Assembly: GCA_902613705.1 (NCBI GenBank)
Contig: CACMIG010000001.1
Coordinates: forward strand, 40,102 to 104,101
Source of the DNA: an uncultured SAR86 cluster bacterium
GTDB lineage: Bacteria > Pseudomonadota > Gammaproteobacteria > Magnimaribacterales > D2472
Length of the DNA stretch: 64,000 bases
Direction of reading: 5' to 3'
Each line of letters opens with the position of its first letter. Positions within the stretch are counted from its first letter, which is position 1. The position numbers were made by a program, and so were the translations under genes. Shown piece after piece: positions 1 through 64,000 of this stretch. Below the pieces are notes generated by a model that did not search any database, was not told where the DNA came from, and worked only from the letters and a program-made list of their open reading frames with translations.

Positions 1-798
1 AAAATTATCACCGAATCAGATGCAAATGAATATGTTGAGAAGATAATTGAATTTATGGAAGAAAAAAATATTGAATCTTGGCATATCCTCTACCCGGATG
101 CAGATTTAAAAGAATTATTTCTTGAAAATAAACTTATAGAACGTTTTGGATATAAATTTATATGGAAAAATAAAGAATATGAGACATTTAATGACTACCT
201 AAATATTTTTAAATCAAGACAAAGAAAAAATATTAAGAATGAAAGAAAAAAAATATCTGACTTAAATATTACTTTCCAAATTAAAGAAAGTGATTCTTTG
301 ACACTAGAGGACTGGGAGGAATTTTTTAAATTTTATAAAAATACATATGAAGAAAGGTTACAAAGACCGTATCTAAATATCGATTTCTTTAATGAAATTC
401 ATAAATTCAAAAAAACCCTTAAGCCTGTTATTTTTTTTGCAGTGCATGATGATAAAAAAATAGCTGGATCATTGTGTTTCATTGGTAATGACACCCTATA
501 TGGAAGGCATTGGGGATCTACCTTCAACATTGACTCACTTCATTTTGAAACCTGTTTTTATCAAGGTATAGAATTTTGTATTAATAAAAAAATAAAATAC
601 TTTGATCCTGGTGTTCAAGGTGAACATAAAATAAGAAGAGGGTTTGAGCCAAAAAGGACTAGCTCATTCCACTACATAAAAGAAAATGATTTTAGAAATG
701 CCATAATTGAATTTTGTGAGAAAGAGGAAGTTGAAATTAATAGATATCTCAAAGCATGTGAGAGATATACACCTTTTAATAAAGAATATAAAATTTAA
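1..798 (+). CDS. GNAT/FemAB-like acyltransferase family protein (DUF482, COG3146-like); 5' end lies outside the window
   Basis: Frame 1 is open from base 1 (KIITESDANEYVEKIIEF precedes the first Met at 55). Motifs LYGRHWGS, LHFETCFYQGIEF and GVQGEHKIRRGFEP match my recollection of this family, which is usually about 380 aa. Confidence 0.6.
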   Translation, partial: KIITESDANEYVEKIIEFMEEKNIESWHILYPDADLKELFLENKLIERFGYKFIWKNKEYETFNDYLNIFKSRQRKNIKNERKKISDLNITFQIKESDSLTLEDWEEFFKFYKNTYEERLQRPYLNIDFFNEIHKFKKTLKPVIFFAVHDDKKIAGSLCFIGNDTLYGRHWGSTFNIDSLHFETCFYQGIEFCINKKIKYFDPGVQGEHKIRRGFEPKRTSSFHYIKENDFRNAIIEFCEKEEVEINRYLKACERYTPFNKEYKI

Positions 799-800
799 GA

Positions 801-1223
801 ATGATTAAATCTCTACCAAAAACAAGTCATCAGTTAGCTATATGCGAAGCTAACTTTTTAAGGTTAAAGAAAATCCTAAATAATTTTTCTTTAAATAAAT
901 ATTTGTTTGAAACAATTAATCCTGACTCTTCATCTAATCCAATATCCTTCAACATAATTCATAGAACAAAACATACATTAACAATTGAAGCTAAACAGAA
1001 AATTAAATTAAAAAAGATGGAAAATCTTATTATCAGAATACAAATTTCTTTAGATGCTAAATTAGCTGAAGTTATATCTTTTCAAGGGGAGAGAGCAGTT
1101 CCATATTTTATGAAAGTTCTTAAAACGCAATCACGTGACGAAAAAATACAACAAAATAGATTCTTAACAGAGTGGCTGGAGAACATATTTGCAAATGGAA
1201 TAAATCCTCAATTTAAAATTTGA
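801..1223 (+). CDS. DUF1249 family protein (YqiB-like)
   Basis: 140 aa, the same size as E. coli YqiB. The N-terminal LAICEANFLRLKKIL resembles YqiB. It overlaps the following yqiA-like gene by ATGA (1220-1223), echoing the enterobacterial yqiB-cpdA-yqiA neighbourhood. Confidence 0.5.
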   Translation: MIKSLPKTSHQLAICEANFLRLKKILNNFSLNKYLFETINPDSSSNPISFNIIHRTKHTLTIEAKQKIKLKKMENLIIRIQISLDAKLAEVISFQGERAVPYFMKVLKTQSRDEKIQQNRFLTEWLENIFANGINPQFKI

Positions 1224-1795
1224 TGGTAAAAACAATTTTATATTTTCATGGATTTGCCTCTTCTTCAGATTCAGATAAAGCAAAAATTATTAAGAGTTAC
1301 ATATCAAAAATTTCTAAAAAAATAAAAATATTTACTCCAGATCTTAGCAATAATTTTAAAGAAGCAAATAATCAGATAACAAAACTCATTGACGAGAATG
1401 AAAAAGATTTTGTATTCATGGGAAGTTCTTTGGGTGGATACTATGCAAATTTTTTTGGAAGCATTAATAAATCAAAAGTGATCTTAATTAATCCAGCTAT
1501 TCCTCCATTAAAAGGTTTTGAGGAATACCTTGGTGAAAATGAAAATTATTCGACTGGAGAAAAATTTATTGTTAGCGAAGATGATATAAAATTTTTAAGA
1601 TCACTTGTAACTAAAAAATTTAGTAATCAAAAAAATACTTTAGTCTTTCTGGAATCAGGAGATGAAGTTCTTAATTATGTTGAGGCTGCTAAATACTTTT
1701 TAGGCTCAAATATAGACATAACATATGGTGGAAGCCATTCATATGAATCCATTACAAATAAACTAGAAAAAATTGTCAGATTTATAGAGATTTAA
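1220..1795 (+). CDS. yqiA: YqiA-family esterase (alpha/beta hydrolase, UPF0227)
   Basis: 191 aa. The N-terminus ILYFHGFASSSDSDKA and the nucleophile elbow MGSSLGG are typical of YqiA (E. coli 193 aa). Confidence 0.65.
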   Translation: MMVKTILYFHGFASSSDSDKAKIIKSYISKISKKIKIFTPDLSNNFKEANNQITKLIDENEKDFVFMGSSLGGYYANFFGSINKSKVILINPAIPPLKGFEEYLGENENYSTGEKFIVSEDDIKFLRSLVTKKFSNQKNTLVFLESGDEVLNYVEAAKYFLGSNIDITYGGSHSYESITNKLEKIVRFIEI

Positions 1796-1830
1796 TTAAT
1801 TGAACTGAAATTGAACAAAAAACTTCCTTT

Positions 1831-1889
1831 TGCACAGAATTAATGCATAATATTACCTATATTGGTGCAAATACATCAATTTAATGCAC
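1831..1889. promoter_or_regulatory. Cluster of NtrC-like TGCAC/GTGCA half-sites upstream of the glutamine synthetase gene
   Basis: The 17-mer TGCACagaattaATGCA (1831-1847) matches the outer positions of the NtrC consensus TGCACC-N5-GGTGCA. Further TGGTGCA (1863-1869) and TGCAC (1885-1889) follow. The cluster lies 50-110 bp upstream of the GS start at 1940. Confidence 0.3.
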
Positions 1890-1939
1890 TAATAGTATAT
1901 TTAATCAAAATTAAAATTATACATTTGTAGGAGAAATAA

Positions 1940-2911
1940 ATGAAAACATACGAATATATTTGGCTTGATGGTTATCAACCTGAGCCATCGATGAGAAGTA
2001 AAGTTAAAGCGACTAGGGATGAAACGCCGCCTGAATGGTCATTTGATGGATCTTCAACTCAACAAGCAGAGGGAGGAAGTTCAGACTGTCTACTATTACC
2101 AGTTCAAACATATGAAAATCCAAATGGGCATGATCTAGTTATGACACAAGTCCAAGCAGCTGATCACACTTCTCATCCATCAAATTTTAGAGCAGCTGCA
2201 GCTGAAGTTGTCACAGATGAATGGTGGTTTGGATTTGAACAGGAATACTTTTTTACTGATCCTGAAACTGGTGAACCATTGGGATGGGAAAATGGAGAGC
2301 CTGGTCCTCAAGGTCCATACTATTGTGCGGTTGGGGCTGGAAATGTTTCTGGAAGAGAAATTTCTGATGCTCACCTTATGGCTTGCTTGGATCTAGGAAT
2401 AGAATTAACCGGAACCAATGCTGAAGTTGCAATAGGTCAATGGGAATATCAATGTTTTGGTAAAGGTATCAAAGCTGCCGATGATCTTTGGGTGAGCCGA
2501 TACATGTTATATAAGACTGCTGAAGAATTTGGTGTTGGTGTAAATATCCATCCAAAGCCAAAAACTGGTGATTGGAATGGATCAGGGATGCATACAAACT
2601 TTTCAAATGAAGCTATGAGAACTGGTGGAAGTGAAGAACTCTACTCATCAATTTGCGATAAGCTTGGTGAAGTTCATGAGGAAGGGATTGCCTCTTATGG
2701 TTCTGATAATGATATGAGACTTACTGGATTACATGAAACTCAAAGCATTGAAAAATTTTCATATGGTGTGAGTGACAGAGGAGCCAGTATAAGAATACCT
2801 GTTGCCACAGTTGAGAATGGCTGGAACGGATATCTTGAAGATAGAAGGCCAGCTTCAAACGCTGATCCATATAAAATACTATCTCATATAGTAGGAACGC
2901 TTACAAAGTAA
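1940..2911 (+). CDS. glnII: Glutamine synthetase, type II (eukaryote-like GSII)
   Basis: 323 aa, the GSII size rather than the ~470 aa of GSI. Motifs EWSFDGSSTQQAEGGSSDCLL, WWFGFEQEYFF, NAEVAIGQWEYQ, GSGMHTNFS, DRGASIRIP and LEDRRPASNADPY. An AGGAG RBS precedes the ATG. Confidence 0.85.
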   Translation: MKTYEYIWLDGYQPEPSMRSKVKATRDETPPEWSFDGSSTQQAEGGSSDCLLLPVQTYENPNGHDLVMTQVQAADHTSHPSNFRAAAAEVVTDEWWFGFEQEYFFTDPETGEPLGWENGEPGPQGPYYCAVGAGNVSGREISDAHLMACLDLGIELTGTNAEVAIGQWEYQCFGKGIKAADDLWVSRYMLYKTAEEFGVGVNIHPKPKTGDWNGSGMHTNFSNEAMRTGGSEELYSSICDKLGEVHEEGIASYGSDNDMRLTGLHETQSIEKFSYGVSDRGASIRIPVATVENGWNGYLEDRRPASNADPYKILSHIVGTLTK

Positions 2912-2924
2912 ATAATTTTATTAT

Positions 2925-2957
2925 CTGCCTCGTATATTTTTTATGAGGCAGTTTTTT
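2925..2957 (+). terminator. Rho-independent terminator between glnII and ntrB
   Basis: Perfect 7-bp stem CTGCCTC (2925-2931) / GAGGCAG (2945-2951) with a 13-nt loop, followed by TTTTTT (2952-2957). It ends 4 nt before the ntrB start. Confidence 0.7.
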
Positions 2958-2961
2958 AAAG

Positions 2962-4044
2962 ATGAAGATAAGCAAAAAAGAATTAAATTTCTTAAATCAG
3001 TTAACGACTGAAATAATTATTTTAGATAAAGAATACAAAATCATTTGGTTAAATGACTCTGCTTTAAATAAAGGCTGGAGAATTGATCCCAATAAAAAAG
3101 AAAAAAATCTTATTTCACTTCAACTATCTGAGGAGACTGCAGCATCTGTAATTAAATTACTAAATAAATCAATGGATAAAGGAAGCTCACAAACTAGAAG
3201 AGATTTTCCTTTAAAAACCACTAAAGATAAAAAACGAGAAATTGATTTTACAGTAAGATATAGCAATTCTTACGACTGTATCTTAATTGAGATCTCATGT
3301 GTTGATAATCTTAATAAAATTATTGATTCAACCAAGACCTTTTCAACCCAAAAGATTGCAGCTAATCTTGCGAGAACTCTTGCTCATGAAGTAAAGAATC
3401 CCCTTTCAGGTATCAAAGGAAGCGCACAAATATTAGATAAAAAGCTTACTGATGATTATTCATCGAAATTTTTAAAAATCATCATTGATGAAACAGATAG
3501 ATTAAACTCAATAGTAACAAAAATTCTTACTCCTCCATCAAAACCAAACCTTAGTCTTTTTAATATTCATTCTGCTCTTGAGCAGGTATATGCTCTTTTA
3601 AAGGCAGATAAAAAAAATATTAAACTTATCAGAGATTACGATCCAAGTATTCCTGAAATTAATGGAGATGAAAATCTTTTTGTTCAAGCTATTTTAAATA
3701 TTGTTAAAAATGCTCAACAAGCAATTGAAAACGAAGATGATCCCTCGATCACAATAAAATCAAGAATTCAGTATGGTAGGCCTGTAAATGGAACCGTCTA
3801 TCCAACAATTTGCACTATAGATATTATTGACAATGGGCCTGGTATCCCTAGTGAATTACATGATCAGGTTTTCTTCCCAATGGTGTCTATTAAAGAGAAT
3901 GGCTCTGGTCTTGGCTTAACAATTGCTCAAGACATTATAAGAATTCATGGAGGCGGTATAGTTTTTTCATCTAACCCCGGCAATACAGTTTTTTCAATTC
4001 AAATCCCTATAAAGGTTGCAAATAAGGAGTCTAAAATTGCATAG
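2962..4044 (+). CDS. glnL: Nitrogen regulation sensor histidine kinase NtrB
   Basis: H-box LAHEVKNPLSGIKGSAQIL, ATP-binding boxes DNGPGIP and GSGLGLTIAQ, and a position directly upstream of ntrC. Confidence 0.85.
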   Translation: MKISKKELNFLNQLTTEIIILDKEYKIIWLNDSALNKGWRIDPNKKEKNLISLQLSEETAASVIKLLNKSMDKGSSQTRRDFPLKTTKDKKREIDFTVRYSNSYDCILIEISCVDNLNKIIDSTKTFSTQKIAANLARTLAHEVKNPLSGIKGSAQILDKKLTDDYSSKFLKIIIDETDRLNSIVTKILTPPSKPNLSLFNIHSALEQVYALLKADKKNIKLIRDYDPSIPEINGDENLFVQAILNIVKNAQQAIENEDDPSITIKSRIQYGRPVNGTVYPTICTIDIIDNGPGIPSELHDQVFFPMVSIKENGSGLGLTIAQDIIRIHGGGIVFSSNPGNTVFSIQIPIKVANKESKIA

Positions 4045-5413
4045 AATATGGGTAGCTGACGATGACGATGCAATAAGACTAATTCTGGAAGAAAGTCTCA
4101 CAAGCTCAGGGTTTGAAACAAAAAGTTTTTCGTCCGGAGAAGAGCTAATAGAAGAATTAGATGCTACTCAACCAGATTTAATTATTACCGATGTGCAGAT
4201 GCCAGGCATGCTTGGTTATGACCTTCTTAAGCATATAAATAATAATTACGAAGATATTCCTGTGATTATTATGACAGCTTTTGCTGACATGCAAGCAGCA
4301 GTAGAATCTTTCGGAGGAGGTGCATTTGAATATTTACCAAAACCATTTGATTTAGAAGAAGCTACTGAAATAATTAATAGAGCACTCGAAGATAAACCAA
4401 AAACAAAGGGTTTAAAAACAGATACTAAGCTAGACATCATAGGTGAATCTCATGCAATGCAAAATGTTTTTAGAGCAATTGGAAAGTTATCAACTACAAT
4501 TGCGACAGTTCTAATTCAAGGTGAGTCTGGTACAGGTAAAGAGTTAATTGCTAAATCACTTCATAAGAATAGTCCAAGACATGACATGCCATTTATTGCA
4601 CTTAACATGGCAGACATTCCAAAAGAACTAGTTGAGTCAGAACTTTTTGGACATGAGAAAGGTTCATTTACTGGAGCAGTCGATAAAAGAATTGGTAGAT
4701 TTGAGCAAGCAAATGGAGGAACGCTTTTTCTTGATGAAATTGGAGATATGCCACTAGATTCACAAACAAGGCTTTTAAGAGTATTGTCAAATAAAGAGTT
4801 TTACAGAGTTGGTGGAGATAAACCTATAAAAGTAGACGTAAGAATTATTGCAGCTACTCACCAAAATCTCAATAACCTGGTTTCTCAAAAAAACTTTAGA
4901 GAAGATCTATTCTATAGACTAAATGTTATCAAAATAGACGTACCACCTCTTAGAGACAGAATTGAGGACATAACAGATTTATCAAAGTATTTCTTGAAAA
5001 ACTACTCTGATTCACTAGACGAAGATTTAAAAGTTGTAACTAAAGATGCCATGAATTTAATGAAAAAGTATGATTGGCCGGGAAATGTTAGACAGCTAGA
5101 AAATGTTTGTTACTGGCTAACTTTAATGTCTCCTTCACAAAATGTTAAATCTCAGGATCTTCCTCCAGAAATAAAGGAGTTTGAAGTTACTGATATTCCA
5201 TCATCTTCATGGGAGGACGGAATGCAAAACTGGCTTAAGAATGTATCAATGAATATTGACTCAGGTTTGTCTGAAATAGCAATAACTAAAATTGAGAAAA
5301 TGTTAATAAAGACTGCTTTAGAAAGATCAAATGGTAAAAAGAATGATGCAGCTCAAATTCTTGGATGGGGAAGAAATACACTTTCAAAAAAAATGAAGGA
5401 ACATGGTATTTAG
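4037..5413 (+). CDS. glnG: Nitrogen regulation response regulator NtrC (sigma-54-dependent activator)
   Basis: Receiver domain ([19 protein letters not shown]), AAA+ sigma-54 interaction domain ([38 protein letters not shown]) and a C-terminal Fis-type HTH. I prefer the TTG at 4037, which has AAGGAG at 4024-4029 and a 7-nt spacer, over the track's TTG at 4016. Confidence 0.85.
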
Positions 5414-5814
5414 ACCAACGGAAGATTATTCATTTTCCACTCATTAATACCCCCTCTTAATATAAAAATATCTTTTAGTCCCTCTTTCTTTAAAGTTTCT
5501 CCTGCATTGGTTGACGCACTGCCCATTTCGCATACAAGCACTACAGATTTTGTAGAGTTAATAATTTCATTTGATCTTCTTGAAACATCATTTACTGGAA
5601 TATTAATTGAAGCTGTTATATGACCGGAATTAAAAGCTTCAGAACTTCTGAGATCAACAATTAATGCTTGGTCTTGGTTTGAAAGACCAATTAATGATTG
5701 GCAAGATATTTTTGTTCCACCTTTTTTAGAATTTGATATTAAAAATAGTATAAGAACAATTACAAGAGGTGCTGAAAAATAAAAGTGTTCTATTAAAAAA
5801 TTAATTAGTTCCAT
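5410..5814 (-). CDS. Membrane-anchored rhodanese-domain sulfurtransferase
   Basis: An N-terminal TM helix (FSAPLVIVLILFLI) followed by a rhodanese fold with the active-site loop CEMGSAS and a C-terminal GGINEW. Confidence 0.7.
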   Translation of the reverse strand: MELINFLIEHFYFSAPLVIVLILFLISNSKKGGTKISCQSLIGLSNQDQALIVDLRSSEAFNSGHITASINIPVNDVSRRSNEIINSTKSVVLVCEMGSASTNAGETLKKEGLKDIFILRGGINEWKMNNLPLV

Positions 5815-5859
5815 ATGTATATTATCTATTAAAATGGAAGATATTAATAAAAAATATAA

Positions 5860-6483
5860 ATGAAAAATACAAGTTTAATTTTAGTTCGGCACGGTCAAAG
5901 TGAATGGAACGAAAAAAATCTTTTTACTGGTTGGGAAAATCCAGGACTCACAAAGAAAGGAACTTATGAAGCAAAACATGCTGGCATATTAATAAATGAC
6001 CTCAATATCGAATTTGATCACCTATTTACTTCAGTTTTAGATAGAGCCAAACTCACCGGAGCAATCATTCTAGAGAATATCAATCAGAAAGATATAGATT
6101 CTATTGAAAACAAAGCTCTCAATGAAAGATTCTATGGTGACCTTCAAGGTCTTAATAAAGATGAATGTAGGCAAAAATGGGGTGCTGAACAGGTACAAAT
6201 TTGGAGAAGATCTTATGATGTTGGTCCGCCTGGGGGAGAGTCACTAAAAGAAACTGGAGAGAGAGTTTTACCATATTATTTAAATGAGATTTATCCGTTA
6301 ATACTTCAAGGAAAAAATATTTTGGTAGCTGCGCATGGAAATTCTCTTAGATCATTAATAATGCATTTAGACAACTTATCATCTGATGAAATTGTTAAAT
6401 TGGAAATACCAACTGGGGCCCCTATTCAATATATCTTTGATGATCAGGGTGAAGTATTAATTAAAAAGAATTTAGTAGAATAG
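5860..6483 (+). CDS. gpmA: 2,3-bisphosphoglycerate-dependent phosphoglycerate mutase (short form)
   Basis: LVRHGQSEWNEKNLFTGW catalytic His motif and AAHGNSLRSL second His motif. 207 aa. Confidence 0.8.
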   Translation: MKNTSLILVRHGQSEWNEKNLFTGWENPGLTKKGTYEAKHAGILINDLNIEFDHLFTSVLDRAKLTGAIILENINQKDIDSIENKALNERFYGDLQGLNKDECRQKWGAEQVQIWRRSYDVGPPGGESLKETGERVLPYYLNEIYPLILQGKNILVAAHGNSLRSLIMHLDNLSSDEIVKLEIPTGAPIQYIFDDQGEVLIKKNLVE

Positions 6484-6484
6484 T

Positions 6485-7495
6485 TTGAAACAAAATAATA
6501 AAAATTTTTCTCAGGTTATACCGCAGTGGTATATAGCCTCTGGTAGAAATAACTTGCCATGGAGAAAAGGAATATCTCCATACAAAGTTTGGATATCTGA
6601 GATAATGCTTCAACAAACTCAAGTCAAAACAGTCATACCTTTTTTTAATGCTTTTATAAAAAAATTTCCAAACTTAAAATCGATATCAAAAGCTTCAGAA
6701 GATGAAATTCTAGCTCTTTGGACAGGTTTAGGTTTCTATAGAAGAGCAAAAAATATCTTTAAAACTAAAGAAATAATTAAAAATGAATTTAAGAATAGAT
6801 TTCCAAAAAAATTTGAGGAATTAATTCTTTTACCAGGTATTGGAAGATCGACTGCAGGAGCAATTATGTCAATTGCATACAACAAGTCGTATCCGATACT
6901 TGATGCAAATGTTAAAAGAGTTATTTCAAGATATGAAAATATAGATATTGAACAAAAAAATGTGATTAAGTCTCTATGGGAATTATCTGAAACATTCACT
7001 CCCTCAGAAAATATCTTTGAATATACTCAAGGAATCATGGACTTAGGCGCAACAATATGCCACTTGAGATCTCCAAAATGTTCAATTTGTCCTTTAAACG
7101 TTTCTTGTAAAAGCGCTTTTAAAGACTTCAAAACTGTTAAGAAAGTCAAAAAACAAAAATTAACCAAAAGAATTAATTTTACGTTAGCTCACTCAAATCA
7201 ATCCTTTCTATTATTTAAAAAAAATGAGCAGAGTTTTTGGGAAAGTTTATGGATTCCATATGACAATCAACTTCTAAAAAGTAAAAGCATTTTTAAAGAT
7301 CCAAAGAAAGTTGAAACTCGTCACCTCAATCATGCGCTATCCCATATAGATTTGGATATTACTGTTGAAATTTTTGAGTACGACAAACCTTTTAAAATTG
7401 AAACTAACCTGGAACATCAATGGATAAATAAATCTGAAATTAATGATTTTGGTCTGCCTAAGCCTATAAAGACTATAATACAAACCTATGTCTAA
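6485..7495 (+). CDS. mutY: A/G-specific adenine DNA glycosylase MutY
   Basis: ISEIMLQQTQV, HhH LPGIGRSTAGAI, 4Fe-4S cysteine cluster CHLRSPKCSICPLNVSC and a C-terminal NUDIX-like domain. TTG start. The conserved mutY-yggX pairing is present. Confidence 0.85.
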   Translation: MKQNNKNFSQVIPQWYIASGRNNLPWRKGISPYKVWISEIMLQQTQVKTVIPFFNAFIKKFPNLKSISKASEDEILALWTGLGFYRRAKNIFKTKEIIKNEFKNRFPKKFEELILLPGIGRSTAGAIMSIAYNKSYPILDANVKRVISRYENIDIEQKNVIKSLWELSETFTPSENIFEYTQGIMDLGATICHLRSPKCSICPLNVSCKSAFKDFKTVKKVKKQKLTKRINFTLAHSNQSFLLFKKNEQSFWESLWIPYDNQLLKSKSIFKDPKKVETRHLNHALSHIDLDITVEIFEYDKPFKIETNLEHQWINKSEINDFGLPKPIKTIIQTYV

Positions 7496-7757
7496 AAAGA
7501 TACTTTGTAAAAAGCTTAATAAAGAATTGCCTGCTTTAAATAATCCTCCTATGCCTGGTCCAAAAGGAATTGAACTAATGAATTCTATCTCAGAAGAAGC
7601 ATGGGAAATGTGGAAATCTCATCAAACAACTCTCATAAATGAAAAACATTTAGATATGTCAGATCCTAAAAATAGAAGATGGCTTCAAGATCAAATGGAT
7701 AAATTTTTTAACAATGAAGACTATGAAAGTGCTGCAGGATTTAAGGCGCTTGATTAG
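7488..7757 (+). CDS. yggX: Fe(2+)-trafficking / oxidative damage protection protein YggX
   Basis: 89 aa. EEAWEMWKSHQTTLINEKHLDM closely parallels E. coli YggX ([22 protein letters not shown]). It overlaps the mutY end by 8 nt. Confidence 0.8.
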   Translation: MSKKILCKKLNKELPALNNPPMPGPKGIELMNSISEEAWEMWKSHQTTLINEKHLDMSDPKNRRWLQDQMDKFFNNEDYESAAGFKALD

Positions 7758-7849
7758 CAATTTTTACCTACAAAAATCCTAAAATTTTTTGATTTACAAA
7801 GTAAATAAAATAGAGTTTAATTTTCTTAAATATCCTTGGGGAAAATTCT

Positions 7850-10453
7850 ATGACTGATAATTCAAATTCAAAATTTCCATCCGAAGCTGAAGTCGTTATC
7901 GTAGGCGTGGGAGGCATAGTTGGGTCTATGTTGGCATATTGGCTTGCTGAGCTTGGACAAAAAAATATTGTCGGTTTGGAAAAATCAACGATAATCCCAT
8001 CTGATATTGCATCTACAGCACATGCATCCGACTTTGTTTATAACACAACACACGATAAGTTAGGTTGTTGGACGACTGCATTCAGTAGAAAGTTTTATGA
8101 AGATAATGGGTTTTTTTTAAAAAAAGGTGGATTAGAAATTTGTCGTGTTGGTGATGATGAGCGCTGGGAAGAATTAAAAAGAAAAGTTGCATCAGGAAAG
8201 GCATTTGGCACAAATGTAAGCTTGATATCTGCAGCTGAAGCCGTTGAAAAATTTCCATTACTAGAAGAAGAGTCAATGATAGGTGCTATGTGGGACCCAG
8301 ATGCTGGATTGGTTGTTCCACGATCACAGGAAGTTGTTAACTTCGCCGTTGAGAGTGCTAAAGAAAAAGGGGCACTGAAAACCTTTACAAATACTCCCGC
8401 AACAGACTTTGAAATAGAAGATGGAAAAATTGTTGGAGTTAAGACTGACAAAGGAACAATTAAAACTAATAAAGTTGTAATTGCTTCAGGAATTTGGGGA
8501 CCTTTAATGGGTGATAAGGCGGCTGTTGGTGTTCCTTTGATGCCTGTTGAACATCCACTATTATTTTTTGGTCCATATGAAGAAATCCAAGATACTGAAG
8601 AAATGCTTGTCTACCCTCTTCTAAGAGATCAAGGTAACTCAGCTTATGTTAGAGATACAGGAAAATTTCATGGCGGCATGCTCGAATGGGGATATTATGA
8701 AGATAAAAACCCTAGACTAGTTGATCCTGAAGATATTGGGAATCCTGATAAAACAATGTTGTCAGATTCTATGAGGTATTTAGAACTTGAAGAAATTGCT
8801 GAACCTCTTGAAAAAGCTTTTGAAACAACACCTATACTTAGTGAATTGGGTTGGGATGAAAAAAGTTCATTTAACGGACTTTTATCTGTAACAGCAGATG
8901 CAGGCTCTTTAATTGGTGAAAGTCCGGAAGTTAGAGGATTTTGGTTATGTGAAGCTGTATGGGTAAAAGATGGGCCAGGTTGTGCCAGGCTTTGTGCAGA
9001 AGCAATGGTTAATGGTAAAACTCAAGTGGATATGCATTCTTTTGATATATCAAGATTCTACCCACATCAAAAAGAAAAGGAATATGTAAAAACAAGAGCA
9101 TTTGAAAATTCTCAAACTATTTATACTCCTGCTGTGCATCCTAGAGAACCATATATTACTCAAAGAGAAATGTTTGTGAGTCCTTTTTATGAAAGAGAAA
9201 AAGAGCTTGGAGGACATTTTGAAAATGAAGTTGCAGGCTGGGAAAGGGCTCTTGCTTACATAAGCAATAGAGAAAAACTTGATAAATATATTAAAGAAGT
9301 TCCATTAAGAGAAAATGAGTGGGATACTCGTCACGTACCTTATGACGTTGCAAATGCTGAACATCTTGCCATGAGTGATTCAGTCGGCATGATTAATTTA
9401 TCTCATTTTCCCATCATGGATATTAAAGGTCCAGATGCCGAGAGAATGTTAGAGTACCTATCTGTTGCAAAAGTTGGTGGCAACACTCCTGATGGTAAAG
9501 TTATATATACTAACTTTTTAGACGAAGATGGTGGAGTCCATGCAGACCTTACTATCTCTCGCCTTGGCAATGACAGTTATAGAGTTGTAACTGGTGGTGC
9601 TGACGGGAATCGTGACTGGGTAACCTTACGTAATTACAGAGATGATAATGGATTAAATGCTGATATAAACATTAGAACTCATGACATAGCAACAATAGGA
9701 TTATGGGGACCTAAAGCAGTTGAAGCCTTGGGTAATTTTATAGATCCTAACGAAATTGATATTAAGAACTTTCCGTTTGTAACAGCAAAGAACCTTACCT
9801 TAAATCTGTCAGGCGGAAAGAAAGTTGATGTATGGGCAGCCAGAATTTCCTATGTTGGTGAAAGTGGATGGGAAATTTATTTTAATAATAATAAAGATGA
9901 TGGTTTAGCTTTGTACGATTCCTTGTTAGAAGTTGGGGTTGTGCCTGTTGGGATTGAAACATATGCAAATAGTAGACGTCTCGAAAAAAGCTTTAGACTT
10001 CAAGGTGCAGACCTTGAGACAGAATATACAGCTATTGAGGCAGCAATTCAGAGACCCTTGGTAAAAGAAGCTGATTTTCATGGTAAAGCAGCACATCTAG
10101 CTCATAGAGAAGAAGATCCATGTGCAATATTATGTACCATGACATTAGATGATCTTAATGTATCTGGAAAGACAAGATATCCTGTTGGCATTTCACCAAT
10201 TATTGATCCTGCATCAGGTGAAGTACCAATTGATAGTAAGGGTAGAAGATCATATACAACTGGTATGTCTTATTGTCCGTCTCTTAAGAAATTTGTGGTT
10301 ATGGGTTATTTACCAAAAGAAATTGCCATTCAAGGCAAGTCACTCTTAATCGAGTATTTTAATGAAGATGGTGATGGTTTATATCCTATGACTGTTCAAA
10401 TAGTTGGTAAAGGATCTCTTTATGATCCTACTAACGAAAGAGTTCGCGCTTAA
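7850..10453 (+). CDS. FAD-dependent oxidoreductase fused to a GcvT-like aminomethyltransferase domain (dimethylglycine/sarcosine dehydrogenase family)
   Basis: 867 aa. N-terminal dinucleotide fold VIVGVGGIVGSMLAYWLAELG (DAO domain). The C-terminal folate-binding GcvT-type region contains YVGESGWEIYF. Confidence 0.75.
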   Translation: MTDNSNSKFPSEAEVVIVGVGGIVGSMLAYWLAELGQKNIVGLEKSTIIPSDIASTAHASDFVYNTTHDKLGCWTTAFSRKFYEDNGFFLKKGGLEICRVGDDERWEELKRKVASGKAFGTNVSLISAAEAVEKFPLLEEESMIGAMWDPDAGLVVPRSQEVVNFAVESAKEKGALKTFTNTPATDFEIEDGKIVGVKTDKGTIKTNKVVIASGIWGPLMGDKAAVGVPLMPVEHPLLFFGPYEEIQDTEEMLVYPLLRDQGNSAYVRDTGKFHGGMLEWGYYEDKNPRLVDPEDIGNPDKTMLSDSMRYLELEEIAEPLEKAFETTPILSELGWDEKSSFNGLLSVTADAGSLIGESPEVRGFWLCEAVWVKDGPGCARLCAEAMVNGKTQVDMHSFDISRFYPHQKEKEYVKTRAFENSQTIYTPAVHPREPYITQREMFVSPFYEREKELGGHFENEVAGWERALAYISNREKLDKYIKEVPLRENEWDTRHVPYDVANAEHLAMSDSVGMINLSHFPIMDIKGPDAERMLEYLSVAKVGGNTPDGKVIYTNFLDEDGGVHADLTISRLGNDSYRVVTGGADGNRDWVTLRNYRDDNGLNADINIRTHDIATIGLWGPKAVEALGNFIDPNEIDIKNFPFVTAKNLTLNLSGGKKVDVWAARISYVGESGWEIYFNNNKDDGLALYDSLLEVGVVPVGIETYANSRRLEKSFRLQGADLETEYTAIEAAIQRPLVKEADFHGKAAHLAHREEDPCAILCTMTLDDLNVSGKTRYPVGISPIIDPASGEVPIDSKGRRSYTTGMSYCPSLKKFVVMGYLPKEIAIQGKSLLIEYFNEDGDGLYPMTVQIVGKGSLYDPTNERVRA

Positions 10454-10466
10454 CTAATTGCACTTA

Positions 10467-10495
10467 ATGACAACAGTTGTAAACTTGCCTATAAT
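10467..10495 (+). promoter_or_regulatory. Sigma-70-type promoter for tRNA-Phe
   Basis: ATGACA (10467-10472, 5/6 match to TTGACA), an exact 17-nt spacer, then TATAAT (10490-10495). It ends 16 nt before the tRNA 5' end. Confidence 0.45.
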
Positions 10496-10511
10496 CCGAA
10501 GTTCAATCTAA

Positions 10512-10587
10512 GCCCAGATAGCTCAGTTGGTAGAGCAAAGGACTGAAAATCCTTGTGTCGGTGGTTCGATCCCACCTCTGGGCACCA
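10512..10587 (+). tRNA. tRNA-Phe (anticodon GAA), CCA encoded
   Basis: Hand-folded cloverleaf. Acceptor stem GCCCAGA/TCTGGGC, D stem GCTC/GAGC, anticodon stem AAGGA/TCCTT with loop CTGAAAA, T arm GGTGG-TTCGATC-CCACC, discriminator A and 3' CCA. Confidence 0.95.
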
Positions 10588-10850
10588 GTCATGGCAGTGA
10601 TTTCAGAGCATTAAGCATTTTACTGATTCCTAAAAGTCATCATATAGTCATCACAAACTACCCAAATACTCACGAAATCTAAAAATAGGAGCTAATATCA
10701 TCTCGAGTTTTTGGTTGGTTGGAATACAGGTGTTTTCTTTTGACAGGGTGGGCAGGAGTAACACCAACTATCCACCAATATATATCTAGAGGTCAAATAT
10801 TTTATGAAGTTATGAAGGCTTAACCAGTTTGAAAGTGCTTCAAAACAAAC

Positions 10851-11747
10851 TTAAGAATCAGGACCATACAGATATTTTTTACCCTTAAATAAATTCATGC
10901 ATTTGTCATATTTTTCATAAATCTCAGATCTAGTGAGCACTCTTCCTTCAAAAAAATCTTTTTCACCCCTGGCAGAAATCTTTAATCTGCCATTAAGTCC
11001 TATCATACAAGCACTTTGATGTTCTTTATATGCAGGATTTGTGCGTTCTTCATCGTACCTCATCTTCTCTTTACGTTTTTTTTCCGATTCAAGAGCCCTC
11101 TCTTTGTACTCTATTCGTCTTTGTTCCTCTTGATAATCTTCATAAATCGTAACTACGTTTAATACAATAATAAAACCTACAAAACCTAAAATAGGTATTA
11201 AGCACCCCTTATAGACTATTGCTGGTGGATTTGGAGGAAGAGTATTATGCTCATCATCTAAATCCATGGTATTAGAATTTACTTGAACTTTATCCTGGGG
11301 CTCTTGCTGCTCTTGGAGGATTTGTTGATCTTGAGAATCTATTTGTTCTAATGGCTTTGCATCATTTGGTTCAAGAGGTTGTTCCTGCTTAACAGCTTCA
11401 GTTTGAGTAGATGGAACTGACTCAAGAGTTGCTTTCTTAATAGATTCTGAAGAGCTTAATAAGCTTATTTTAAAATTTTGGAAATCTGGTTCTATAAGAA
11501 ATGAATAGGATTCTCGTGCTTGAGCAACAAACACCATTTGGTACGATTCGGCAAACATAGAGGCAAACCCAACAGGTAAAATAACTATTGTATGCGTTCC
11601 AGCAGGAATGGTTATTGATTCAGAGCCACCATTTTTTAACAGCGCAACTTTTGAACCATTGAAGCTTACTTCGACATCAGTTAAAGCAAATGTAAATGCT
11701 TTTTTTCGAGTTAATAAAATTGTTGAGTTTTCGTTTGATTGTTCCAT
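10851..11747 (-). CDS. Hypothetical single-pass membrane protein (orphan; no family recognised)
   Basis: 298-aa ORF. A beta-rich N-terminal ~100 aa has no signal peptide (LLKNGGSESITIPAGTHTIVIL). It is followed by a Q/E/P-rich linker, one TM helix (CLIPILGFVGFIIVLNVVTIY), a highly charged K/E/R helix and a small Cys-containing C-terminal domain. Coding status rests on ORF length only. Confidence 0.5.
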   Translation of the reverse strand: MEQSNENSTILLTRKKAFTFALTDVEVSFNGSKVALLKNGGSESITIPAGTHTIVILPVGFASMFAESYQMVFVAQARESYSFLIEPDFQNFKISLLSSSESIKKATLESVPSTQTEAVKQEQPLEPNDAKPLEQIDSQDQQILQEQQEPQDKVQVNSNTMDLDDEHNTLPPNPPAIVYKGCLIPILGFVGFIIVLNVVTIYEDYQEEQRRIEYKERALESEKKRKEKMRYDEERTNPAYKEHQSACMIGLNGRLKISARGEKDFFEGRVLTRSEIYEKYDKCMNLFKGKKYLYGPDS

Positions 11748-11965
11748 ATTTAAAATATACCCATTTCTTGAAAATCTTTAAAGTTTTCCTCGTTTTTAAA
11801 AGATATTACTAAATTTCCTATTTTACATCACAATCCTATAAACCCTTTATTTATAGAGTATGTGTTTCGTAATTCATAACGCACATTCTTACGCACACTA
11901 ATTTTTATGCCCTCGCAAAGCCTATATTTACAAGCATTTTATCTTAAGAAGGTTACAATACACAC

Positions 11966-12943
11966 ATGATATCAAAACAACAAAAGCCAATAAAATCTGG
12001 ATTTCATGCTAAAACAAATGCTGATGAAATAATAAAAGGAGTTGATCTTAGTAATAAAGTAGCCGTTGTTACAGGTGGTTACTCAGGAATTGGACTTGAG
12101 GCCACTAGAGAACTTATCAATGCTGGTGCAAAAGTGATTATTCCAGCTAAAAGAGAAGAAATTGCTACAAAGAATCTACAAGGCATAGTATCTAAAGAAG
12201 ATATTATTGAAATGGATCTTGGCAATTTAAATTCGGTTAAAAACTTTACAGATGGTTTTAAAGAAAAGTTTAATAAATTAGATCTACTAATTAACAATGC
12301 AGGAATTATGGCCTGTCCCGAGACTAGAATAGGAAATAAATGGGAGAGTCAATTTGCTGTTAATCATATTGGGCACTTCTTGCTTACAAAAGAATTAATG
12401 AACACAATGGCAGAGAATGATGGTGCAAGATTTGTCAGCCTTTCGTCTTCAGCCCATTCACTTACAGGAATGCTTTGGGATGATATTCACTTTCAAAATA
12501 ATCCTTATGATAAATGGATGGCATATGGTCAATCTAAAACAGCGTCTTCACTAATTGCTATCGAATTTCATAGAAGAATGGTAGATAAAGGTGTTTCTGG
12601 GTTTTCCGTGCATCCAGGCGGCATTCTTACACCTCTACAACGGCACCTTCAAAAAGAAGAAATGGTGGCTCTGGGTTGGATGGACGAGAACGGATTACCT
12701 TCAGAGATGGCAAAAAATTTCTTTAAAACGACTAGTCAAGGTGCATCAACTACTCTTTGGTGCGCAACCAGCTCTAGCCTAAATGGAATAGGTGGAGTAT
12801 TTTGTGAAGACTGTGATATTGCTAAAAGAAAAAATGAAGTAGATGAGTCACTACAGAGATATTTTGGTATTGCCGATTGGGCTGTTGATACTGAAGAGGC
12901 ATCAAAATTATGGGATGTGACTGAAAAAATGATTGCATCGTGA
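11966..12943 (+). CDS. Short-chain dehydrogenase/reductase (SDR) family oxidoreductase
   Basis: VTGGYSGIGLEAT cofactor motif, NNAG, and the catalytic YGQSKTA (YxxxK). 325 aa, retinol-dehydrogenase/WWOX-like subtype. Confidence 0.8.
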   Translation: MISKQQKPIKSGFHAKTNADEIIKGVDLSNKVAVVTGGYSGIGLEATRELINAGAKVIIPAKREEIATKNLQGIVSKEDIIEMDLGNLNSVKNFTDGFKEKFNKLDLLINNAGIMACPETRIGNKWESQFAVNHIGHFLLTKELMNTMAENDGARFVSLSSSAHSLTGMLWDDIHFQNNPYDKWMAYGQSKTASSLIAIEFHRRMVDKGVSGFSVHPGGILTPLQRHLQKEEMVALGWMDENGLPSEMAKNFFKTTSQGASTTLWCATSSSLNGIGGVFCEDCDIAKRKNEVDESLQRYFGIADWAVDTEEASKLWDVTEKMIAS

Positions 12944-13902
12944 GTCAGGTAAATACACTTTTTGAAAATATTGAGCCTTTTTCAACAGGTTACTTAGAAG
13001 TTGATGAGCATAAAATTTATTATGAGGAATGTGGAAATCCAAATGGGAAGCCTGCTGTTTTCCTTCATGGAGGACCAGGTGGCGGTGGTAGTACAAAAGT
13101 AAGAGGATTTTTTAACCCAGAATTATTTAGAATTGTGGTATTTGATCAACGCGGTTGCGGTAGAAGCAAACCTCATGCATGTCTAAAAAATAATACAACT
13201 TGGAATCTAGTTGAGGATATTGAGATGCTAAAAGAAAAGCTCAAGATAAAAGAATGGCTTGTTTTTGGTGGTTCTTGGGGAAGCACGCTCGCATTAGCTT
13301 ATGCTCAAACATATCCTAATTCAGTTTCAGAACTAGTTCTAAGAGGAATATTTATGTTAAGAGATAAGGAACTAAAATGGTTTTATCAAGATGGTGCTAG
13401 CAGAATATTTCCTGAGGCTTGGGAGGGATTCTTAAAACCAATTAACCAAGAAAATAGACATAATTTAATGGATGCTTACTACAAAATTTTTACAGGTAAT
13501 GATGACGAAAAAAAAATGGAGGCAGCAGTAGCATGGTCTAAGTGGGAAGGATCTGTAAGTACACTAAGTCATAAAGCTGACATGGTTTCATCATATTCTG
13601 AGTCAAAATTTGCTTTAGCCTTTGCCCTAATTGAAAATCATTATTTTGTTAACAAGGGTTTTCTTGATAGTGAGGATCAATTAATTGCATCAGAGTCGAT
13701 TGATAAAATTCGTCATATTCCTGCAAAAATAATCCAAGGTAGATATGATATTGTTTGTCCGATGGAAACAGCATGGGAACTTAAAAAAAATTGGCCTGAA
13801 GCAGAATTAATAGTTGCGCCCTCTTCAGGACATAGTGCATTTGAAAAAGAAATTACTCATGAACTTGTTAGGGCAACTGAGGAATTTGCAAAAAATGATT
13901 AA
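12940..13902 (+). CDS. pip: Prolyl aminopeptidase (proline iminopeptidase)
   Basis: FLHGGPGGGG, FDQRGCGRS and the nucleophile elbow GGSWGSTLALAYA. GTG start overlapping the SDR stop (GTGA). Confidence 0.85.
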   Translation: MSQVNTLFENIEPFSTGYLEVDEHKIYYEECGNPNGKPAVFLHGGPGGGGSTKVRGFFNPELFRIVVFDQRGCGRSKPHACLKNNTTWNLVEDIEMLKEKLKIKEWLVFGGSWGSTLALAYAQTYPNSVSELVLRGIFMLRDKELKWFYQDGASRIFPEAWEGFLKPINQENRHNLMDAYYKIFTGNDDEKKMEAAVAWSKWEGSVSTLSHKADMVSSYSESKFALAFALIENHYFVNKGFLDSEDQLIASESIDKIRHIPAKIIQGRYDIVCPMETAWELKKNWPEAELIVAPSSGHSAFEKEITHELVRATEEFAKND

Positions 13903-14389
13903 CATTAGTTTCATTGGCATGGCGGCTTGTGGTAAATCTACAATCGGGAAAGCTGTTGCTAATAAAATAGGTGTCAGCTTTGTTGATACCGATTTGCTTA
14001 TTGAGCAAAAACATGCGGCCACACTTGAAGAAATCAAAAATAAATATGATTACAAATTTGTAAGAGATGAAGAGGAAAAAGTAATACTTGGTCTAAACTC
14101 ATCGAATAGAATCATATCTACTGGCGGAAGTGCAGTCTATTCTGCAAAATCGATGGAACATCTTAAAAAATTTTCTAAAGTCATATATATAAATACACCT
14201 CTTGAGATAATTATGGAAAGAATTGATATTGATCAAAAAAGAGGTCTTGCAGTTCCAGAGGGAATGTCAATTCCTGAGATTTACTCTGAAAGAGAGCCTA
14301 TGTATCAAAAATACTGCGAGACAATTTTGGATGGATCAAAAACTATTGATCAGCTTGTTGGTGAAACCATAAAACAATTGCATGAGTAA
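13895..14389 (+). CDS. aroK: Shikimate kinase-like P-loop kinase
   Basis: Walker A GMAACGKSTIG, VDTD, FVRDEEE and STGGSAV line up with E. coli AroK (GAGKSTIG, DSD, FRDREE, ATGGG). The start is taken at ATG 13895 (MINISFIG), overlapping the pip stop by 8 nt, rather than the track's 13814. Confidence 0.55.
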   Translation: MINISFIGMAACGKSTIGKAVANKIGVSFVDTDLLIEQKHAATLEEIKNKYDYKFVRDEEEKVILGLNSSNRIISTGGSAVYSAKSMEHLKKFSKVIYINTPLEIIMERIDIDQKRGLAVPEGMSIPEIYSEREPMYQKYCETILDGSKTIDQLVGETIKQLHE

Positions 14390-15053
14390 AAATATTTTAA
14401 TTGTTGGAGCTTCTGGTTTAGTTGGCGGCGAAATACTTAAAAACTTAAAAACAACCAATAATGACTTAATTTTACTCAGTAGAAAAAAGCTTTTATGTGA
14501 AAATAGTATTAATCAGATAGTTATTGATTTTGAGAATATTGATTCATTAGATACAAGTCTTAAGGTCGATGAAATTTATATCGCAATTGGGCAAAAGTTA
14601 AGCCTTTCTGAGCTTGTTTATATTAAAAAAAATAATAGAAAAAGTTTTGTTAATGTAGATTATAACTACATTAAAAAAGTTGCTGAATTTGCTAAAAACT
14701 GTGGAGCTAATTCAGTTGGTTTGATATCTGCAATTGGAGCAAATACTAAATCTTTTAATACATATTTAAAAATTAAGGGTGATATTGAGAATGAAATTAA
14801 GTTAATGGGATATGAAAAAATCATAATTGCTCATCCAAGTCATTTATTAGGCAAACGTCTCAATGAGGTAATTCCATTAAATGTAAAAATATTTGAAAAA
14901 ATCACAAACTTATTTGGCCTTCTAATGATTGGGCCATTACAAAAATTTAGAAATATAGAGGCAAAAAAAGTGGCTAAAGCAATCATTTTCAAAATGGATT
15001 CAGTTGAAGAAGGCATTCATTATATAGATTATAAGTATTTCAAAAATTTTTAA
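14382..15053 (+). CDS. NAD(P)H-binding (atypical SDR / HTATIP2-YraR-like) protein
   Basis: N-terminal Rossmann motif ILIVGASGLVGGEILKNL. 223 aa. It overlaps the preceding gene by 8 nt. Confidence 0.6.
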   Translation: MSKNILIVGASGLVGGEILKNLKTTNNDLILLSRKKLLCENSINQIVIDFENIDSLDTSLKVDEIYIAIGQKLSLSELVYIKKNNRKSFVNVDYNYIKKVAEFAKNCGANSVGLISAIGANTKSFNTYLKIKGDIENEIKLMGYEKIIIAHPSHLLGKRLNEVIPLNVKIFEKITNLFGLLMIGPLQKFRNIEAKKVAKAIIFKMDSVEEGIHYIDYKYFKNF

Positions 15054-15312
15054 TCCTCTTATTTTTAGTTTTAATTATTTTCTTTATGCCGTTACATGCA
15101 TTGAGAAGCCAAAATGCATTTGCAAATACAAAATAGTATAAACCTAGATATAGTTGAACAATTATCGCGAAAAAGCTTCCAGCAATGACAGCAGAAAGCC
15201 CCACCATTCTTTTTTTAGCTTTTTTTGAAACAACAAGAGGTGCGGCTATCAAAGTACCGAAAAAAACACTCAATAATTGAATTAAATCTAGCATATTCAT
15301 ACTAATAAACAC
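15040..15312 (-). CDS. Small hydrophobic protein, about 3 TM helices (unknown family)
   Basis: 90-aa ORF with three hydrophobic segments and a basic C-terminus (KTKNKRIKNF). The start is uncertain: GTG 15312, or ATG at 15300 or 15294. Its 3' end overlaps the convergent gene by 14 nt. Confidence 0.4.
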   Translation of the reverse strand: MFISMNMLDLIQLLSVFFGTLIAAPLVVSKKAKKRMVGLSAVIAGSFFAIIVQLYLGLYYFVFANAFWLLNACNGIKKIIKTKNKRIKNF

Positions 15313-15338
15313 TCAGAATATGCTTATTAGTATGAATA
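15294..15338. repeat. Perfect 15-bp inverted repeat with a 15-nt spacer in a divergent control region
   Basis: TATTCATACTAATAA (15294-15308) and TTATTAGTATGAATA (15324-15338) are exact reverse complements. TATGAATACT recurs at 15331-15340 and 15350-15359. Confidence 0.85.
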
Positions 15339-15442
15339 CTGGCGCGTATTATGAATACTTAAAATTAAAAGTAAAGATATTTTTGGAACTTTTAGAAAAA
15401 AAATGTAATCTAATATATACCTACAAATTAAAGGTGATTATT

Positions 15443-15814
15443 ATGAAAAATTTAGCAATGATATTAAGTTTTTTTCTTTGCTTTACGCTTGTCGCAGACG
15501 ATCATATGGACAAGGAAAAAACTATGAAGGATAGGTTTATGAACAATCCAAACTATCTTATGGATTTTAAAGAGTGCAAAGAAATCAAAGATGGAGTAGT
15601 TGGATTATTATCTTTAAGCGACTCGATTTGGAAAGAAATTGAACTAAATCCTGAAAACGAAGAAAAATGGCTTGAGGTTAGTGTATTAGCAGATATGGCA
15701 GCTAACTATTCAACTATTTATGATGTTTGGTGCAAGGACATGATTAATCATAGAATGAAAATGAGAATGATGTCTGAAAAAAAGAAAGGTAAAAAAGAAA
15801 AAGAAGATAATTAA
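15443..15814 (+). CDS. Small secreted protein with a Lys/Glu-rich tail (unknown family)
   Basis: The start is taken at ATG 15443, preceded by AAAGGTG. It has a signal-peptide-like N-terminus MKNLAMILSFFLCFTLVA and the C-terminus MSEKKKGKKEKEDN. The 41 codons upstream in the track ORF look non-coding. Confidence 0.45.
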   Translation: MKNLAMILSFFLCFTLVADDHMDKEKTMKDRFMNNPNYLMDFKECKEIKDGVVGLLSLSDSIWKEIELNPENEEKWLEVSVLADMAANYSTIYDVWCKDMINHRMKMRMMSEKKKGKKEKEDN

Positions 15815-16035
15815 AATTTTCCTCTTTGAAACCTCATTCTTATTGCATAAACCCTTATTAAAGCTACAACGGTAATAATTAACTGAACGAAAATTGATAT
15901 TTTTATGGGATCTGCCCATTGCCAATTATCAATTGTTAGCCATAAAAGATATGTTTGTAATGGAAAATTAATTACAGCGCCCATCATTACCACAATAACT
16001 GCTTCTCTTAGAGCAACTTTTTCTGTTTTATTCAT
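15811..16035 (-). CDS. Small 2-TM membrane protein (unknown family)
   Basis: 74-aa ORF with two hydrophobic helices (VIVVMMGAVINFPLQTYLLWL and ISIFVQLIITVVALI) and a basic C-terminus. Confidence 0.4.
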   Translation of the reverse strand: MNKTEKVALREAVIVVMMGAVINFPLQTYLLWLTIDNWQWADPIKISIFVQLIITVVALIRVYAIRMRFQRGKF

Positions 16036-16043
16036 ATTTCTTC

Positions 16044-16370
16044 CTATTTAATTTTGACACCAGTTCCATAAGCTAAAATTTCTGCTGCTCCACTAGCTAC
16101 AGTTGAAGTCTGAAATCTAAACCCAAGGACTGCATTGGCACCTTTGGATTTTGCATCTTCTATCATTCTTGCATATGCCTGCTCTCTTGAAGTCTGTAAA
16201 AGTTTAGAATAGCCAACAAGCTCTCCTCCAACTATGTTTTTAAGATTTGCTAGAAAGTCTGAACCAACATTTCTTGCTCTTACAGTACTTCCTTGAACAA
16301 GACCAATATGTTTTTCAATCTCAGCACCGTCGATATCATATGTAGTTACTACTATAAAATCTTCATCCAT
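16044..16370 (-). CDS. ybjQ: YbjQ family protein (UPF0145)
   Basis: 108 aa. GSTVRARNVGSDF, IVGGEL and GANAVLGFRFQTS are typical of YbjQ. Confidence 0.8.
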   Translation of the reverse strand: MDEDFIVVTTYDIDGAEIEKHIGLVQGSTVRARNVGSDFLANLKNIVGGELVGYSKLLQTSREQAYARMIEDAKSKGANAVLGFRFQTSTVASGAAEILAYGTGVKIK

Positions 16371-16406
16371 GACTTTTTCCTAATAATGGTTTAAGTTATA
16401 AATATA

Positions 16407-16739
16407 ATGCAAGAATTAGTAGAAGCAAAGTTTTCAATTGGAAATGTTGTAAAACATAAATTTCTTAATTTTCGTGGTGTTATTTTTGATTTAGATCCTT
16501 CTTTTAATAACACCGAAGAATGGTATAACTCGATTCCAAAGGACTTCAGACCAAAAAAAGACCAACCCTTTTATCATGTTTTTGCAGAAAATGAAGAAAT
16601 ATTTTATATCGCTTATGTCTCAGAGCAAAATCTAATTAATGATGTTGAAAGTGGTCCTGCAAATCATCCTGATATTAAGAAAATTTTTTCACACTTTGAT
16701 GGAAATTCTTACATTCCGCATAATTTAGCAACAAACTAA
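16407..16739 (+). CDS. hspQ: Heat shock protein HspQ (hemimethylated-DNA-binding YccV family)
   Basis: 110 aa. KFSIGNVVKHKFLNFRGVIFDLDP and PFYHVFAENE match the YccV/HspQ domain. Confidence 0.75.
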   Translation: MQELVEAKFSIGNVVKHKFLNFRGVIFDLDPSFNNTEEWYNSIPKDFRPKKDQPFYHVFAENEEIFYIAYVSEQNLINDVESGPANHPDIKKIFSHFDGNSYIPHNLATN

Positions 16740-17947
16740 ACACTAATTTCAAAATGAGCAACTTCTACAGAGGTTATAAAAACATTCATAGCATCAGCTA
16801 GCTCTTCTTTACTTACATATGTAGGAGCTAACCTAATAACGCTATCATTAGGATCATAATTTTTAGGAAAAGTAGAGCCAGCAGGAGTTATTAATACGCC
16901 AAGATCTTTACATAATTTTACAACCTTGGATGCGATAGGTTTTGAAGTGGAATATGTAATAAAGTATCCCCCGGTTGGTTTAGAAAATGAACCACATTCC
17001 TTCGGAAGTTTGTTTAAGTAGTCATATGCTAACTCAAACTTTGGCCTCACTAATTCAGCATGTTTTTTCATATGGGATTTGATATTTTCAACATTCTTAA
17101 AAAACTCAACATGTCTTTTTTGATTTAATTTATCAGGACAGATAATCATTGTTGTTCTTACCTTTTTAATCAAATCTAATGAGTGCCCTGAAGTAGCCAT
17201 AAAAGAGATTCCACCTCCACCAAAAGTAACTTTTGAAAAAGAGGTTGTAACTACAGTTTGATCTTGCACATTAGACTCCTCGACAACTTGCCATAAAGGT
17301 TTTTGTTCTGGAGTCGGTAAAAAGTCATGAATCAAATATGCATGGTCAAAAAGAAATAAAAATTTATTTGAATATTGTGATCCTATTTCAAACATCTTTT
17401 TTAAATTATCATCTGAATAAATCTCTCCAGATGGATTTGAATGTTTTGGAACACATAATATTCCTACATAATCATCTCCATTTTTTAGTGTCTCTTCAAA
17501 CGCATTTAAATCTATACCATCATCAGTTAAAGGAATTGGTACCGCTTCAATTCCAAAATCCTCAAGCATCATAAAATGTCTATCAAATCCTGGTACTGGA
17601 CATATAAATTTTGGATTTTTTAAATTTTTCCAAGGGATTGGTTCTGCAAAAAGGAAATTTGAAAGAACTGTTTGATATGTAAGTAAAAGACTAGATTGTT
17701 CCCCAGCAAGAATATTCTCAATAGGAGCGTTTAAGAGCTCAGAACCAAGTTTTCTTGCTTCGATTATTCCAAAAGGTTCACCATAGTTCCTTAGATCTGC
17801 ACCATCATCTGATGAAGTAGGAATTGATATATCAATAAGATCATTAGATAGGTCTAGTTGATCTTTGTCTGGCTTTCCTCGAGTAATATCAATAGATATT
17901 TGCTTTTCTTTCAAGGAATTAAATCTTTCTATAATTTCTTGGTGCAT
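16736..17947 (-). CDS. PLP-dependent aminotransferase (class I/II fold)
   Basis: 403 aa. The PLP-lysine motif TSFSKVTFGGGGISF, and an N-terminal ITRGKPDKDQLDL typical of a subgroup of aspartate-aminotransferase-fold enzymes. Confidence 0.7.
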   Translation of the reverse strand: MHQEIIERFNSLKEKQISIDITRGKPDKDQLDLSNDLIDISIPTSSDDGADLRNYGEPFGIIEARKLGSELLNAPIENILAGEQSSLLLTYQTVLSNFLFAEPIPWKNLKNPKFICPVPGFDRHFMMLEDFGIEAVPIPLTDDGIDLNAFEETLKNGDDYVGILCVPKHSNPSGEIYSDDNLKKMFEIGSQYSNKFLFLFDHAYLIHDFLPTPEQKPLWQVVEESNVQDQTVVTTSFSKVTFGGGGISFMATSGHSLDLIKKVRTTMIICPDKLNQKRHVEFFKNVENIKSHMKKHAELVRPKFELAYDYLNKLPKECGSFSKPTGGYFITYSTSKPIASKVVKLCKDLGVLITPAGSTFPKNYDPNDSVIRLAPTYVSKEELADAMNVFITSVEVAHFEISV

Positions 17948-17975
17948 AATATATGTGTAATTTTATACTAACATC

Positions 17976-18863
17976 ATGATTAATTACTTAATATTTATAT
18001 CTTTAATTCTCATTTTAGGGGCATTAATTTATCTAATCTTTAGTATAAAAAATAAAGAGACCTCAGATATTGGCGGAACTCAATTACTTCAAAACAAACT
18101 TAACGAAGTTTCAAATGATATAAACAAGATAGAAATTGACTTGGCATCAGTAACTACACCAATTAATGAATTAAATAGGTTCTTGGGTGGAAATGTCACA
18201 ACTGGAAGGCTTGGCGAATGGAGTCTTGAGTCAATTGTTCAAGATATAATGCCAAGCGATAGTTATAAATTTCAGGCTCAAATAAATTCTGAATCTTCAG
18301 ACAGAGTAGATTGTGCAATAACAAGTGCAGAGGGCTTTATTATCCCTATTGATTCAAAGTTTTATGCCGGTCAATATCAAAACTATCAATCAGCAGGTAA
18401 TGATGTTGATAGAAAAAAGGTTTTAAGGGATCTTAGGACCGCTTTATTGAGAGACGCTGAGGATATTTCTAACAAATATATTTTGCAAAATACTACATCT
18501 AATTATGCTGTGCTGTACATAGCCTCAGAAAAGCTAATCGATCTTGTAGACATGATTGATAGTTTAAGGCAAGAGTGTCTCACAGAAAAAAAGATTCTTA
18601 TATTAGGGCCTAATACGCTAGCTGCCTTTCTTGATACTATAAGAGTGGGACATCATTATTTAAAGTTAAATGAAACTGCAGCGAAAGTTGCCAAAGTTGT
18701 GAGCGATATTCAAAAAGAATTTTCTAATCTAGATTTAAGTACAGAATCTGTAATAAAAAGATTAGATGGCGCTTTAAAGGATGTTCAAAAACTTCAAACT
18801 AGGGTAAATGTTCTAGGAAATAAACTAGAAAAAGGCGCAGAAAGTTTAGACGAAGAGCAATAA
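17976..18863 (+). CDS. rmuC: DNA recombination protein RmuC homolog (short form)
   Basis: An N-terminal TM anchor, a coiled-coil segment, then a nuclease-like core with VDCAI, IPIDSKFYAGQY and ILGPNTLAAFLDTIRVG. 295 aa versus about 475 aa in E. coli. Confidence 0.6.
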   Translation: MINYLIFISLILILGALIYLIFSIKNKETSDIGGTQLLQNKLNEVSNDINKIEIDLASVTTPINELNRFLGGNVTTGRLGEWSLESIVQDIMPSDSYKFQAQINSESSDRVDCAITSAEGFIIPIDSKFYAGQYQNYQSAGNDVDRKKVLRDLRTALLRDAEDISNKYILQNTTSNYAVLYIASEKLIDLVDMIDSLRQECLTEKKILILGPNTLAAFLDTIRVGHHYLKLNETAAKVAKVVSDIQKEFSNLDLSTESVIKRLDGALKDVQKLQTRVNVLGNKLEKGAESLDEEQ

Positions 18864-20413
18864 TGCAAAATTTGAGATTATGGAAATATATTTCATTGCC
18901 ATGGATTATGTTCACATTTATTTTTTTTATTATCTTTTTTATACTTGCTTTTACTAATGACATTGATATTGAATTCTTATCAAATAAATATTTATTAAAC
19001 CTATTCAAAAATACAATTTTATTGTCTTTTGGATCTGCTTTAATATCTATGCTTTTAGCTGTTCCATTAGCAATATTAGTAACTTTTTATAAATTTCCAG
19101 GTTGTAATTTTTTTAGTTGGGCTTTAAGTCTTTCAATAGCATTTCCTGCATATGTTTATGCATTTATTTTTGTTGGAATGTTTGAATACTCAAGTCCCAT
19201 ATCTGAATTTTTAAGAAATTTTGGTGTAGCTCTTCCATCAATAAAAAATATATTTGGCGCATCTCTGATAATGTCAATGGCATTATTTCCCTATATTTAT
19301 CTCATAATCAAAGCTCAACTTTCGTCAGTTGGTATTAAGATATTTAAAGCAGCAAAATCTTTAGGTGACTCGAATTTAGGCGCTGTAAGAAAAGTAATAC
19401 TTCCATCATTAAAGCCAGCAATTATAGGAGGAATGGCCTTAGTAATCTTTGAAATAATCGCAGATTTTGGCGGGGTATCAACTTTAAGGATAGATACATT
19501 TACAGTTGGCATATATGACGCCTGGTTTGGATATCAAAGTTATTTTTCTGGAGCTAGACTGGCTGGATATCTTTTAATATTTGTTATTTTCATTATGCTA
19601 CTATCTAAATACTACGCAGATAGTCCACGTGGGGTTGCTACAAGAACTGCAGAATTGATAAATAAAGTTGAACTAAATAAATCTAAACAAATAATGTTCT
19701 CATTAATATGCTCATTAGTATTTTTAATTGTATTTTGCTTACCATTATTTCAACTTATTTATTGGCAGTTATCTGAATCAAGTATCAATCTTCTTAGTAA
19801 TATTAACTTATTAATAAATTCTTCGATTCTAGGTTTCGCCGTTGGGATTTTTACAATCTTTTTCGCAACTGCTCTTTCACTATCCTATAGACAGTCAAAT
19901 AAATTAAAATCATTAATTTCAATTTCCACATCAGGTTATGCCATCCCAGGGTCTGTAATATCTGCAGGACTTTTAATTGGCTTTGATGCTGTCTTTGGTA
20001 CTTCTATTACAATTTATGGAATATTTGGTTTAATACTTTGTCTAGGTCTGAGATTTATGACACCTGCTTATAATTATTCTAGTTCCTCTTTGGCAAATAT
20101 ATCCAAATCATCAGAAAATGCATTATCTCTCATTCCAAGCAATCCTCTGAAAGCATTTAGTTCATTTTATTATCCACAAATGAAATCAGCCTTATTTCTA
20201 GGATTTATGATTGTCTTTATTGAGTGTGTGAAAGAACAACCAGCAACTCTTCTTCTAAGACCAGTTGGATTTGATACCCTTTCAACAAAAATTTATAACT
20301 TTACAAGTGAGGGAGAATGGGAGATGGCAGCAAGTCCAAGCCTTTTGTTAATATTTTTAAGTCTAGCATTTGTATATTTAATTAATAAAAGTATTGATCT
20401 AAATACCAAGTAA
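18863..20413 (+). CDS. ABC transporter permease, duplicated-domain iron(III)/thiamine type (FbpB/ThiP-like)
   Basis: 516 aa with about 12 TM helices in two homologous halves, the architecture of Fe3+/thiamine ABC permeases. Its ATG shares one base with the rmuC stop (TAATG at 18861-18865). Confidence 0.65.
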   Translation: MQNLRLWKYISLPWIMFTFIFFIIFFILAFTNDIDIEFLSNKYLLNLFKNTILLSFGSALISMLLAVPLAILVTFYKFPGCNFFSWALSLSIAFPAYVYAFIFVGMFEYSSPISEFLRNFGVALPSIKNIFGASLIMSMALFPYIYLIIKAQLSSVGIKIFKAAKSLGDSNLGAVRKVILPSLKPAIIGGMALVIFEIIADFGGVSTLRIDTFTVGIYDAWFGYQSYFSGARLAGYLLIFVIFIMLLSKYYADSPRGVATRTAELINKVELNKSKQIMFSLICSLVFLIVFCLPLFQLIYWQLSESSINLLSNINLLINSSILGFAVGIFTIFFATALSLSYRQSNKLKSLISISTSGYAIPGSVISAGLLIGFDAVFGTSITIYGIFGLILCLGLRFMTPAYNYSSSSLANISKSSENALSLIPSNPLKAFSSFYYPQMKSALFLGFMIVFIECVKEQPATLLLRPVGFDTLSTKIYNFTSEGEWEMAASPSLLLIFLSLAFVYLINKSIDLNTK

Positions 20414-20417
20414 ATAC

Positions 20418-20903
20418 ATGCAAGATAACGAATATAGATTGAATGTTGGTGTAATTGTTGCTAATAAACAAGGAAAATTATTGTTATGTAAAAGAAAGGG
20501 GATAAATAGTTGGCAATTTCCTCAGGGAGGAATTGATATTGGAGAGAATTCCCTGAAAGCTGCTAAAAGAGAGCTATTTGAAGAAGTTGGCATAACCTCA
20601 AAATCGGTAAGACTTATCGACTCAATTGACGATTGGTTAAAGTATGACATTCCCAAAAAAAGCAGAAGAAAAAAAATATTTAAAACAAATTTTAGGGGCC
20701 AAAAACAAAAATGGTTTTTGTTTAAATTAAAAGAAGATGTAGAAATATCTTTTGATAATGATCCTGACAATGAGTTTGATAGTTTTAAATGGGTGTCCTA
20801 CTGGTACCCTCTCAATGTAATTATTTCATTCAAAGAAAAAGTCTATAGAGAGGCATTAAATAAATTAAAATATTCTTTCTGTAAAGAGTTTAATAATGTT
20901 TGA
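20418..20903 (+). CDS. rppH: RNA pyrophosphohydrolase RppH (NudH)
   Basis: Nudix box GGIDIGENSLKAAKRELFEEVGI and the N-terminus YRLNVGVIV, as in E. coli RppH. Confidence 0.85.
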   Translation: MQDNEYRLNVGVIVANKQGKLLLCKRKGINSWQFPQGGIDIGENSLKAAKRELFEEVGITSKSVRLIDSIDDWLKYDIPKKSRRKKIFKTNFRGQKQKWFLFKLKEDVEISFDNDPDNEFDSFKWVSYWYPLNVIISFKEKVYREALNKLKYSFCKEFNNV

Positions 20904-21684
20904 TGAGATTTTAATATTTGGAGTGCTTGGGATTCTTTCAGGATTGCTAGCTGGTATGTTTGGCATCGGTGGGGGACTTATAATGGTGCCAGTTCTGATT
21001 GGTACATTTATTAACCTTGGATTTGAAAATGAGATTATCGTTCAGCTTGCAGTTGGTACATCAATATCTTGTATTATCTTTTCAGGACTGTCTTCAGCAA
21101 ATGCCCATAGAAAAAAGAATGCAATTGATTTTGATAGCTTCAAGCCTGTTGCGTCTGGAATAGTATTTGGCGCATTTTTAGGAGCAATATTTGCAGTTCA
21201 AATTGATGGATTGATATTAAAAATTACAATAGCAACATTTGTATTAATTGTTGGCATAGATATTCTTTTAAATAAAGATTTTTTGCAGAATATGTTACGC
21301 CTAAAACCAAAATCAATTTTTGTTGGTTCTGGTATAGGTTTTTTATCTTCAATTTTAGGAATTGGAGGTGGGACTTTTTCAGTTCCATATTTCAAGGGTT
21401 CTGGGCTCAATCTTACCTCTGCAATAGGCACATCAGCAGCATGTGGAGTGCCTATAGCTATTTTTGGGACATTAGGATATGTTCTTGCAGGCATTAATCA
21501 AAATATGTTGCCTAATTTAAGTTTTGGATATGTCTATTTACCAGCTCTTTTAGGAGTTTCTCTTACAAGTATTTTTTCTGCAAAATATGGAGCAGATATT
21601 GCTCATTATCTATCTCAAGCAACACTGAGGAGACTTATGGCAGGTTGGTTTTTTATAATATCAATATATATGTTTGTAGTATGA
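20896..21684 (+). CDS. TauE/SafE family anion exporter (YfcA-like membrane protein)
   Basis: 262 aa, polytopic, with the duplicated motifs GMFGIGGGLIMVP and LGIGGGTFSVP. Confidence 0.75.
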   Translation: MFDEILIFGVLGILSGLLAGMFGIGGGLIMVPVLIGTFINLGFENEIIVQLAVGTSISCIIFSGLSSANAHRKKNAIDFDSFKPVASGIVFGAFLGAIFAVQIDGLILKITIATFVLIVGIDILLNKDFLQNMLRLKPKSIFVGSGIGFLSSILGIGGGTFSVPYFKGSGLNLTSAIGTSAACGVPIAIFGTLGYVLAGINQNMLPNLSFGYVYLPALLGVSLTSIFSAKYGADIAHYLSQATLRRLMAGWFFIISIYMFVV

Positions 21685-22478
21685 CGATTGAGCTATCAAA
21701 TTTCTTTAATAACCCTACTCTTATTGAGCTTGGGCCACTAAAAATTCAGTACTATGCAGTGACATGGTTGTTGTCTGCATTTTTGATTTACGTTTTTTTA
21801 AAAAATAGCAGAACTATAAAAGAAATAGGCCTTAATAAAGATGAAGTAAATGATATGGTTTTTCTATATGGATTATTCTTTGGAGCAATTTGTGGTGGAA
21901 GAGTCGGTTACATGTTTATATATGGGTCAGAACAGTTAATAAATAATCCCTTATCTTTATTTTATGTTTGGCAGGGTGGACTGAGTTTTCATGGTGGTTT
22001 AATTGGAGTAATTATTAGTCTAGTTATCTTTTGTTATAGGAAAAATATAGAGTTATTAAAATTACTTGATGGTGTTGCTTTGGCAATGCCTATTGGTCTT
22101 GGCTTGGTAAGAATTGGTAATTTTCTAAATGGAGAATTATACGGAAAGGCAACAAATGGCGATTGGGGTTTTATATTTCCTACTGATCCTTTTGGCATTT
22201 TAAGACATCCATCCCAAATTTATGAGAGCTTTGGTGAAGGATTATTATTATTTGCGATCTTATTAATAATTTCTAATAAAACAAACATTAAAGGTGTGGT
22301 TTCATCGTCATTTCTTATTTTTTATGGGTTAATAAGATTTATAATTGAATTCTATAGACAGCCTGATGCCCACATGGGTTATATTGCTTTTGATTCATTA
22401 AGCATGGGACAGATCTTATGTATTCCAATGATTATTATTGGAATTTGTATATTAATATATTCAAGGAAAAATTCATGA
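21681..22478 (+). CDS. lgt: Prolipoprotein diacylglyceryl transferase
   Basis: WQGGLSFHGGLIG and RIGNFLNGELYG motifs. The start is taken at ATG 21681 (ATGA overlap with the TauE stop), not the track's 21645. Confidence 0.85.
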   Translation: MTIELSNFFNNPTLIELGPLKIQYYAVTWLLSAFLIYVFLKNSRTIKEIGLNKDEVNDMVFLYGLFFGAICGGRVGYMFIYGSEQLINNPLSLFYVWQGGLSFHGGLIGVIISLVIFCYRKNIELLKLLDGVALAMPIGLGLVRIGNFLNGELYGKATNGDWGFIFPTDPFGILRHPSQIYESFGEGLLLFAILLIISNKTNIKGVVSSSFLIFYGLIRFIIEFYRQPDAHMGYIAFDSLSMGQILCIPMIIIGICILIYSRKNS

Positions 22479-23338
22479 AAGCATACTTAGACCTTCTTCA
22501 ATACATCCTTGAGAATGGGGAAGAAAAAAGTGATAGAACAAATACAGGAACCATATCTTCTTTTGGCCATCAACTTGAATTTGATCTAGAAAAAGGATTT
22601 CCTGCTGTTACTACTAAATCACTCGCATGGAAAGGTGTAGTATCTGAACTTTTATGGTTCCTTGAAGGCTCTGAAGATGAAAGAAGGCTTGCTGAGATAA
22701 GATTCAATAAAGACAGATCAGAACTAACAGATTTAGAAAAATTTTCAACAATTTGGACAGATAATGCAGATAATCAAGGAAAAAAATTAGGATATGAAAA
22801 CACTAAAATGAAAAAAATTCTTGGTCCTGTTTATGGCGTTCAATGGAGAAATTGGTGTGGAATTGATCAAATTGAAAATTTATTAACTAATTTAAAAAAT
22901 AATCCAGATGGAAGAAGACATATTCTTTCTGCCTGGAACGTTGGTGAGTTAGATAAGATGGCGCTGCCTCCATGTCATGTTATGTCACAATTTTATATAC
23001 ATAATGAATCAATAAGTTGTCATATGTATCAAAGAAGTGCTGATATGTTCTTGGGTGTTCCTTTTAATATTGCCAGCTATGCATTGCTCTTATCTATCTT
23101 TGCTGAAATTCTAAATTTAAAGCCTAAAAGATTTATTCACTCTTTTGGTGATGCTCACATATATAAAAACGCTGTTAAGCAAGTTAAGGAACAAATATCC
23201 AGAAATCCAAAACCTCTTCCAAAGCTAAAAATGCCAAAAATTTCAAATCTAAATGATTTAAGTAATTTTTCTATAGATGATTTTGTTTTAAATAACTATG
23301 ATCCCCACCCTCCTATAAAAGCAAAGATGGCAATATGA
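22475..23338 (+). CDS. thyA: Thymidylate synthase (ThyA)
   Basis: DRTNTGT, catalytic MALPPCHVMSQFY, YQRSADMFLGVPFNIASYALL and the C-terminus KAKMAI. The start is taken at ATG 22475 (MKAYLDLL, ATGA overlap with lgt). Confidence 0.9.
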   Translation: MKAYLDLLQYILENGEEKSDRTNTGTISSFGHQLEFDLEKGFPAVTTKSLAWKGVVSELLWFLEGSEDERRLAEIRFNKDRSELTDLEKFSTIWTDNADNQGKKLGYENTKMKKILGPVYGVQWRNWCGIDQIENLLTNLKNNPDGRRHILSAWNVGELDKMALPPCHVMSQFYIHNESISCHMYQRSADMFLGVPFNIASYALLLSIFAEILNLKPKRFIHSFGDAHIYKNAVKQVKEQISRNPKPLPKLKMPKISNLNDLSNFSIDDFVLNNYDPHPPIKAKMAI

Positions 23339-23844
23339 AATTAGTTATTTCGCATGTTGTAGCTCTTTCAAACAATAATGTTATTGGAATAGATAACAAA
23401 CTTCCATGGAATCTTAAAACTGATCTAAAGCATTTTAAAGAATATACTTCAAATAAAATCATATTAATGGGAAGAAAAACTTATGATTCTATTGGAAGGC
23501 CTCTACCTAACAGATTAAATTTTGTTGTATCGACTTCAGTTAATAAGATTGAGGGAGCGACAGTATTTCAAAGCACGCAAGAAGGTATCGATGCTGCAAA
23601 GCAAAAATGTCTTGAAGATCATAATTATAATGAGATTGTAATAATTGGAGGTGGTTATCTTTTCAGAGAAACGCTTGAAATCGCAAATAAACTAGTTTTT
23701 ACAAAAGTCGATTGTGAAATAGAAGGTGACGTTTATTATCCTGATATAAATCTTGATGAATGGGTAGAAAAAAGTTCAATGTATTTCTCAAAGGACTCTG
23801 AAAACGATTATGATTTTGTGGTGAAAGAGTATGAGAGATTTTAG
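23335..23844 (+). CDS. folA: Dihydrofolate reductase
   Basis: IGIDNKLPWNLKTDLKHFKEYT, LMGRKTYDSIGRPLPNR and IIGGG. ATGA overlap with thyA. Confidence 0.85.
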   Translation: MKLVISHVVALSNNNVIGIDNKLPWNLKTDLKHFKEYTSNKIILMGRKTYDSIGRPLPNRLNFVVSTSVNKIEGATVFQSTQEGIDAAKQKCLEDHNYNEIVIIGGGYLFRETLEIANKLVFTKVDCEIEGDVYYPDINLDEWVEKSSMYFSKDSENDYDFVVKEYERF

Positions 23845-25280
23845 GAAGAAGAAGATGAGTTCATTTGAATGAAATCTCTTCTTAAAGCTAGGTTTGCTAC
23901 TCTTATCTCTTCATTTTCAGTATATTTAATCCAATTATTTGCTTGAGTTTTAATTTTTTTATCTTTATCTCTAGCAGCAATTCTAAAGTTTTTCTTTGCT
24001 TCATCAAACTCTTCTAATTCAAAGTATGCCTGCCCTAAAGTTAAATAAACTTGTGATAATTTAGTTATCTTTCCTTTTTCAAGTCCTTTCTTTATTGCAG
24101 TAACGGCCTCATTAACTTTATCTTCTGATAAATATAAATTGCCTAATAACACATATGATTTTCCATCTTTGGACATAGCAGCTGCTTTTTCCAAAACTGG
24201 AATTGCCTTATCAATTTCTTGAGCCATTCTCCATGCATCAGCTAGAACTTTAAGATTTTTTTCAGTGCTTTTTACAACAGGGACAATTTTTTCTTCTTTT
24301 GTCTCTTCATCAGTAATAGTAATCATTTTCTTTTGACCGGAAACAAGAACCTCTGCTGCCCAGTATGGATTTTTATTCAATAAAAGAAGTTGTGCTAAAG
24401 CTAGATATTCTCCTTCTTTATTTAAGAAATCTTTTTGATAAGCAGTTTTCATAGTGATCATATAGTCTCTCTCTCTGCCGAGAATTCCATAAGCACCGCC
24501 TAACTGAATGAAATATAATTTCTTAGGATACAGATTAACTAAAATTTCATATATTGGTATTTGTTTAAGAATTGATTCTTTCTCACCTATTTCATCCTTT
24601 AATTCACTGTAGCAAGCAGCAAGAAGCGCGTACCAATTTTCTCTTGGTTTGTAGCCTTCTTCTTCTGCCATATCAATAGCTGTTTCAAGGGATTTCATTG
24701 ATTTTCTATAATCTTTAGTTGCGTAGTATGCCTGACCGAGCACTGAATAAGACTGAGCTGTTACTTTTTCAACTTCATCCATCCATTGCAAAATTAGCTG
24801 AATACCTTTTTTGTAATTTTCTTGTGCTAAATTTAATTGTGCTAATGCAAACATAGCTCCGTTTCTAAGACCAATGGTTACTTCAGGTTCATTCATTAAC
24901 TTTGTGTAAGCGTCCATCGCTTCTGGGTATTTATCATCGTTCATATAAACATATGCCCAAGCATTCCACATAACGGACCTATCGTAACTTTTGAGATTAT
25001 CTTTATTATTTCTTAAATCTGTAAGCACTTCTAAAACGGTTTCCATATCAGGAGCAGGTTCTCCTTTATCGTCAACCTCTTCAAGTGCTTCATAAACCTT
25101 TGCCATTTTTTTAGCAGTTGAAGTTTGGAGGGCCCTAGCTTTCTTGTATTTTATTTGTTTCTTTGTTTCAGGTTGTGACTGCGCCTCAATATAATTTGAA
25201 GATAAGGCAAACATAATTGCTAGAGTTGAAAAAAGATAAATTGTAAGCTTCCTGTTCATATGCTTTATTTTATTCTTCAT
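23841..25280 (-). CDS. Periplasmic TPR-repeat protein, last gene of the TonB2-type cluster (TtpD-like)
   Basis: A signal peptide (LTIYLFSTLAIMFALSSNYIEAQS) followed by multiple TPR-like repeats. Its position downstream of tonB matches Vibrio ttpD. An alternative start is ATG 25259. Confidence 0.6.
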   Translation of the reverse strand: MKNKIKHMNRKLTIYLFSTLAIMFALSSNYIEAQSQPETKKQIKYKKARALQTSTAKKMAKVYEALEEVDDKGEPAPDMETVLEVLTDLRNNKDNLKSYDRSVMWNAWAYVYMNDDKYPEAMDAYTKLMNEPEVTIGLRNGAMFALAQLNLAQENYKKGIQLILQWMDEVEKVTAQSYSVLGQAYYATKDYRKSMKSLETAIDMAEEEGYKPRENWYALLAACYSELKDEIGEKESILKQIPIYEILVNLYPKKLYFIQLGGAYGILGRERDYMITMKTAYQKDFLNKEGEYLALAQLLLLNKNPYWAAEVLVSGQKKMITITDEETKEEKIVPVVKSTEKNLKVLADAWRMAQEIDKAIPVLEKAAAMSKDGKSYVLLGNLYLSEDKVNEAVTAIKKGLEKGKITKLSQVYLTLGQAYFELEEFDEAKKNFRIAARDKDKKIKTQANNWIKYTENEEIRVANLALRRDFIQMNSSSSS

Positions 25281-25971
25281 CTAGTATATATGTAAATCTA
25301 TGCAATACTCCACTTACTGGCACTGCCCTACCATCAACAATTTTTGGTTTATATTTTAATTTTAGGGCCGCTCTTGCCGACGCGCTATTAAACATTGTGC
25401 AAGGTCTAAATACTGCTGCTGGATCGCTTGGATTAGTATTTGAACAATAGCCCTCTAAGGTATTTGCATCCTCTACACTACCAGTTTCTGTAATAGTAAA
25501 TTCAACTAGAGCATAACCCATTGTGCCTCTTTCTTGAGCTCTTCTAGGATATATAGGTATAACTTTAAAAAGTGGAATATATTCTCCATCTCTAAAAAAA
25601 GAGCCTCCAGTTTTAAAGTTAGCTTTAGGTTTTGCAACTGAGACATCTAAACCTGTTAATGGTTGCAAATCTAATTCAGGTTGTGCAATATCTTCTGGTT
25701 GCTCTTCAGGCTTTTCAGGTTTATCTACTTCAGTTAAAAAAGTGTCTATTTGTCTCTCAGGCATAACAACGTCAGCAAGTTTTACAGAAGTATCTTCTTT
25801 TAAACCGCTATCACCTAAAGCAATTAAAATCACCATAATAAAAAATAAAGCTAATGTTATTAAAGAAGAAAATCCTATACCTGCAGCATATTTATTAGTA
25901 TTAAAAGCTTTGATATAAAAACCATGAATAGGTTTTGTAACAGAATTTATAGCTGCAAGAACTTGATTCAT
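25270..25971 (-). CDS. tonB: Energy transducer TonB
   Basis: An N-terminal TM anchor, the Pro/Glu-rich spacer KPEKPEEQPEDIAQPELDLQP, and a C-terminal TonB domain YPRRAQERGTMGYALVEFTI. Confidence 0.75.
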   Translation of the reverse strand: MNQVLAAINSVTKPIHGFYIKAFNTNKYAAGIGFSSLITLALFFIMVILIALGDSGLKEDTSVKLADVVMPERQIDTFLTEVDKPEKPEEQPEDIAQPELDLQPLTGLDVSVAKPKANFKTGGSFFRDGEYIPLFKVIPIYPRRAQERGTMGYALVEFTITETGSVEDANTLEGYCSNTNPSDPAAVFRPCTMFNSASARAALKLKYKPKIVDGRAVPVSGVLHRFTYILDEE

Positions 25972-25974
25972 AAT

Positions 25975-26385
25975 TTATTTTGGTTCTGATGCAAGAGAAA
26001 TTGCATTAACTCCTGCTTCTCTAGCTCCGTCCATAACTTTAATTATGGTATCGGCTACCGCTTTTTCATCTGCCTGAATAACAACTGATCCTTTTGGATT
26101 GTCGGCAAGCAACTTAACAACATTTGCTTTTACTTGTCTTACATCAATTCTTCTTCCATCCATCCAAACCTCACCAGTAGGACCCACTGCAATTAAAATC
26201 GCTGCATTTTCTTGTGTTTCAGCGGTATCAGAATCAGGTCTGTTAATTTCAAGTCCCGGTTCCTTAATAAAATTTGCAGTTACAATAAAAAAGATAAGCA
26301 TGATGAAAACTACATCAAGCATTGGAGTTAAATTAATCTCACTTTCTTCTTCTTTTACAGCGCTGCTAATTGCATTTCTTCTCAT
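25975..26385 (-). CDS. exbD: Biopolymer transport protein ExbD
   Basis: 136 aa. INLTPMLDVVFIMLIFFIV contains the conserved Asp-bearing TM helix. Confidence 0.85.
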   Translation of the reverse strand: MRRNAISSAVKEEESEINLTPMLDVVFIMLIFFIVTANFIKEPGLEINRPDSDTAETQENAAILIAVGPTGEVWMDGRRIDVRQVKANVVKLLADNPKGSVVIQADEKAVADTIIKVMDGAREAGVNAISLASEPK

Positions 26386-26400
26386 TTAATCGCCCTCCTC

Positions 26401-26931
26401 CTATAAATCTCTTTTAATTAGTTCTCTTAAATCATTTGTATGTCTATCAGATGCGCTACTTAAATATATCGTTGCAAATACTCCTGATAGTGCTACAACC
26501 ATACCCGCCATTGTAGGTAGAGTTGCTTTAGAGACACCACCAGCCATTGATCTGGCATCACCACCGCCATTGAAAGCCATTACCTGAAAAACCTCTATCA
26601 TTCCAGTCACTGTTCCTAAAAGTCCAAATAAAGGGGCTAAAACAACACAAGTCTGAATAATTGATAAATTTTTATTTATTTCTACTTTAGCCTGTGAAAG
26701 CATCTTTTCTCTAATTTGAAGAGCATGCCATGAAGTTTTGTCACTTCTATTGTTCCATTTTGCAGAAATGTCCTGAATATAAAACTCGTGACCATGAGAA
26801 AAGTACCATATTCTCTCAAAAATCATTGCCCACATAAAAAACACTAAAATAGCTATTAACCATAAGACGCTTCCACCAGCTTCCATAAAATCCCTTATGG
26901 AAGAAAACGCTTCGGTTATAGCGAAAAACAT
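26401..26931 (-). CDS. exbB: Biopolymer transport protein ExbB (MotA/TolQ/ExbB proton channel)
   Basis: 176 aa. LGLLGTVTGMIEVF signature. Confidence 0.85.
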   Translation of the reverse strand: MFFAITEAFSSIRDFMEAGGSVLWLIAILVFFMWAMIFERIWYFSHGHEFYIQDISAKWNNRSDKTSWHALQIREKMLSQAKVEINKNLSIIQTCVVLAPLFGLLGTVTGMIEVFQVMAFNGGGDARSMAGGVSKATLPTMAGMVVALSGVFATIYLSSASDRHTNDLRELIKRDL

Positions 26932-26940
26932 AATTAGTTT

Positions 26941-28326
26941 CTAGTTTCCTTCTGCTCTTTCAGCAAGAATACCTGTACTTTGTTCTTCTAGCACGCTGAT
27001 AATTCCTTTAGCTGATGAAGCTGTAAATGAATGTAACAATGTTGTTGGTATTGCAACTAACAAACCTAAAACAGTGGTTACAAGTGCTTGTGAAATACCA
27101 CCAGCCATTAATTTAGGATCGCCAGTTCCATATAATGTAATCATTTGGAATGTGACAATCATACCTGTAACAGTTCCCAGAAGACCAGCAAGTGGAGCAA
27201 CAACAGAGATAATTCTTACAGCACTAATACCTCTTTCTATGGAAGGTCTCTCCGCCATAATTGCTTCCGCAAGTTTAAGCTCTAGTGTATCTATATCTTT
27301 TTTAAAGTTTTCTTCACCAACTTTAAGAACTCTTCCTAGTGGGTTTCTAACATCAAGAGTTTTAGATCCTGCTTGAGCTCTCACAGCTTTTCCGAGTATG
27401 TATAAACTATATAATTTCCAGAATGCTAGACCAATACCAATTAAACCAACAAAAATAATGGCGTAACCGACTTCTCTACCTTGGGCTGCTCTTTCAGCCA
27501 ATGATGGGGTTTGTATTAGGTTTGCTAATAAGCTTCCACCGGTTGGGCCAGTAGGATCAACACCAAATCTAACTTGTTCACCAACATCAGCATTTCCAAC
27601 ATTCTTCGCTGTTTTTGTATATCTTCCAGCAGGCTGTCTAGGTAAAAATGCATACTGTCCAGTTGCAGCAACATATTCTAAATACTTACCATCACATACA
27701 GCATTGAATAAACCAACTCTTGTTACATTACAAGTAGAAGATTCACCATCAACATCAATAACAGTTGTGTCAAAGGAAACTACTTGTCCACTGGCAACCA
27801 TTTCTCTTTGGAGTTCATACCATAGTCCCTCTATCTCTCTAATTGTAGGTAATTCTGTTGTTTCTGACATTTTAGAAGTCAAATTATTTAAAAAATCTAC
27901 TCTTTCAACCCCATATTGTGGGCTAGTCAATGATCCTGAAAACTGAACGGCTGCTTCACCAGCAGAACTTTGAAGATGACCAAAAAGCTCAACTAAAGAA
28001 CCAAGTTCTTTTTGATAAGCTTCTTCTTTTACTCTAAGAATATCCTCATTTTTCTTATATTCTGCCTCTAACTGATCTGCAATTCTTTCTTGCCTGGCTA
28101 GTTCTCTTTTTTCGGCAGCTAAGATTTCAGCTTGCTTATTTTTATTTGCCATAAACTGTGCTTCACGATCAGCATTTTCAGATTGCTCTTTAGTTTTGCC
28201 TTCTTTTACAAGCAATAGGAGAGCTTCAACAGTTGAGATTTCTGTTTCCTCTCCTTCTGAATCCTGAGCAAATATAGTATTAATTGTTAAAGAAAGAAGG
28301 AATAAAATTGATAAATAATTTTTCAT
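26941..28326 (-). CDS. Large MotA/TolQ/ExbB-family proton channel protein (TtpC-like)
   Basis: 461 aa. A signal peptide and a long periplasmic/coiled-coil N-terminal domain, then an ExbB-type C-terminal domain with AGLLGTVTGMIVTFQ. This is the architecture of Vibrio TtpC. Confidence 0.75.
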   Translation of the reverse strand: MKNYLSILFLLSLTINTIFAQDSEGEETEISTVEALLLLVKEGKTKEQSENADREAQFMANKNKQAEILAAEKRELARQERIADQLEAEYKKNEDILRVKEEAYQKELGSLVELFGHLQSSAGEAAVQFSGSLTSPQYGVERVDFLNNLTSKMSETTELPTIREIEGLWYELQREMVASGQVVSFDTTVIDVDGESSTCNVTRVGLFNAVCDGKYLEYVAATGQYAFLPRQPAGRYTKTAKNVGNADVGEQVRFGVDPTGPTGGSLLANLIQTPSLAERAAQGREVGYAIIFVGLIGIGLAFWKLYSLYILGKAVRAQAGSKTLDVRNPLGRVLKVGEENFKKDIDTLELKLAEAIMAERPSIERGISAVRIISVVAPLAGLLGTVTGMIVTFQMITLYGTGDPKLMAGGISQALVTTVLGLLVAIPTTLLHSFTASSAKGIISVLEEQSTGILAERAEGN

Positions 28327-29093
28327 TACACTTCTCCCTTTACAACAGGCATCATCATCATATCTGTTGGAGCTAATTTTTTAGCTATCCTAATAGCATC
28401 CCTAATTGGTTTTCTATAGCTACCTGACAATTCTTCCCATGTTCCTGTTTCGTTATCCCATCTTCCACTTGTTCTTTCGTCTTTGGTTTGATAAAACATT
28501 CCAATTCTTCCAATAACAAGAATATTGACGACGGTCCCATCAGCTAACTTATCCTCGTAGGTATCAATCTTTCTTCCGTACTCGGCTTCTATGTTATAAG
28601 CTTCAAGAACTTGTCTTACTTGTTCTGACGCTGTTACTTTTGGTTTAGCCAAAGAAGATCTGACTAAATCAACTCTTGCTCTTCTCTCTTCAGCTCTAAA
28701 AGGAGTATCTAATTTAATGAAAGTTTCTAAAGTATCGAGCATCTTTTGAGCTAAAGGCGGTATTTGTCTTTGCATCACGACAACCTGAACTAATTGCTCA
28801 TCAAGCTTATCCATTAAGTCAAGCTGAGCTTGAATTTGTATTCTTTTTTGTGCATTGTAAAGCTTCAGACCTTCAACTTGTTTGTTCACAACTTTATATT
28901 CATTTACAAGTTTATCGGTTTGCCTTTCTGTTTGATCTATCTTATCTTGAGAATTTGCAGAAAGAATTTGATTTTCTCTACCAACTTCCAAAATACTTTC
29001 CATATTTACTTCAACAATTGCTTCATTTGACAAAACAAATACGCTGAAGCAAAAAAGTATTGGTAAAGATACATTCTTTATTAATTTAAACAT
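28326..29093 (-). CDS. DUF3450 family periplasmic coiled-coil protein (TtpB-like)
   Basis: 255 aa with a signal peptide and a long coiled coil. It is the first gene of the cluster, and its stop shares one base with the following start (28326). Confidence 0.55.
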   Translation of the reverse strand: MFKLIKNVSLPILFCFSVFVLSNEAIVEVNMESILEVGRENQILSANSQDKIDQTERQTDKLVNEYKVVNKQVEGLKLYNAQKRIQIQAQLDLMDKLDEQLVQVVVMQRQIPPLAQKMLDTLETFIKLDTPFRAEERRARVDLVRSSLAKPKVTASEQVRQVLEAYNIEAEYGRKIDTYEDKLADGTVVNILVIGRIGMFYQTKDERTSGRWDNETGTWEELSGSYRKPIRDAIRIAKKLAPTDMMMMPVVKGEV

Positions 29094-29136
29094 TTTTGTA
29101 CTCCCTAAGGTTTGGACATATTAACAGTCCTAAACC

Positions 29137-29155
29137 AATAAATAAAATATTTATT
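29137..29155. promoter_or_regulatory. 19-bp AT palindrome upstream of the TonB2 cluster (weak Fur-box candidate)
   Basis: AATAAATA-AAA-TATTTATT is a perfect 8+3+8 palindrome 44-62 bp upstream of the first gene. It matches GATAATGATAATCATTATC at 12 of 19 positions. AT-rich palindromes are expected by chance in this genome. Confidence 0.2.
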
Positions 29156-29247
29156 AATACTTCATCTAACAGGTAATTCTATCAAAAACTTTGTCATTTC
29201 GACTAATTTTGTAAATTTTTCTATATTTGCTTGAAATTTGCCAATAG

Positions 29248-30093
29248 TTATAGTTTTGGAAATAGCATGGGAGTGTTCTCCTTGTATGTCTTATAATTTT
29301 CATCATCAGCCCATTTCTTATCATTCATGTCTTCAAGCATTCTGACACCGCTAACATATACGAGAAGAATATATGTAAAGACAGGTGATATTAGTGTAAT
29401 AAGTTGAAGCCCTTCAAGTGATGATAAAGAAATAACTGCAATTGCAAACCATAACAACACTTCTCCAAAATAATTAGGATGTCTCGACTTTGACCATAAT
29501 CCAGAAGTAATAAAGCTATCTTTATTGGCTTCAATAGATCTAAAGGCTGTTTTTTGATTATCAGCAACAATCTCAATACCAAATCCAATTATAAATAGAA
29601 TTATTCCAATGTAAGTTAAGGCATTCATCACCAAGCCTTCAGGGCTCGATATGGCTACCAGGGCGCACATTGAGCATAACGTTACCCACAAACCTGATAT
29701 AGTAAATGCCATAAAAAACTGTGAGGCAGAAGTTTTAATTGTTCTAAACCTTTTATCTTCCCCGGCTTTATGTATTCTCATGAACAAAAATAATCCTAAT
29801 CGTATTGTCCATATTGAGATCAATAAAACTAAGATAAGATTTCCAAAATTGAGTGAAATGGATTGATATGTAGATAAGAAAACAAACCATACAACACTTA
29901 AATAAGTAACGCTTCCTGTTAAATCGTAGAACTTTTCAGTTTGAAATACATAAGCAGGTATATATGCAATCCAATGAATTACATATGCTAAAAGTACAGC
30001 ATTTTTTACAATTACACTTCCAGTTAAATGTGCAATACCGTAACTAATTACAAACGATAAAACCGAAATTAAAATATTAGTTATCACTTTCAT
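29248..30093 (-). CDS. DUF1295 family membrane protein (steroid 5-alpha-reductase / ICMT-like fold)
   Basis: 281 aa, polytopic. The C-terminal signature is WSKSRHPNYFGEVLLW. 4-nt overlap with the upstream M2 peptidase gene. Confidence 0.7.
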   Translation of the reverse strand: MKVITNILISVLSFVISYGIAHLTGSVIVKNAVLLAYVIHWIAYIPAYVFQTEKFYDLTGSVTYLSVVWFVFLSTYQSISLNFGNLILVLLISIWTIRLGLFLFMRIHKAGEDKRFRTIKTSASQFFMAFTISGLWVTLCSMCALVAISSPEGLVMNALTYIGIILFIIGFGIEIVADNQKTAFRSIEANKDSFITSGLWSKSRHPNYFGEVLLWFAIAVISLSSLEGLQLITLISPVFTYILLVYVSGVRMLEDMNDKKWADDENYKTYKENTPMLFPKL

Positions 30094-31907
30094 TCTTCAC
30101 TCCATCCACAAGTTCTATTTTTATTTTCTTCATCAAGCCATTCTTTTAATGGTGCGTAGTAATTCATTATTGATTTACCGCTAAGTTGTCTTGATCCAGT
30201 AAGATTCTCAAAAGCATCCTGCCAAGGCAAGCTTTGACCCATTGCCATAGTAGTAATAATTCTATCACCAGCTTCTTTATTCCCATATATTGAGCATTCA
30301 TGTAAATATCCATCATAATCAATTAAATTACAAAGTGCTTCATGAAACTGGTACTGCATGATGCTAGCTAAATAATATCTAGTATAGGGAGTATTCCCAG
30401 GTATATGATATTTTGCCCCAGGATCAAAATAGTTTTCTGACCTTTCATAACTTGTATTAATTCCCTGATATTCCTCCCTTAGACTCCACCATGAAGAATT
30501 TAAATTGCTTTCGTCAATTTCCCCATCAAATACTCCAGACCGCCATTTATCAAGCATCAAAGCCCATGGAACTATAACAACCCCATCAAGAGCTTGTTTC
30601 ATAAGTAATCCAATCGGGTCTTGTTTTACTTCTTCAGCATCATCTTCAGATATGAAGCCAATATCAACTAAGTAATCTGGAGTAATTGAAAGCGTTAATA
30701 AGTCTCCAAATGCCTCATGAAAACCATCATTTGCACCTGCTTGAAAAACAGTTGGTATATGGTTATATGCCTGATAATAAAAAATGTGGCCTAATTCATG
30801 ATGAATAGTGATAAAGTCCTCTTCATTCTTTTCAATACACATTTTTATTCTAAGGTCATTATTTGCAGGATCTAGATTCCATGCAGATGCGTGACAAACA
30901 ACTGATCTATCTCTTGGCTTAACAAATAAGGACCTTTCCCAGAAAGTTTCTGGAAGGGGTTTGAATCCCATAGAAATAAAAAAATCTTCAGCATACTCAA
31001 CCATTTCAATTTCACTTAATGATTTTTCGTTAATTATCTTAGTAACATCTATATATTTTGAATCTTGCTTTTCTTCATAGACTAAATCATAGACATTTGA
31101 CCATGACTGTCCCCACATATTCCCAAGCATATGAACAGGTAATGGGCCTGTCTTTGATATCACTTCATCGCCATAATGTTCATTTAATTTTGCCCTCACA
31201 TGACAATGAAGAGCATCGTATAATGGTTTTACCTCACTCCAAACCCTGTCAGTATCATCTAAGAAATCATCTGCAGGCATATCATATTTACTGAACCATA
31301 AATCGCTCAAACCTTCATAGCCAAGATCAATCGATCCTTGATTTCCAATATCAACCATTCTCATATACATAGGTTTCATCGGCTTACTAATCTCATGCCA
31401 ACCCTCCCAAGCCTTTAACAATTCCTTAGGATCTCGTGAATTATCAATAATTGATTCAAATGCTTCTAAGTCATAGCATTCTTCATCATCAAAACAATGC
31501 TCTCCACTTCCATACATTGCTTCAAGACTTGTTGTAATTTCTGAAAGTTCAGATGCAAGTTCTTCGTCTAATGGAGGAGGCATTACGAAAGAACTTTTAA
31601 GAATATTTAACATTCTTTGATTTTCTTTTGATGTGTCTAATCCATCAAAACTAGCAGCCTCTCGAGATCTTTCTAACGATTTTAATGTATATTTTGTTCC
31701 ATAATCTGCAATTACTTTTTGAGAATCATATGTAATAAAATTTGAGCTTATCCATGAGGCAGAATATATAACTGGACCATCTTTTTTATTTTCCGATTCA
31801 ACGTTTATAAGAAATTCTTCTAAGTCTTGATTAGTTTTGGTTTGTTCGCTACTTGGGGCACAAGAAGTTACAATAATAATTAATATTAAGCTTAAAAAAT
31901 TTTTCAT
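30090..31907 (-). CDS. M2 family peptidyl-dipeptidase (angiotensin-converting-enzyme homolog), predicted lipoprotein
   Basis: 605 aa. Zinc site HHELGHIFYYQAY plus the downstream GANDGFHEAFGD, which parallel ACE HHEMGH and GANPGFHEAIGD. Lipobox VTSC in MKNFLSLILIIIVTSC. Confidence 0.8.
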   Translation of the reverse strand: MKNFLSLILIIIVTSCAPSSEQTKTNQDLEEFLINVESENKKDGPVIYSASWISSNFITYDSQKVIADYGTKYTLKSLERSREAASFDGLDTSKENQRMLNILKSSFVMPPPLDEELASELSEITTSLEAMYGSGEHCFDDEECYDLEAFESIIDNSRDPKELLKAWEGWHEISKPMKPMYMRMVDIGNQGSIDLGYEGLSDLWFSKYDMPADDFLDDTDRVWSEVKPLYDALHCHVRAKLNEHYGDEVISKTGPLPVHMLGNMWGQSWSNVYDLVYEEKQDSKYIDVTKIINEKSLSEIEMVEYAEDFFISMGFKPLPETFWERSLFVKPRDRSVVCHASAWNLDPANNDLRIKMCIEKNEEDFITIHHELGHIFYYQAYNHIPTVFQAGANDGFHEAFGDLLTLSITPDYLVDIGFISEDDAEEVKQDPIGLLMKQALDGVVIVPWALMLDKWRSGVFDGEIDESNLNSSWWSLREEYQGINTSYERSENYFDPGAKYHIPGNTPYTRYYLASIMQYQFHEALCNLIDYDGYLHECSIYGNKEAGDRIITTMAMGQSLPWQDAFENLTGSRQLSGKSIMNYYAPLKEWLDEENKNRTCGWSEE

Positions 31908-31950
31908 TTATATTCCTCGCTATTAAAATAACATAAAAAATAAAATTAAT

Positions 31951-32517
31951 ATGAAAATTTCTACGAACCAGTTTAAAAACGGAACAAAGTTGATAATTGA
32001 TAATGCTCCTTGCTCAATTATTGAGCATGAATTTCATAAGCCCGGAAAAGGCCAAGCTGTAATGAGAGTTAAATATAAGAATCTTCTAACTGGAAACACT
32101 AATGATAAGACTTTCAAGTCAGGTGAAAGTGTTGAAGCAGCAGATGTGAGTCATAAAGAAATGGAATTCTTATATAAGGATAATGATTCTTGGCACTTTA
32201 TGGACAAGAATAATTACGAGCAAATTGAAGTGAGCGGATCACAGATGGGAAATGCATCACAATGGTTAGTAGGACAAGAAACTTGTGAAGTTGTTTTGTG
32301 GAATGGTCAACCCATTCTTGTAAATCCACCAGTAATTGTTGAGCTTAAGATTATTAAAGCAGAGCCTGGAGTAAAGGGAGATACAGTTTCAGGTGCAACA
32401 AAAACTGCAAAACTTGAAACAAATGTTGAGGTTCAAGTGCCATTATTTGTGGATGAAAACGAAATAATAAAAGTAGATACTAGAGATATGACCTATGTAG
32501 GGAGAGCAAAGTCTTGA
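31951..32517 (+). CDS. efp: Elongation factor P
   Basis: 188 aa. KPGKGQAVMRVKYKNL loop (Lys34 type) and the three-domain length. Confidence 0.9.
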   Translation: MKISTNQFKNGTKLIIDNAPCSIIEHEFHKPGKGQAVMRVKYKNLLTGNTNDKTFKSGESVEAADVSHKEMEFLYKDNDSWHFMDKNNYEQIEVSGSQMGNASQWLVGQETCEVVLWNGQPILVNPPVIVELKIIKAEPGVKGDTVSGATKTAKLETNVEVQVPLFVDENEIIKVDTRDMTYVGRAKS

Positions 32518-34247
32518 TTGATGAAATTAACAAGGAAATAGAAAAATTCCTATCTTCAATTGTAAATAATAAAAAAAATATCAATTCTATTATTAAAAAA
32601 TGCTCTACTTCTATATCAGATGATCTTAAAAAAGGTCATATAACTTCAAATGTATGTATGGTCGCAGCAAGCATACTAAAGCTTAATCCAAAAAAAATAG
32701 CTGAAGATCTTAAAACAAGATTAGAAAAAATTGATAAATTTGATAATGTTGAGGTAGCAGGACCGGGATTTATAAATATCTCATTAAATAGAGAAGATTT
32801 TGTATCAATAATTGAATTTATTAATAAAAACAAAGATTCATTTGGTAGTTCTGCTATAGGTGAAAAAAATAAGGTTCAAATTGAATTTGTGTCTGCTAAC
32901 CCCACTGGTCCTCTTCATGTTGGTCATGGGAGAGGAGCTGCCTATGGTGATGCAGTCGGTAGAATCCTTGAGTCTACGGGATCAATTGTTGAAAAAGAAT
33001 ACTATGTTAACGATGCTGGAAGACAAATCGATATTCTAACTGCAAGCGTTATATTGAGATTGATAAAAGATGATATAAGTAATTATTTTCCAGCTAATGG
33101 ATATAAAGGTGAGTACATTGATGAAATTGGAAAAAAATTAGACAAAAAAGTAGAAATACAAGACTTCAAGTCACTTTCAATCAAATCCTGTGAGGATCCA
33201 GAAGAAGAAATAGATAATATTATTCATGAATTGGAAAAATTAAATAATAATTCATGGAATCTCATAAAAAATTTCTCATTAAAAGAAATTGTTAAATCTA
33301 TCGAGGATGATCTAAAAGCATTTAATGTGAATTTTGATAACTGGTTTTATGAATCATCACTTGGCAGTATTGATGAAGTCTCATCTGATATAGCATCGTC
33401 GGTAAATAAACTAAAAAAAGATGGTCATGCTTATGAGAAAGATAAGGCAATATGGCTTAATACAGACGTAAGTGGTGATGATAAACATAGAGTTCTGGTA
33501 AGAGATAATGGAAAGGCAACATATTTTGCCTCGGATGTTGCATATCATAAAAATAAGATTGATAGAGGTTTTGATAAGCTAATAAATGTATGGGGAGCTG
33601 ATCACCATGGATACATTAAGAGAATAGAAGCATCTATTGAAAACCTTGGGTCAGATAAAAATAAACTAATTGTAAAACTTGTTCAATTTGCAAACCTTTT
33701 CAAAGATGGAAAAAAGGTCAAGATGTCCACAAGATCGGGAGAATTTTTTACATTAAAAAATCTTATCGAAGATATAGGTTCGGATGCTGCAAGATTTTAT
33801 TATTTATCAAAGCAAGCTGATCAGCATTTAGATTTTGATCTTGATTTGGCAAAATCAGATAGTAAAGAAAATATTTTTTATTACATTCAATATGCGCATG
33901 CAAGAATCGTTTCGCTTGAAGAAAAGGCCCTAGATAAATTCTCTGATATTAAAAAGAATGCTAAAAATATTATCAGTGGGAATTATAAAGAATGTGACAA
34001 TCTAATTCATGAAATTTCAAAATTCCCAGACATTGTAAATAAATCTGCAAATACACTACAACCTCATGTCATCATCTATTACTTAAAAGATTTATCTCAA
34101 CTATTTCATAGCTTCTATAACGATAATCATGTCTTGTCTGAATCTGAAGAGAATATGCAATCAATTTTAGAGTGTCTAATAGCTGTAAAACAAGTTATTT
34201 CAAATGGTTTAAATTTATTAGGAATTACTCCAATGCAAAAAATGTAA
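32514..34247 (+). CDS. argS: Arginine--tRNA ligase
   Basis: HIGH region ANPTGPLHVGHGRGAAYGD, KMSTRSG (KMSKS-like) and a C-terminal anticodon-binding domain. TTG start overlapping the efp stop. Confidence 0.9.
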   Translation: MIDEINKEIEKFLSSIVNNKKNINSIIKKCSTSISDDLKKGHITSNVCMVAASILKLNPKKIAEDLKTRLEKIDKFDNVEVAGPGFINISLNREDFVSIIEFINKNKDSFGSSAIGEKNKVQIEFVSANPTGPLHVGHGRGAAYGDAVGRILESTGSIVEKEYYVNDAGRQIDILTASVILRLIKDDISNYFPANGYKGEYIDEIGKKLDKKVEIQDFKSLSIKSCEDPEEEIDNIIHELEKLNNNSWNLIKNFSLKEIVKSIEDDLKAFNVNFDNWFYESSLGSIDEVSSDIASSVNKLKKDGHAYEKDKAIWLNTDVSGDDKHRVLVRDNGKATYFASDVAYHKNKIDRGFDKLINVWGADHHGYIKRIEASIENLGSDKNKLIVKLVQFANLFKDGKKVKMSTRSGEFFTLKNLIEDIGSDAARFYYLSKQADQHLDFDLDLAKSDSKENIFYYIQYAHARIVSLEEKALDKFSDIKKNAKNIISGNYKECDNLIHEISKFPDIVNKSANTLQPHVIIYYLKDLSQLFHSFYNDNHVLSESEENMQSILECLIAVKQVISNGLNLLGITPMQKM

Positions 34248-34251
34248 GCAT

Positions 34252-34785
34252 ATGAAAGATTTTGCAAATGTTAAAGGTAATAAATCAAATAAGAATAAAA
34301 GAAAAACTGTTTTTACTTCAAAAAAGCCGTCAGTAAACACAATATCAACTAGTACCATCCTGATATTAATTTTTATTAGTGTAGGTCTGGCCTCTAGTTC
34401 AATATTTCTATTCAAGACAGACGTTATATCAATTAAGACTGCCAACACTTCCAACACTGTAAACATAGACTTCCCTTCATCATTAATGGAAAATTCAGTG
34501 CTTATTGAATTTAATGAAGAAAATAATTCTTTAGAGTGTCAGTACTTTGTTCAAATTGGTGCATACGGAAATAAAAAATATGCACTTGAGGCAATTAAAA
34601 TGCTCAAAAGCGATATTGAAAACCTATCAATTAACGAGGTATACAGTACTCTTTTGCCAGGAAAGCTATTAAATAGTGTAATATCAGGCCCTTATATTAA
34701 TAGATCGGCAGCAAATAATGCTAAAGAGAAAATAACAAAGAGCGGTTTTGAACCACGATTAAGAACTGTATGCAAAGAGAACTAA
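34252..34785 (+). CDS. SPOR domain-containing (cell-division/peptidoglycan-binding) protein
   Basis: A basic N-terminus, one TM helix, and a C-terminal SPOR-like domain YFVQIGAYGNKKYALEAIKML ... ISGPY. Its position after argS matches many gammaproteobacteria. Confidence 0.6.
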   Translation: MKDFANVKGNKSNKNKRKTVFTSKKPSVNTISTSTILILIFISVGLASSSIFLFKTDVISIKTANTSNTVNIDFPSSLMENSVLIEFNEENNSLECQYFVQIGAYGNKKYALEAIKMLKSDIENLSINEVYSTLLPGKLLNSVISGPYINRSAANNAKEKITKSGFEPRLRTVCKEN

Positions 34786-35456
34786 TTAAAAATATAAATG
34801 CCATTAATAATAGTATCGATGAGCTATGCTCATCTATTAATAGAAGCAGAGATGAAATAACTTTAATTGCGGTTTCTAAGAAAAAAAGTATTGAGCTCGT
34901 TAAGATAGCTCTTGAAAAAGGAATCAATAACTTCGGAGAAAATTACGCACAAGAGCTTCAAGAAAAATCTTCATTAATAGATTCAGATAATATTGTTTGG
35001 CATTTCATTGGGCCAATTCAATCCAATAAAGTTAAAGTAGTTGCAAATAATGCTGATTGGATTCATACCCTCGAAAGAGAAAAAATTATTAGAAAATTTA
35101 ATGATGAGTGCAAAAAAATTAACAAAGTAATAAACGGATGCATTCAAATTAATATTTCATCTGAAAAATCAAAAAGTGGATGCAGTCCTGATGAGCTTTT
35201 TGATATAGCAAAATTAGTAGAATCTATGGAAAATATTAATTTAAAAGGCATAATGGCTCTCCCAAAACTAACAAATGATAAAGAAGAAAGAGAGCGTATG
35301 ATGAAAGAAGTTATAAACTTGAGCGTCAAGTTACAAAAAATTTATCCTAATGCTAGTGCTATCTCACTTGGAACAACTTCGGATTACGAGGATGCCATAA
35401 TTCATGGATCTAATATGCTTCGAATAGGTGAATCAATTTTTGGTAAAAGATCATGA
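34770..35456 (+). CDS. yggS: YggS family pyridoxal phosphate homeostasis protein
   Basis: LIAVSKKKS (PLP lysine) and WHFIGPIQSNKVK. Conserved yggS-proC-yggT order. Confidence 0.8.
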   Translation: MQRELIKNINAINNSIDELCSSINRSRDEITLIAVSKKKSIELVKIALEKGINNFGENYAQELQEKSSLIDSDNIVWHFIGPIQSNKVKVVANNADWIHTLEREKIIRKFNDECKKINKVINGCIQINISSEKSKSGCSPDELFDIAKLVESMENINLKGIMALPKLTNDKEERERMMKEVINLSVKLQKIYPNASAISLGTTSDYEDAIIHGSNMLRIGESIFGKRS

Positions 35457-36241
35457 AAAATATATTATTTTTTGGTGGTGGTAATATTGCTCAAGCTTTA
35501 ATTTCAGGACTACTATTAAATGGAATGAGCAACAAAAATATTTTTTTTGTAGACAGGAATCCTTTAAATCAAAAAAAATTAAATAGCTTAAAAATTAAAA
35601 GTTTAAAAAAATCGAATTCTGATATAGATATAGTTATTTTGTCTGTAAAGCCAAAAGATGCTATTCAAGCATACAAAGAAGTTTTAAATAACTATAAAAA
35701 TCCTAAAATTGTCAGTCTTGTTGCTGGTATAAAATCCTCTACATACACCAAGCTGGATAATAAATCTCAATTTATGAGAGCAATGCCAAATACTGCATCA
35801 AAGTATGGTCAAGGAATAACTGCTTTATATAATTCAACTTTTAAAAAAAGTAACTTTAAAAAGGTCTCTTCTATCTTCTCAAAATTAGGTACAGTTATTG
35901 AAGTAGATAATGATTCAAAAATAGATACTTTTACTGGTGTCATTGGAAGTGGGCCCGCATATTTTTTCCAAACTCTGAAATCATTTGAAAAAAAACTTAT
36001 GAGATTATGCAACCAAGATGAAAAAATTGTTAGAGAGATTATTGCTAATCTTATGAAAGGTGTTGGCTCATCAATTGAAAAAGACGGTGATTTGGATAAT
36101 CTAATTAAAGCAGTTGCTTCAAAGAAAGGAACGACAGAAGCTGGACTAAAGTCGCTTAAATCCAATAATTTAAATCAAATATTTGAAAAAGGATTAAACG
36201 CTGCGATCAAAAGATCAAAGGAAATTTCAAATGAATTCTAA
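35453..36241 (+). CDS. proC: Pyrroline-5-carboxylate reductase
   Basis: FFGGGNIAQALISGLL NADP fold, RAMPNTASKYGQG and KKGTTEAGL. Confidence 0.8.
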   Translation: MKNILFFGGGNIAQALISGLLLNGMSNKNIFFVDRNPLNQKKLNSLKIKSLKKSNSDIDIVILSVKPKDAIQAYKEVLNNYKNPKIVSLVAGIKSSTYTKLDNKSQFMRAMPNTASKYGQGITALYNSTFKKSNFKKVSSIFSKLGTVIEVDNDSKIDTFTGVIGSGPAYFFQTLKSFEKKLMRLCNQDEKIVREIIANLMKGVGSSIEKDGDLDNLIKAVASKKGTTEAGLKSLKSNNLNQIFEKGLNAAIKRSKEISNEF

Positions 36242-36755
36242 TATACAAATACTTGGGCTTATTTTAAGTATATTAAATTATGCCCTTGTTTTTCTCTTCA
36301 TCTTTAATTTATTGAAAGTAAATTATTATAATCAAATTGTTTCAATATTTGTTAAAGCGTATAGCCCCATATCAAAAATATTTTCACCCTTACCAATTCA
36401 AGCACTTAATATTTTAATCTTGGCGATAGTATTTAAGCTTTCATCTCTTATCATATATTTTGGTGATCAGTATGTAATTACAACCTTATTAGGGGTGGCT
36501 GTAATTCAGACGATAATTATTATCTTAAGGATTATATTTTTTGCAGTAATTGGTGGTGTAATCCTAAGTTGGGTATCTCCATCAAACTCAAATGCTTTTT
36601 TAGAGTTAATTGAGGAAATATCTTATAAGTCTCTAATGCCGATAAGGAATTATATTCCTTCAGCTGGAGGCCTGGACTTTTCTCCTCTTTTTATTTTGAT
36701 TTTAATTAATCTAATTGAATCCTTCTTATCGGATATGCTTAGGTCATTAGTATGA
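36231..36755 (+). CDS. yggT: YggT family membrane protein
   Basis: 174 aa and polytopic, in the conserved position after proC. Confidence 0.7.
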   Translation: MNSNIQILGLILSILNYALVFLFIFNLLKVNYYNQIVSIFVKAYSPISKIFSPLPIQALNILILAIVFKLSSLIIYFGDQYVITTLLGVAVIQTIIIILRIIFFAVIGGVILSWVSPSNSNAFLELIEEISYKSLMPIRNYIPSAGGLDFSPLFILILINLIESFLSDMLRSLV

Positions 36756-37837
36756 AAACGGAAACAAAATTAATTCATTTTTCAGAAGGAATTGAGCTTG
36801 AATCAGGTGAGAAACTCAATTCATTCGATTTAATGGTAGAAACCTATGGCGAACTTAATGAAGGCAAATCAAATGCAATTCTTCTATGTCATGCATTTTC
36901 AGGAAATCATCATGCAGCAGGAAATTCTGAAGATTTTGGAATTGGTTGGTGGGATCAATTAGTTGGTCCTAGTAAAACAATCGACACAAATAAATATTTT
37001 GTTGTCTGTTGCAATAATCTAGGTGGTTGTGCTGGTTCCTCGGGGCCATCCTCAATTGATCCTTCATCGCAAAAAATATTTGGAAAGTCTTTTCCTCAAG
37101 TAAGTGTCCTGGATTGGGTTAACTCACAAAAAATGCTTATGGATAAATTAAACATAGAGTGTTGGCATTTTGTAGCAGGTGGAAGTTTGGGCGGAATGCA
37201 AGCTCTGCAATGGTCAATTTCATATCCAGATAAAGTTAAAAAGACTGGAATTTTTGCTGCAGCTTCAAAATCTAGCTCTCAGAATATTGCGATGAACGAA
37301 GTTGCAAGAGAATCTATAAGAAAAGATGAGAATTTTCATAATGGAAATTATTATGAGCACAACGTTATACCTAAAAATGGTATTAAAACTGCAAGAATGC
37401 TTGGTCACATTACATATCTATCAGAAGAACATATGGATTCAAGATTTGGGAGAAAGTTTCAAGATGAAGGTTCAAAAGTAGAGGAGTCCGTTAGCTTCGA
37501 AGTCGAAAATTATTTGCAATATAAGGGTGAACAGTTCTCAGAGCTATTTGATGCAAATTCATATATTTTAATGACAAAAGTAATGGATAGTTATGATGCT
37601 GGAAAAGATAGGCCACTAGTTGAGGCTTTAAAAAATGTGAAAGCTGAGTTCTTAATTGTAGGTTTTTACTCAGATTGGCTATATCCACCAGAAAGAGGAA
37701 AGGAAATTCAAATAGCTGCAATGAATAATAATATAAGGTCCTCTTTTGTGGTACTCCAGGGAGATCATGGACACGATAGTTTTCTTTTTAATTCAAAAAC
37801 TTACTCAAATTTAATTACTAATTTCATAGAATCATAA
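36752..37837 (+). CDS. metX: Homoserine O-acyltransferase (MetX)
   Basis: LLCHAFSGNHHAAG and the nucleophile elbow VAGGSLGGMQALQW. It is followed by metW. Confidence 0.85.
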   Translation: MKTETKLIHFSEGIELESGEKLNSFDLMVETYGELNEGKSNAILLCHAFSGNHHAAGNSEDFGIGWWDQLVGPSKTIDTNKYFVVCCNNLGGCAGSSGPSSIDPSSQKIFGKSFPQVSVLDWVNSQKMLMDKLNIECWHFVAGGSLGGMQALQWSISYPDKVKKTGIFAAASKSSSQNIAMNEVARESIRKDENFHNGNYYEHNVIPKNGIKTARMLGHITYLSEEHMDSRFGRKFQDEGSKVEESVSFEVENYLQYKGEQFSELFDANSYILMTKVMDSYDAGKDRPLVEALKNVKAEFLIVGFYSDWLYPPERGKEIQIAAMNNNIRSSFVVLQGDHGHDSFLFNSKTYSNLITNFIES

Positions 37838-38427
37838 TGGCTATAAAACTTTCAAAAATTATAAACAGTTGGGTTCCAGAAAATTCAAAAGTGATTGATT
37901 TTGGTTGTGGTGATGGTTCTTTATTAAAAGAATTATTTGAAAATAAGCAGGTGCTTGGATATGGCGTTGAGATAAATGATACAAAGATAGAGAAATGTAT
38001 TGAGAAAGGCATACCTGTAATAAAACTTGATATAGACAAGGGCCTAAATGACTTTATGTCTTCTAATTTTGATTTATCGATTATGGCCAGATCAATTCAA
38101 TGTCTTAAAAATCCTGACCTTGCTCTAAATAGAATGCTGGAGTTATCAAAAAGATGTGTTGTGACTCTTCCTAATCTTGGCTATTGGAGATGTAGAATGA
38201 ACCTTGCATCAGGAAAAATGCCAATTACACCAGAACTGCCCTCTAGCTGGTATGAGACAGAAAACATTCACTTGTGTACGATCAAAGATTTTGAAAATCT
38301 TTGTTTAAAAGAAAATATAAGTATTAGAGATAAAGTCTTCATAAATAGAAATGGTGATCAAGGCGGTTTATCTAAAATTAATCCAAATTTATTTGCTGTA
38401 GAAGGAGTCTATTTACTTGAAAAGTAA
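37837..38427 (+). CDS. metW: Methionine biosynthesis protein MetW
   Basis: SAM-MTase-like VIDFGCGDGSLLKEL. 196 aa. Its start shares one base with the metX stop. Confidence 0.8.
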   Translation: MAIKLSKIINSWVPENSKVIDFGCGDGSLLKELFENKQVLGYGVEINDTKIEKCIEKGIPVIKLDIDKGLNDFMSSNFDLSIMARSIQCLKNPDLALNRMLELSKRCVVTLPNLGYWRCRMNLASGKMPITPELPSSWYETENIHLCTIKDFENLCLKENISIRDKVFINRNGDQGGLSKINPNLFAVEGVYLLEK

Positions 38428-39028
38428 TGATGACATTCTTATTGCCTCATCAAACAAAGGCAAATTAAAAGAATTTAAAAAACTATTCAAAAATCATAAA
38501 GTATTTTCTTTATCCGATCTTAATATTACAGATGCTATAGAAGATGGAGATTCCTTTATAGAAAATGCAATGATTAAAGCAAAACATGGCGCTAAGGAAT
38601 CTAAAATTTATACGATTGCAGATGATTCAGGAATTGTAGTCCCTAAATTAGACTATGAACCTGGCATTTATTCTGCAAGATATGCTGGCGAGGGTGCTAG
38701 TGATAAAGATAACAGAGATAAGATTATTGATAAATTGATTGAGAAAAGACAGAAGAGTCTTGAAGCTTTCTATGTTTGTGTTCTTGTTGGATTAAAGAGT
38801 CCTGATGATCCTATGCCAATAGTAACTCAAGGTGAAATTCATGGGAGAATATCGATAAATAGTTCAGGAGAAGGAGGATTTGGATATGACAAAATCTTTT
38901 ATCCCGATGGATATGATTGCTCAATGGCATCTTTAGACCAACAAATTAAAAATAAAGTTAGTCACAGAGCCATTGCTTCAGAAAAATTTATAAAATTGTT
39001 TAACAGCAGTTATGATACTTTTTTATAA
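38417..39028 (+). CDS. rdgB: dITP/XTP pyrophosphatase (RdgB/HAM1 family)
   Basis: ILIASSNKGKLKEF, ADDSGI and GFGYDKIFYP, ending in SHRA. TTG start. Confidence 0.8.
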   Translation: MKSNDDILIASSNKGKLKEFKKLFKNHKVFSLSDLNITDAIEDGDSFIENAMIKAKHGAKESKIYTIADDSGIVVPKLDYEPGIYSARYAGEGASDKDNRDKIIDKLIEKRQKSLEAFYVCVLVGLKSPDDPMPIVTQGEIHGRISINSSGEGGFGYDKIFYPDGYDCSMASLDQQIKNKVSHRAIASEKFIKLFNSSYDTFL

Positions 39029-39657
39029 TTAAATTCAAACAACTCTCTACCCTCATCTTTCCCTCTTCTTTCAAACTTAGAAAGAGAGTCTTTTTGAAAA
39101 GATTTATTTAAAGATGGCTTAAATAATTTATTTTTTTTAAATGATTCAGAAATGCTTTCAGCATAATTTTCCCAATCTGTAGATATGTATACATTTGAAT
39201 CGTTCTTCATAAAATCATGGACCATTTTTAAAAAAGTTTTATTTATTAGTCTTCTTTTATGATGTTTTTCTTTTGGCCAAGGATCGGGACAAATAATAAT
39301 CACTGAATCAAATACTTTTTTTGGGCTTTGATCTAAGAGCAGCCTAATATCGTCTGAAAAAATTTTTATGTTATTGATATTGTTTTCTTTTATGCTCGAA
39401 ACCAAAGTTCCTATGCCTGACATATAGACCTCAGAACCTATAAATAAATAGCTAGGATTATTTATTGCTTGAAAAATAATATTTTCAGCATTACCAAAAC
39501 CAATTTCTAAATAACATTTATCAAAGTGTTTGCTGAAATCTTCTACTTCCTGAATACTATTTACAGAAAATTCTGATAAAGAGCTTAAACTGTGGATCTG
39601 CTTTTTAGTTATTCGACCTTTTCTTTTTACAAACGAAGGAAGAAACTTTAATTGCAT
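39010..39657 (-). CDS. trmB: tRNA (guanine-N7)-methyltransferase
   Basis: YLEIGFGNAENI SAM motif and IICPDPWPKEKHHKRR. Confidence 0.8.
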   Translation of the reverse strand: MQLKFLPSFVKRKGRITKKQIHSLSSLSEFSVNSIQEVEDFSKHFDKCYLEIGFGNAENIIFQAINNPSYLFIGSEVYMSGIGTLVSSIKENNINNIKIFSDDIRLLLDQSPKKVFDSVIIICPDPWPKEKHHKRRLINKTFLKMVHDFMKNDSNVYISTDWENYAESISESFKKNKLFKPSLNKSFQKDSLSKFERRGKDEGRELFEFNYKKVS

Positions 39658-39672
39658 TGCTAAATGCTAGAT

Positions 39673-40533
39673 TTATGCAAAATCTACCATAAATGCTTTC
39701 AATTTTTTAAGTGCGCTGTTTTCAATTTGTCTAATTCTTTCAGCGGAAACTTTATATTCATCAGCTAAATCATGAAGTGTAGCCTTTTCATCTGATAGGT
39801 ATCTTCTATTAAGAATATCTTTACTTCTATCATCAAGAGTTTTTAGTGCAGCAAGAAGCTCTTCCTTGTTTACTTGTTCGGCTTGCTCTGATGCAACTAT
39901 GATTTCAGGATCATATCTTTTATCTTCTAAATATTGAGAAGGAGACATAATTTCTTCATCGTCACCAGAGGGAACCGGTGAATCAAATGATGAATCATTT
40001 GAAGACAGTCTATTCTCCATGTGAAGTACATCTTTAACCTCAACATTTAAGTCAGATGCTATTTTTTCAGCTTCTTCTTTAGACAACCAATCTAGTGATT
40101 TCTTTTTGCTTCTTAGATTGAAGAATAGTTTTCTTTGCGCTTTAGTTGTAGCAATTTTTACTAATCTCCAGTTTTTAAGAATATATTCATGAATCTCAGC
40201 TTTAATCCAGTGAACTGCAAAAGAGACTAATTTTACACCTCTATGAGGATCATATTTATCTACAGCTTTCATTAATCCAACATTACCTTCTTGAATAATG
40301 TCTCCCAATGGCAATCCATAACCTTGATATGATCTTGCAATGTGAACCACAAATCTTAAGTGATGAATCACTAGCTGTCGTGCAGCATCTAAATCATCTT
40401 CCTCATATAATTTTAAAGCGAGTTCTTGCTCCTCTTCCTTAGTAAGAATAGGTATTGAGTGAACAGATGAAAGATATGATTCAATATCCTTACCTGGACT
40501 ATTTAATTGTGAGGGTTGTAACTGTGTGCCCAT
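39673..40533 (-). CDS. rpoH: RNA polymerase sigma-32 factor RpoH
   Basis: Region 2 GNVGLMKAVDKYDP, the RpoH box QRKLFFNLR, and a region 4 HTH LHDLADEYKVSAERIRQIE. Confidence 0.9.
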   Translation of the reverse strand: MGTQLQPSQLNSPGKDIESYLSSVHSIPILTKEEEQELALKLYEEDDLDAARQLVIHHLRFVVHIARSYQGYGLPLGDIIQEGNVGLMKAVDKYDPHRGVKLVSFAVHWIKAEIHEYILKNWRLVKIATTKAQRKLFFNLRSKKKSLDWLSKEEAEKIASDLNVEVKDVLHMENRLSSNDSSFDSPVPSGDDEEIMSPSQYLEDKRYDPEIIVASEQAEQVNKEELLAALKTLDDRSKDILNRRYLSDEKATLHDLADEYKVSAERIRQIENSALKKLKAFMVDFA

Positions 40534-40587
40534 AATATAAATAAAGTATATAACTAATTATATCAATTAATTATGAATAATATGAAA

Positions 40588-41409
40588 TTATACCAATTTT
40601 TTAAAAAAATCTCCTAAAACAGGTAAAAAATCACTTTTTATTGAATCATTTCTAAAGGCTATGAAGTATGGGTTTAATATTGAATCCTCCTTTGCATAGG
40701 CCAATTCTTCATAATCTCCAATTTTGATAACACTTCCGCCCTTTTGATTAAGGACTGCATGAGCAGCAGCTATATCCCATTCAGAAGTGGGGCCAAATCT
40801 GGGGTAAATGTCAGCCTCATTATCTGCCAAACTACATAGTTTCAATGAACTACCCTTCTCAATAATCTCATAGCCTATATTTTGTGACTCAATGTAATTA
40901 ATAAAAGCTTTATCTTTGTCACTTTTATGACTTTTGCTCATTACAATTCTTAACTTATCAGAAGAATCATTTTGTGACTGCACATCTTCAAAAATAGATC
41001 CATGCCAAATTTTTCCAGTTATAGGTGCGCCAACAATACCAAATACAACCTTCTTATTGTTAATCATTGCAATATTTACGGTAAATTCCCCAGTTTTATT
41101 AATAAACTCTTTAGTCCCATCAAGAGGATCAACTAACCAATATGTTTGGTCTAGACTTTTTATTAGATCCTCACTAAAAGTTTCCTCTGAGATAATTGAA
41201 ATATCCTTTGAAATTTTTTCTAATGAATTCAATATTATTTCATTAGATTTTTTATCTGCTTTTGTTAAAGGAGAGCCGTCTGATTTTTCTTCTTGATCAA
41301 AGCTATCAGAATTATAAATCTGCATAATTTCATCAGAGGCTAGATTAACGCATTCTTTAAGAGCGTCTAAATGATTATCAAAAAAAGTTTTACTTACCAT
41401 TTTATTCAA
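40588..41409 (-). CDS. cysQ: 3'(2'),5'-bisphosphate nucleotidase CysQ (inositol monophosphatase family)
   Basis: WLVDPLDGTKEF and WDIAAAHAVL motifs. 273 aa. Confidence 0.75.
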   Translation of the reverse strand: MNKMVSKTFFDNHLDALKECVNLASDEIMQIYNSDSFDQEEKSDGSPLTKADKKSNEIILNSLEKISKDISIISEETFSEDLIKSLDQTYWLVDPLDGTKEFINKTGEFTVNIAMINNKKVVFGIVGAPITGKIWHGSIFEDVQSQNDSSDKLRIVMSKSHKSDKDKAFINYIESQNIGYEIIEKGSSLKLCSLADNEADIYPRFGPTSEWDIAAAHAVLNQKGGSVIKIGDYEELAYAKEDSILNPYFIAFRNDSIKSDFLPVLGDFFKKLV

Positions 41410-42533
41410 ATATTACAACTTTGGTTATCAAGATTTTTGTAATCAATTGCTTCAAGGATTTTATAATGAATGTCTGTATTATCCATCAAACCTTGAAATA
41501 GTTCTGCTCCAGGGCCATAAGCATGCACTCCTACAGGAATCGAGGTGTGTCTTCCAGTACCCCATTGAATAAGAACTTTGTCATCGTCTTGTTTAAGAAT
41601 TTGTAACCCTCCAGTTTCATGATCAGATGTCACTATTAACAGTGTCTCGTTATCTTCATTTACAAAGTTAATCAAATCTTTAATAGTTGAATCAAAATCT
41701 TTAAACTCCTCTATCATTTTATTTGCATCGTTATCGTGTGCAGCCCAATCTATTTGACTACCTTCTGTCATTAAAAAGAACCCATTACACTGCTTGTTCA
41801 AATGATTTAATGCAAAATTTGTCATTTCTCTTTGAGTTGGTTTTTCATCTGATCGCTCAATACCATTATCGTCAAAAAGACCAATAAGCTTTTTAGAATG
41901 ATCAAAATTTAATTGCAGAGACTCTTTCTCTGTGAGCACGTAGTGTGTGTCATTAATTTTATTTAAATCAAAAAATTCTTTACCTCCGCCCATAGCAATA
42001 TCAATTGAAGAATTGATAAGCTGATTGGCTATATTTTTATATTCATATCTGCTATCAATGTGAGCATATAAAGCTGCAGGCGTCGCATGAGTTACTGAAG
42101 ATGTTGCGACTATGCCTGAGGTATAACCTTTTTTTTGAAGCATTTCTACAATGGTCTCTAATATTTTTTTGTCCGGGTTCAATGACAAATATCTATTTTT
42201 TGTTTTATATCCAGTTGACCATGCTGTTGCTGCTGCTGCCGAATCTGTATATGCATTATTATAGGAATGAGTTAAAGAGGTGCCTAGATATGGGATTTGA
42301 TCAATAAAAAGTCTATGGTCTAGGCCGCCAATTGCAATTCGGGACAAAGTAATTTGGTTTGGTCCAACCCCATCCCCAATTGCAAGAATTATATTCTTGG
42401 CTTTTAAGTTATCAGGAAAATCTTTTATTTCAATGTATTCTGTTTCTTTTGAACCGATTGTAATCGACTCAGTTTGTTCTGAAAAATTACATGACGTAAC
42501 TGATAATATTAATAGAACAGAAATATATTTCAT
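41406..42533 (-). CDS. phoA: Alkaline phosphatase (PhoA family), predicted lipoprotein
   Basis: AIGDGVGPNQ, active-site YTDSAAAATAWSTGYKT and TSDHETGG. The start is taken at ATG 42533 (MKYISVLLILSVTSC lipobox), 7 nt after the upstream stop, not the track's 42605. Confidence 0.8.
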   Translation of the reverse strand: MKYISVLLILSVTSCNFSEQTESITIGSKETEYIEIKDFPDNLKAKNIILAIGDGVGPNQITLSRIAIGGLDHRLFIDQIPYLGTSLTHSYNNAYTDSAAAATAWSTGYKTKNRYLSLNPDKKILETIVEMLQKKGYTSGIVATSSVTHATPAALYAHIDSRYEYKNIANQLINSSIDIAMGGGKEFFDLNKINDTHYVLTEKESLQLNFDHSKKLIGLFDDNGIERSDEKPTQREMTNFALNHLNKQCNGFFLMTEGSQIDWAAHDNDANKMIEEFKDFDSTIKDLINFVNEDNETLLIVTSDHETGGLQILKQDDDKVLIQWGTGRHTSIPVGVHAYGPGAELFQGLMDNTDIHYKILEAIDYKNLDNQSCNI

Positions 42534-42540
42534 AAATAGA

Positions 42541-43368
42541 TTATGGATTAAGAGTTTCTTTTCTTTTTTGAATTGCTTCATCCTCAGATTTAGGCATTTG
42601 ATCATATATAGATAGTTCCCATCTTCCGTATGTTGGGTTTGTGATCACGAACCATTTTGATCCCCACATATCAGAATATTTTTTAGCTAATTTTTTTCTA
42701 TCAGAATGAAAAACATATGCTTCTTTAGTTGAAATGAAATCTGTAAGCTGGTCTCCAAGTAAAAGAACTATCCTATAATTTTCAGCAATATTTTTTCTTC
42801 TCTCCGTCTTATCTCTAACATTTTCGTCTACTCTCATTAATAAAGTATTTGCGTTATCGTCGAAAGGTAATCCTAATTTTTTTATATTTTTAATTGTAGG
42901 TTCTCTAAAGGTCTCGAGCCTATTAGTTACATAGAAAATTTTTACATTATTGTCATTTGCGTAGTGAAGGAATTCATAGACACCTTCAACTGCAGTAGCC
43001 TTAGATTCATTTACCCATTTAGCCCATCCATTTGGATATGATAATCCGGATAAAATTGTTCTAGATTGGAAGGATGAGTTATCTAAGACCGTTTCATCGA
43101 CATCTAAAATTATTGCAGGAATTTTGCTTGCGAAATTACCTTTTTGTTCTAATGCTGCAGTCCATGTGTTGTCTTGAAGAGCAATATCAAGAGCTTTCGA
43201 AGCATTATTAAATGTTTGAATATTATTTGCAGCAAATTCTGTTGAGGTTTGAACGTAAAGCACTGATAGCATAGATTGTTCTTGGAATGATTTATCCTTT
43301 TCAGAAGCAAAAGAATGTACATTAGTTACAGTAATTAATAAGAAAAGTATAGGCTTTAGTGATTTCAT
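42541..43368 (-). CDS. HAD-superfamily acid phosphatase / 5'-nucleotidase (class B/C, e(P4)-like)
   Basis: A signal peptide, then the DDDD-type motifs AIILDVDETVLDNS and GDQLTDF. Confidence 0.75.
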   Translation of the reverse strand: MKSLKPILFLLITVTNVHSFASEKDKSFQEQSMLSVLYVQTSTEFAANNIQTFNNASKALDIALQDNTWTAALEQKGNFASKIPAIILDVDETVLDNSSFQSRTILSGLSYPNGWAKWVNESKATAVEGVYEFLHYANDNNVKIFYVTNRLETFREPTIKNIKKLGLPFDDNANTLLMRVDENVRDKTERRKNIAENYRIVLLLGDQLTDFISTKEAYVFHSDRKKLAKKYSDMWGSKWFVITNPTYGRWELSIYDQMPKSEDEAIQKRKETLNP

Positions 43369-43419
43369 AGTATAAGAGCATTATAATGCTAAGATTATAA
43401 TTAGTTACAAAAATTATTT

Positions 43420-43581
43420 ATGGATAATAGATTAATAGAAAATTTAGAAAAATTAAAAAAGATGCTTGTTCTTTTGAGTGAAGAAAGAAAGGTTGTCTTG
43501 TCTCATCATAAAACTTTTGAGCATGTTGAAAAAATGAGATCGATTGTTAACGAATCTATAGAAATGGCGAATAAATCATGA
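43420..43581 (+). CDS. Candidate 53-aa small protein (helical; missing from the ORF track)
   Basis: Hand translation gives MDNRLIENLEKLKKMLVLLSEERKVVLSHHKTFEHVEKMRSIVNESIEMANKS. Its TGA overlaps the ATG of the next gene (ATGA at 43578-43581). It fills an otherwise empty 209-bp gap. Confidence 0.35.
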   Translation: MDNRLIENLEKLKKMLVLLSEERKVVLSHHKTFEHVEKMRSIVNESIEMANKS

Positions 43582-44444
43582 CAAATAAAAAATATAAATG
43601 CTTTGACCTTAATGTATCAGACAATATAGCAAATCTAGTTTTGTCTAGGCCTAACGAACTTAACACAATGTCGAGAGACTTTTGGGTAGAGCTCGGAAGC
43701 ATACTAGAAGAAATTAATAGAAATTCTGATATAAGAGTTGTTGTAATGTCGTCGACAGGTAAACATTTTTGTGCCGGAATGGACTTGAGTGCTTTTTCAA
43801 ATGGAGTTGAGGATATTCCAGATGATAAAAAACCCGATAGTGCTAGAATCGGCGAAGCTTTGTATAGAGTTGCAAAGGAACTTCAAGGATATATTAGTAA
43901 TTTAGAAAAGATCAGAGTTCCTGTTATTGCTGCTATTCAGGGTGGCTGCATTGGAGGTGCTGTAGATATGGTTACAGCATGTGACATCAGGCTTGCATCA
44001 AAAGAAGCTTTTTTCTGTATACAAGAAATTAATGTTGGTATGGCAGCTGATGTAGGAACCCTTCAAAGACTACCAAAAATTATTCCTGATTCTAAAATGA
44101 GAGAGATGGCCTATACAGGTAGACGAATGTATGCAGAAGAGGCAAAAGAGTCTGGCTTAATAAGTGACATGTATGAAACTCAAGAAGAAATGCTTGAGGG
44201 TGCTAATAAGTTAGCAAAAGAAATAGCTTCAAAATCTCCAGTAGCAATATATGGACTTAAAGCAGTAATGAATTACTCAAGAGACCACAGTGTAAGTGAC
44301 GGTCTTGAATATAATGCTTTGTGGAGCGGCGCAATGCTAAGTCAGAAAGATATGACTGAGGCTATAACTGCTAATATGGAAAAAAGAGATGCATCGTTCG
44401 ATGATATGGTCGATGTTAAAAAGTTTAACGAATCGGGCTCTTAA
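43578..44444 (+). CDS. Enoyl-CoA hydratase/isomerase family protein (dienoyl-CoA isomerase-like)
   Basis: Crotonase-fold motifs FCAGMDLS and GGCIGGAVDM. 288 aa. Confidence 0.8.
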   Translation: MTNKKYKCFDLNVSDNIANLVLSRPNELNTMSRDFWVELGSILEEINRNSDIRVVVMSSTGKHFCAGMDLSAFSNGVEDIPDDKKPDSARIGEALYRVAKELQGYISNLEKIRVPVIAAIQGGCIGGAVDMVTACDIRLASKEAFFCIQEINVGMAADVGTLQRLPKIIPDSKMREMAYTGRRMYAEEAKESGLISDMYETQEEMLEGANKLAKEIASKSPVAIYGLKAVMNYSRDHSVSDGLEYNALWSGAMLSQKDMTEAITANMEKRDASFDDMVDVKKFNESGS

Positions 44445-45211
44445 GATTTTCTGAGAAACACAGGAACAGTTGCTGTAGATTCAGCTTTTGAGTACTTATA
44501 TCCATCCAAATCAAACCCAGATAAGTCTTCAAAATTAGTTACCTTATTTTGAATTATCCATTTAGCCATAAGGCCTCTAGCTTTCTTTGCATAGAAACTG
44601 ATAATTTTATAATTACCGTTCTTATAATCTTTAAATGTTGGAGTAACGACATTAATATCTTCAGGTAATTTTCCTAAAACTGTAAAGTACTCTTTTGATG
44701 CTAGATTAATTAAAAGATCTGACCTTTGATCTTTCAATTCATTTAAAACATTTTTTTGGACCTTATCACCCCAAAATTCATAAAGATTCTTTCCTTCTGA
44801 AGTTTCTAATTTTGTTCCCATCTCAAGTCTATATGGTTTCATTAGATCCAATGGTCTCAATATCCCATATAACCCAGATAGAATCCTTATATGCTTTTGA
44901 GCAAATTTCATTTCAGCATTATTTAGATCTTCAGCTTGAAGTCCTTGATATACATCTCCTTTAAAAACAAGCATTGAAGGCTTCGAATCATCAGATACTT
45001 TTTTTGCTGGAGACCATGATTGGTATCTATCGAAGTTCAGTGCGGCAAGTTTATCGCTTAATCCCATTAAAGATGCAATATCTTTTGGTTCTTTTGTTTT
45101 TAAGTTATTTATGAGTTTTGAGGATTGACTCAAAAATGCAGGCACAGAATGATCATGATTTGATTCAAATTCATAATCAAGTGTTTTTGCCGGAGAAAGT
45201 ACTATAATCAT
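44441..45211 (-). CDS. yaaA: Peroxide stress protein YaaA (UPF0246)
   Basis: The N-terminus MIIVLSPAKTLDY, plus LRPLDLMKPYRLEM and FYAKKARGLM. Confidence 0.85.
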   Translation of the reverse strand: MIIVLSPAKTLDYEFESNHDHSVPAFLSQSSKLINNLKTKEPKDIASLMGLSDKLAALNFDRYQSWSPAKKVSDDSKPSMLVFKGDVYQGLQAEDLNNAEMKFAQKHIRILSGLYGILRPLDLMKPYRLEMGTKLETSEGKNLYEFWGDKVQKNVLNELKDQRSDLLINLASKEYFTVLGKLPEDINVVTPTFKDYKNGNYKIISFYAKKARGLMAKWIIQNKVTNFEDLSGFDLDGYKYSKAESTATVPVFLRKS

Positions 45212-45249
45212 GGCTGTATTTTAACGAATACATAGAGGCATATTCAATA

Positions 45250-45720
45250 ATGTATACAGAAAAAGGCATAAATTCTTTAGGAAAATTCATATCATTAATG
45301 ATTCCGGTGATGACAATATTGATGATAGTGATAATAGTCGCCAGATATTTCTTTGGAATTGGGCTTACAGGACTTCAGGAATTTGTAATGTATCTTCATG
45401 CATTTGTATTTCTTGGTTGCGCTGGATATGTTCACTACAAAGATGAGCATGTTAGAGTAGATATTTTTTATAGAGGGTCATCTAATGCATATAAAAATAA
45501 TGTTAATTTCATATTAAGTCTTTTCTTCCTATTACCTGTTTGTTTTGTTATTGGGTTTTATTCTCTAGAGCTAATTGAGATGTCTTGGAAAATTAGAGAA
45601 GTTTCAACTGAGGCTGGTGGTCTTGATTATGTTTACATCCAGAAAACGTTAATCATTCTTTTCCCACTTACTATGATTTTAACTTTCGCATATCAACTAA
45701 TTCATAAAAAATGGAAATAG
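45250..45720 (+). CDS. TRAP transporter small permease subunit (DctQ-like)
   Basis: 156 aa with 4 TM helices, directly upstream of and overlapping the large TRAP permease gene. Confidence 0.7.
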   Translation: MYTEKGINSLGKFISLMIPVMTILMIVIIVARYFFGIGLTGLQEFVMYLHAFVFLGCAGYVHYKDEHVRVDIFYRGSSNAYKNNVNFILSLFFLLPVCFVIGFYSLELIEMSWKIREVSTEAGGLDYVYIQKTLIILFPLTMILTFAYQLIHKKWK

Positions 45721-47048
45721 TCCCTCTTCTGCTACTTGTGATAATTTGTGCTTCTTTACTGGTAGGTTTTCCAGTGGCGCTTACTCTGGCAGGTGTATCA
45801 ATAATATTTGCATTGATTTGCATTCCTCTTGGAATTTTTGATCCAACTATTTTTAAAAGTATTCCAATTAGAATTTTTGGAATTATGAATAATGTAACAT
45901 TGCTTGCAGTTCCTCTATTTATTTTTATGGGAACTATTCTTGAAAAATCTGGTATTGCTGCAAAGATGCTTGAAAATATGGCAAAGGCTTTTAGAAGTAT
46001 AAAAGGCGGATTGTCTATATCGATAATTATTGTTGGCGCTTTACTTGCAGCAAGTACAGGGATTGTAGGCGCGACTGTAGTAACTATGGGTCTAATGTCT
46101 CTCCCAATTCTAATAAATCAAGGATACGATAAAAGCTTCTCAGCTGGGTTGGTTGCATCCACTGGGACTCTTGGACAAATAATACCACCATCCATAGCCT
46201 TGGTTTTGCTTGGTGATGTTATGTCAAATGCTTATCAAAGAGCTCAAAATGACATGGGTATATTTTCCCAACAAACCGTAACTGTTGGAGATTTGTTTAT
46301 TGGTGCTATTATTCCTGGAATTCTGATATGTATTGGGTATCTTATTTATACAATTTATAGAAATAGCAACAATTTAGATTTAAAAGATACTTCAACAGAA
46401 TTTGCTATAGATAAAGTTGAATTATTTAAGACGCTAGCGCTCCCAATAATCTTAATTTTTTTAGTTCTAGGCTCTATATTTGCAGGTATTGCAACGCCTA
46501 CAGAGGCGGCTGCAATTGGAGCATTTGGTGCTTTATTGATTGCATTAATAAATAGAAAAGTTAATTTACATTTCTTAAAAGAGACTTCTGAGAAAACTGC
46601 AATTGTTTCAACAATGATTTTTACAATTCTTATTGGTGCATCAATTTTTTCACTAATATTTAGAGGTGTTGGAGGTGATGAGTTAATTGATCTAATTTTT
46701 AATTCTCTCCCTGGAGGATCATTTGCTGCTCTAATATTTGTCCTAGTTATTATTTTTTTGCTTGGTTTTATTTTAGATTTTATTGAGATTTGTTATGTAA
46801 TAGTGCCACTCGTTGCTCCACCTCTTTTGATGATGGGCTTTGATCCTGTGTGGCTTGCTATTTTATTTGCAATAAACTTACAAACATCATTTTTAACTCC
46901 ACCATTTGGATTTTCGCTTTTTTACTTGAGAGGGGTTGCAGATGAGAGCATACAAACTAAAGAAATTTATAAAGGCGTTACTCCTTTTATATTAATTCAA
47001 ATTATTATTCTTTTTGCAGTTATGCTATTCCCAATTCTAGTAATATAA
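45711..47048 (+). CDS. TRAP transporter large permease subunit (DctM-like)
   Basis: 445 aa with about 12 TM helices, in the typical DctM position after DctQ. Confidence 0.85.
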   Translation: MEIVPLLLLVIICASLLVGFPVALTLAGVSIIFALICIPLGIFDPTIFKSIPIRIFGIMNNVTLLAVPLFIFMGTILEKSGIAAKMLENMAKAFRSIKGGLSISIIIVGALLAASTGIVGATVVTMGLMSLPILINQGYDKSFSAGLVASTGTLGQIIPPSIALVLLGDVMSNAYQRAQNDMGIFSQQTVTVGDLFIGAIIPGILICIGYLIYTIYRNSNNLDLKDTSTEFAIDKVELFKTLALPIILIFLVLGSIFAGIATPTEAAAIGAFGALLIALINRKVNLHFLKETSEKTAIVSTMIFTILIGASIFSLIFRGVGGDELIDLIFNSLPGGSFAALIFVLVIIFLLGFILDFIEICYVIVPLVAPPLLMMGFDPVWLAILFAINLQTSFLTPPFGFSLFYLRGVADESIQTKEIYKGVTPFILIQIIILFAVMLFPILVI

Positions 47049-47054
47049 GAGTTA

Positions 47055-47825
47055 ATGAACAAAGAATTCTTAATCATATCTACTTTCTTTATTTTAATAA
47101 GCTGCTCAGATAGTTTTGTTGAATTAGAAGACAAAATCAAAATTCATGCAGAAAAGAATGGTATTGAGAAGTCTTTTTTTCAAGTTAAAAAAGAAGCTCT
47201 ATATATTCAACAATGGAGCAAAGAAGATGCATTCATTGATGAAATTAATGAATTTAAAAAATTAGATAAAGAAAATTTTCCTGAAAAAGGCAAAATTCTA
47301 TTTACAGGTAGTTCAAGCATAAGGTTTTGGGATTCGCTAGAACAAGATATGGAACCACTTGAAGTGTTAAATCGCGGTTTTGGAGGAGCACAAATTTCTC
47401 ATGTTATTTATCATTTTGAAGAAATTATTAAGTCATACGAACCAAAGGCTATTGTTTTTTTCTGTGGGACAAATGATTTAACTGCACTAAAGACTCCGAA
47501 AGAAACTATGAGTGATTTCAAAAAATTCTTAAGTCTTGTTAGGAATGAGTTTGGAAATATTAAAGTTTACGTAATAGGTATAAAGCCGTCTGTTGCCAGA
47601 CTTTATCTTGATAAGGAAGAAAGGATATTTAATAGTTCCATTAAGCTACTTGCAAGTCAAGATGCTTACTTAGAGTATATTGATGTTTGGGATTCTATGC
47701 TAGGTGAGGATGGTTCTAGAATGCCAGAATTGTTCATTGAGGATGGCCTTCATATGAATAAAAAAGGATATGAAGTTTGGACAAAGCAAGTAAGGAAAAG
47801 TCTTTCAAAAGATTTTAATATTTAA
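47055..47825 (+). CDS. SGNH/GDSL-family hydrolase, predicted lipoprotein
   Basis: Lipobox LISC. Block I is ILFTGSSSIRFWD and block V is FIEDGLHMNKKGY (DxxH). Confidence 0.65.
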   Translation: MNKEFLIISTFFILISCSDSFVELEDKIKIHAEKNGIEKSFFQVKKEALYIQQWSKEDAFIDEINEFKKLDKENFPEKGKILFTGSSSIRFWDSLEQDMEPLEVLNRGFGGAQISHVIYHFEEIIKSYEPKAIVFFCGTNDLTALKTPKETMSDFKKFLSLVRNEFGNIKVYVIGIKPSVARLYLDKEERIFNSSIKLLASQDAYLEYIDVWDSMLGEDGSRMPELFIEDGLHMNKKGYEVWTKQVRKSLSKDFNI

Positions 47826-48193
47826 CTTAACAAAGGGTTTTTGCCCCATTTGTTCTCATCTTCTTTTGCTGGAAGCATGCATAAAATTGTTATCACAGGA
47901 AGCCCTATAATTATTAAATAAGATAATTGCCACCATCCTGAAATACCTCTATCTTGAAGTCTTCTTGAGGTTACCGATATAGAAGGAATAATAACTATAA
48001 TTTGAAATAATAATGAAAGTGGGCCATAACCAATTTCTTCATTAAATATTCCTAAAACTACTTCTACTAATGCTAATAGAAATGCTATTAGAAATAATGA
48101 TAGACAAAAATACCAGAACTCACTTCTGCATGCCCTTCCGCTAAAGTTTTTCCAATTAACAAAAACTGATATAAATGATTCTTTAATATTCAT
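47822..48193 (-). CDS. DUF805 family inner membrane protein (YhaH/YhaI-like)
   Basis: FSGRACRSEFWYF and SRRLQDRGISGWW signatures. 123 aa. Confidence 0.7.
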   Translation of the reverse strand: MNIKESFISVFVNWKNFSGRACRSEFWYFCLSLFLIAFLLALVEVVLGIFNEEIGYGPLSLLFQIIVIIPSISVTSRRLQDRGISGWWQLSYLIIIGLPVITILCMLPAKEDENKWGKNPLLS

Positions 48194-48245
48194 AATTAAA
48201 TAATAATTAAAGTATTTTATATTTAATAATTAAAAAGTATAAAAA

Positions 48246-49223
48246 TTATTTACGTATTTCTATAAGATCTGCATTGTTCTTTTGAAGAACTCTCTCGGCT
48301 CTGTAACTAGATCGAACCATAGGGCCTGAAACAACCTCTAAAAAGCCTTTGTTAAGTCCAATTTGTCTGTACTTCTCAAATTCTTCCGGAGTAACCCACC
48401 TTTCAATAGGATGATGATTTCTTGTTGGTCTTAGATATTGTCCGATAGTAAGAATATCTACTTTATTAGCAATTAGGTCATCCATGGTCTGCTCTATTTC
48501 CGAATCTGTCTCACCTAGTCCAAGAATTATGCTTGTTTTAGTAAGAACTTTTGGATTAATTCCCTTTGATTCAGCAAGAACATCTAGTGTTTGTTGATAG
48601 CCTGCTCTTATATCTCTAACTTGATGAGTAAGTCTTTCAACAGTTTCAATATTTTGAGCAAAAACTTCTAATCCACAACTAACTAAAGTCTCAATCGAAG
48701 ATGAGAGTCCTTTAAAATCTGGAGTAAGTGCTTCGACAGCGGTATTAGGATTTAAGTCTTTTATTAACTTTACAGTATTTGCAAAATGTTGAGCACCTCC
48801 ATCAGGAAGATCATCCCTATTCACTGATGTTAAAACTACATATTTAAGCTTCATAATTTCGACAGCTTTTGCGGTATTTAAAGGCTCATCTTTATCAAGC
48901 CATCCATTTGGATTTCCTGTATCAACTGAACAAAACTTGCATGCTCTCGTGCATACAGAACCCATCAGCATAAAAGTAGCAGTTCCAGCAGACCAACATT
49001 CATTAATATTTGGGCAATGGGCCTCTTCGCAAACTGTATAAAGTTGCTTGCTATGAACTTGTTCTTTTACCTTGTGAAAATTAGGATTAGATTCAGCCTT
49101 AACTTTTAACCAACTTGGTTTCTTTGGTGTAGGAATATCAGCGTACTTATTGAGCTTTTGACCATTTTTTATAGCCTTTATACCGTCTCTATTTGTAATT
49201 TTTGTAGTTGCTATTATTTCCAT
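48246..49223 (-). CDS. lipA: Lipoyl synthase
   Basis: Auxiliary cluster [13 protein letters not shown] and radical-SAM [10 protein letters not shown]. Confidence 0.9.
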
Positions 49224-49225
49224 AA

Positions 49226-49828
49226 TTAAAATACTTTTCTTAATAAATCTATTATGATTTCATGCAATTGTAATTTAGATATATCTTTATTTAAATCCTT
49301 TATCTGAGTAACTTCAAGGCCTTTATAACCACAAGGATTTATTTGTTTAAACGGTGATAAATCCATGTCGAAATTTAGACTTATTCCATGATATGTCTTC
49401 CCTTTTGAAATTCTTAATCCAATTGAAGCTATTTTCTTTTTATCAACATAAACGCCAGGAGCGCCATCTTTAAAATCACATTCTATTGATAATTTTAATA
49501 GCAATTCTTTTACAAAATCTTGAATTGTTGCAACGAGTTTGTTTGGACCACAATTCAACCTCTTAACATCGAGCAAAAAATAAATAATTATTTGTCCCGG
49601 TCCATGATAAGTTACTTCTCCTCCTCTGTCAGATTGGACGACAGGAATTTCCTTTGAGTCTAAAATATGCTTTTTATCAGCAGCAGTTCCTAATGTAAAA
49701 ACAGGAGGATGTTCAAGTATCCATATCTCATTTTTAAAGTCATCTGCATTAATGTGAGCTCTCATTTGCTCTAGAGTCTCATGATAATTAACAATACCAA
49801 GAGATTTAAAAGTTAAGTCTTCAAGCAC
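49226..49828 (-). CDS. lipB: Octanoyltransferase LipB
   Basis: [14 protein letters not shown] and the catalytic PCGYKG. It lies upstream of lipA. Confidence 0.85.
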
Positions 49829-50913
49829 TATTTGTTTCTTGATTCAACAAAGGCATCTTCAGATATCTCATGATATGCGGATACATTATTCTTAAAGTTT
49901 AAATAAGATTCATAAACTTTAGCTATTGTTTCATCTTCCTTTGCCAGATCATCAAGAATTTTGTTAGATATTTCTCTAAATTCTTCAATTACATCATCAG
50001 GCAATCTTCTTAATTCAACACCGTGAACCTCAACAAGCTCAGTAAGTGCCTGATTGTTTTTTGCTAAATATTCATCAAGCATATCCTGATTCACGGCTTT
50101 TGTTGCAGTTTCGATAATAACTTGAAGGTGATTTGGTAGAGAATTCCATGCATCAATATTAATTAATAGTTCTAACATTGGTCCTGGCTCATGCCATCCT
50201 GGATAATAATAATATTTTGCTGCCTGATGGAAACCAAAGGTTAAATCATTGTATGGACCCACCCACTCTGTAGCATCAATCACACCCGTTTGAAGCGCAG
50301 TAAAAAGCTCTCCTCCTGGAAGTGTTACTGGTATTCCTCCAGCCTCCTTCAATACTTCACCGCCAATTCCGGGAATTCTCATTTTTAGTCCTTTTACATC
50401 CTGTAGAGAATTAATTTCTTTATTAAACCATCCAAACATTTGTGTGCCTGTATTTCCTGCTGGAATAGGATAAATATTAAATGGAGCATAGATTTCTCTC
50501 CATAATTCTAAGCCTCCGCCTCTATTGACCCATGCATTAATCTCATCTGCAGTTAGCCCAAATGGTACACTGGTAAAAAATTGTGCAGCTGGAACTTTGC
50601 CTTTCCAGAAATAACCTCCACTGTGTCCCATCTGATGAGACCCACTTGATACAGCATCAAATACACCAAATGCAGGAACTTGTTCTTCTGCACCATAAAC
50701 TGTAATTTTCATTTGGCCATCACTCATTTCTTCAACGAGGTCTGCAATTCTTTCTGGAGCCATTCCAAGTCCTGGATAATTTTTAGGCCATGAAGTTACA
50801 AGGCGCCAATTAAAGGTTTTATTTTTATCAATTGATTGCGAATCAATATTTTCAGACTGGTCAGAGCAACCAACTAAAAAAATTACAGAAAATATAAGAG
50901 TTATTTTTTTCAT
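49828..50913 (-). CDS. TRAP transporter substrate-binding protein (DctP family, COG4663-like), lipoprotein
   Basis: Lipobox LVGC. 361 aa with TSWPKNYPGLG and RIPGIGGEVLKEAGG, typical of the FcbT1-like TRAP solute receptors. Confidence 0.8.
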   Translation of the reverse strand: MKKITLIFSVIFLVGCSDQSENIDSQSIDKNKTFNWRLVTSWPKNYPGLGMAPERIADLVEEMSDGQMKITVYGAEEQVPAFGVFDAVSSGSHQMGHSGGYFWKGKVPAAQFFTSVPFGLTADEINAWVNRGGGLELWREIYAPFNIYPIPAGNTGTQMFGWFNKEINSLQDVKGLKMRIPGIGGEVLKEAGGIPVTLPGGELFTALQTGVIDATEWVGPYNDLTFGFHQAAKYYYYPGWHEPGPMLELLINIDAWNSLPNHLQVIIETATKAVNQDMLDEYLAKNNQALTELVEVHGVELRRLPDDVIEEFREISNKILDDLAKEDETIAKVYESYLNFKNNVSAYHEISEDAFVESRNK

Positions 50914-53087
50914 TATAGTTTTTCAAGATTTGCGTAAGCCATTACCAACCATTTTGTTCCAGAATCATCAAAATTTACTTGAACTCTTGCTGAATCACCT
51001 GAACCTTCATAATTTAATACTATGCCTTCACCAAATTTCTTATGTTTTACTTTCTGGCCAAGCGCAATTCCGATTTCCTCCTCAAACTCCACTTTGGTTT
51101 CATTGAAGTCTTTTCTATTATAAGGAATATTGGTTTGTGCTCTAGGTCTTATTTCATCAATTAAGTCTTTAGGTATTTCTCTTAAAAATCTTGAAGGAGG
51201 ATTAAAAGTATCATTCCCATGCAACCTCCTTGATTCAGCATGCGTTATATATAATTTCTCCATTGCTCTTGTAATAGCAACATAACAAAGTCTTCTTTCT
51301 TCCTCTAATTGAGATGCGCTTTCCATTGATCTGCCATGTGGGAATAAACTTTCTTCTAAGCCAGTAAGAAGGACTAATTTAAATTCTAGGCCCTTTGCAG
51401 AGTGCATTGTCATAAGTTGAGCAGCATCATCATGCTCAGCAGCTTGTCTATCGCCGGCATCTAGAGAGATAACATCAAGATAGTTTTCTGCAATTTCAGT
51501 ATTTGTTTTATCTTCTTTAACACTTTGTTCAAAATTCTTTGTAGCCGTTATTAATTCTTCAAGGTTTTCTGTTCTAGTTTTGCCTTTTTCTCCTGCCTCT
51601 TTAGCATGGTATGAATATAGGCCAGATTCTTTAATAATAAGTTCCATTAAATCCGACAAACTATTGTCTTCAATGAAAGACTTACATCCTGCAACAAACT
51701 CCAGATAATCTCTCAACCCAGAACTACCCCTCCCAGAAATTGATCCCTCATCAATTAATTTTGCAGATGCTTTAATATAAGAAATATTATATTTTTGAGC
51801 CGTTTGTCGAATTTTGCCCAAAGTTTTTTCTCCAACTCCTCTGGTTGGATTTGATATTGATCTCTCAAAGGATGGATTGTCATTATTGTTAAAAATAATT
51901 TTCAAATATGCGATTGCATTTTTTATTTCTAGCCTTTCATAAAAACGCAATCCGCCATAAATCCTATATGGAATGCTTATTCTTAATAAAGCTTCTTCTA
52001 TAGCTCTTGATTGTGCATTTGATCTATATAGAACTGCTGTTTCTTCATATGCCCCACCTTTATTCATCCAGTCCTTTAGAACATCTGCAATAAACCTTGC
52101 CTCATCCTGTTCGTTGTAAGCCTGATAAAGGACTATTTGTTCACCCTCAAGTTTTTCTGTCCATAAATTTTTGCCAAGTCTGTCTTTGTTATTATCAATT
52201 AACGCATTTGCTGCGTTTAGAATCACGTTAGTAGATCTATAATTTTGTTCAAGCCTTACAATCTCCGTATTTTTGTAATCTTCTGTAAAAGAATTTACAT
52301 GTTCAACTTTAGCTCCACGCCAGCCATATATGGACTGATCATCATCTCCAACCGCTGTTACATTTGCATCATCCGATGCTATTTCACGAAGCCATTTATA
52401 TTGAATAGTATTAGTATCCTGAAACTCATCAATGAGAATTGATTGAAACCTTGACTGAAAAAAAGTCTTAACTGAAGGCGAAGCAACTAGTATTTCATAT
52501 GACTTTAAAAGCAGTTCACCAAAATCAACTAGATCATCATTTTTACAAATTTTTTCATATTCTTTATATATTTTATTAACAGTTTCAGTGTAAAAATCTC
52601 CTTTTTCATCAACATCTTTACTTCTCAATCCATCATCTTTCCATGAATTGATTTGCCACTGACTTTGTCTAGCCGGCCATGTTGCTTCATCCAAACTCAG
52701 TTCTTTTGATATTCTTTTTACTATTCTTAACTGGTCATCTGAATCTAGAATGGTAAATCCACTTGAGAGTTCTGCCTCTTTATGAAATCTCTTAAGCAGT
52801 TTATGAGAAAGGCCATGAAATGTTCCAACCCAGGAATCAATAATTGGAGATTGAAGAAGTTCTTCAATTCTTGACCTCATTTCATTTGCAGCTTTATTTG
52901 TAAAAGTTACAGCCATTATTGTAGATGGATTTCTTCCAAGCGCCTCTACTTCCCATGCAATTTTGTGTACAAGAACCCTAGTTTTACCAGAACCGGCTCC
53001 TGCCAAAACTAGGAGATGTTGCTTTTCAGATGTAACAGCATTTCGCTGATCTTCGTTTAAGCTGTCTAAAATATGAGATACATCCAT
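50913..53087 (-). CDS. uvrD: DNA helicase II UvrD
   Basis: 724 aa. SF1 motifs LAGAGSGKTRV, ILIDEFQDTN, QNYRST and the C-terminal tail. The size matches UvrD (720 aa) rather than Rep. Confidence 0.85.
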   Translation of the reverse strand: MDVSHILDSLNEDQRNAVTSEKQHLLVLAGAGSGKTRVLVHKIAWEVEALGRNPSTIMAVTFTNKAANEMRSRIEELLQSPIIDSWVGTFHGLSHKLLKRFHKEAELSSGFTILDSDDQLRIVKRISKELSLDEATWPARQSQWQINSWKDDGLRSKDVDEKGDFYTETVNKIYKEYEKICKNDDLVDFGELLLKSYEILVASPSVKTFFQSRFQSILIDEFQDTNTIQYKWLREIASDDANVTAVGDDDQSIYGWRGAKVEHVNSFTEDYKNTEIVRLEQNYRSTNVILNAANALIDNNKDRLGKNLWTEKLEGEQIVLYQAYNEQDEARFIADVLKDWMNKGGAYEETAVLYRSNAQSRAIEEALLRISIPYRIYGGLRFYERLEIKNAIAYLKIIFNNNDNPSFERSISNPTRGVGEKTLGKIRQTAQKYNISYIKASAKLIDEGSISGRGSSGLRDYLEFVAGCKSFIEDNSLSDLMELIIKESGLYSYHAKEAGEKGKTRTENLEELITATKNFEQSVKEDKTNTEIAENYLDVISLDAGDRQAAEHDDAAQLMTMHSAKGLEFKLVLLTGLEESLFPHGRSMESASQLEEERRLCYVAITRAMEKLYITHAESRRLHGNDTFNPPSRFLREIPKDLIDEIRPRAQTNIPYNRKDFNETKVEFEEEIGIALGQKVKHKKFGEGIVLNYEGSGDSARVQVNFDDSGTKWLVMAYANLEKL

Positions 53088-53129
53088 TTAGGGATTCATT
53101 TTTTTGTTTAAGTTAGATATTCTAACCTT

Positions 53130-53975
53130 ATGTCGACTAAATTATTGAGACAAATTAAAAATTCTCTTCCTGATTTAAGAAAATCTGAAAAAATTGTTGG
53201 AGAGTATATTTTAGAAGATCCAAAATCAATTATTACTATGAAAACTGCAGAAGCTTCAGAAGCAATGGGTATTAGCGAACCAACATTAATAAGATTCTGT
53301 AAAGCAATTGGATTTTCAGGTTTTCAAGAACTTAAAATTAATTTGTCCCAGCAGCTAGCAGCTGACGATTATTTTGTCATGTACGAAATAACAGAAGACG
53401 ATTCAATTCATGAGCTATGTGAAAAAGTTTTTGATACAACAATAAGTGAGATACTTAATGTAAGGTCACAGCTTGATCAAAGTATTCTTGAAAATGCCAT
53501 TGAAGCTCTTGTGAATGCAGATAGAGTTGAATTTTATTCATTTGGTGGTTCAGCACCGGTTGCAATGGATGGTCAGCATAAATTTTTTAGATTGAAAATA
53601 CCCTCATCATATATTTCTGACCCACACCTACAATTTATGTCTGCGAATTCTTTAAGCAAAAATGATATTGTTGTAGCAATCTCTCAATCTGGAACAACTG
53701 CAGCCTTAATTGAAAGTGTCAAAATAGTTAGAAAAAATGGTGTTAAAGTTATTGGAATAATGCCAGGCGATACACCACTTGCAGATATTTGTGATTTTCC
53801 TCTAACAATTAATATTGGAATAAATAATAGAATTTCAAAACCTCTTACGTCCAGAATTGCTTATACAGCGGTAGTAGATGTGCTAACGATGGGAGTAGCT
53901 CAATTAAAACCTGAGGCACAGGATCACCTATATAACATTGCGGACAGCCAAAGGTCTTTAAAAATAGATAATTAA
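53130..53975 (+). CDS. MurR/RpiR family transcriptional regulator (HexR-like)
   Basis: An N-terminal HTH (SEPTLIRFCKAIGFSGFQELK) plus a C-terminal SIS domain (AISQSGTT). Confidence 0.8.
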   Translation: MSTKLLRQIKNSLPDLRKSEKIVGEYILEDPKSIITMKTAEASEAMGISEPTLIRFCKAIGFSGFQELKINLSQQLAADDYFVMYEITEDDSIHELCEKVFDTTISEILNVRSQLDQSILENAIEALVNADRVEFYSFGGSAPVAMDGQHKFFRLKIPSSYISDPHLQFMSANSLSKNDIVVAISQSGTTAALIESVKIVRKNGVKVIGIMPGDTPLADICDFPLTINIGINNRISKPLTSRIAYTAVVDVLTMGVAQLKPEAQDHLYNIADSQRSLKIDN

Positions 53976-54589
53976 TATATAGCTGATTCTCTAAACCAGA
54001 GATTTACTGCCCATTTTTCGCCAGAAATTACTGGAGATCCTGCATGAAGAGCATCAGGATTAATTTCAGTTGTTCCCTCAATACAATTATGAAAAACTAC
54101 AACATCTCCTTTATTAGGTTTTACAGAAACATTTATCTCAGGGAAATCAGTCTCTCCGCCCTCTTCAACATCATTTAAATATGCTAAAGCTGTTACCATT
54201 CTTTGTCCTCCAGGAAACCAATTGTTTTGGCCTTCTTTGGTAGTTTTATCAAACGCATCAAAATGAGGCTTATATTCATTTCCTGGCCCATAATAGACAA
54301 GTTGAAATTGCTCTGCGTTATTAATAGGCATTTGGACCAAAACAGAAAATCTCTTACTTACTTCATGAATAACTTCATTTGCACTATGCTCAAGCCAACA
54401 ATAGTCATTAGTTCTGCTTGAATGAACTTCATGCTCAGAATCAGTTATTACAGTTGCCCTTTGCATCTTGCCTTTTCCATGCTCAACAAATGCTTCACAT
54501 TCATCATTAGATAGAAAATTAGATACAACATACACAACCGGATTGGCTGAATACATTGTTACGTTTTCAGATATTTTTTTTGGTTCCAT
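53972..54589 (-). CDS. Prolyl 4-hydroxylase-like 2OG-Fe(II) oxygenase (P4Hc type)
   Basis: 205 aa with no signal peptide. HxD in KPHFDAF, the distal His in ALHAGSPV and the 2OG-binding Lys in GEKWAVNLWF. Overall it resembles viral/algal/bacterial P4H alpha-like enzymes. Confidence 0.8.
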   Translation of the reverse strand: MEPKKISENVTMYSANPVVYVVSNFLSNDECEAFVEHGKGKMQRATVITDSEHEVHSSRTNDYCWLEHSANEVIHEVSKRFSVLVQMPINNAEQFQLVYYGPGNEYKPHFDAFDKTTKEGQNNWFPGGQRMVTALAYLNDVEEGGETDFPEINVSVKPNKGDVVVFHNCIEGTTEINPDALHAGSPVISGEKWAVNLWFRESAIY

Positions 54590-54632
54590 TTACGATTCAA
54601 ATTATACTATTTTTGTACATTAATAATAATTT

Positions 54633-55625
54633 TTGATGAAAATATTTATATCAGTAGCATCCTATCAAGATCCCTTGTTGGAAACGACCATTAATAGCGC
54701 ATATAAAAATGCTAAACATCCTGAAAACTTAGTCTTTGGTATATGCGATCAGTCGTCAAATCCTATAAATATTGATTCTTTTAAGTTTTCTAATCAATTT
54801 AAATACGATCATGTAAATCCAATAGATTCAAAAGGTCCTTGTTGGGCTAGAGCAAGAATTCAAAAAAGCTTTAATGATGAAGATTTCTATCTTCAAATCG
54901 ATTCTCATATGCAATTTGAAGAGAATTGGGATTCATATTTAATTAAATATATTGAAAAAATAAGGGATATTGATTCAGAAATACATCAGAGTCCAATTAT
55001 CACCTGCTATCCTCGTGCCTTCAATGTAATAGACTTAGAAAGAGGTGAATTTGATCTCAATAATGCCGAAACAAGAACTGATGCTATTTCATATAGAAAA
55101 GACAGCATGTTTATAAAGAATAATTTCTCAAGACAAATTGGCTCAATTGCATCCAAAGAAATAACTCATGGGTATTTAATTGCTGCTGGTTGCATATTTA
55201 CTACTGGTGATTTTGTAAAAAAAATTCCTTATGATCCAGAATTTTATTTCTATGGTGAAGAAATATCCTTAATGCTTAGATCATTTACAAGAAACTTAGG
55301 AATTTTTCATATTCAGTCACTACCAATTTTTCACCTGTATGCTGAGCTTTCGAATATCAAAAGAAAGCTTCATTGGAATGAAGATGAAGACTCAAATAGA
55401 GATGTTAAATGGTATCAAAGAGAAGAAAAAAGTATCAATAAATTAAATGCATTGATAAATGACGATATAGACGGTGCTTTTGGCCTTGGTGATAAAAAAA
55501 CATTAGATGATTATGAGTATCTTTCAGGTGTAGATCTTAAAAATAAAGTAGTTACTGATGAAAATAAAGCATTTACAGCAAAATTTATTTCAACTCTAGA
55601 TTGGAGAGAATCGCCTTTTAAATAA
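54633..55625 (+). CDS. GT-A glycosyltransferase resembling the Skp1-hydroxyproline GlcNAc-transferase family (Pfam GlcNAc/PF11397, GT60-like)
   Basis: 330 aa with no signal peptide or TM helix. The N-terminus IFISVASYQDPLLETTINSAYKNAKHPENLVFGICDQS and the DxH metal site LQIDSHMQFEENWD match my recollection of this family. The start is either TTG 54633 or ATG 54636. Confidence 0.55.
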   Translation: MMKIFISVASYQDPLLETTINSAYKNAKHPENLVFGICDQSSNPINIDSFKFSNQFKYDHVNPIDSKGPCWARARIQKSFNDEDFYLQIDSHMQFEENWDSYLIKYIEKIRDIDSEIHQSPIITCYPRAFNVIDLERGEFDLNNAETRTDAISYRKDSMFIKNNFSRQIGSIASKEITHGYLIAAGCIFTTGDFVKKIPYDPEFYFYGEEISLMLRSFTRNLGIFHIQSLPIFHLYAELSNIKRKLHWNEDEDSNRDVKWYQREEKSINKLNALINDDIDGAFGLGDKKTLDDYEYLSGVDLKNKVVTDENKAFTAKFISTLDWRESPFK

Positions 55626-55672
55626 TTCTTAAGAACAGATGTTAAAATTATCTAAATAATTCTGGAGAAAAT

Positions 55673-56089
55673 ATGAGTGAAGAAATCAAAAAATTCTTTA
55701 AAACCTATACAGACTTCGTAACCAAAGTTACTAGCGATCCTAGCTTGGACCTTGAGTCTTTAAAACAAAGTTTTATTGAAATTGAAAAGAATTCAGATAT
55801 TAAGACTCCCAGGCTTTTAACAGCAGCATTGGGATTGGGAAGTGAAACAGGTGAGTTTGTGGAAATAGTAAAAAAAATGTTTCTCCAAGGAAAGCCTCCC
55901 TCTGAAGAAAACATATTTCATATGAAAAGAGAGCTTGGAGATATAATGTGGTATTGGGTAACTGCTTGTGCCTCATTAGGGCTTGATCCATATGAAGTAA
56001 TCAGTGAAAACCAAGAAAAACTTGCTGCTAGATATGGAGAAAAATTTGAGGTTAAGAGAAGCGAGGTCAGAAAAAAAGGCGATCTTTAA
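55673..56089 (+). CDS. MazG-like nucleotide pyrophosphohydrolase (small all-alpha NTP-PPase)
   Basis: 138 aa. GLGSETGEFVEIVKK and RELGDIMWYWV (EExxE/D-type metal sites). A GGAGA RBS is present. It resembles the small MazG of marine phages and their hosts. Confidence 0.7.
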   Translation: MSEEIKKFFKTYTDFVTKVTSDPSLDLESLKQSFIEIEKNSDIKTPRLLTAALGLGSETGEFVEIVKKMFLQGKPPSEENIFHMKRELGDIMWYWVTACASLGLDPYEVISENQEKLAARYGEKFEVKRSEVRKKGDL

Positions 56090-56144
56090 TTTCAAATATG
56101 GAGCATCTTAAGAATCTTAATATTGTGTTAGAGGTATCATAAGA

Positions 56145-56507
56145 ATGATTACGGTATTGTCTTCAATATATTTTATTTATGGTTTTATCCTATTTTATAC
56201 ATACTCAAAAGGTTACAGTCTCTTAAGATATCTTCTAAAAAGAAAAAATATTAATGTCTATATCTCAATTGAGCTAATTTTTGTAATCTTATGCTCTTTA
56301 ATTGTTTTTACATCACAGCCGTTGAACTGGGTCGTTGGACTAATAATGCTATTCCACGTAGCTGGAATAATATGGCTTATTTCTAATCCAGAAAGCTTTT
56401 ATTCTATGGCAGAAGATCCTTCTATAGACATTGATTCATTAGAAATCTCATCTGCTATGGTTGTAATTGGATTGGGTGTATTTGTATATTTTTCAACAAT
56501 ATTTTAA
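56145..56507 (+). CDS. Hypothetical membrane protein, about 4 TM helices (unknown family)
   Basis: 120-aa hydrophobic ORF. Only ORF length and hydrophobic periodicity support it. Confidence 0.4.
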   Translation: MITVLSSIYFIYGFILFYTYSKGYSLLRYLLKRKNINVYISIELIFVILCSLIVFTSQPLNWVVGLIMLFHVAGIIWLISNPESFYSMAEDPSIDIDSLEISSAMVVIGLGVFVYFSTIF

Positions 56508-57376
56508 AGATTATCTTTAAGCCTCTTATATAGACTGGATGTATCCCATTTCCCGCCTCCAGATCTTTGTATCTCTTTGTAATAGTCGTTAACAATTTTG
56601 GTGACTTCTAGACTTATGTTTTCATGTTCTGCTTTTTTAATAACTATGTCTAAATCTTTTCTCATTAAATCTACAGCAAAACCATGATCGAATTCATCTT
56701 CGAGCATTGTGTGCCATCTGTTTTCCATTTGCCATGATTGAGCAGCTCCTTTAGAGATAACTTCTAAAACATCTTTGGAATTTAATCCTGCTTTTTCTGA
56801 GAAATTCATTCCTTCAGCAAGACCTTGAAGTAGACCGGCTATGCAAATCTGATTTACCATTTTTGTTAACTGTCCTGATCCACTTTCTCCCATATATTTA
56901 ATAAACTTAGAGTAAGTCATTAAAATATCTTTCAATTCTTCATACAGCTCATTTTTACCACCTACCATTATTGAGAGTTGTCCAGATTCGGCTCCAGCCT
57001 GACCCCCAGATACAGGTGCATCAATATAATTTATATTCTTTGTGCTTAGAAGATAATTCATTTCTTTAGCTAGATCAGCTGAAGTAGTTGTATGATCTAT
57101 AATGCAAGAGCCTGATTTTAAATGCTCTAAGGCTCCATCTTTATTGGAAATAATTTCTCTTACATCGTTATCATTACCAACACAAAGAAAAAGAATATCA
57201 GATACTTTTGATATTTCTTTTACAGAGCAACATTCAGATCCAGAATACTTCTTTATCCAGCTTTTTGTTTTTTCAAGTGAGCGATTAAATACATAAATCT
57301 TGTGATGATTTGATAGATGTCCAGCCATTGGGGACCCCATAACTCCAAGGCCTATAAAGCCAATGGCTTTATTCAT
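56504..57376 (-). CDS. NAD(P)-dependent beta-hydroxyacid dehydrogenase (3-hydroxyisobutyrate dehydrogenase family)
   Basis: IGFIGLGVMGSPMAGHL Rossmann motif, DAPVSGG and the HIBADH-type C-terminal domain. 290 aa. Confidence 0.8.
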   Translation of the reverse strand: MNKAIGFIGLGVMGSPMAGHLSNHHKIYVFNRSLEKTKSWIKKYSGSECCSVKEISKVSDILFLCVGNDNDVREIISNKDGALEHLKSGSCIIDHTTTSADLAKEMNYLLSTKNINYIDAPVSGGQAGAESGQLSIMVGGKNELYEELKDILMTYSKFIKYMGESGSGQLTKMVNQICIAGLLQGLAEGMNFSEKAGLNSKDVLEVISKGAAQSWQMENRWHTMLEDEFDHGFAVDLMRKDLDIVIKKAEHENISLEVTKIVNDYYKEIQRSGGGKWDTSSLYKRLKDNL

Positions 57377-57540
57377 ACTATAAAATCTTGTCTGTCTTTT
57401 TTGGCAGTTCTTTTAGTGCCGTCTTTAGTTTGATACTCTGCTGTAATACCTTTGGTACCCTCAAAATTTTTTAATAAAAGCATATAAATCGCCGACATAA
57501 CGATCCACATTATTGGAACTATGATAATTGATTCAATCAT
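57373..57540 (-). CDS. Candidate 55-aa single-TM small protein (missing from the ORF track)
   Basis: Hand translation gives MIESIIIVPIMWIVMSAIYMLLLKNFEGTKGITAEYQTKDGTKRTAKKDRQDFIV. It starts 2 nt after the upstream stop, and its TGA overlaps the downstream ATG (ATGA at 57373-57376). Confidence 0.4.
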   Translation of the reverse strand: MIESIIIVPIMWIVMSAIYMLLLKNFEGTKGITAEYQTKDGTKRTAKKDRQDFIV

Positions 57541-57542
57541 AA

Positions 57543-58517
57543 TTATGCTTGCATTCTGTTTTTGAATTCAACAAAAGCTTCCTCATACTCTGACTTTATT
57601 CTTCCAACAAGGTCAGCCACGGAAGGAGAATCTTTAATTCCACCAATTCCTTGTCCAGACCCCCATATATCCTTCCAGGCTTTTGAGTCGGTGTTTCCAC
57701 CAGAGCCAAAGTTCATTGCGGACTTGTCTGCATCTGGAAGATTGTCAGGATCGAGACCTGCATTTTTTATTGAAGGTTTAAGATAATTCCCTAAGACTCC
57801 AGTGAATAAAGAAGAATAGACTATGTCACTTGCCGCGCTATCCTCTAACATTTTTTTATATCCAGGATCAGCATTTGCCTCCTCAGTGGCAATAAATCTA
57901 GTGCCTAAATATGCGTAGTCTGCACCAAGAGCAATTGCTGATGCTACCGAGTGACCATCACCAATTGAACCTGAAAGAATTATTGTTCCATCGAACCATT
58001 CTTTAACCTCTCTAACCAATGCGAATGGTGACAAGGCCCCAGCATGACCACCTGCACCAGCACAAACTAATATAAGTCCATCGACACCCTGCTCGGCTGC
58101 CTTTTGTGCATGTCTTACATTTATAACATCATGAAAAACCAAACCTCCATAACTATGAGCAGCATCTACAACTTCTGAAGGTGGTCTTAAAGAAGTGATA
58201 ATTATGGGCACCTCATGTTTGACACAAGTTTCCATATCCTGCATTAATCTATCGTTAGATCCATGACATATTTGGTTGACTGCAAAGGGGGCAACTTTTG
58301 CATCAGGATTTTGCTCTTGATATTCTGCAAGCTCAGTTTTTATTCTAACAATCCATTCGTCAAGAACATGTTGGGGTCTTGCGTTTAATGCTGGAAAAGA
58401 TCCTACAATTCCAGCTTTACATTGTGCAATAACTAAGTCTGGTCCTGATACTAAAAATAGTGGCGCACCAATAACTGGCATTGTTAATTTATCTTTTAGT
58501 TGATTAGGTATGCCCAT
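57543..58517 (-). CDS. Nitronate monooxygenase family FMN oxidoreductase (NMO / 2-nitropropane dioxygenase-like)
   Basis: 324 aa TIM-barrel. GAPLFLVSGPDLV, CAGAGGHAGA and GTRFIATEE, typical of the NMO/FabK family. Confidence 0.75.
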   Translation of the reverse strand: MGIPNQLKDKLTMPVIGAPLFLVSGPDLVIAQCKAGIVGSFPALNARPQHVLDEWIVRIKTELAEYQEQNPDAKVAPFAVNQICHGSNDRLMQDMETCVKHEVPIIITSLRPPSEVVDAAHSYGGLVFHDVINVRHAQKAAEQGVDGLILVCAGAGGHAGALSPFALVREVKEWFDGTIILSGSIGDGHSVASAIALGADYAYLGTRFIATEEANADPGYKKMLEDSAASDIVYSSLFTGVLGNYLKPSIKNAGLDPDNLPDADKSAMNFGSGGNTDSKAWKDIWGSGQGIGGIKDSPSVADLVGRIKSEYEEAFVEFKNRMQA

Positions 58518-58528
58518 GTTTCCTCCTC

Positions 58529-59398
58529 TTATGAATTACCCATTGCTTCTAATATTTCTAACAGCAAGTTTATAATATCCAAATAGAGTATAAACGCCAT
58601 TTCAAGTGCCGTTGCCCAGTCATTTTTGGCATAAATACTAGATTGCATTTTAATATAATTGAAATCAAATAAAAGAAATAAAGAAAAAAGAGTTGCACCA
58701 AAAATTGCAGATCTTCTCACAGCCTTCCTGCTAAATTCCATATAAAAACGTGCAAAGTTAAAAATCAGTAATCCAAATAAAGATATAATTAAGATGATTC
58801 CAAATAAAGAGCTTTCTGAGAAAGATATAAAATCGCCATAACCTATAAAACCGGTAATTAAAGTTACAACAAGTACTATTTTAAGAGCGGTAAATCCATC
58901 ATTTTCATCCATCTCAAGCATTATTAAAGCAAGAAGAGGACCAAAGAATAAACTCGTTAAAGTGAATAAAGTCATTCCAACCCAAAGGTTAATAGAATCA
59001 ACGGAAGTTATAAATGTTGTTGCAAATAAACACCCCATCCATAACCAGAACAGCAAACTAATGCCCCACGATGAACCCATCGGGGAATGTATGTAACCCA
59101 TCTTTAATAATTCAATAACTTCATCCTGATTTTTAGCAACTTCATGAAGCACCGTGTCTTTATCTTCATGTTTTTCCATTGGTTTTGGAAAATCTTTCTT
59201 TGTTTCTAAATAAGGAATCAAATCTAATTTACCTTTCATGTTAACTGAGCCCCTAAATAAGAGCCCCATAAAAGTTGTGTTATTTTCATATGCTTTTTTA
59301 GCTCTATTAAGGCAATAAAAACACATCATCAAAACTACCCCCAGTTGTGCTGAGAGTATTACAAGTGTTTTAAATATTAGAGAAGTTTCTAAAAACAT
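58529..59398 (-). CDS. BAX inhibitor-1/YccA-like membrane protein with a long hydrophilic insert
   Basis: The C-terminal signature FILYLDIINLLLEIL resembles the BI-1 family end motif. About 7 TM helices. An ~80-aa soluble segment follows TM1. Confidence 0.5.
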   Translation of the reverse strand: MFLETSLIFKTLVILSAQLGVVLMMCFYCLNRAKKAYENNTTFMGLLFRGSVNMKGKLDLIPYLETKKDFPKPMEKHEDKDTVLHEVAKNQDEVIELLKMGYIHSPMGSSWGISLLFWLWMGCLFATTFITSVDSINLWVGMTLFTLTSLFFGPLLALIMLEMDENDGFTALKIVLVVTLITGFIGYGDFISFSESSLFGIILIISLFGLLIFNFARFYMEFSRKAVRRSAIFGATLFSLFLLFDFNYIKMQSSIYAKNDWATALEMAFILYLDIINLLLEILEAMGNS

Positions 59399-59438
59399 AT
59401 ACAGACCATATCATACGATTTTTATAATATGTTTTTAT

Positions 59439-59957
59439 TTAAGTATAAATTCTGATTACTTTTTTAAAAAAAGCTACTGAGTGATCTTCATATTCTCTAT
59501 TTCCAATTTTTTTGAAGCCAAAATCCTCATGGAACTTTATAGATATTAAATTTTCAGGAAATGTGTTTACTTCACAGCATAGCGGTATTTCTTTTGTAAT
59601 AGCAATTTTTTCAATAAGCTCATAAAAACTTTTTCCAATACCCTGGCGTCTAAATGAATCTTTTATAGCTATTCTATCAATATAAAGAAATTTGGATTCT
59701 GTGTTACTAAAAAATTTATAGTTAGATGAATCATAAGAAGATTTCTCTCTGAAGCATATGATGAATCCTTTTATTTCATTGTCTTTAACTACATAAAATT
59801 GATATGAACTAAGTTGTATTAATTGTCTCAGGTACTCTATTGAACTCAAGCTTCCAACTTCTGGAGTATTTTCTTGATTAAGTATAAAAATTTTCTCTAA
59901 AAATTCTTGGCTTGGTTTTGACGGAAAATTTTGAATTTCGTGATGAAACTGATTCAT
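59439..59957 (-). CDS. GNAT family N-acetyltransferase
   Basis: 172 aa. Acetyl-CoA binding motif FRRQGIGKSF. Confidence 0.7.
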   Translation of the reverse strand: MNQFHHEIQNFPSKPSQEFLEKIFILNQENTPEVGSLSSIEYLRQLIQLSSYQFYVVKDNEIKGFIICFREKSSYDSSNYKFFSNTESKFLYIDRIAIKDSFRRQGIGKSFYELIEKIAITKEIPLCCEVNTFPENLISIKFHEDFGFKKIGNREYEDHSVAFFKKVIRIYT

Positions 59958-59960
59958 TCA

Positions 59961-60647
59961 TCAAGAATCAAGTTCATTTATTGCGTCATCAATCTTTTTA
60001 TGTGTTTCAGCTATGTAAAGCTCTTTTGTCATCGAATAAGCTGGATGCCCCATCGTCGATAGATCTTTTGCTTTTTCAAGAGCGGCTTTCATCAAGTTAT
60101 CTGATTCAACAACTTCATCCATAAGACCTGCATCTATTGCATTCTCTAGCGTATACATTTCCGCGCCCAGAACTGCTCTATATTTATGAGATTGAGCAAC
60201 TCTAAATTTAATGAGCTCTAATATAGGTAAAGGTATTACCATATTTGTTCTCATTTCATTAGCCCCAAGCATGAAGTCCCCTTTTACGCCTATTCTATAG
60301 TCACAACAGCATAATAAAAAAGTTCCTAGGGCAATGCCATGACCTGAACATGCAGCGATAACGGGTCTTGGAAATGCAAATATTCTTGATAAGAGCTTAA
60401 AGCCATTTATTGTCATATTTTGAATAAGTTTCATATCTCCGCCTTGTATTGTTTTGAGATCAAACCCAGCAGAAAACATTCCCTCTCTTCCTGTAATTAT
60501 GAGGCATCCCTCTTCGGTAGGAACATCATCAAGACATTCATTTATATGCTGTGACATTTCTGGAGAGAAAACGTTTGCCTTACCATCATCTAAAGTAAGT
60601 ATTGATACGTTATCTTCTTTCTTAAGTGTAGCTAGTTTTTCTGACAT
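59961..60647 (-). CDS. Enoyl-CoA hydratase/isomerase (crotonase) family protein
   Basis: FSAGFDLK oxyanion-hole motif and CSGHGIALGTFLL. 228 aa. Confidence 0.75.
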   Translation of the reverse strand: MSEKLATLKKEDNVSILTLDDGKANVFSPEMSQHINECLDDVPTEEGCLIITGREGMFSAGFDLKTIQGGDMKLIQNMTINGFKLLSRIFAFPRPVIAACSGHGIALGTFLLCCCDYRIGVKGDFMLGANEMRTNMVIPLPILELIKFRVAQSHKYRAVLGAEMYTLENAIDAGLMDEVVESDNLMKAALEKAKDLSTMGHPAYSMTKELYIAETHKKIDDAINELDS

Positions 60648-60678
60648 AATATAATTTTCTTAAAAAGGAAATTTTATC

Positions 60679-62505
60679 ATGATTAAAAAAATTCTTAAGC
60701 ACATGAGAAATCTTTTATTAGTTACTTTGGGAGTTGGATCTCTGTATTTGATAAATCTTTTATTTATGAAGCCCTTCTCAATTGATCATTTTTTAGCAAA
60801 AGAGCTAATTCTCGATCTTACAAGTTCACCTGAAGAGTTAACATATGTTGGAGTATTGGATGACTATAATTGGCTAACGAATCATAACTCTAAATTATCA
60901 ATTCCAAAAGAAACTGATATCGACGACGGAATTGAGCATACTGAAAAAACTATAAAAACCTTATATAAGTATGACGACTCGAGACTATCCGATACTCAAA
61001 AGAGTACAAAGAAAATTGCAATTTTTGATTATGAAAATCATTTGAGAGAACTTAGAGACTTTCCTTATTTAGACTATCCGCTAAATCAAATTGGAGGAAT
61101 TCATTTAAATACAATTGAGTTTATGAATGATGTGCATCCTATCAGGAAAAAGTCTGAGGCAGACGATTTCATAAAAAGGACAGATTTAATTAAGGAGGTG
61201 TATGAAGGAGTTCTTGCAGACCTTGAAAAACAAGCTAAGAGTGGTATTTATCCGCCTGAATTTGTATATGGCCATGTAATTAAACAGCTAGATGAATTTA
61301 TAGAATATTCAAATGAAGAACATCCTCTTTATACCCAATTCATGTCAAAGATAAATCAATTGGATTTAAATCAAGAAGATGTGAATTATTTTGAAAATGA
61401 AATAAAAAGGTCCATTAGTGATAGTGTTACACCGGGTTTTGAAATTTTAAGAGATTTTATGATAAGAACTCAAAAGTATGCTAATAAAAATCATGGCATA
61501 TGGTCTCAACCAGGAGGAGACGAATACTATAAATTAAAAATAAGGACTTTCACCACAACAGATTATTCTCCAGAAAAAATTCATCAAATAGGGCTAAGTG
61601 AAGTTAAACGGATTTCTGAAAGAATGAGATACATTCTTTCATCTCTTGAATATGACGAGAGTAAGTCTGTTGGAGAAATAATGAATGAGTTAAATGAGAA
61701 CCCAGATTTCCTTTATGCAGATACTCCAGACAGAAAAGAAATAGTTGTTAAAGACTATACAGAAATGGTTGAAGAAGCTTATGAAGTAATGAAAGATTAT
61801 TTCCATACTATGCCAAAGTCAAAAGTCATAGTGAAAGCTGTTCCTGAGTACTCTGAGAGAAATGCGGCTGGGGGATATTATCAGTCACCAGCGCTTGATG
61901 GAAGTAGGCCTGGTGTATTTTATGCAAATCTATACGATATAAAGCAAACACCAACCTATAGCATGAGAACTTTGGCTTATCATGAAGCAACACCTGGACA
62001 CCATCATCAAATAGCACATTCTCTTGAAAATGAAGATTTAACTCTCTATAGACGTTTTGGATACTACACTTCTGCTTTCGCAGAGGGATGGGCTCTTTAC
62101 TCTGAAATTTTAGCTCTTGAAGCTGGTTTGGCTGAAGATCCATATGACGAATTAGGAATTCTTCAAAGCGAACTTTTTAGAGCAGTAAGATTAGTGGTTG
62201 ATACCGGAATGCACTATAAAAGATGGACTCGTGAAGAAGCAATGAAGTACATGAAAACAAAAACAGGAATGTCAGATACAGAAGTTAGAGTCGAGATTGA
62301 AAGATATATTGTTTGGCCAGGGCAAGCGCTAAGCTATAAAGTTGGTATGATCAAAATACTCGAACTCAGAGAAAAAGCTATGAGCGAGCTTGGTGATAAA
62401 TTTAATATAAAAGATTTCCATTCAGCTGTTCTAGATCATGGAAATCCTCCTCTCTTTATTGTTGAGGAGATGGTAAATAATATGATTAAAGAAAATTTGA
62501 ACTAG
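60679..62505 (+). CDS. DUF885 family protein (putative metallopeptidase-like), membrane-anchored or secreted
   Basis: 608 aa. An N-terminal hydrophobic anchor, HEATPGHHHQ, and a C-terminal region typical of DUF885. Confidence 0.75.
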   Translation: MIKKILKHMRNLLLVTLGVGSLYLINLLFMKPFSIDHFLAKELILDLTSSPEELTYVGVLDDYNWLTNHNSKLSIPKETDIDDGIEHTEKTIKTLYKYDDSRLSDTQKSTKKIAIFDYENHLRELRDFPYLDYPLNQIGGIHLNTIEFMNDVHPIRKKSEADDFIKRTDLIKEVYEGVLADLEKQAKSGIYPPEFVYGHVIKQLDEFIEYSNEEHPLYTQFMSKINQLDLNQEDVNYFENEIKRSISDSVTPGFEILRDFMIRTQKYANKNHGIWSQPGGDEYYKLKIRTFTTTDYSPEKIHQIGLSEVKRISERMRYILSSLEYDESKSVGEIMNELNENPDFLYADTPDRKEIVVKDYTEMVEEAYEVMKDYFHTMPKSKVIVKAVPEYSERNAAGGYYQSPALDGSRPGVFYANLYDIKQTPTYSMRTLAYHEATPGHHHQIAHSLENEDLTLYRRFGYYTSAFAEGWALYSEILALEAGLAEDPYDELGILQSELFRAVRLVVDTGMHYKRWTREEAMKYMKTKTGMSDTEVRVEIERYIVWPGQALSYKVGMIKILELREKAMSELGDKFNIKDFHSAVLDHGNPPLFIVEEMVNNMIKENLN

Positions 62506-63104
62506 TATTTTTCAGGATATTTTGCAGTAAAAACTCTGTAATAGTCCTTAAGATCGCTAATATCTTTCATATTGTCACCCGAAGGAGTAAAAGCCTTACC
62601 AAGAAGTATTTCTTTTTTCGCAAAATCTAGAGATGCTGGAATTATTTTAGTATTTAATTCTTTTGCTATTCTTAAGAATCCTGTTTTCCATTCCTTTACT
62701 TTTGAACGGGTTCCTTCAGGAGATATTCCGATTAAAGAACTATTTATGTCTTTAATCTGATTAATTGCGTCTTTAATTATTCCTCCAGGTTTATTTCTAT
62801 CTACGGGTATTCCCCCCATATATCTTAAAAAAGCTCCAAGCCCATACTTAAATGCAGTGTGTTTGCCAATAAATGTAACTTTTGCATCAAGGCCAGCAAT
62901 TGCTGCAACCCCTAGAATCCCATCCCAGTTTGATGTATGTGGGGCAACAATTACTACAACTTTTTTTTCATTAAATTCGTCTGAAATTTTTCCATGAACT
63001 TTCCATCCGAGAGACGCTAAAACAAACCTACCCAGCCATTGAAGCGCTTTTGGTCGATATGCCCGAAAACTCTTCGGAATTTGTGAGCTTGAAACACTTT
63101 TCAT
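62502..63104 (-). CDS. Lysophospholipid acyltransferase (PlsC-like) family protein
   Basis: HX4D motif APHTSNWDG and block III SPEGTRS. 200 aa. Confidence 0.7.
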   Translation of the reverse strand: MKSVSSSQIPKSFRAYRPKALQWLGRFVLASLGWKVHGKISDEFNEKKVVVIVAPHTSNWDGILGVAAIAGLDAKVTFIGKHTAFKYGLGAFLRYMGGIPVDRNKPGGIIKDAINQIKDINSSLIGISPEGTRSKVKEWKTGFLRIAKELNTKIIPASLDFAKKEILLGKAFTPSGDNMKDISDLKDYYRVFTAKYPEKY

Positions 63105-63106
63105 TT

Positions 63107-63802
63107 TTAGACACTAGTTTTATTTAATTTATCTTTAATTAGATATGGCAAATATATTGAATAGCAAACAATTACAGCAAGAATATAGATATCAATCATA
63201 TGGTATGGCGCATCTCTCATAAAACCTGTTACATTTAAACCAGGTGGTTTTTCCATAACATACCAATAATTTGCTGGTGGTCCAAGTAAATAATTAATTG
63301 GATACATCAAAATTAAGAAAAAAGTTAACACTAATAGAACTCTGTGTACGTCTTTAAAATAAGGTCTTTGATTATCAACTATCATTGCATAACTTACGCC
63401 TAGTAAAATCATTGAGTGACCAATCATATGACGAACATAATCAATATGTGGGAATGAATATAAAACGTCTGGAGTTAATATAGCCATCCCTGCTCCAGAA
63501 ATTCCGGCAAAAAAAGCAAAGATAAAAAACTCTCTTCTCTGAGTTATAAGATAGAGCATGATAGATACGCAAGAAAAATCACATAGGTGAAGAGGCAATC
63601 CTAGCTTTATTTGTTGAGTATATCCCTCCCTATAAAAATCCAAACCTTGGTTTATTAATATAAAAATGAAAATTACTGCTATTACAAGTTTTTTCCATGT
63701 ATCACTCTTGTTCACAACAAATTTCGGTGAATAAACAATCATAGCAATGCATGCTATGGCAAAAATGATATGAGACGTATCTAATAAGCTAAATTCTGTC
63801 AT
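63107..63802 (-). CDS. YwaF/TIGR02206-like (TMEM164 family) integral membrane protein
   Basis: 231 aa with about 7 TM helices. LPLHLCDFS and the downstream His-containing helices match my recollection of this family. Confidence 0.5.
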   Translation of the reverse strand: MTEFSLLDTSHIIFAIACIAMIVYSPKFVVNKSDTWKKLVIAVIFIFILINQGLDFYREGYTQQIKLGLPLHLCDFSCVSIMLYLITQRREFFIFAFFAGISGAGMAILTPDVLYSFPHIDYVRHMIGHSMILLGVSYAMIVDNQRPYFKDVHRVLLVLTFFLILMYPINYLLGPPANYWYVMEKPPGLNVTGFMRDAPYHMIDIYILAVIVCYSIYLPYLIKDKLNKTSV

Positions 63803-63810
63803 TATTAGTA

Positions 63811-64000
63811 TTAGGCGTAAACCTTGCCAAAATCATTGTTTAGAAAATCATCCCAAGATAAAGATTCTTGTTTTGTAAAACCTTTGTTTGTAATTTTACC
63901 ATCAAGAAACATTTTAAGAGCGCTACATACCCCAGAGGCAGTCGTTAATTGAATAGCACTAAATTTTTCATCTCCGTATATTTTTCTTAAATAGGTTTTC
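63811..64000 (-). CDS. C-terminal fragment of a saccharopine dehydrogenase-family protein (possibly carboxynorspermidine or homospermidine related); 5' part outside the window
   Basis: Hand translation of the minus strand gives ...KTYLRKIYGDEKFSAIQLTTASGVCSALKMFLDGKITNKGFTKQESLSWDDFLNNDFGKVYA*. The TTASGV..A..L..GKI..KGF segment resembles the C-terminal domain of this family. Confidence 0.4.
   Translation of the reverse strand, partial: KTYLRKIYGDEKFSAIQLTTASGVCSALKMFLDGKITNKGFTKQESLSWDDFLNNDFGKVYA

Follow-up and report, generated by a model that had tools for sequence, protein, structure and literature searches.

In plants and green algae, prolyl 4-hydroxylases (P4H) of the Cr-P4H-1 type act ahead of hydroxyproline (Hyp) O-arabinosyl or O-galactosyl transferases; the plant enzymes are membrane-anchored and modify secreted proteins in the ER/Golgi. 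SCF ligases are eukaryotic, and so is Skp1. PhyA modifies Skp1 first and the GT60 enzyme Gnt1 second, and PhyA and Gnt1 are fused to each other in some protists (PMC8724618). In the searchable literature, the coverage of which is incomplete, we found no bacterial Hyp-glycoprotein.

Here we analysed a window of 64,000 nucleotides from SAR86, an abundant marine bacterial group; it shares 98% identity with AG-360-N22. The four open reading frames named in the original prediction were all found, with coordinates and strands as given there, and they are listed together with the spacer that separates the first two:

53972-54589, minus strand: P4H, predicted collagen-type (P4Hc) peptidyl-prolyl 4-hydroxylase, PF13640, 205 aa that comprise the catalytic domain alone
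54590-54635, no strand: AT-rich spacer separating the divergent genes P4H and GT, with 43 bp up to a TTG and 46 bp up to an ATG
54633-55625, plus strand: GT, PF11397/GT60-like GT-A glycosyltransferase, 329-330 aa, cytoplasmic type
55673-56089, plus strand: MazG, cyanophage-type NTP pyrophosphohydrolase, 138 aa, co-directional with GT and 47 bp behind it
56145-56507, plus strand: hydrophobic ORF, 120 aa, with about four hydrophobic segments in a Kyte-Doolittle scan

We propose that P4H acts together with the GT60-like transferase as a cytoplasmic protein-modification module of two enzymes (Pro to Hyp to glycosyl-Hyp), a reading to which we assign a probability of about 0.58.

The hydroxylase and the glycosyltransferase

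The family assignments of the original prediction were borne out by Pfam profile search, in which PF13640 matched P4H with 63 bits (cut-off 27), PF11397 matched GT with 137.4 bits (cut-off 21, E 1.1e-39) and PF03819 matched MazG with 35.4 bits (cut-off 22). No 19-residue hydrophobic segment was present in any of these three proteins in a Kyte-Doolittle scan. At this level the predicted lack of signal peptides and transmembrane (TM) segments holds, as does the 4-TM character of the hydrophobic neighbour.

The quoted P4H motifs are present in the translation and provide the Fe ligands H109 and D111 (HxD in KPHFDAF), the distal H182 (ALHAGSPV) and the 2OG-binding Lys K192, within EKWAVNLW. A PDB sequence search returned the Bacillus anthracis P4H (3itq/5hv0) as best match (E 1.9e-32, 115 bits), besides the Chlamydomonas P4H (2jig/3gze, E 8e-32) and the catalytic domain of human C-P4H alpha-2 (7zsc, E 3e-27). 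The matches at E<=1 were exclusively collagen, algal, viral, bacterial and transmembrane P4Hs, with no PHD-type enzyme among them, and the P4Hs of known structure matched at E 2e-32 were assayed on peptides. By alignment, Y106, E93 and R130 are the equivalents of Tyr140, Glu127 and Arg161 of the Chlamydomonas enzyme (Cr-P4H), in which Tyr140 touches the proline to be modified when a peptide is bound (PMC9676403). The window P4H retains every residue for Fe, 2OG and peptide contact; among 78 aligned GT-linked P4Hs the catalytic columns are kept in 74-77, and E93 plus R130 are present in 77. Judged by its sequence, the enzyme belongs to the peptidyl-proline clade, as originally supposed, and not to the free-proline hydroxylases or a clade acting on free amino acids or nucleic acids.

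Close relatives of GT bear the NCBI name 'GlcNAc-transferase family protein'. The DxH metal site was correctly predicted and consists of D90-S91-H92 (DSH), residues kept in 258, 246 and 260 of 262 PF11397 family members, respectively; further invariant residues in this set are W99-D100, E209-E210 and R216 as well as H234 (255/262) and H247 (248/262). With an AF2 model of GT (pLDDT 85, pTM 0.89) the best PDB folds were the polypeptide GalNAc-transferases T2/T4/T12, TgGalNAc-T3 and PGANT9 (E 4e-9, TM 0.5-0.59), at a sequence identity of only 11-16%. GT falls into PF11397, with polypeptide-GT neighbours in the fold search, and not into a polysaccharide or lipid GT family, and this modelled fold, together with the partner domains described below, points to a polypeptide acceptor.

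The listed GT start is the TTG at 54633, and an ATG follows directly at 54636. Since SAR86 orthologues line up at this ATG and a database protein of 98% identity has 329 aa, the true start is probably 54636; the 43-bp spacer of the original prediction is correct for the TTG, while the likely distance is about 46 bp. In 44 SAR86 loci the divergent spacer measures 39-63 bp (median 51), and alignment of these 44 spacers revealed a core block conserved within each SAR86 subclade. The core in the window, AAATTATACTATTT at 54599-54612, reads TATACT on the plus strand and TATAAT on the minus strand and might tentatively be assigned as promoter sequence. A promoter scan of the region gave 17 promoter-like matches versus 20.7 expected from shuffling, which is not above expectation.

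Conservation in SAR86 and the adjoining MazG

The P4H(-)/GT(+) arrangement was found in every SAR86 locus that extends to P4H (48 of 48), at GT identities as low as 47%, and in one more SAR86-type contig. Identities within SAR86 range from 47 to 98% for GT and from 54 to 100% for P4H, so that GT is the faster-evolving protein. The neighbourhood is syntenic (DctP-UvrD-HexR-P4H-GT-MazG), the pair has the same G+C as its flanks, and its position is fixed in all SAR86 examined. We take the pair to be a vertically inherited core feature of SAR86 and not a recent mobile insertion; a recent phage origin is not supported, given the fixed position and the flank-like G+C.

Since the whole neighbourhood is syntenic, conservation of the pair in SAR86 does not separate function from descent. 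The adjacency could be inherited gene order without coupling, with P4H acting on a target of its own, e.g. a translation factor, and GT on an unrelated acceptor. Other bacterial prolyl hydroxylases are reported to modify a translation factor, and the faster evolution of GT would also be in line with two independent enzymes. However, picocyanobacteria and one further bacterial contig show the pairing too, Alphaproteobacteria and others have it as fusions, and in cyanobacteria the divergent genes again stand head to head across a short spacer, which makes mere gene order quite improbable.

Each of the 47 SAR86 loci that extend as far as MazG has it behind GT (median gap 30 bp), and the two genes are probably co-transcribed. 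The original prediction counted MazG as a module member, but it was never seen near the P4H-GT pair in loci outside SAR86. Because it adjoins the pair in SAR86 only, its membership is unproven and we regard it as uncertain; nothing points to a mechanism that would link it to the pair. The 4-TM gene, also mentioned in the original prediction, was found in one SAR86 subclade only, lies apart from MazG in some genomes because of insertions, and is not part of the P4H-GT system.

MazG matches phrog_229 (E 8.5e-41) and, over 92% or more of its length, shares 54-58% identity with MazG of the cyanophages Syn33 and S-RIM12 and with that of Atu_ph07. This identity would fit a phage-derived base modification by P4H, GT and MazG, in which the oxygenase hydroxylates, the GT glycosylates and MazG cleans the nucleotide pool, comparable to TET/JBP with a glucosyltransferase. 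GT and P4H also match phrog_24687 and phrog_61, respectively, and in one phage lineage a GT60-like gene is flanked by the genes of the ribonucleotide reductase subunits, with a PRA-PH gene of the MazG superfamily close by. Among the PADLOC defence models GT, MazG and the 4-TM protein had no match, and P4H matched only a generic CAS-associated 2OG domain model of 81 positions. Nevertheless, the oxygenase is close to peptidyl-prolyl hydroxylases, including the peptide-contact residues, and is not TET/JBP- or AlkB-like, while the structural kin of GT are polypeptide GTs. In none of 79 viral GT loci was a P4H or a MazG of the window type found nearby, the pair is fixed on the chromosome with host-like G+C, and MazG is unlinked to it outside SAR86. 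We consider base modification the least probable of all readings discussed here. The suggested phage derivation of the module, if meant as a recent one, is not supported by the P4Hs of phages either, whose identity over most of the sequence does not exceed 30%, nor by the viral GT loci, from which P4H is missing.

Linkage and fusion outside SAR86

Divergent P4H-GT pairs are present in picocyanobacteria (L052-L055 and L069), with a spacer of 39 bp in L053. Convergent pairs occur in picocyanobacteria as well; in L061 and L064 a GT-methyltransferase fusion adjoins a convergent P4H, and another bacterial contig (L166) carries a co-directional oxygenase-x-GT operon. Altogether, P4H adjoins or is fused to GT in 8 of 30 non-SAR86 genome loci; the oxygenase partner is absent in the remaining 22. 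An alphaproteobacterial context (L074) encodes a single GT-P4H protein of 625 aa, an architecture common to seven homologues.

Multidomain relatives of GT comprised 111 non-GT regions, namely 21 collagen-type P4Hs, 27 oxygenases of a second type (PF13640/PF13661), 4 JmjC domains and 49 methyltransferases, besides others. For the fused JmjC partner the matches are protein hydroxylases (JMJD5, JMJD7 and FIH), and the gene contexts of the GT-oxygenase fusions checked are bacterial. In a less biased census with the stand-alone window GT as query (150 representatives at 50% identity), a fused P4H-like oxygenase was found in 20. Other long family members carry further domains of protein glycosylation (GT2, O-FucT and the GT domain of PLOD), with GT2 or O-FucT present in some relatives outside SAR86. 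An AF2 model of one fusion protein was too poor to show a shared active-site cleft.

In a rough GT tree the P4H-linked GTs occupy at least five separate clades, and the SAR86 P4H shares only about 30% identity with other GT-linked P4Hs; for this reason the association would be either ancient or assembled repeatedly. Since the pairing recurs as adjacent genes and as fusions outside SAR86, functional coupling of P4H and GT is well supported. The original view of P4H and GT as one module is strengthened by the conservation in SAR86, by independent adjacency in other phyla and by repeated fusion, and the neighbourhood census extended their co-occurrence far beyond SAR86. Three outcomes had been set beforehand as grounds for giving up the P4H-GT idea, concerning the GT family, co-occurrence and the oxygenase clade; each was examined and none was observed.

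Coupling does not by itself fix the acceptor residue. Both enzymes could act on the same protein(s) but not sequentially on one residue, with GT directed to Ser/Thr or another hydroxylated residue, either close to the Hyp or without regard to it, and hydroxylation perhaps serving as a recognition or gating mark. In agreement with this, GT60 also holds Ser/Thr-directed polypeptide alpha-GlcNAc-transferases (PMC8724618), and the best folds of GT are Ser/Thr-directed ppGalNAc-Ts. Many GT family members are without an oxygenase partner, therefore the GT fold in itself demands no hydroxylated acceptor. On one contig (L016) an intact GT adjoins a P4H in which H109, H182 and K192 have been lost, so that the GT of this lineage may work without an active P4H. 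However, the recurrent fusion specifically to hydroxylases of three folds or types is most simply explained if the hydroxyl made is the GT acceptor, and Gnt1, the only characterised P4H-partnered GT60 enzyme, acts on Hyp. Action on separate residues is therefore rated as unlikely.

The 49 methyltransferase regions bear on a different substrate class, since the combination of GT and methyltransferase is common in natural-product tailoring. The pair could then tailor a non-ribosomal small molecule or free amino acid, such as a Hyp-containing metabolite or a glycosylated osmolyte, and that no substrate protein was identified would be compatible with this. Against it, no NRPS, PKS or RiPP precursor genes were found flanking the pair in SAR86, P4H is of the peptidyl clade and not a free-proline hydroxylase, the fused JmjC partners resemble protein hydroxylases, and the remaining fused domains are of protein-glycosylation types. 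Small-molecule tailoring is accordingly judged very improbable.

Proposed modification and comparison with known systems

These data are best read as the sequential conversion, on a protein, of Pro to Hyp and then to glycosyl-Hyp, although this is unproven. From its family and conserved residues, P4H would use O2, Fe(II) and 2-oxoglutarate to make 4-hydroxyproline from at least one exposed proline of a protein. The GT-A enzyme, with a divalent metal at DxH...H, would then transfer a monosaccharide from a UDP-sugar onto the new hydroxyl, as suggested by its family, its fold and the recurrent physical linkage; UDP-GlcNAc is the most likely donor by family precedent. From these features we infer which reaction comes first, that the sugar is O-linked to Hyp, which sugar is donated and that the target is a protein; no Pro-rich gene was found within the window. 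In SAR86 the two genes are transcribed divergently from the roughly 46-bp spacer, with MazG probably co-transcribed with GT. We regard the SAR86 pair as an example of a wider, so far undescribed theme among prokaryotes, namely the combination of a PF11397 GT with a protein hydroxylase (collagen-type P4H, the second P4H-like type or JmjC). We see an even chance that bacteria possess an undescribed hydroxylation-dependent O-glycosylation through PF11397 GTs and adjacent or fused hydroxylases, which in SAR86 would be a core trait that makes glycosyl-Hyp, dependent on O2, Fe and 2-oxoglutarate, on a housekeeping or envelope protein.

The Hyp-rich glycoprotein pathway of plants and green algae follows the same logic (Pro to Hyp to O-glycosyl-Hyp), and Cr-P4H, whose Tyr140, Glu127 and Arg161 have equivalents in the window P4H, is of the closest P4H type, whereas the Hyp-glycosyltransferases of plants belong to other GT families and not to PF11397. 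The B. anthracis P4H is likewise a single domain of about 210 aa with the same catalytic residues, and we know of no glycosyltransferase described as its partner. With animal polypeptide GalNAc-transferases of GT27 and protist polypeptide alpha-GlcNAc-transferases of GT60, GT shares the GT-A fold, the DxH...H metal site and presumably protein acceptors, but those enzymes reside in the Golgi, carry a signal anchor (those of GT27 also a lectin domain) and are directed to Ser/Thr. Collagen lysyl hydroxylase 3 (PLOD3/LH3) resembles the bacterial fusions in that a 2OG protein hydroxylase is fused to a GT glycosylating the hydroxylated residue; it differs in the residue (Lys/Hyl), the GT family, its metazoan origin and its location in the ER lumen. 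One long PF11397 relative carries a PLOD-type GT domain. Unlike the cyanophage MazG proteins of the Syn33, S-PM2 and S-RIM12 type, the window MazG is encoded by a SAR86 chromosomal core gene behind a glycosyltransferase.

The Skp1 pathway of Dictyostelium, Toxoplasma and Pythium also couples a cytoplasmic 2OG/Fe prolyl hydroxylase genetically to a PF11397/GT60 DxH transferase, both enzymes being soluble and without signal anchors, and one-polypeptide fusions exist in protists (PMC8724618) as well as in the bacteria described here. The resemblance to Skp1/Gnt1 put forward at the outset stands as an analogy but not as orthology, which we rejected because the window hydroxylase is collagen/algal-type (P4Hc) and that of Skp1 is PHD/PhyA-type. 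Furthermore, extension enzymes like PgtA/AgtA/Glt1/Gat1 are not adjacent in SAR86, where no further GT was found near the pair, and GT is N-terminal in most bacterial fusions (104 of the 125 scored). We know of no Skp1 in bacteria, therefore the target of the bacterial pair must differ. If our proposal is true, the PhyA/Gnt1 switch on Skp1 of eukaryotes may derive from prokaryotic modules of this kind, or may have been put together in parallel with them.

Gene layout and conservation in SAR86

The ORF check of the window recovered all four genes of the original prediction, with the boundaries that had been assigned to them:

53972-54589, minus strand: collagen-type prolyl 4-hydroxylase (P4H), 205 aa; PF13640, 63 bits (Pfam)
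54633-55625, plus strand: GT60-like glycosyltransferase (GT); PF11397 'Glycosyltransferase (GlcNAc)', 137.4 bits (Pfam)
55673-56089, plus strand: MazG, 138 aa; PF03819, 35.4 bits (Pfam)
56145-56507, plus strand: 4-TM ORF, 120 aa; about four hydrophobic segments (hydropathy scan)

The families guessed for P4H, GT and MazG were right, with Pfam scores far over threshold, and this includes the placement of the GT in PF11397. The 120-aa ORF matched no Pfam family, and no NCBIfam model was found for any of the four ORFs. As predicted, neither P4H nor GT has a membrane or signal segment in a hydropathy scan, and the same holds for MazG. The most likely start codon of the GT is the ATG at 54636, rather than the TTG at 54633. 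A promoter and terminator scan of 53000-57500 gave nothing above shuffled expectation.

By family assignment, the flanks of the P4H-GT pair are ordinary chromosomal genes (DctP-type solute-binding protein, UvrD, HexR/RpiR regulator, 3-hydroxyisobutyrate-dehydrogenase-like, NMO-type), and G+C is flat across the region at about 0.32-0.36. The HexR/RpiR-family regulator (53130-53975, plus strand) converges with P4H, the two genes overlapping by 4 bp at their stop codons (53972-53975), and this tight junction is maintained across SAR86.

A genome scan with the GT, using one genome per GTDB species, returned 79 loci, 49 of them SAR86 or SAR86-like, the best being a SAR86 single-cell genome with 98% identity. 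The order UvrD-HexR-P4H(-)-GT(+)-MazG(+) was found by tblastn with the window proteins in all SAR86 loci reaching these positions (48/48 for P4H, 47/47 for MazG), including two complete chromosomes, and also in one further, more distant SAR86-type contig. Identity to the window is 47-98% for GT, 54-100% for P4H and 67-99% for MazG; 39-63 bp separate P4H from GT, and GT and MazG are a median of 30 bp apart. By this comparison the pair is a vertically inherited core feature, and not an island, of SAR86, a heterotrophic clade that ranks with the most abundant ones in the surface ocean. Taken alone, such conservation is synteny and no proof that P4H and GT are coupled.

The module had also been suggested to be possibly phage-derived. 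A recent phage island is rejected in view of the flat G+C, the fixed synteny and the 79 fetched viral GT loci, none of which has an oxygenase near the GT (P4H 0/79). Viral GT60-like genes without oxygenase are common in phage contigs (L080-L158; L164 5001-6032; L167 5001-6035; L168 5001-6005), and these loci show that the GT family also includes hydroxylase-independent members. One large phage clade has a conserved backbone with PhoH and Hsp20, one lineage carries the GT between the genes for the RNR large subunit and for glutaredoxin/RNR small subunit, where a PRA-PH gene (MazG superfamily) lies two genes before it, and another has it among T4-like structural genes (gp23, UvsW, UvsY); jumbo Xanthomonas and Stenotrophomonas phages possess a GT60-like gene as well. 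A defence-system reading was likewise rejected, the PADLOC match being to the generic 2OG domain only.

MazG had been counted as part of the system. Its identity and its linkage in SAR86 stand, whereas its membership is unproven: in the iterative HMM search (jackhmmer) of 158 loci it lies beside the pair only in SAR86, with no MazG homologue near a P4H-GT pair in any other locus. It is probably a co-transcribed neighbour of the GT in SAR86. The window MazG is 54-58% identical to the cyanophage MazG family and gave no significant PDB sequence match. On the SAR86A scaffold JH611157.1 (L010, 11030-12175) MazG is present twice, the first copy being joined in frame with a fragment from the C-terminus of the GT (229-aa ORF); this is explained either by tandem duplication on the spot or by an artefact of assembly. 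The 4-TM ORF was rejected as a member, as it occurs in one SAR86 subclade only and is cut off from MazG by insertions in four genomes. This gap (window about 56090-56144) is a variable spot, into which genes for an SDR (261 aa) and a Zn-ADH/quinone-oxidoreductase-like protein (326 aa) are inserted:

L002: 11466-13236
L004: 11476-13244
L011: 11454-13222
L007: 11476-18644, about 5 kb longer, with a KAP-NTPase-like fragment and a membrane protein of 624 aa in the additional DNA

Relationships of the two enzymes

In PDB sequence searches the window P4H matched the P4H of Bacillus anthracis (E 1.9e-32), Chlamydomonas P4H-1 (E 8e-32), the catalytic domain of human collagen P4H alpha-2 (E 3e-27) and PBCV-1 P4H (9e-19), while no PHD/EGLN-type enzyme was matched even at E<=1. 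A residue-by-residue alignment identified H109, D111 and H182 as the iron triad and K192 as the 2OG lysine. Furthermore, Y106, E93 and R130 align with Tyr140, Glu127 and Arg161 of Cr-P4H, of which Tyr140 contacts the proline being hydroxylated in the peptide complex (PMC9676403). These E-values and the Cr-P4H alignment substantiate the predicted placement of the oxygenase in a peptidyl-proline clade; at the sequence level it is a close relative of peptidyl-prolyl 4-hydroxylases of solved structure, and its type is that of the collagen and algal enzymes, which differs from that of PhyA in the Skp1 pathway. SAR86 P4H shares only about 30% identity with other GT-linked P4Hs, which is below its identity to the B. 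anthracis enzyme. In non-SAR86 GT-linked P4Hs an extra small helical domain with the motif W..W...N..RGC....I...L...GF precedes the catalytic domain (L053 672-1562, N-terminal ~100 aa; L074 9992-11869, residues ~325-400; L166 2795-4180, N-terminus). This domain has no Pfam match, is missing from the 205-aa SAR86 P4H, and might serve in substrate recognition or docking.

The window GT has no significant match among PDB sequences. Its AlphaFold model is confident (pLDDT 85, pTM 0.89) and is structurally closest to the polypeptide GalNAc-transferases T2, T4, T12, TgGalNAc-T3 and PGANT9 (E ~4e-9, TM 0.5-0.59), the teichoic-acid GTs RmlT and TarS ranking behind them. At least 90% of 262 family members keep D90, S91 and H92 (the DxH site), W99-D100, E209-E210, R216, H234 and H247.

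Adjacency and fusion outside SAR86

The predicted adjacency of P4H and PF11397 genes was borne out beyond SAR86 by a neighbourhood census. An iterative HMM search for P4H homologues beside the GT, covering all ORFs of 158 fetched loci, found one adjacent to or fused with the GT in 8 of 30 non-SAR86 genome loci. Five picocyanobacteria have the two genes head-to-head (L052-L055, L069; spacer of 39 bp in L053), and in L061 and L064 a P4H lies convergently behind a GT-methyltransferase fusion, an arrangement that suggests three activities in one module. The alphaproteobacterial MAG locus L074 encodes both domains in one 625-aa ORF among ordinary bacterial genes (H+-PPase, Dps, WrbA, ParDE-like, MetC); its oxygenase half again belongs to the collagen type, with E 2e-22 to both the human C-P4H and the B. 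anthracis enzyme. A co-directional oxygenase-x-GT operon is present on another bacterial contig (L166 2795-5954), in which the 461-aa oxygenase has, besides its collagen-type P4H domain, a small domain at the N-terminus and a second oxygenase-like domain with HxD...H. A typical genome has, on our rough estimate, few PF13640 genes among thousands, so that the chance of finding one within two genes of a given gene should be well below 1%, compared to the 8/30 observed in addition to the fusions.

With the L074 fusion as query, precomputed Pfam strings showed many multidomain relatives, in which PF11397 is combined with PF13640, PF13640+PF13661, PF13621/PF08007 (JmjC/cupin), GT2, methyltransferases or peroxiredoxin. 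The 111 typed non-GT regions comprise 21 collagen-type P4Hs, 27 of a second oxygenase type, 4 JmjC, 49 methyltransferases and 10 others, and the GT is N-terminal and the partner C-terminal in 104 of 125 scored proteins. The fused JmjC partner matches JMJD5, JMJD7 and FIH, all of them protein hydroxylases. Three fusions checked in context have bacterial neighbours such as ShlB/POTRA, HisKA, MFS and CsgG. The OXY4-type fusion P0175 had no significant match in a PDB sequence search. The 625-aa GT-P4H fusion (P0121 with 7 homologues) was modelled with AF2 to look for facing active sites, but the model was too poor to be used (pLDDT 63, pTM 0.43).

In a less biased census the stand-alone window GT was compared to 1.84 billion representatives clustered at 50% identity; 3,680 relatives passed E<=1e-3 and 2,249 passed E<=1e-10. 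Among the best 150 of the 3,680, 20 carry a fused P4H-like oxygenase; in some of these fusions 3-4 GT60 domains stand in tandem and two oxygenase domains are present, and the remaining long members bear further glycosylation domains (GT2, O-FucT, PLOD-type GT).

In a rough neighbour-joining tree, oxygenase-linked GTs fall into at least 5 separate clades on both main branches. Together with the P4H identity of about 30%, this indicates that the association is either very old or was repeatedly assembled, and either case argues for function. We consider it very probable that P4H and GT are functionally coupled.

Several further architectures were observed. In giant proteins (P0247, 2461 aa; P0249, 2022 aa; P0252, P0274, P0284) 2-4 tandem PF11397 domains are followed by a collagen-type P4H and in some by a second oxygenase domain. 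A class-I methyltransferase is the commonest fusion partner of the GT domain (49/111 regions; P0158-P0240 group, L061 9989-11617, L079 94-2505), such fusions being found in Magnetospirillum and other Alphaproteobacteria and in picocyanobacteria. In a Thermoflexus MAG (L051 3376-6215) a DUF6065 protein (E 1.4e-51) precedes two tandem GT60-like genes.

Proposed modification, candidate targets and known systems

We propose, with a probability of about 0.58, that P4H makes 4-Hyp on a protein and that GT would then cap this hydroxyl with HexNAc. The main alternative, in which P4H and GT share a target and Ser/Thr receives the sugar, appears unlikely. In its favour is L016 (1-2232; JAYNUL010000257.1, binned as Candidatus Neomarinimicrobiota), which keeps the P4H-GT-MazG trio with a GT and a MazG 57% and 79% identical to those of the window; identity drops to 41% for its P4H, from which two Fe ligands (H109, H182) and the 2OG lysine (K192) are missing and which is probably inactive beside an intact GT. 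Since the L016 GT falls inside the SAR86 clade, the contig may be misbinned. Capping of Hyp is preferred because of the peptidyl-P4H identity, the polypeptide-GT fold of the model, the three kinds of protein hydroxylase among the fusion partners and the precedent of Gnt1, the GT60 enzyme of the protist Skp1 pathway.

A substrate search within the window yielded only short, probably spurious Pro-dense ORFs. Gene neighbours elsewhere weakly hint at target classes. In Burkholderiaceae, a GT without an oxygenase (38% identity to that of the window) is flanked by a MacB/ABC exporter on one side and a cadherin/Ig adhesin of 3,154 aa on the other (L047 9977-20907). In L159 (1-7824) a ShlB-type two-partner-secretion transporter and a protein of >1,482 aa are arranged head-to-head with a GT-oxygenase fusion. 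Both may hint at large secreted adhesins as targets in some lineages. In L166 a 168-aa (GAGV/GVDP)n repeat ORF with X-Pro-Gly units, located between oxygenase and GT, overlies DNA that is tandemly repeated with 12-, 24- and 30-bp periods and could be a substrate or a spurious gene call. None of these three kinds of neighbour occurs in SAR86.

If the pair works as proposed, it would represent a new post-translational modification for prokaryotes and provide a function for a core conserved SAR86 gene pair, and its dependence on O2, Fe(II) and 2-oxoglutarate could couple the state of a protein to the status of iron or of carbon and nitrogen. The family, with its about 3,700 sequence clusters, would gain the common logic that a hydroxylase makes the acceptor and a GT60 enzyme caps it, reaching to JmjC hydroxylases and to giant proteins of several GT and two oxygenase domains. 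The evolutionary origin of the Skp1 modification pathway becomes testable, and experiments could start from cyanobacterial carriers that can be cultured, namely Vulcanococcus limneticus LL (L054), Cyanobium sp. NIES-981 (L069) and Synechococcus sp. GreenBA-s (L052).

To our knowledge, the physiological substrates of most bacterial prolyl hydroxylases are not known, and we know of Hyp-linked glycosylation only from eukaryotes, namely from plant/algal wall proteins and the protist Skp1 oxygen switch. Our literature search, of incomplete coverage so that an earlier mention is possible, found no description of a bacterial P4H/GT60 pair or module. The members of the window pair belong to PF11397/GT60 and the collagen-type P4H family. 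Of the Skp1-type system originally predicted, the transferase family and the analogy in mode of working to PhyA/Gnt1 stand, but the pair is not a member of that pathway, since the hydroxylase is of another type, Skp1 is not expected here and the SAR86 neighbourhood has no extension GTs. The pair also resembles plant Hyp-glycosylation in its mode of working, while the fused forms of hydroxylase and GT are reminiscent of collagen lysyl hydroxylase 3 (LH3).
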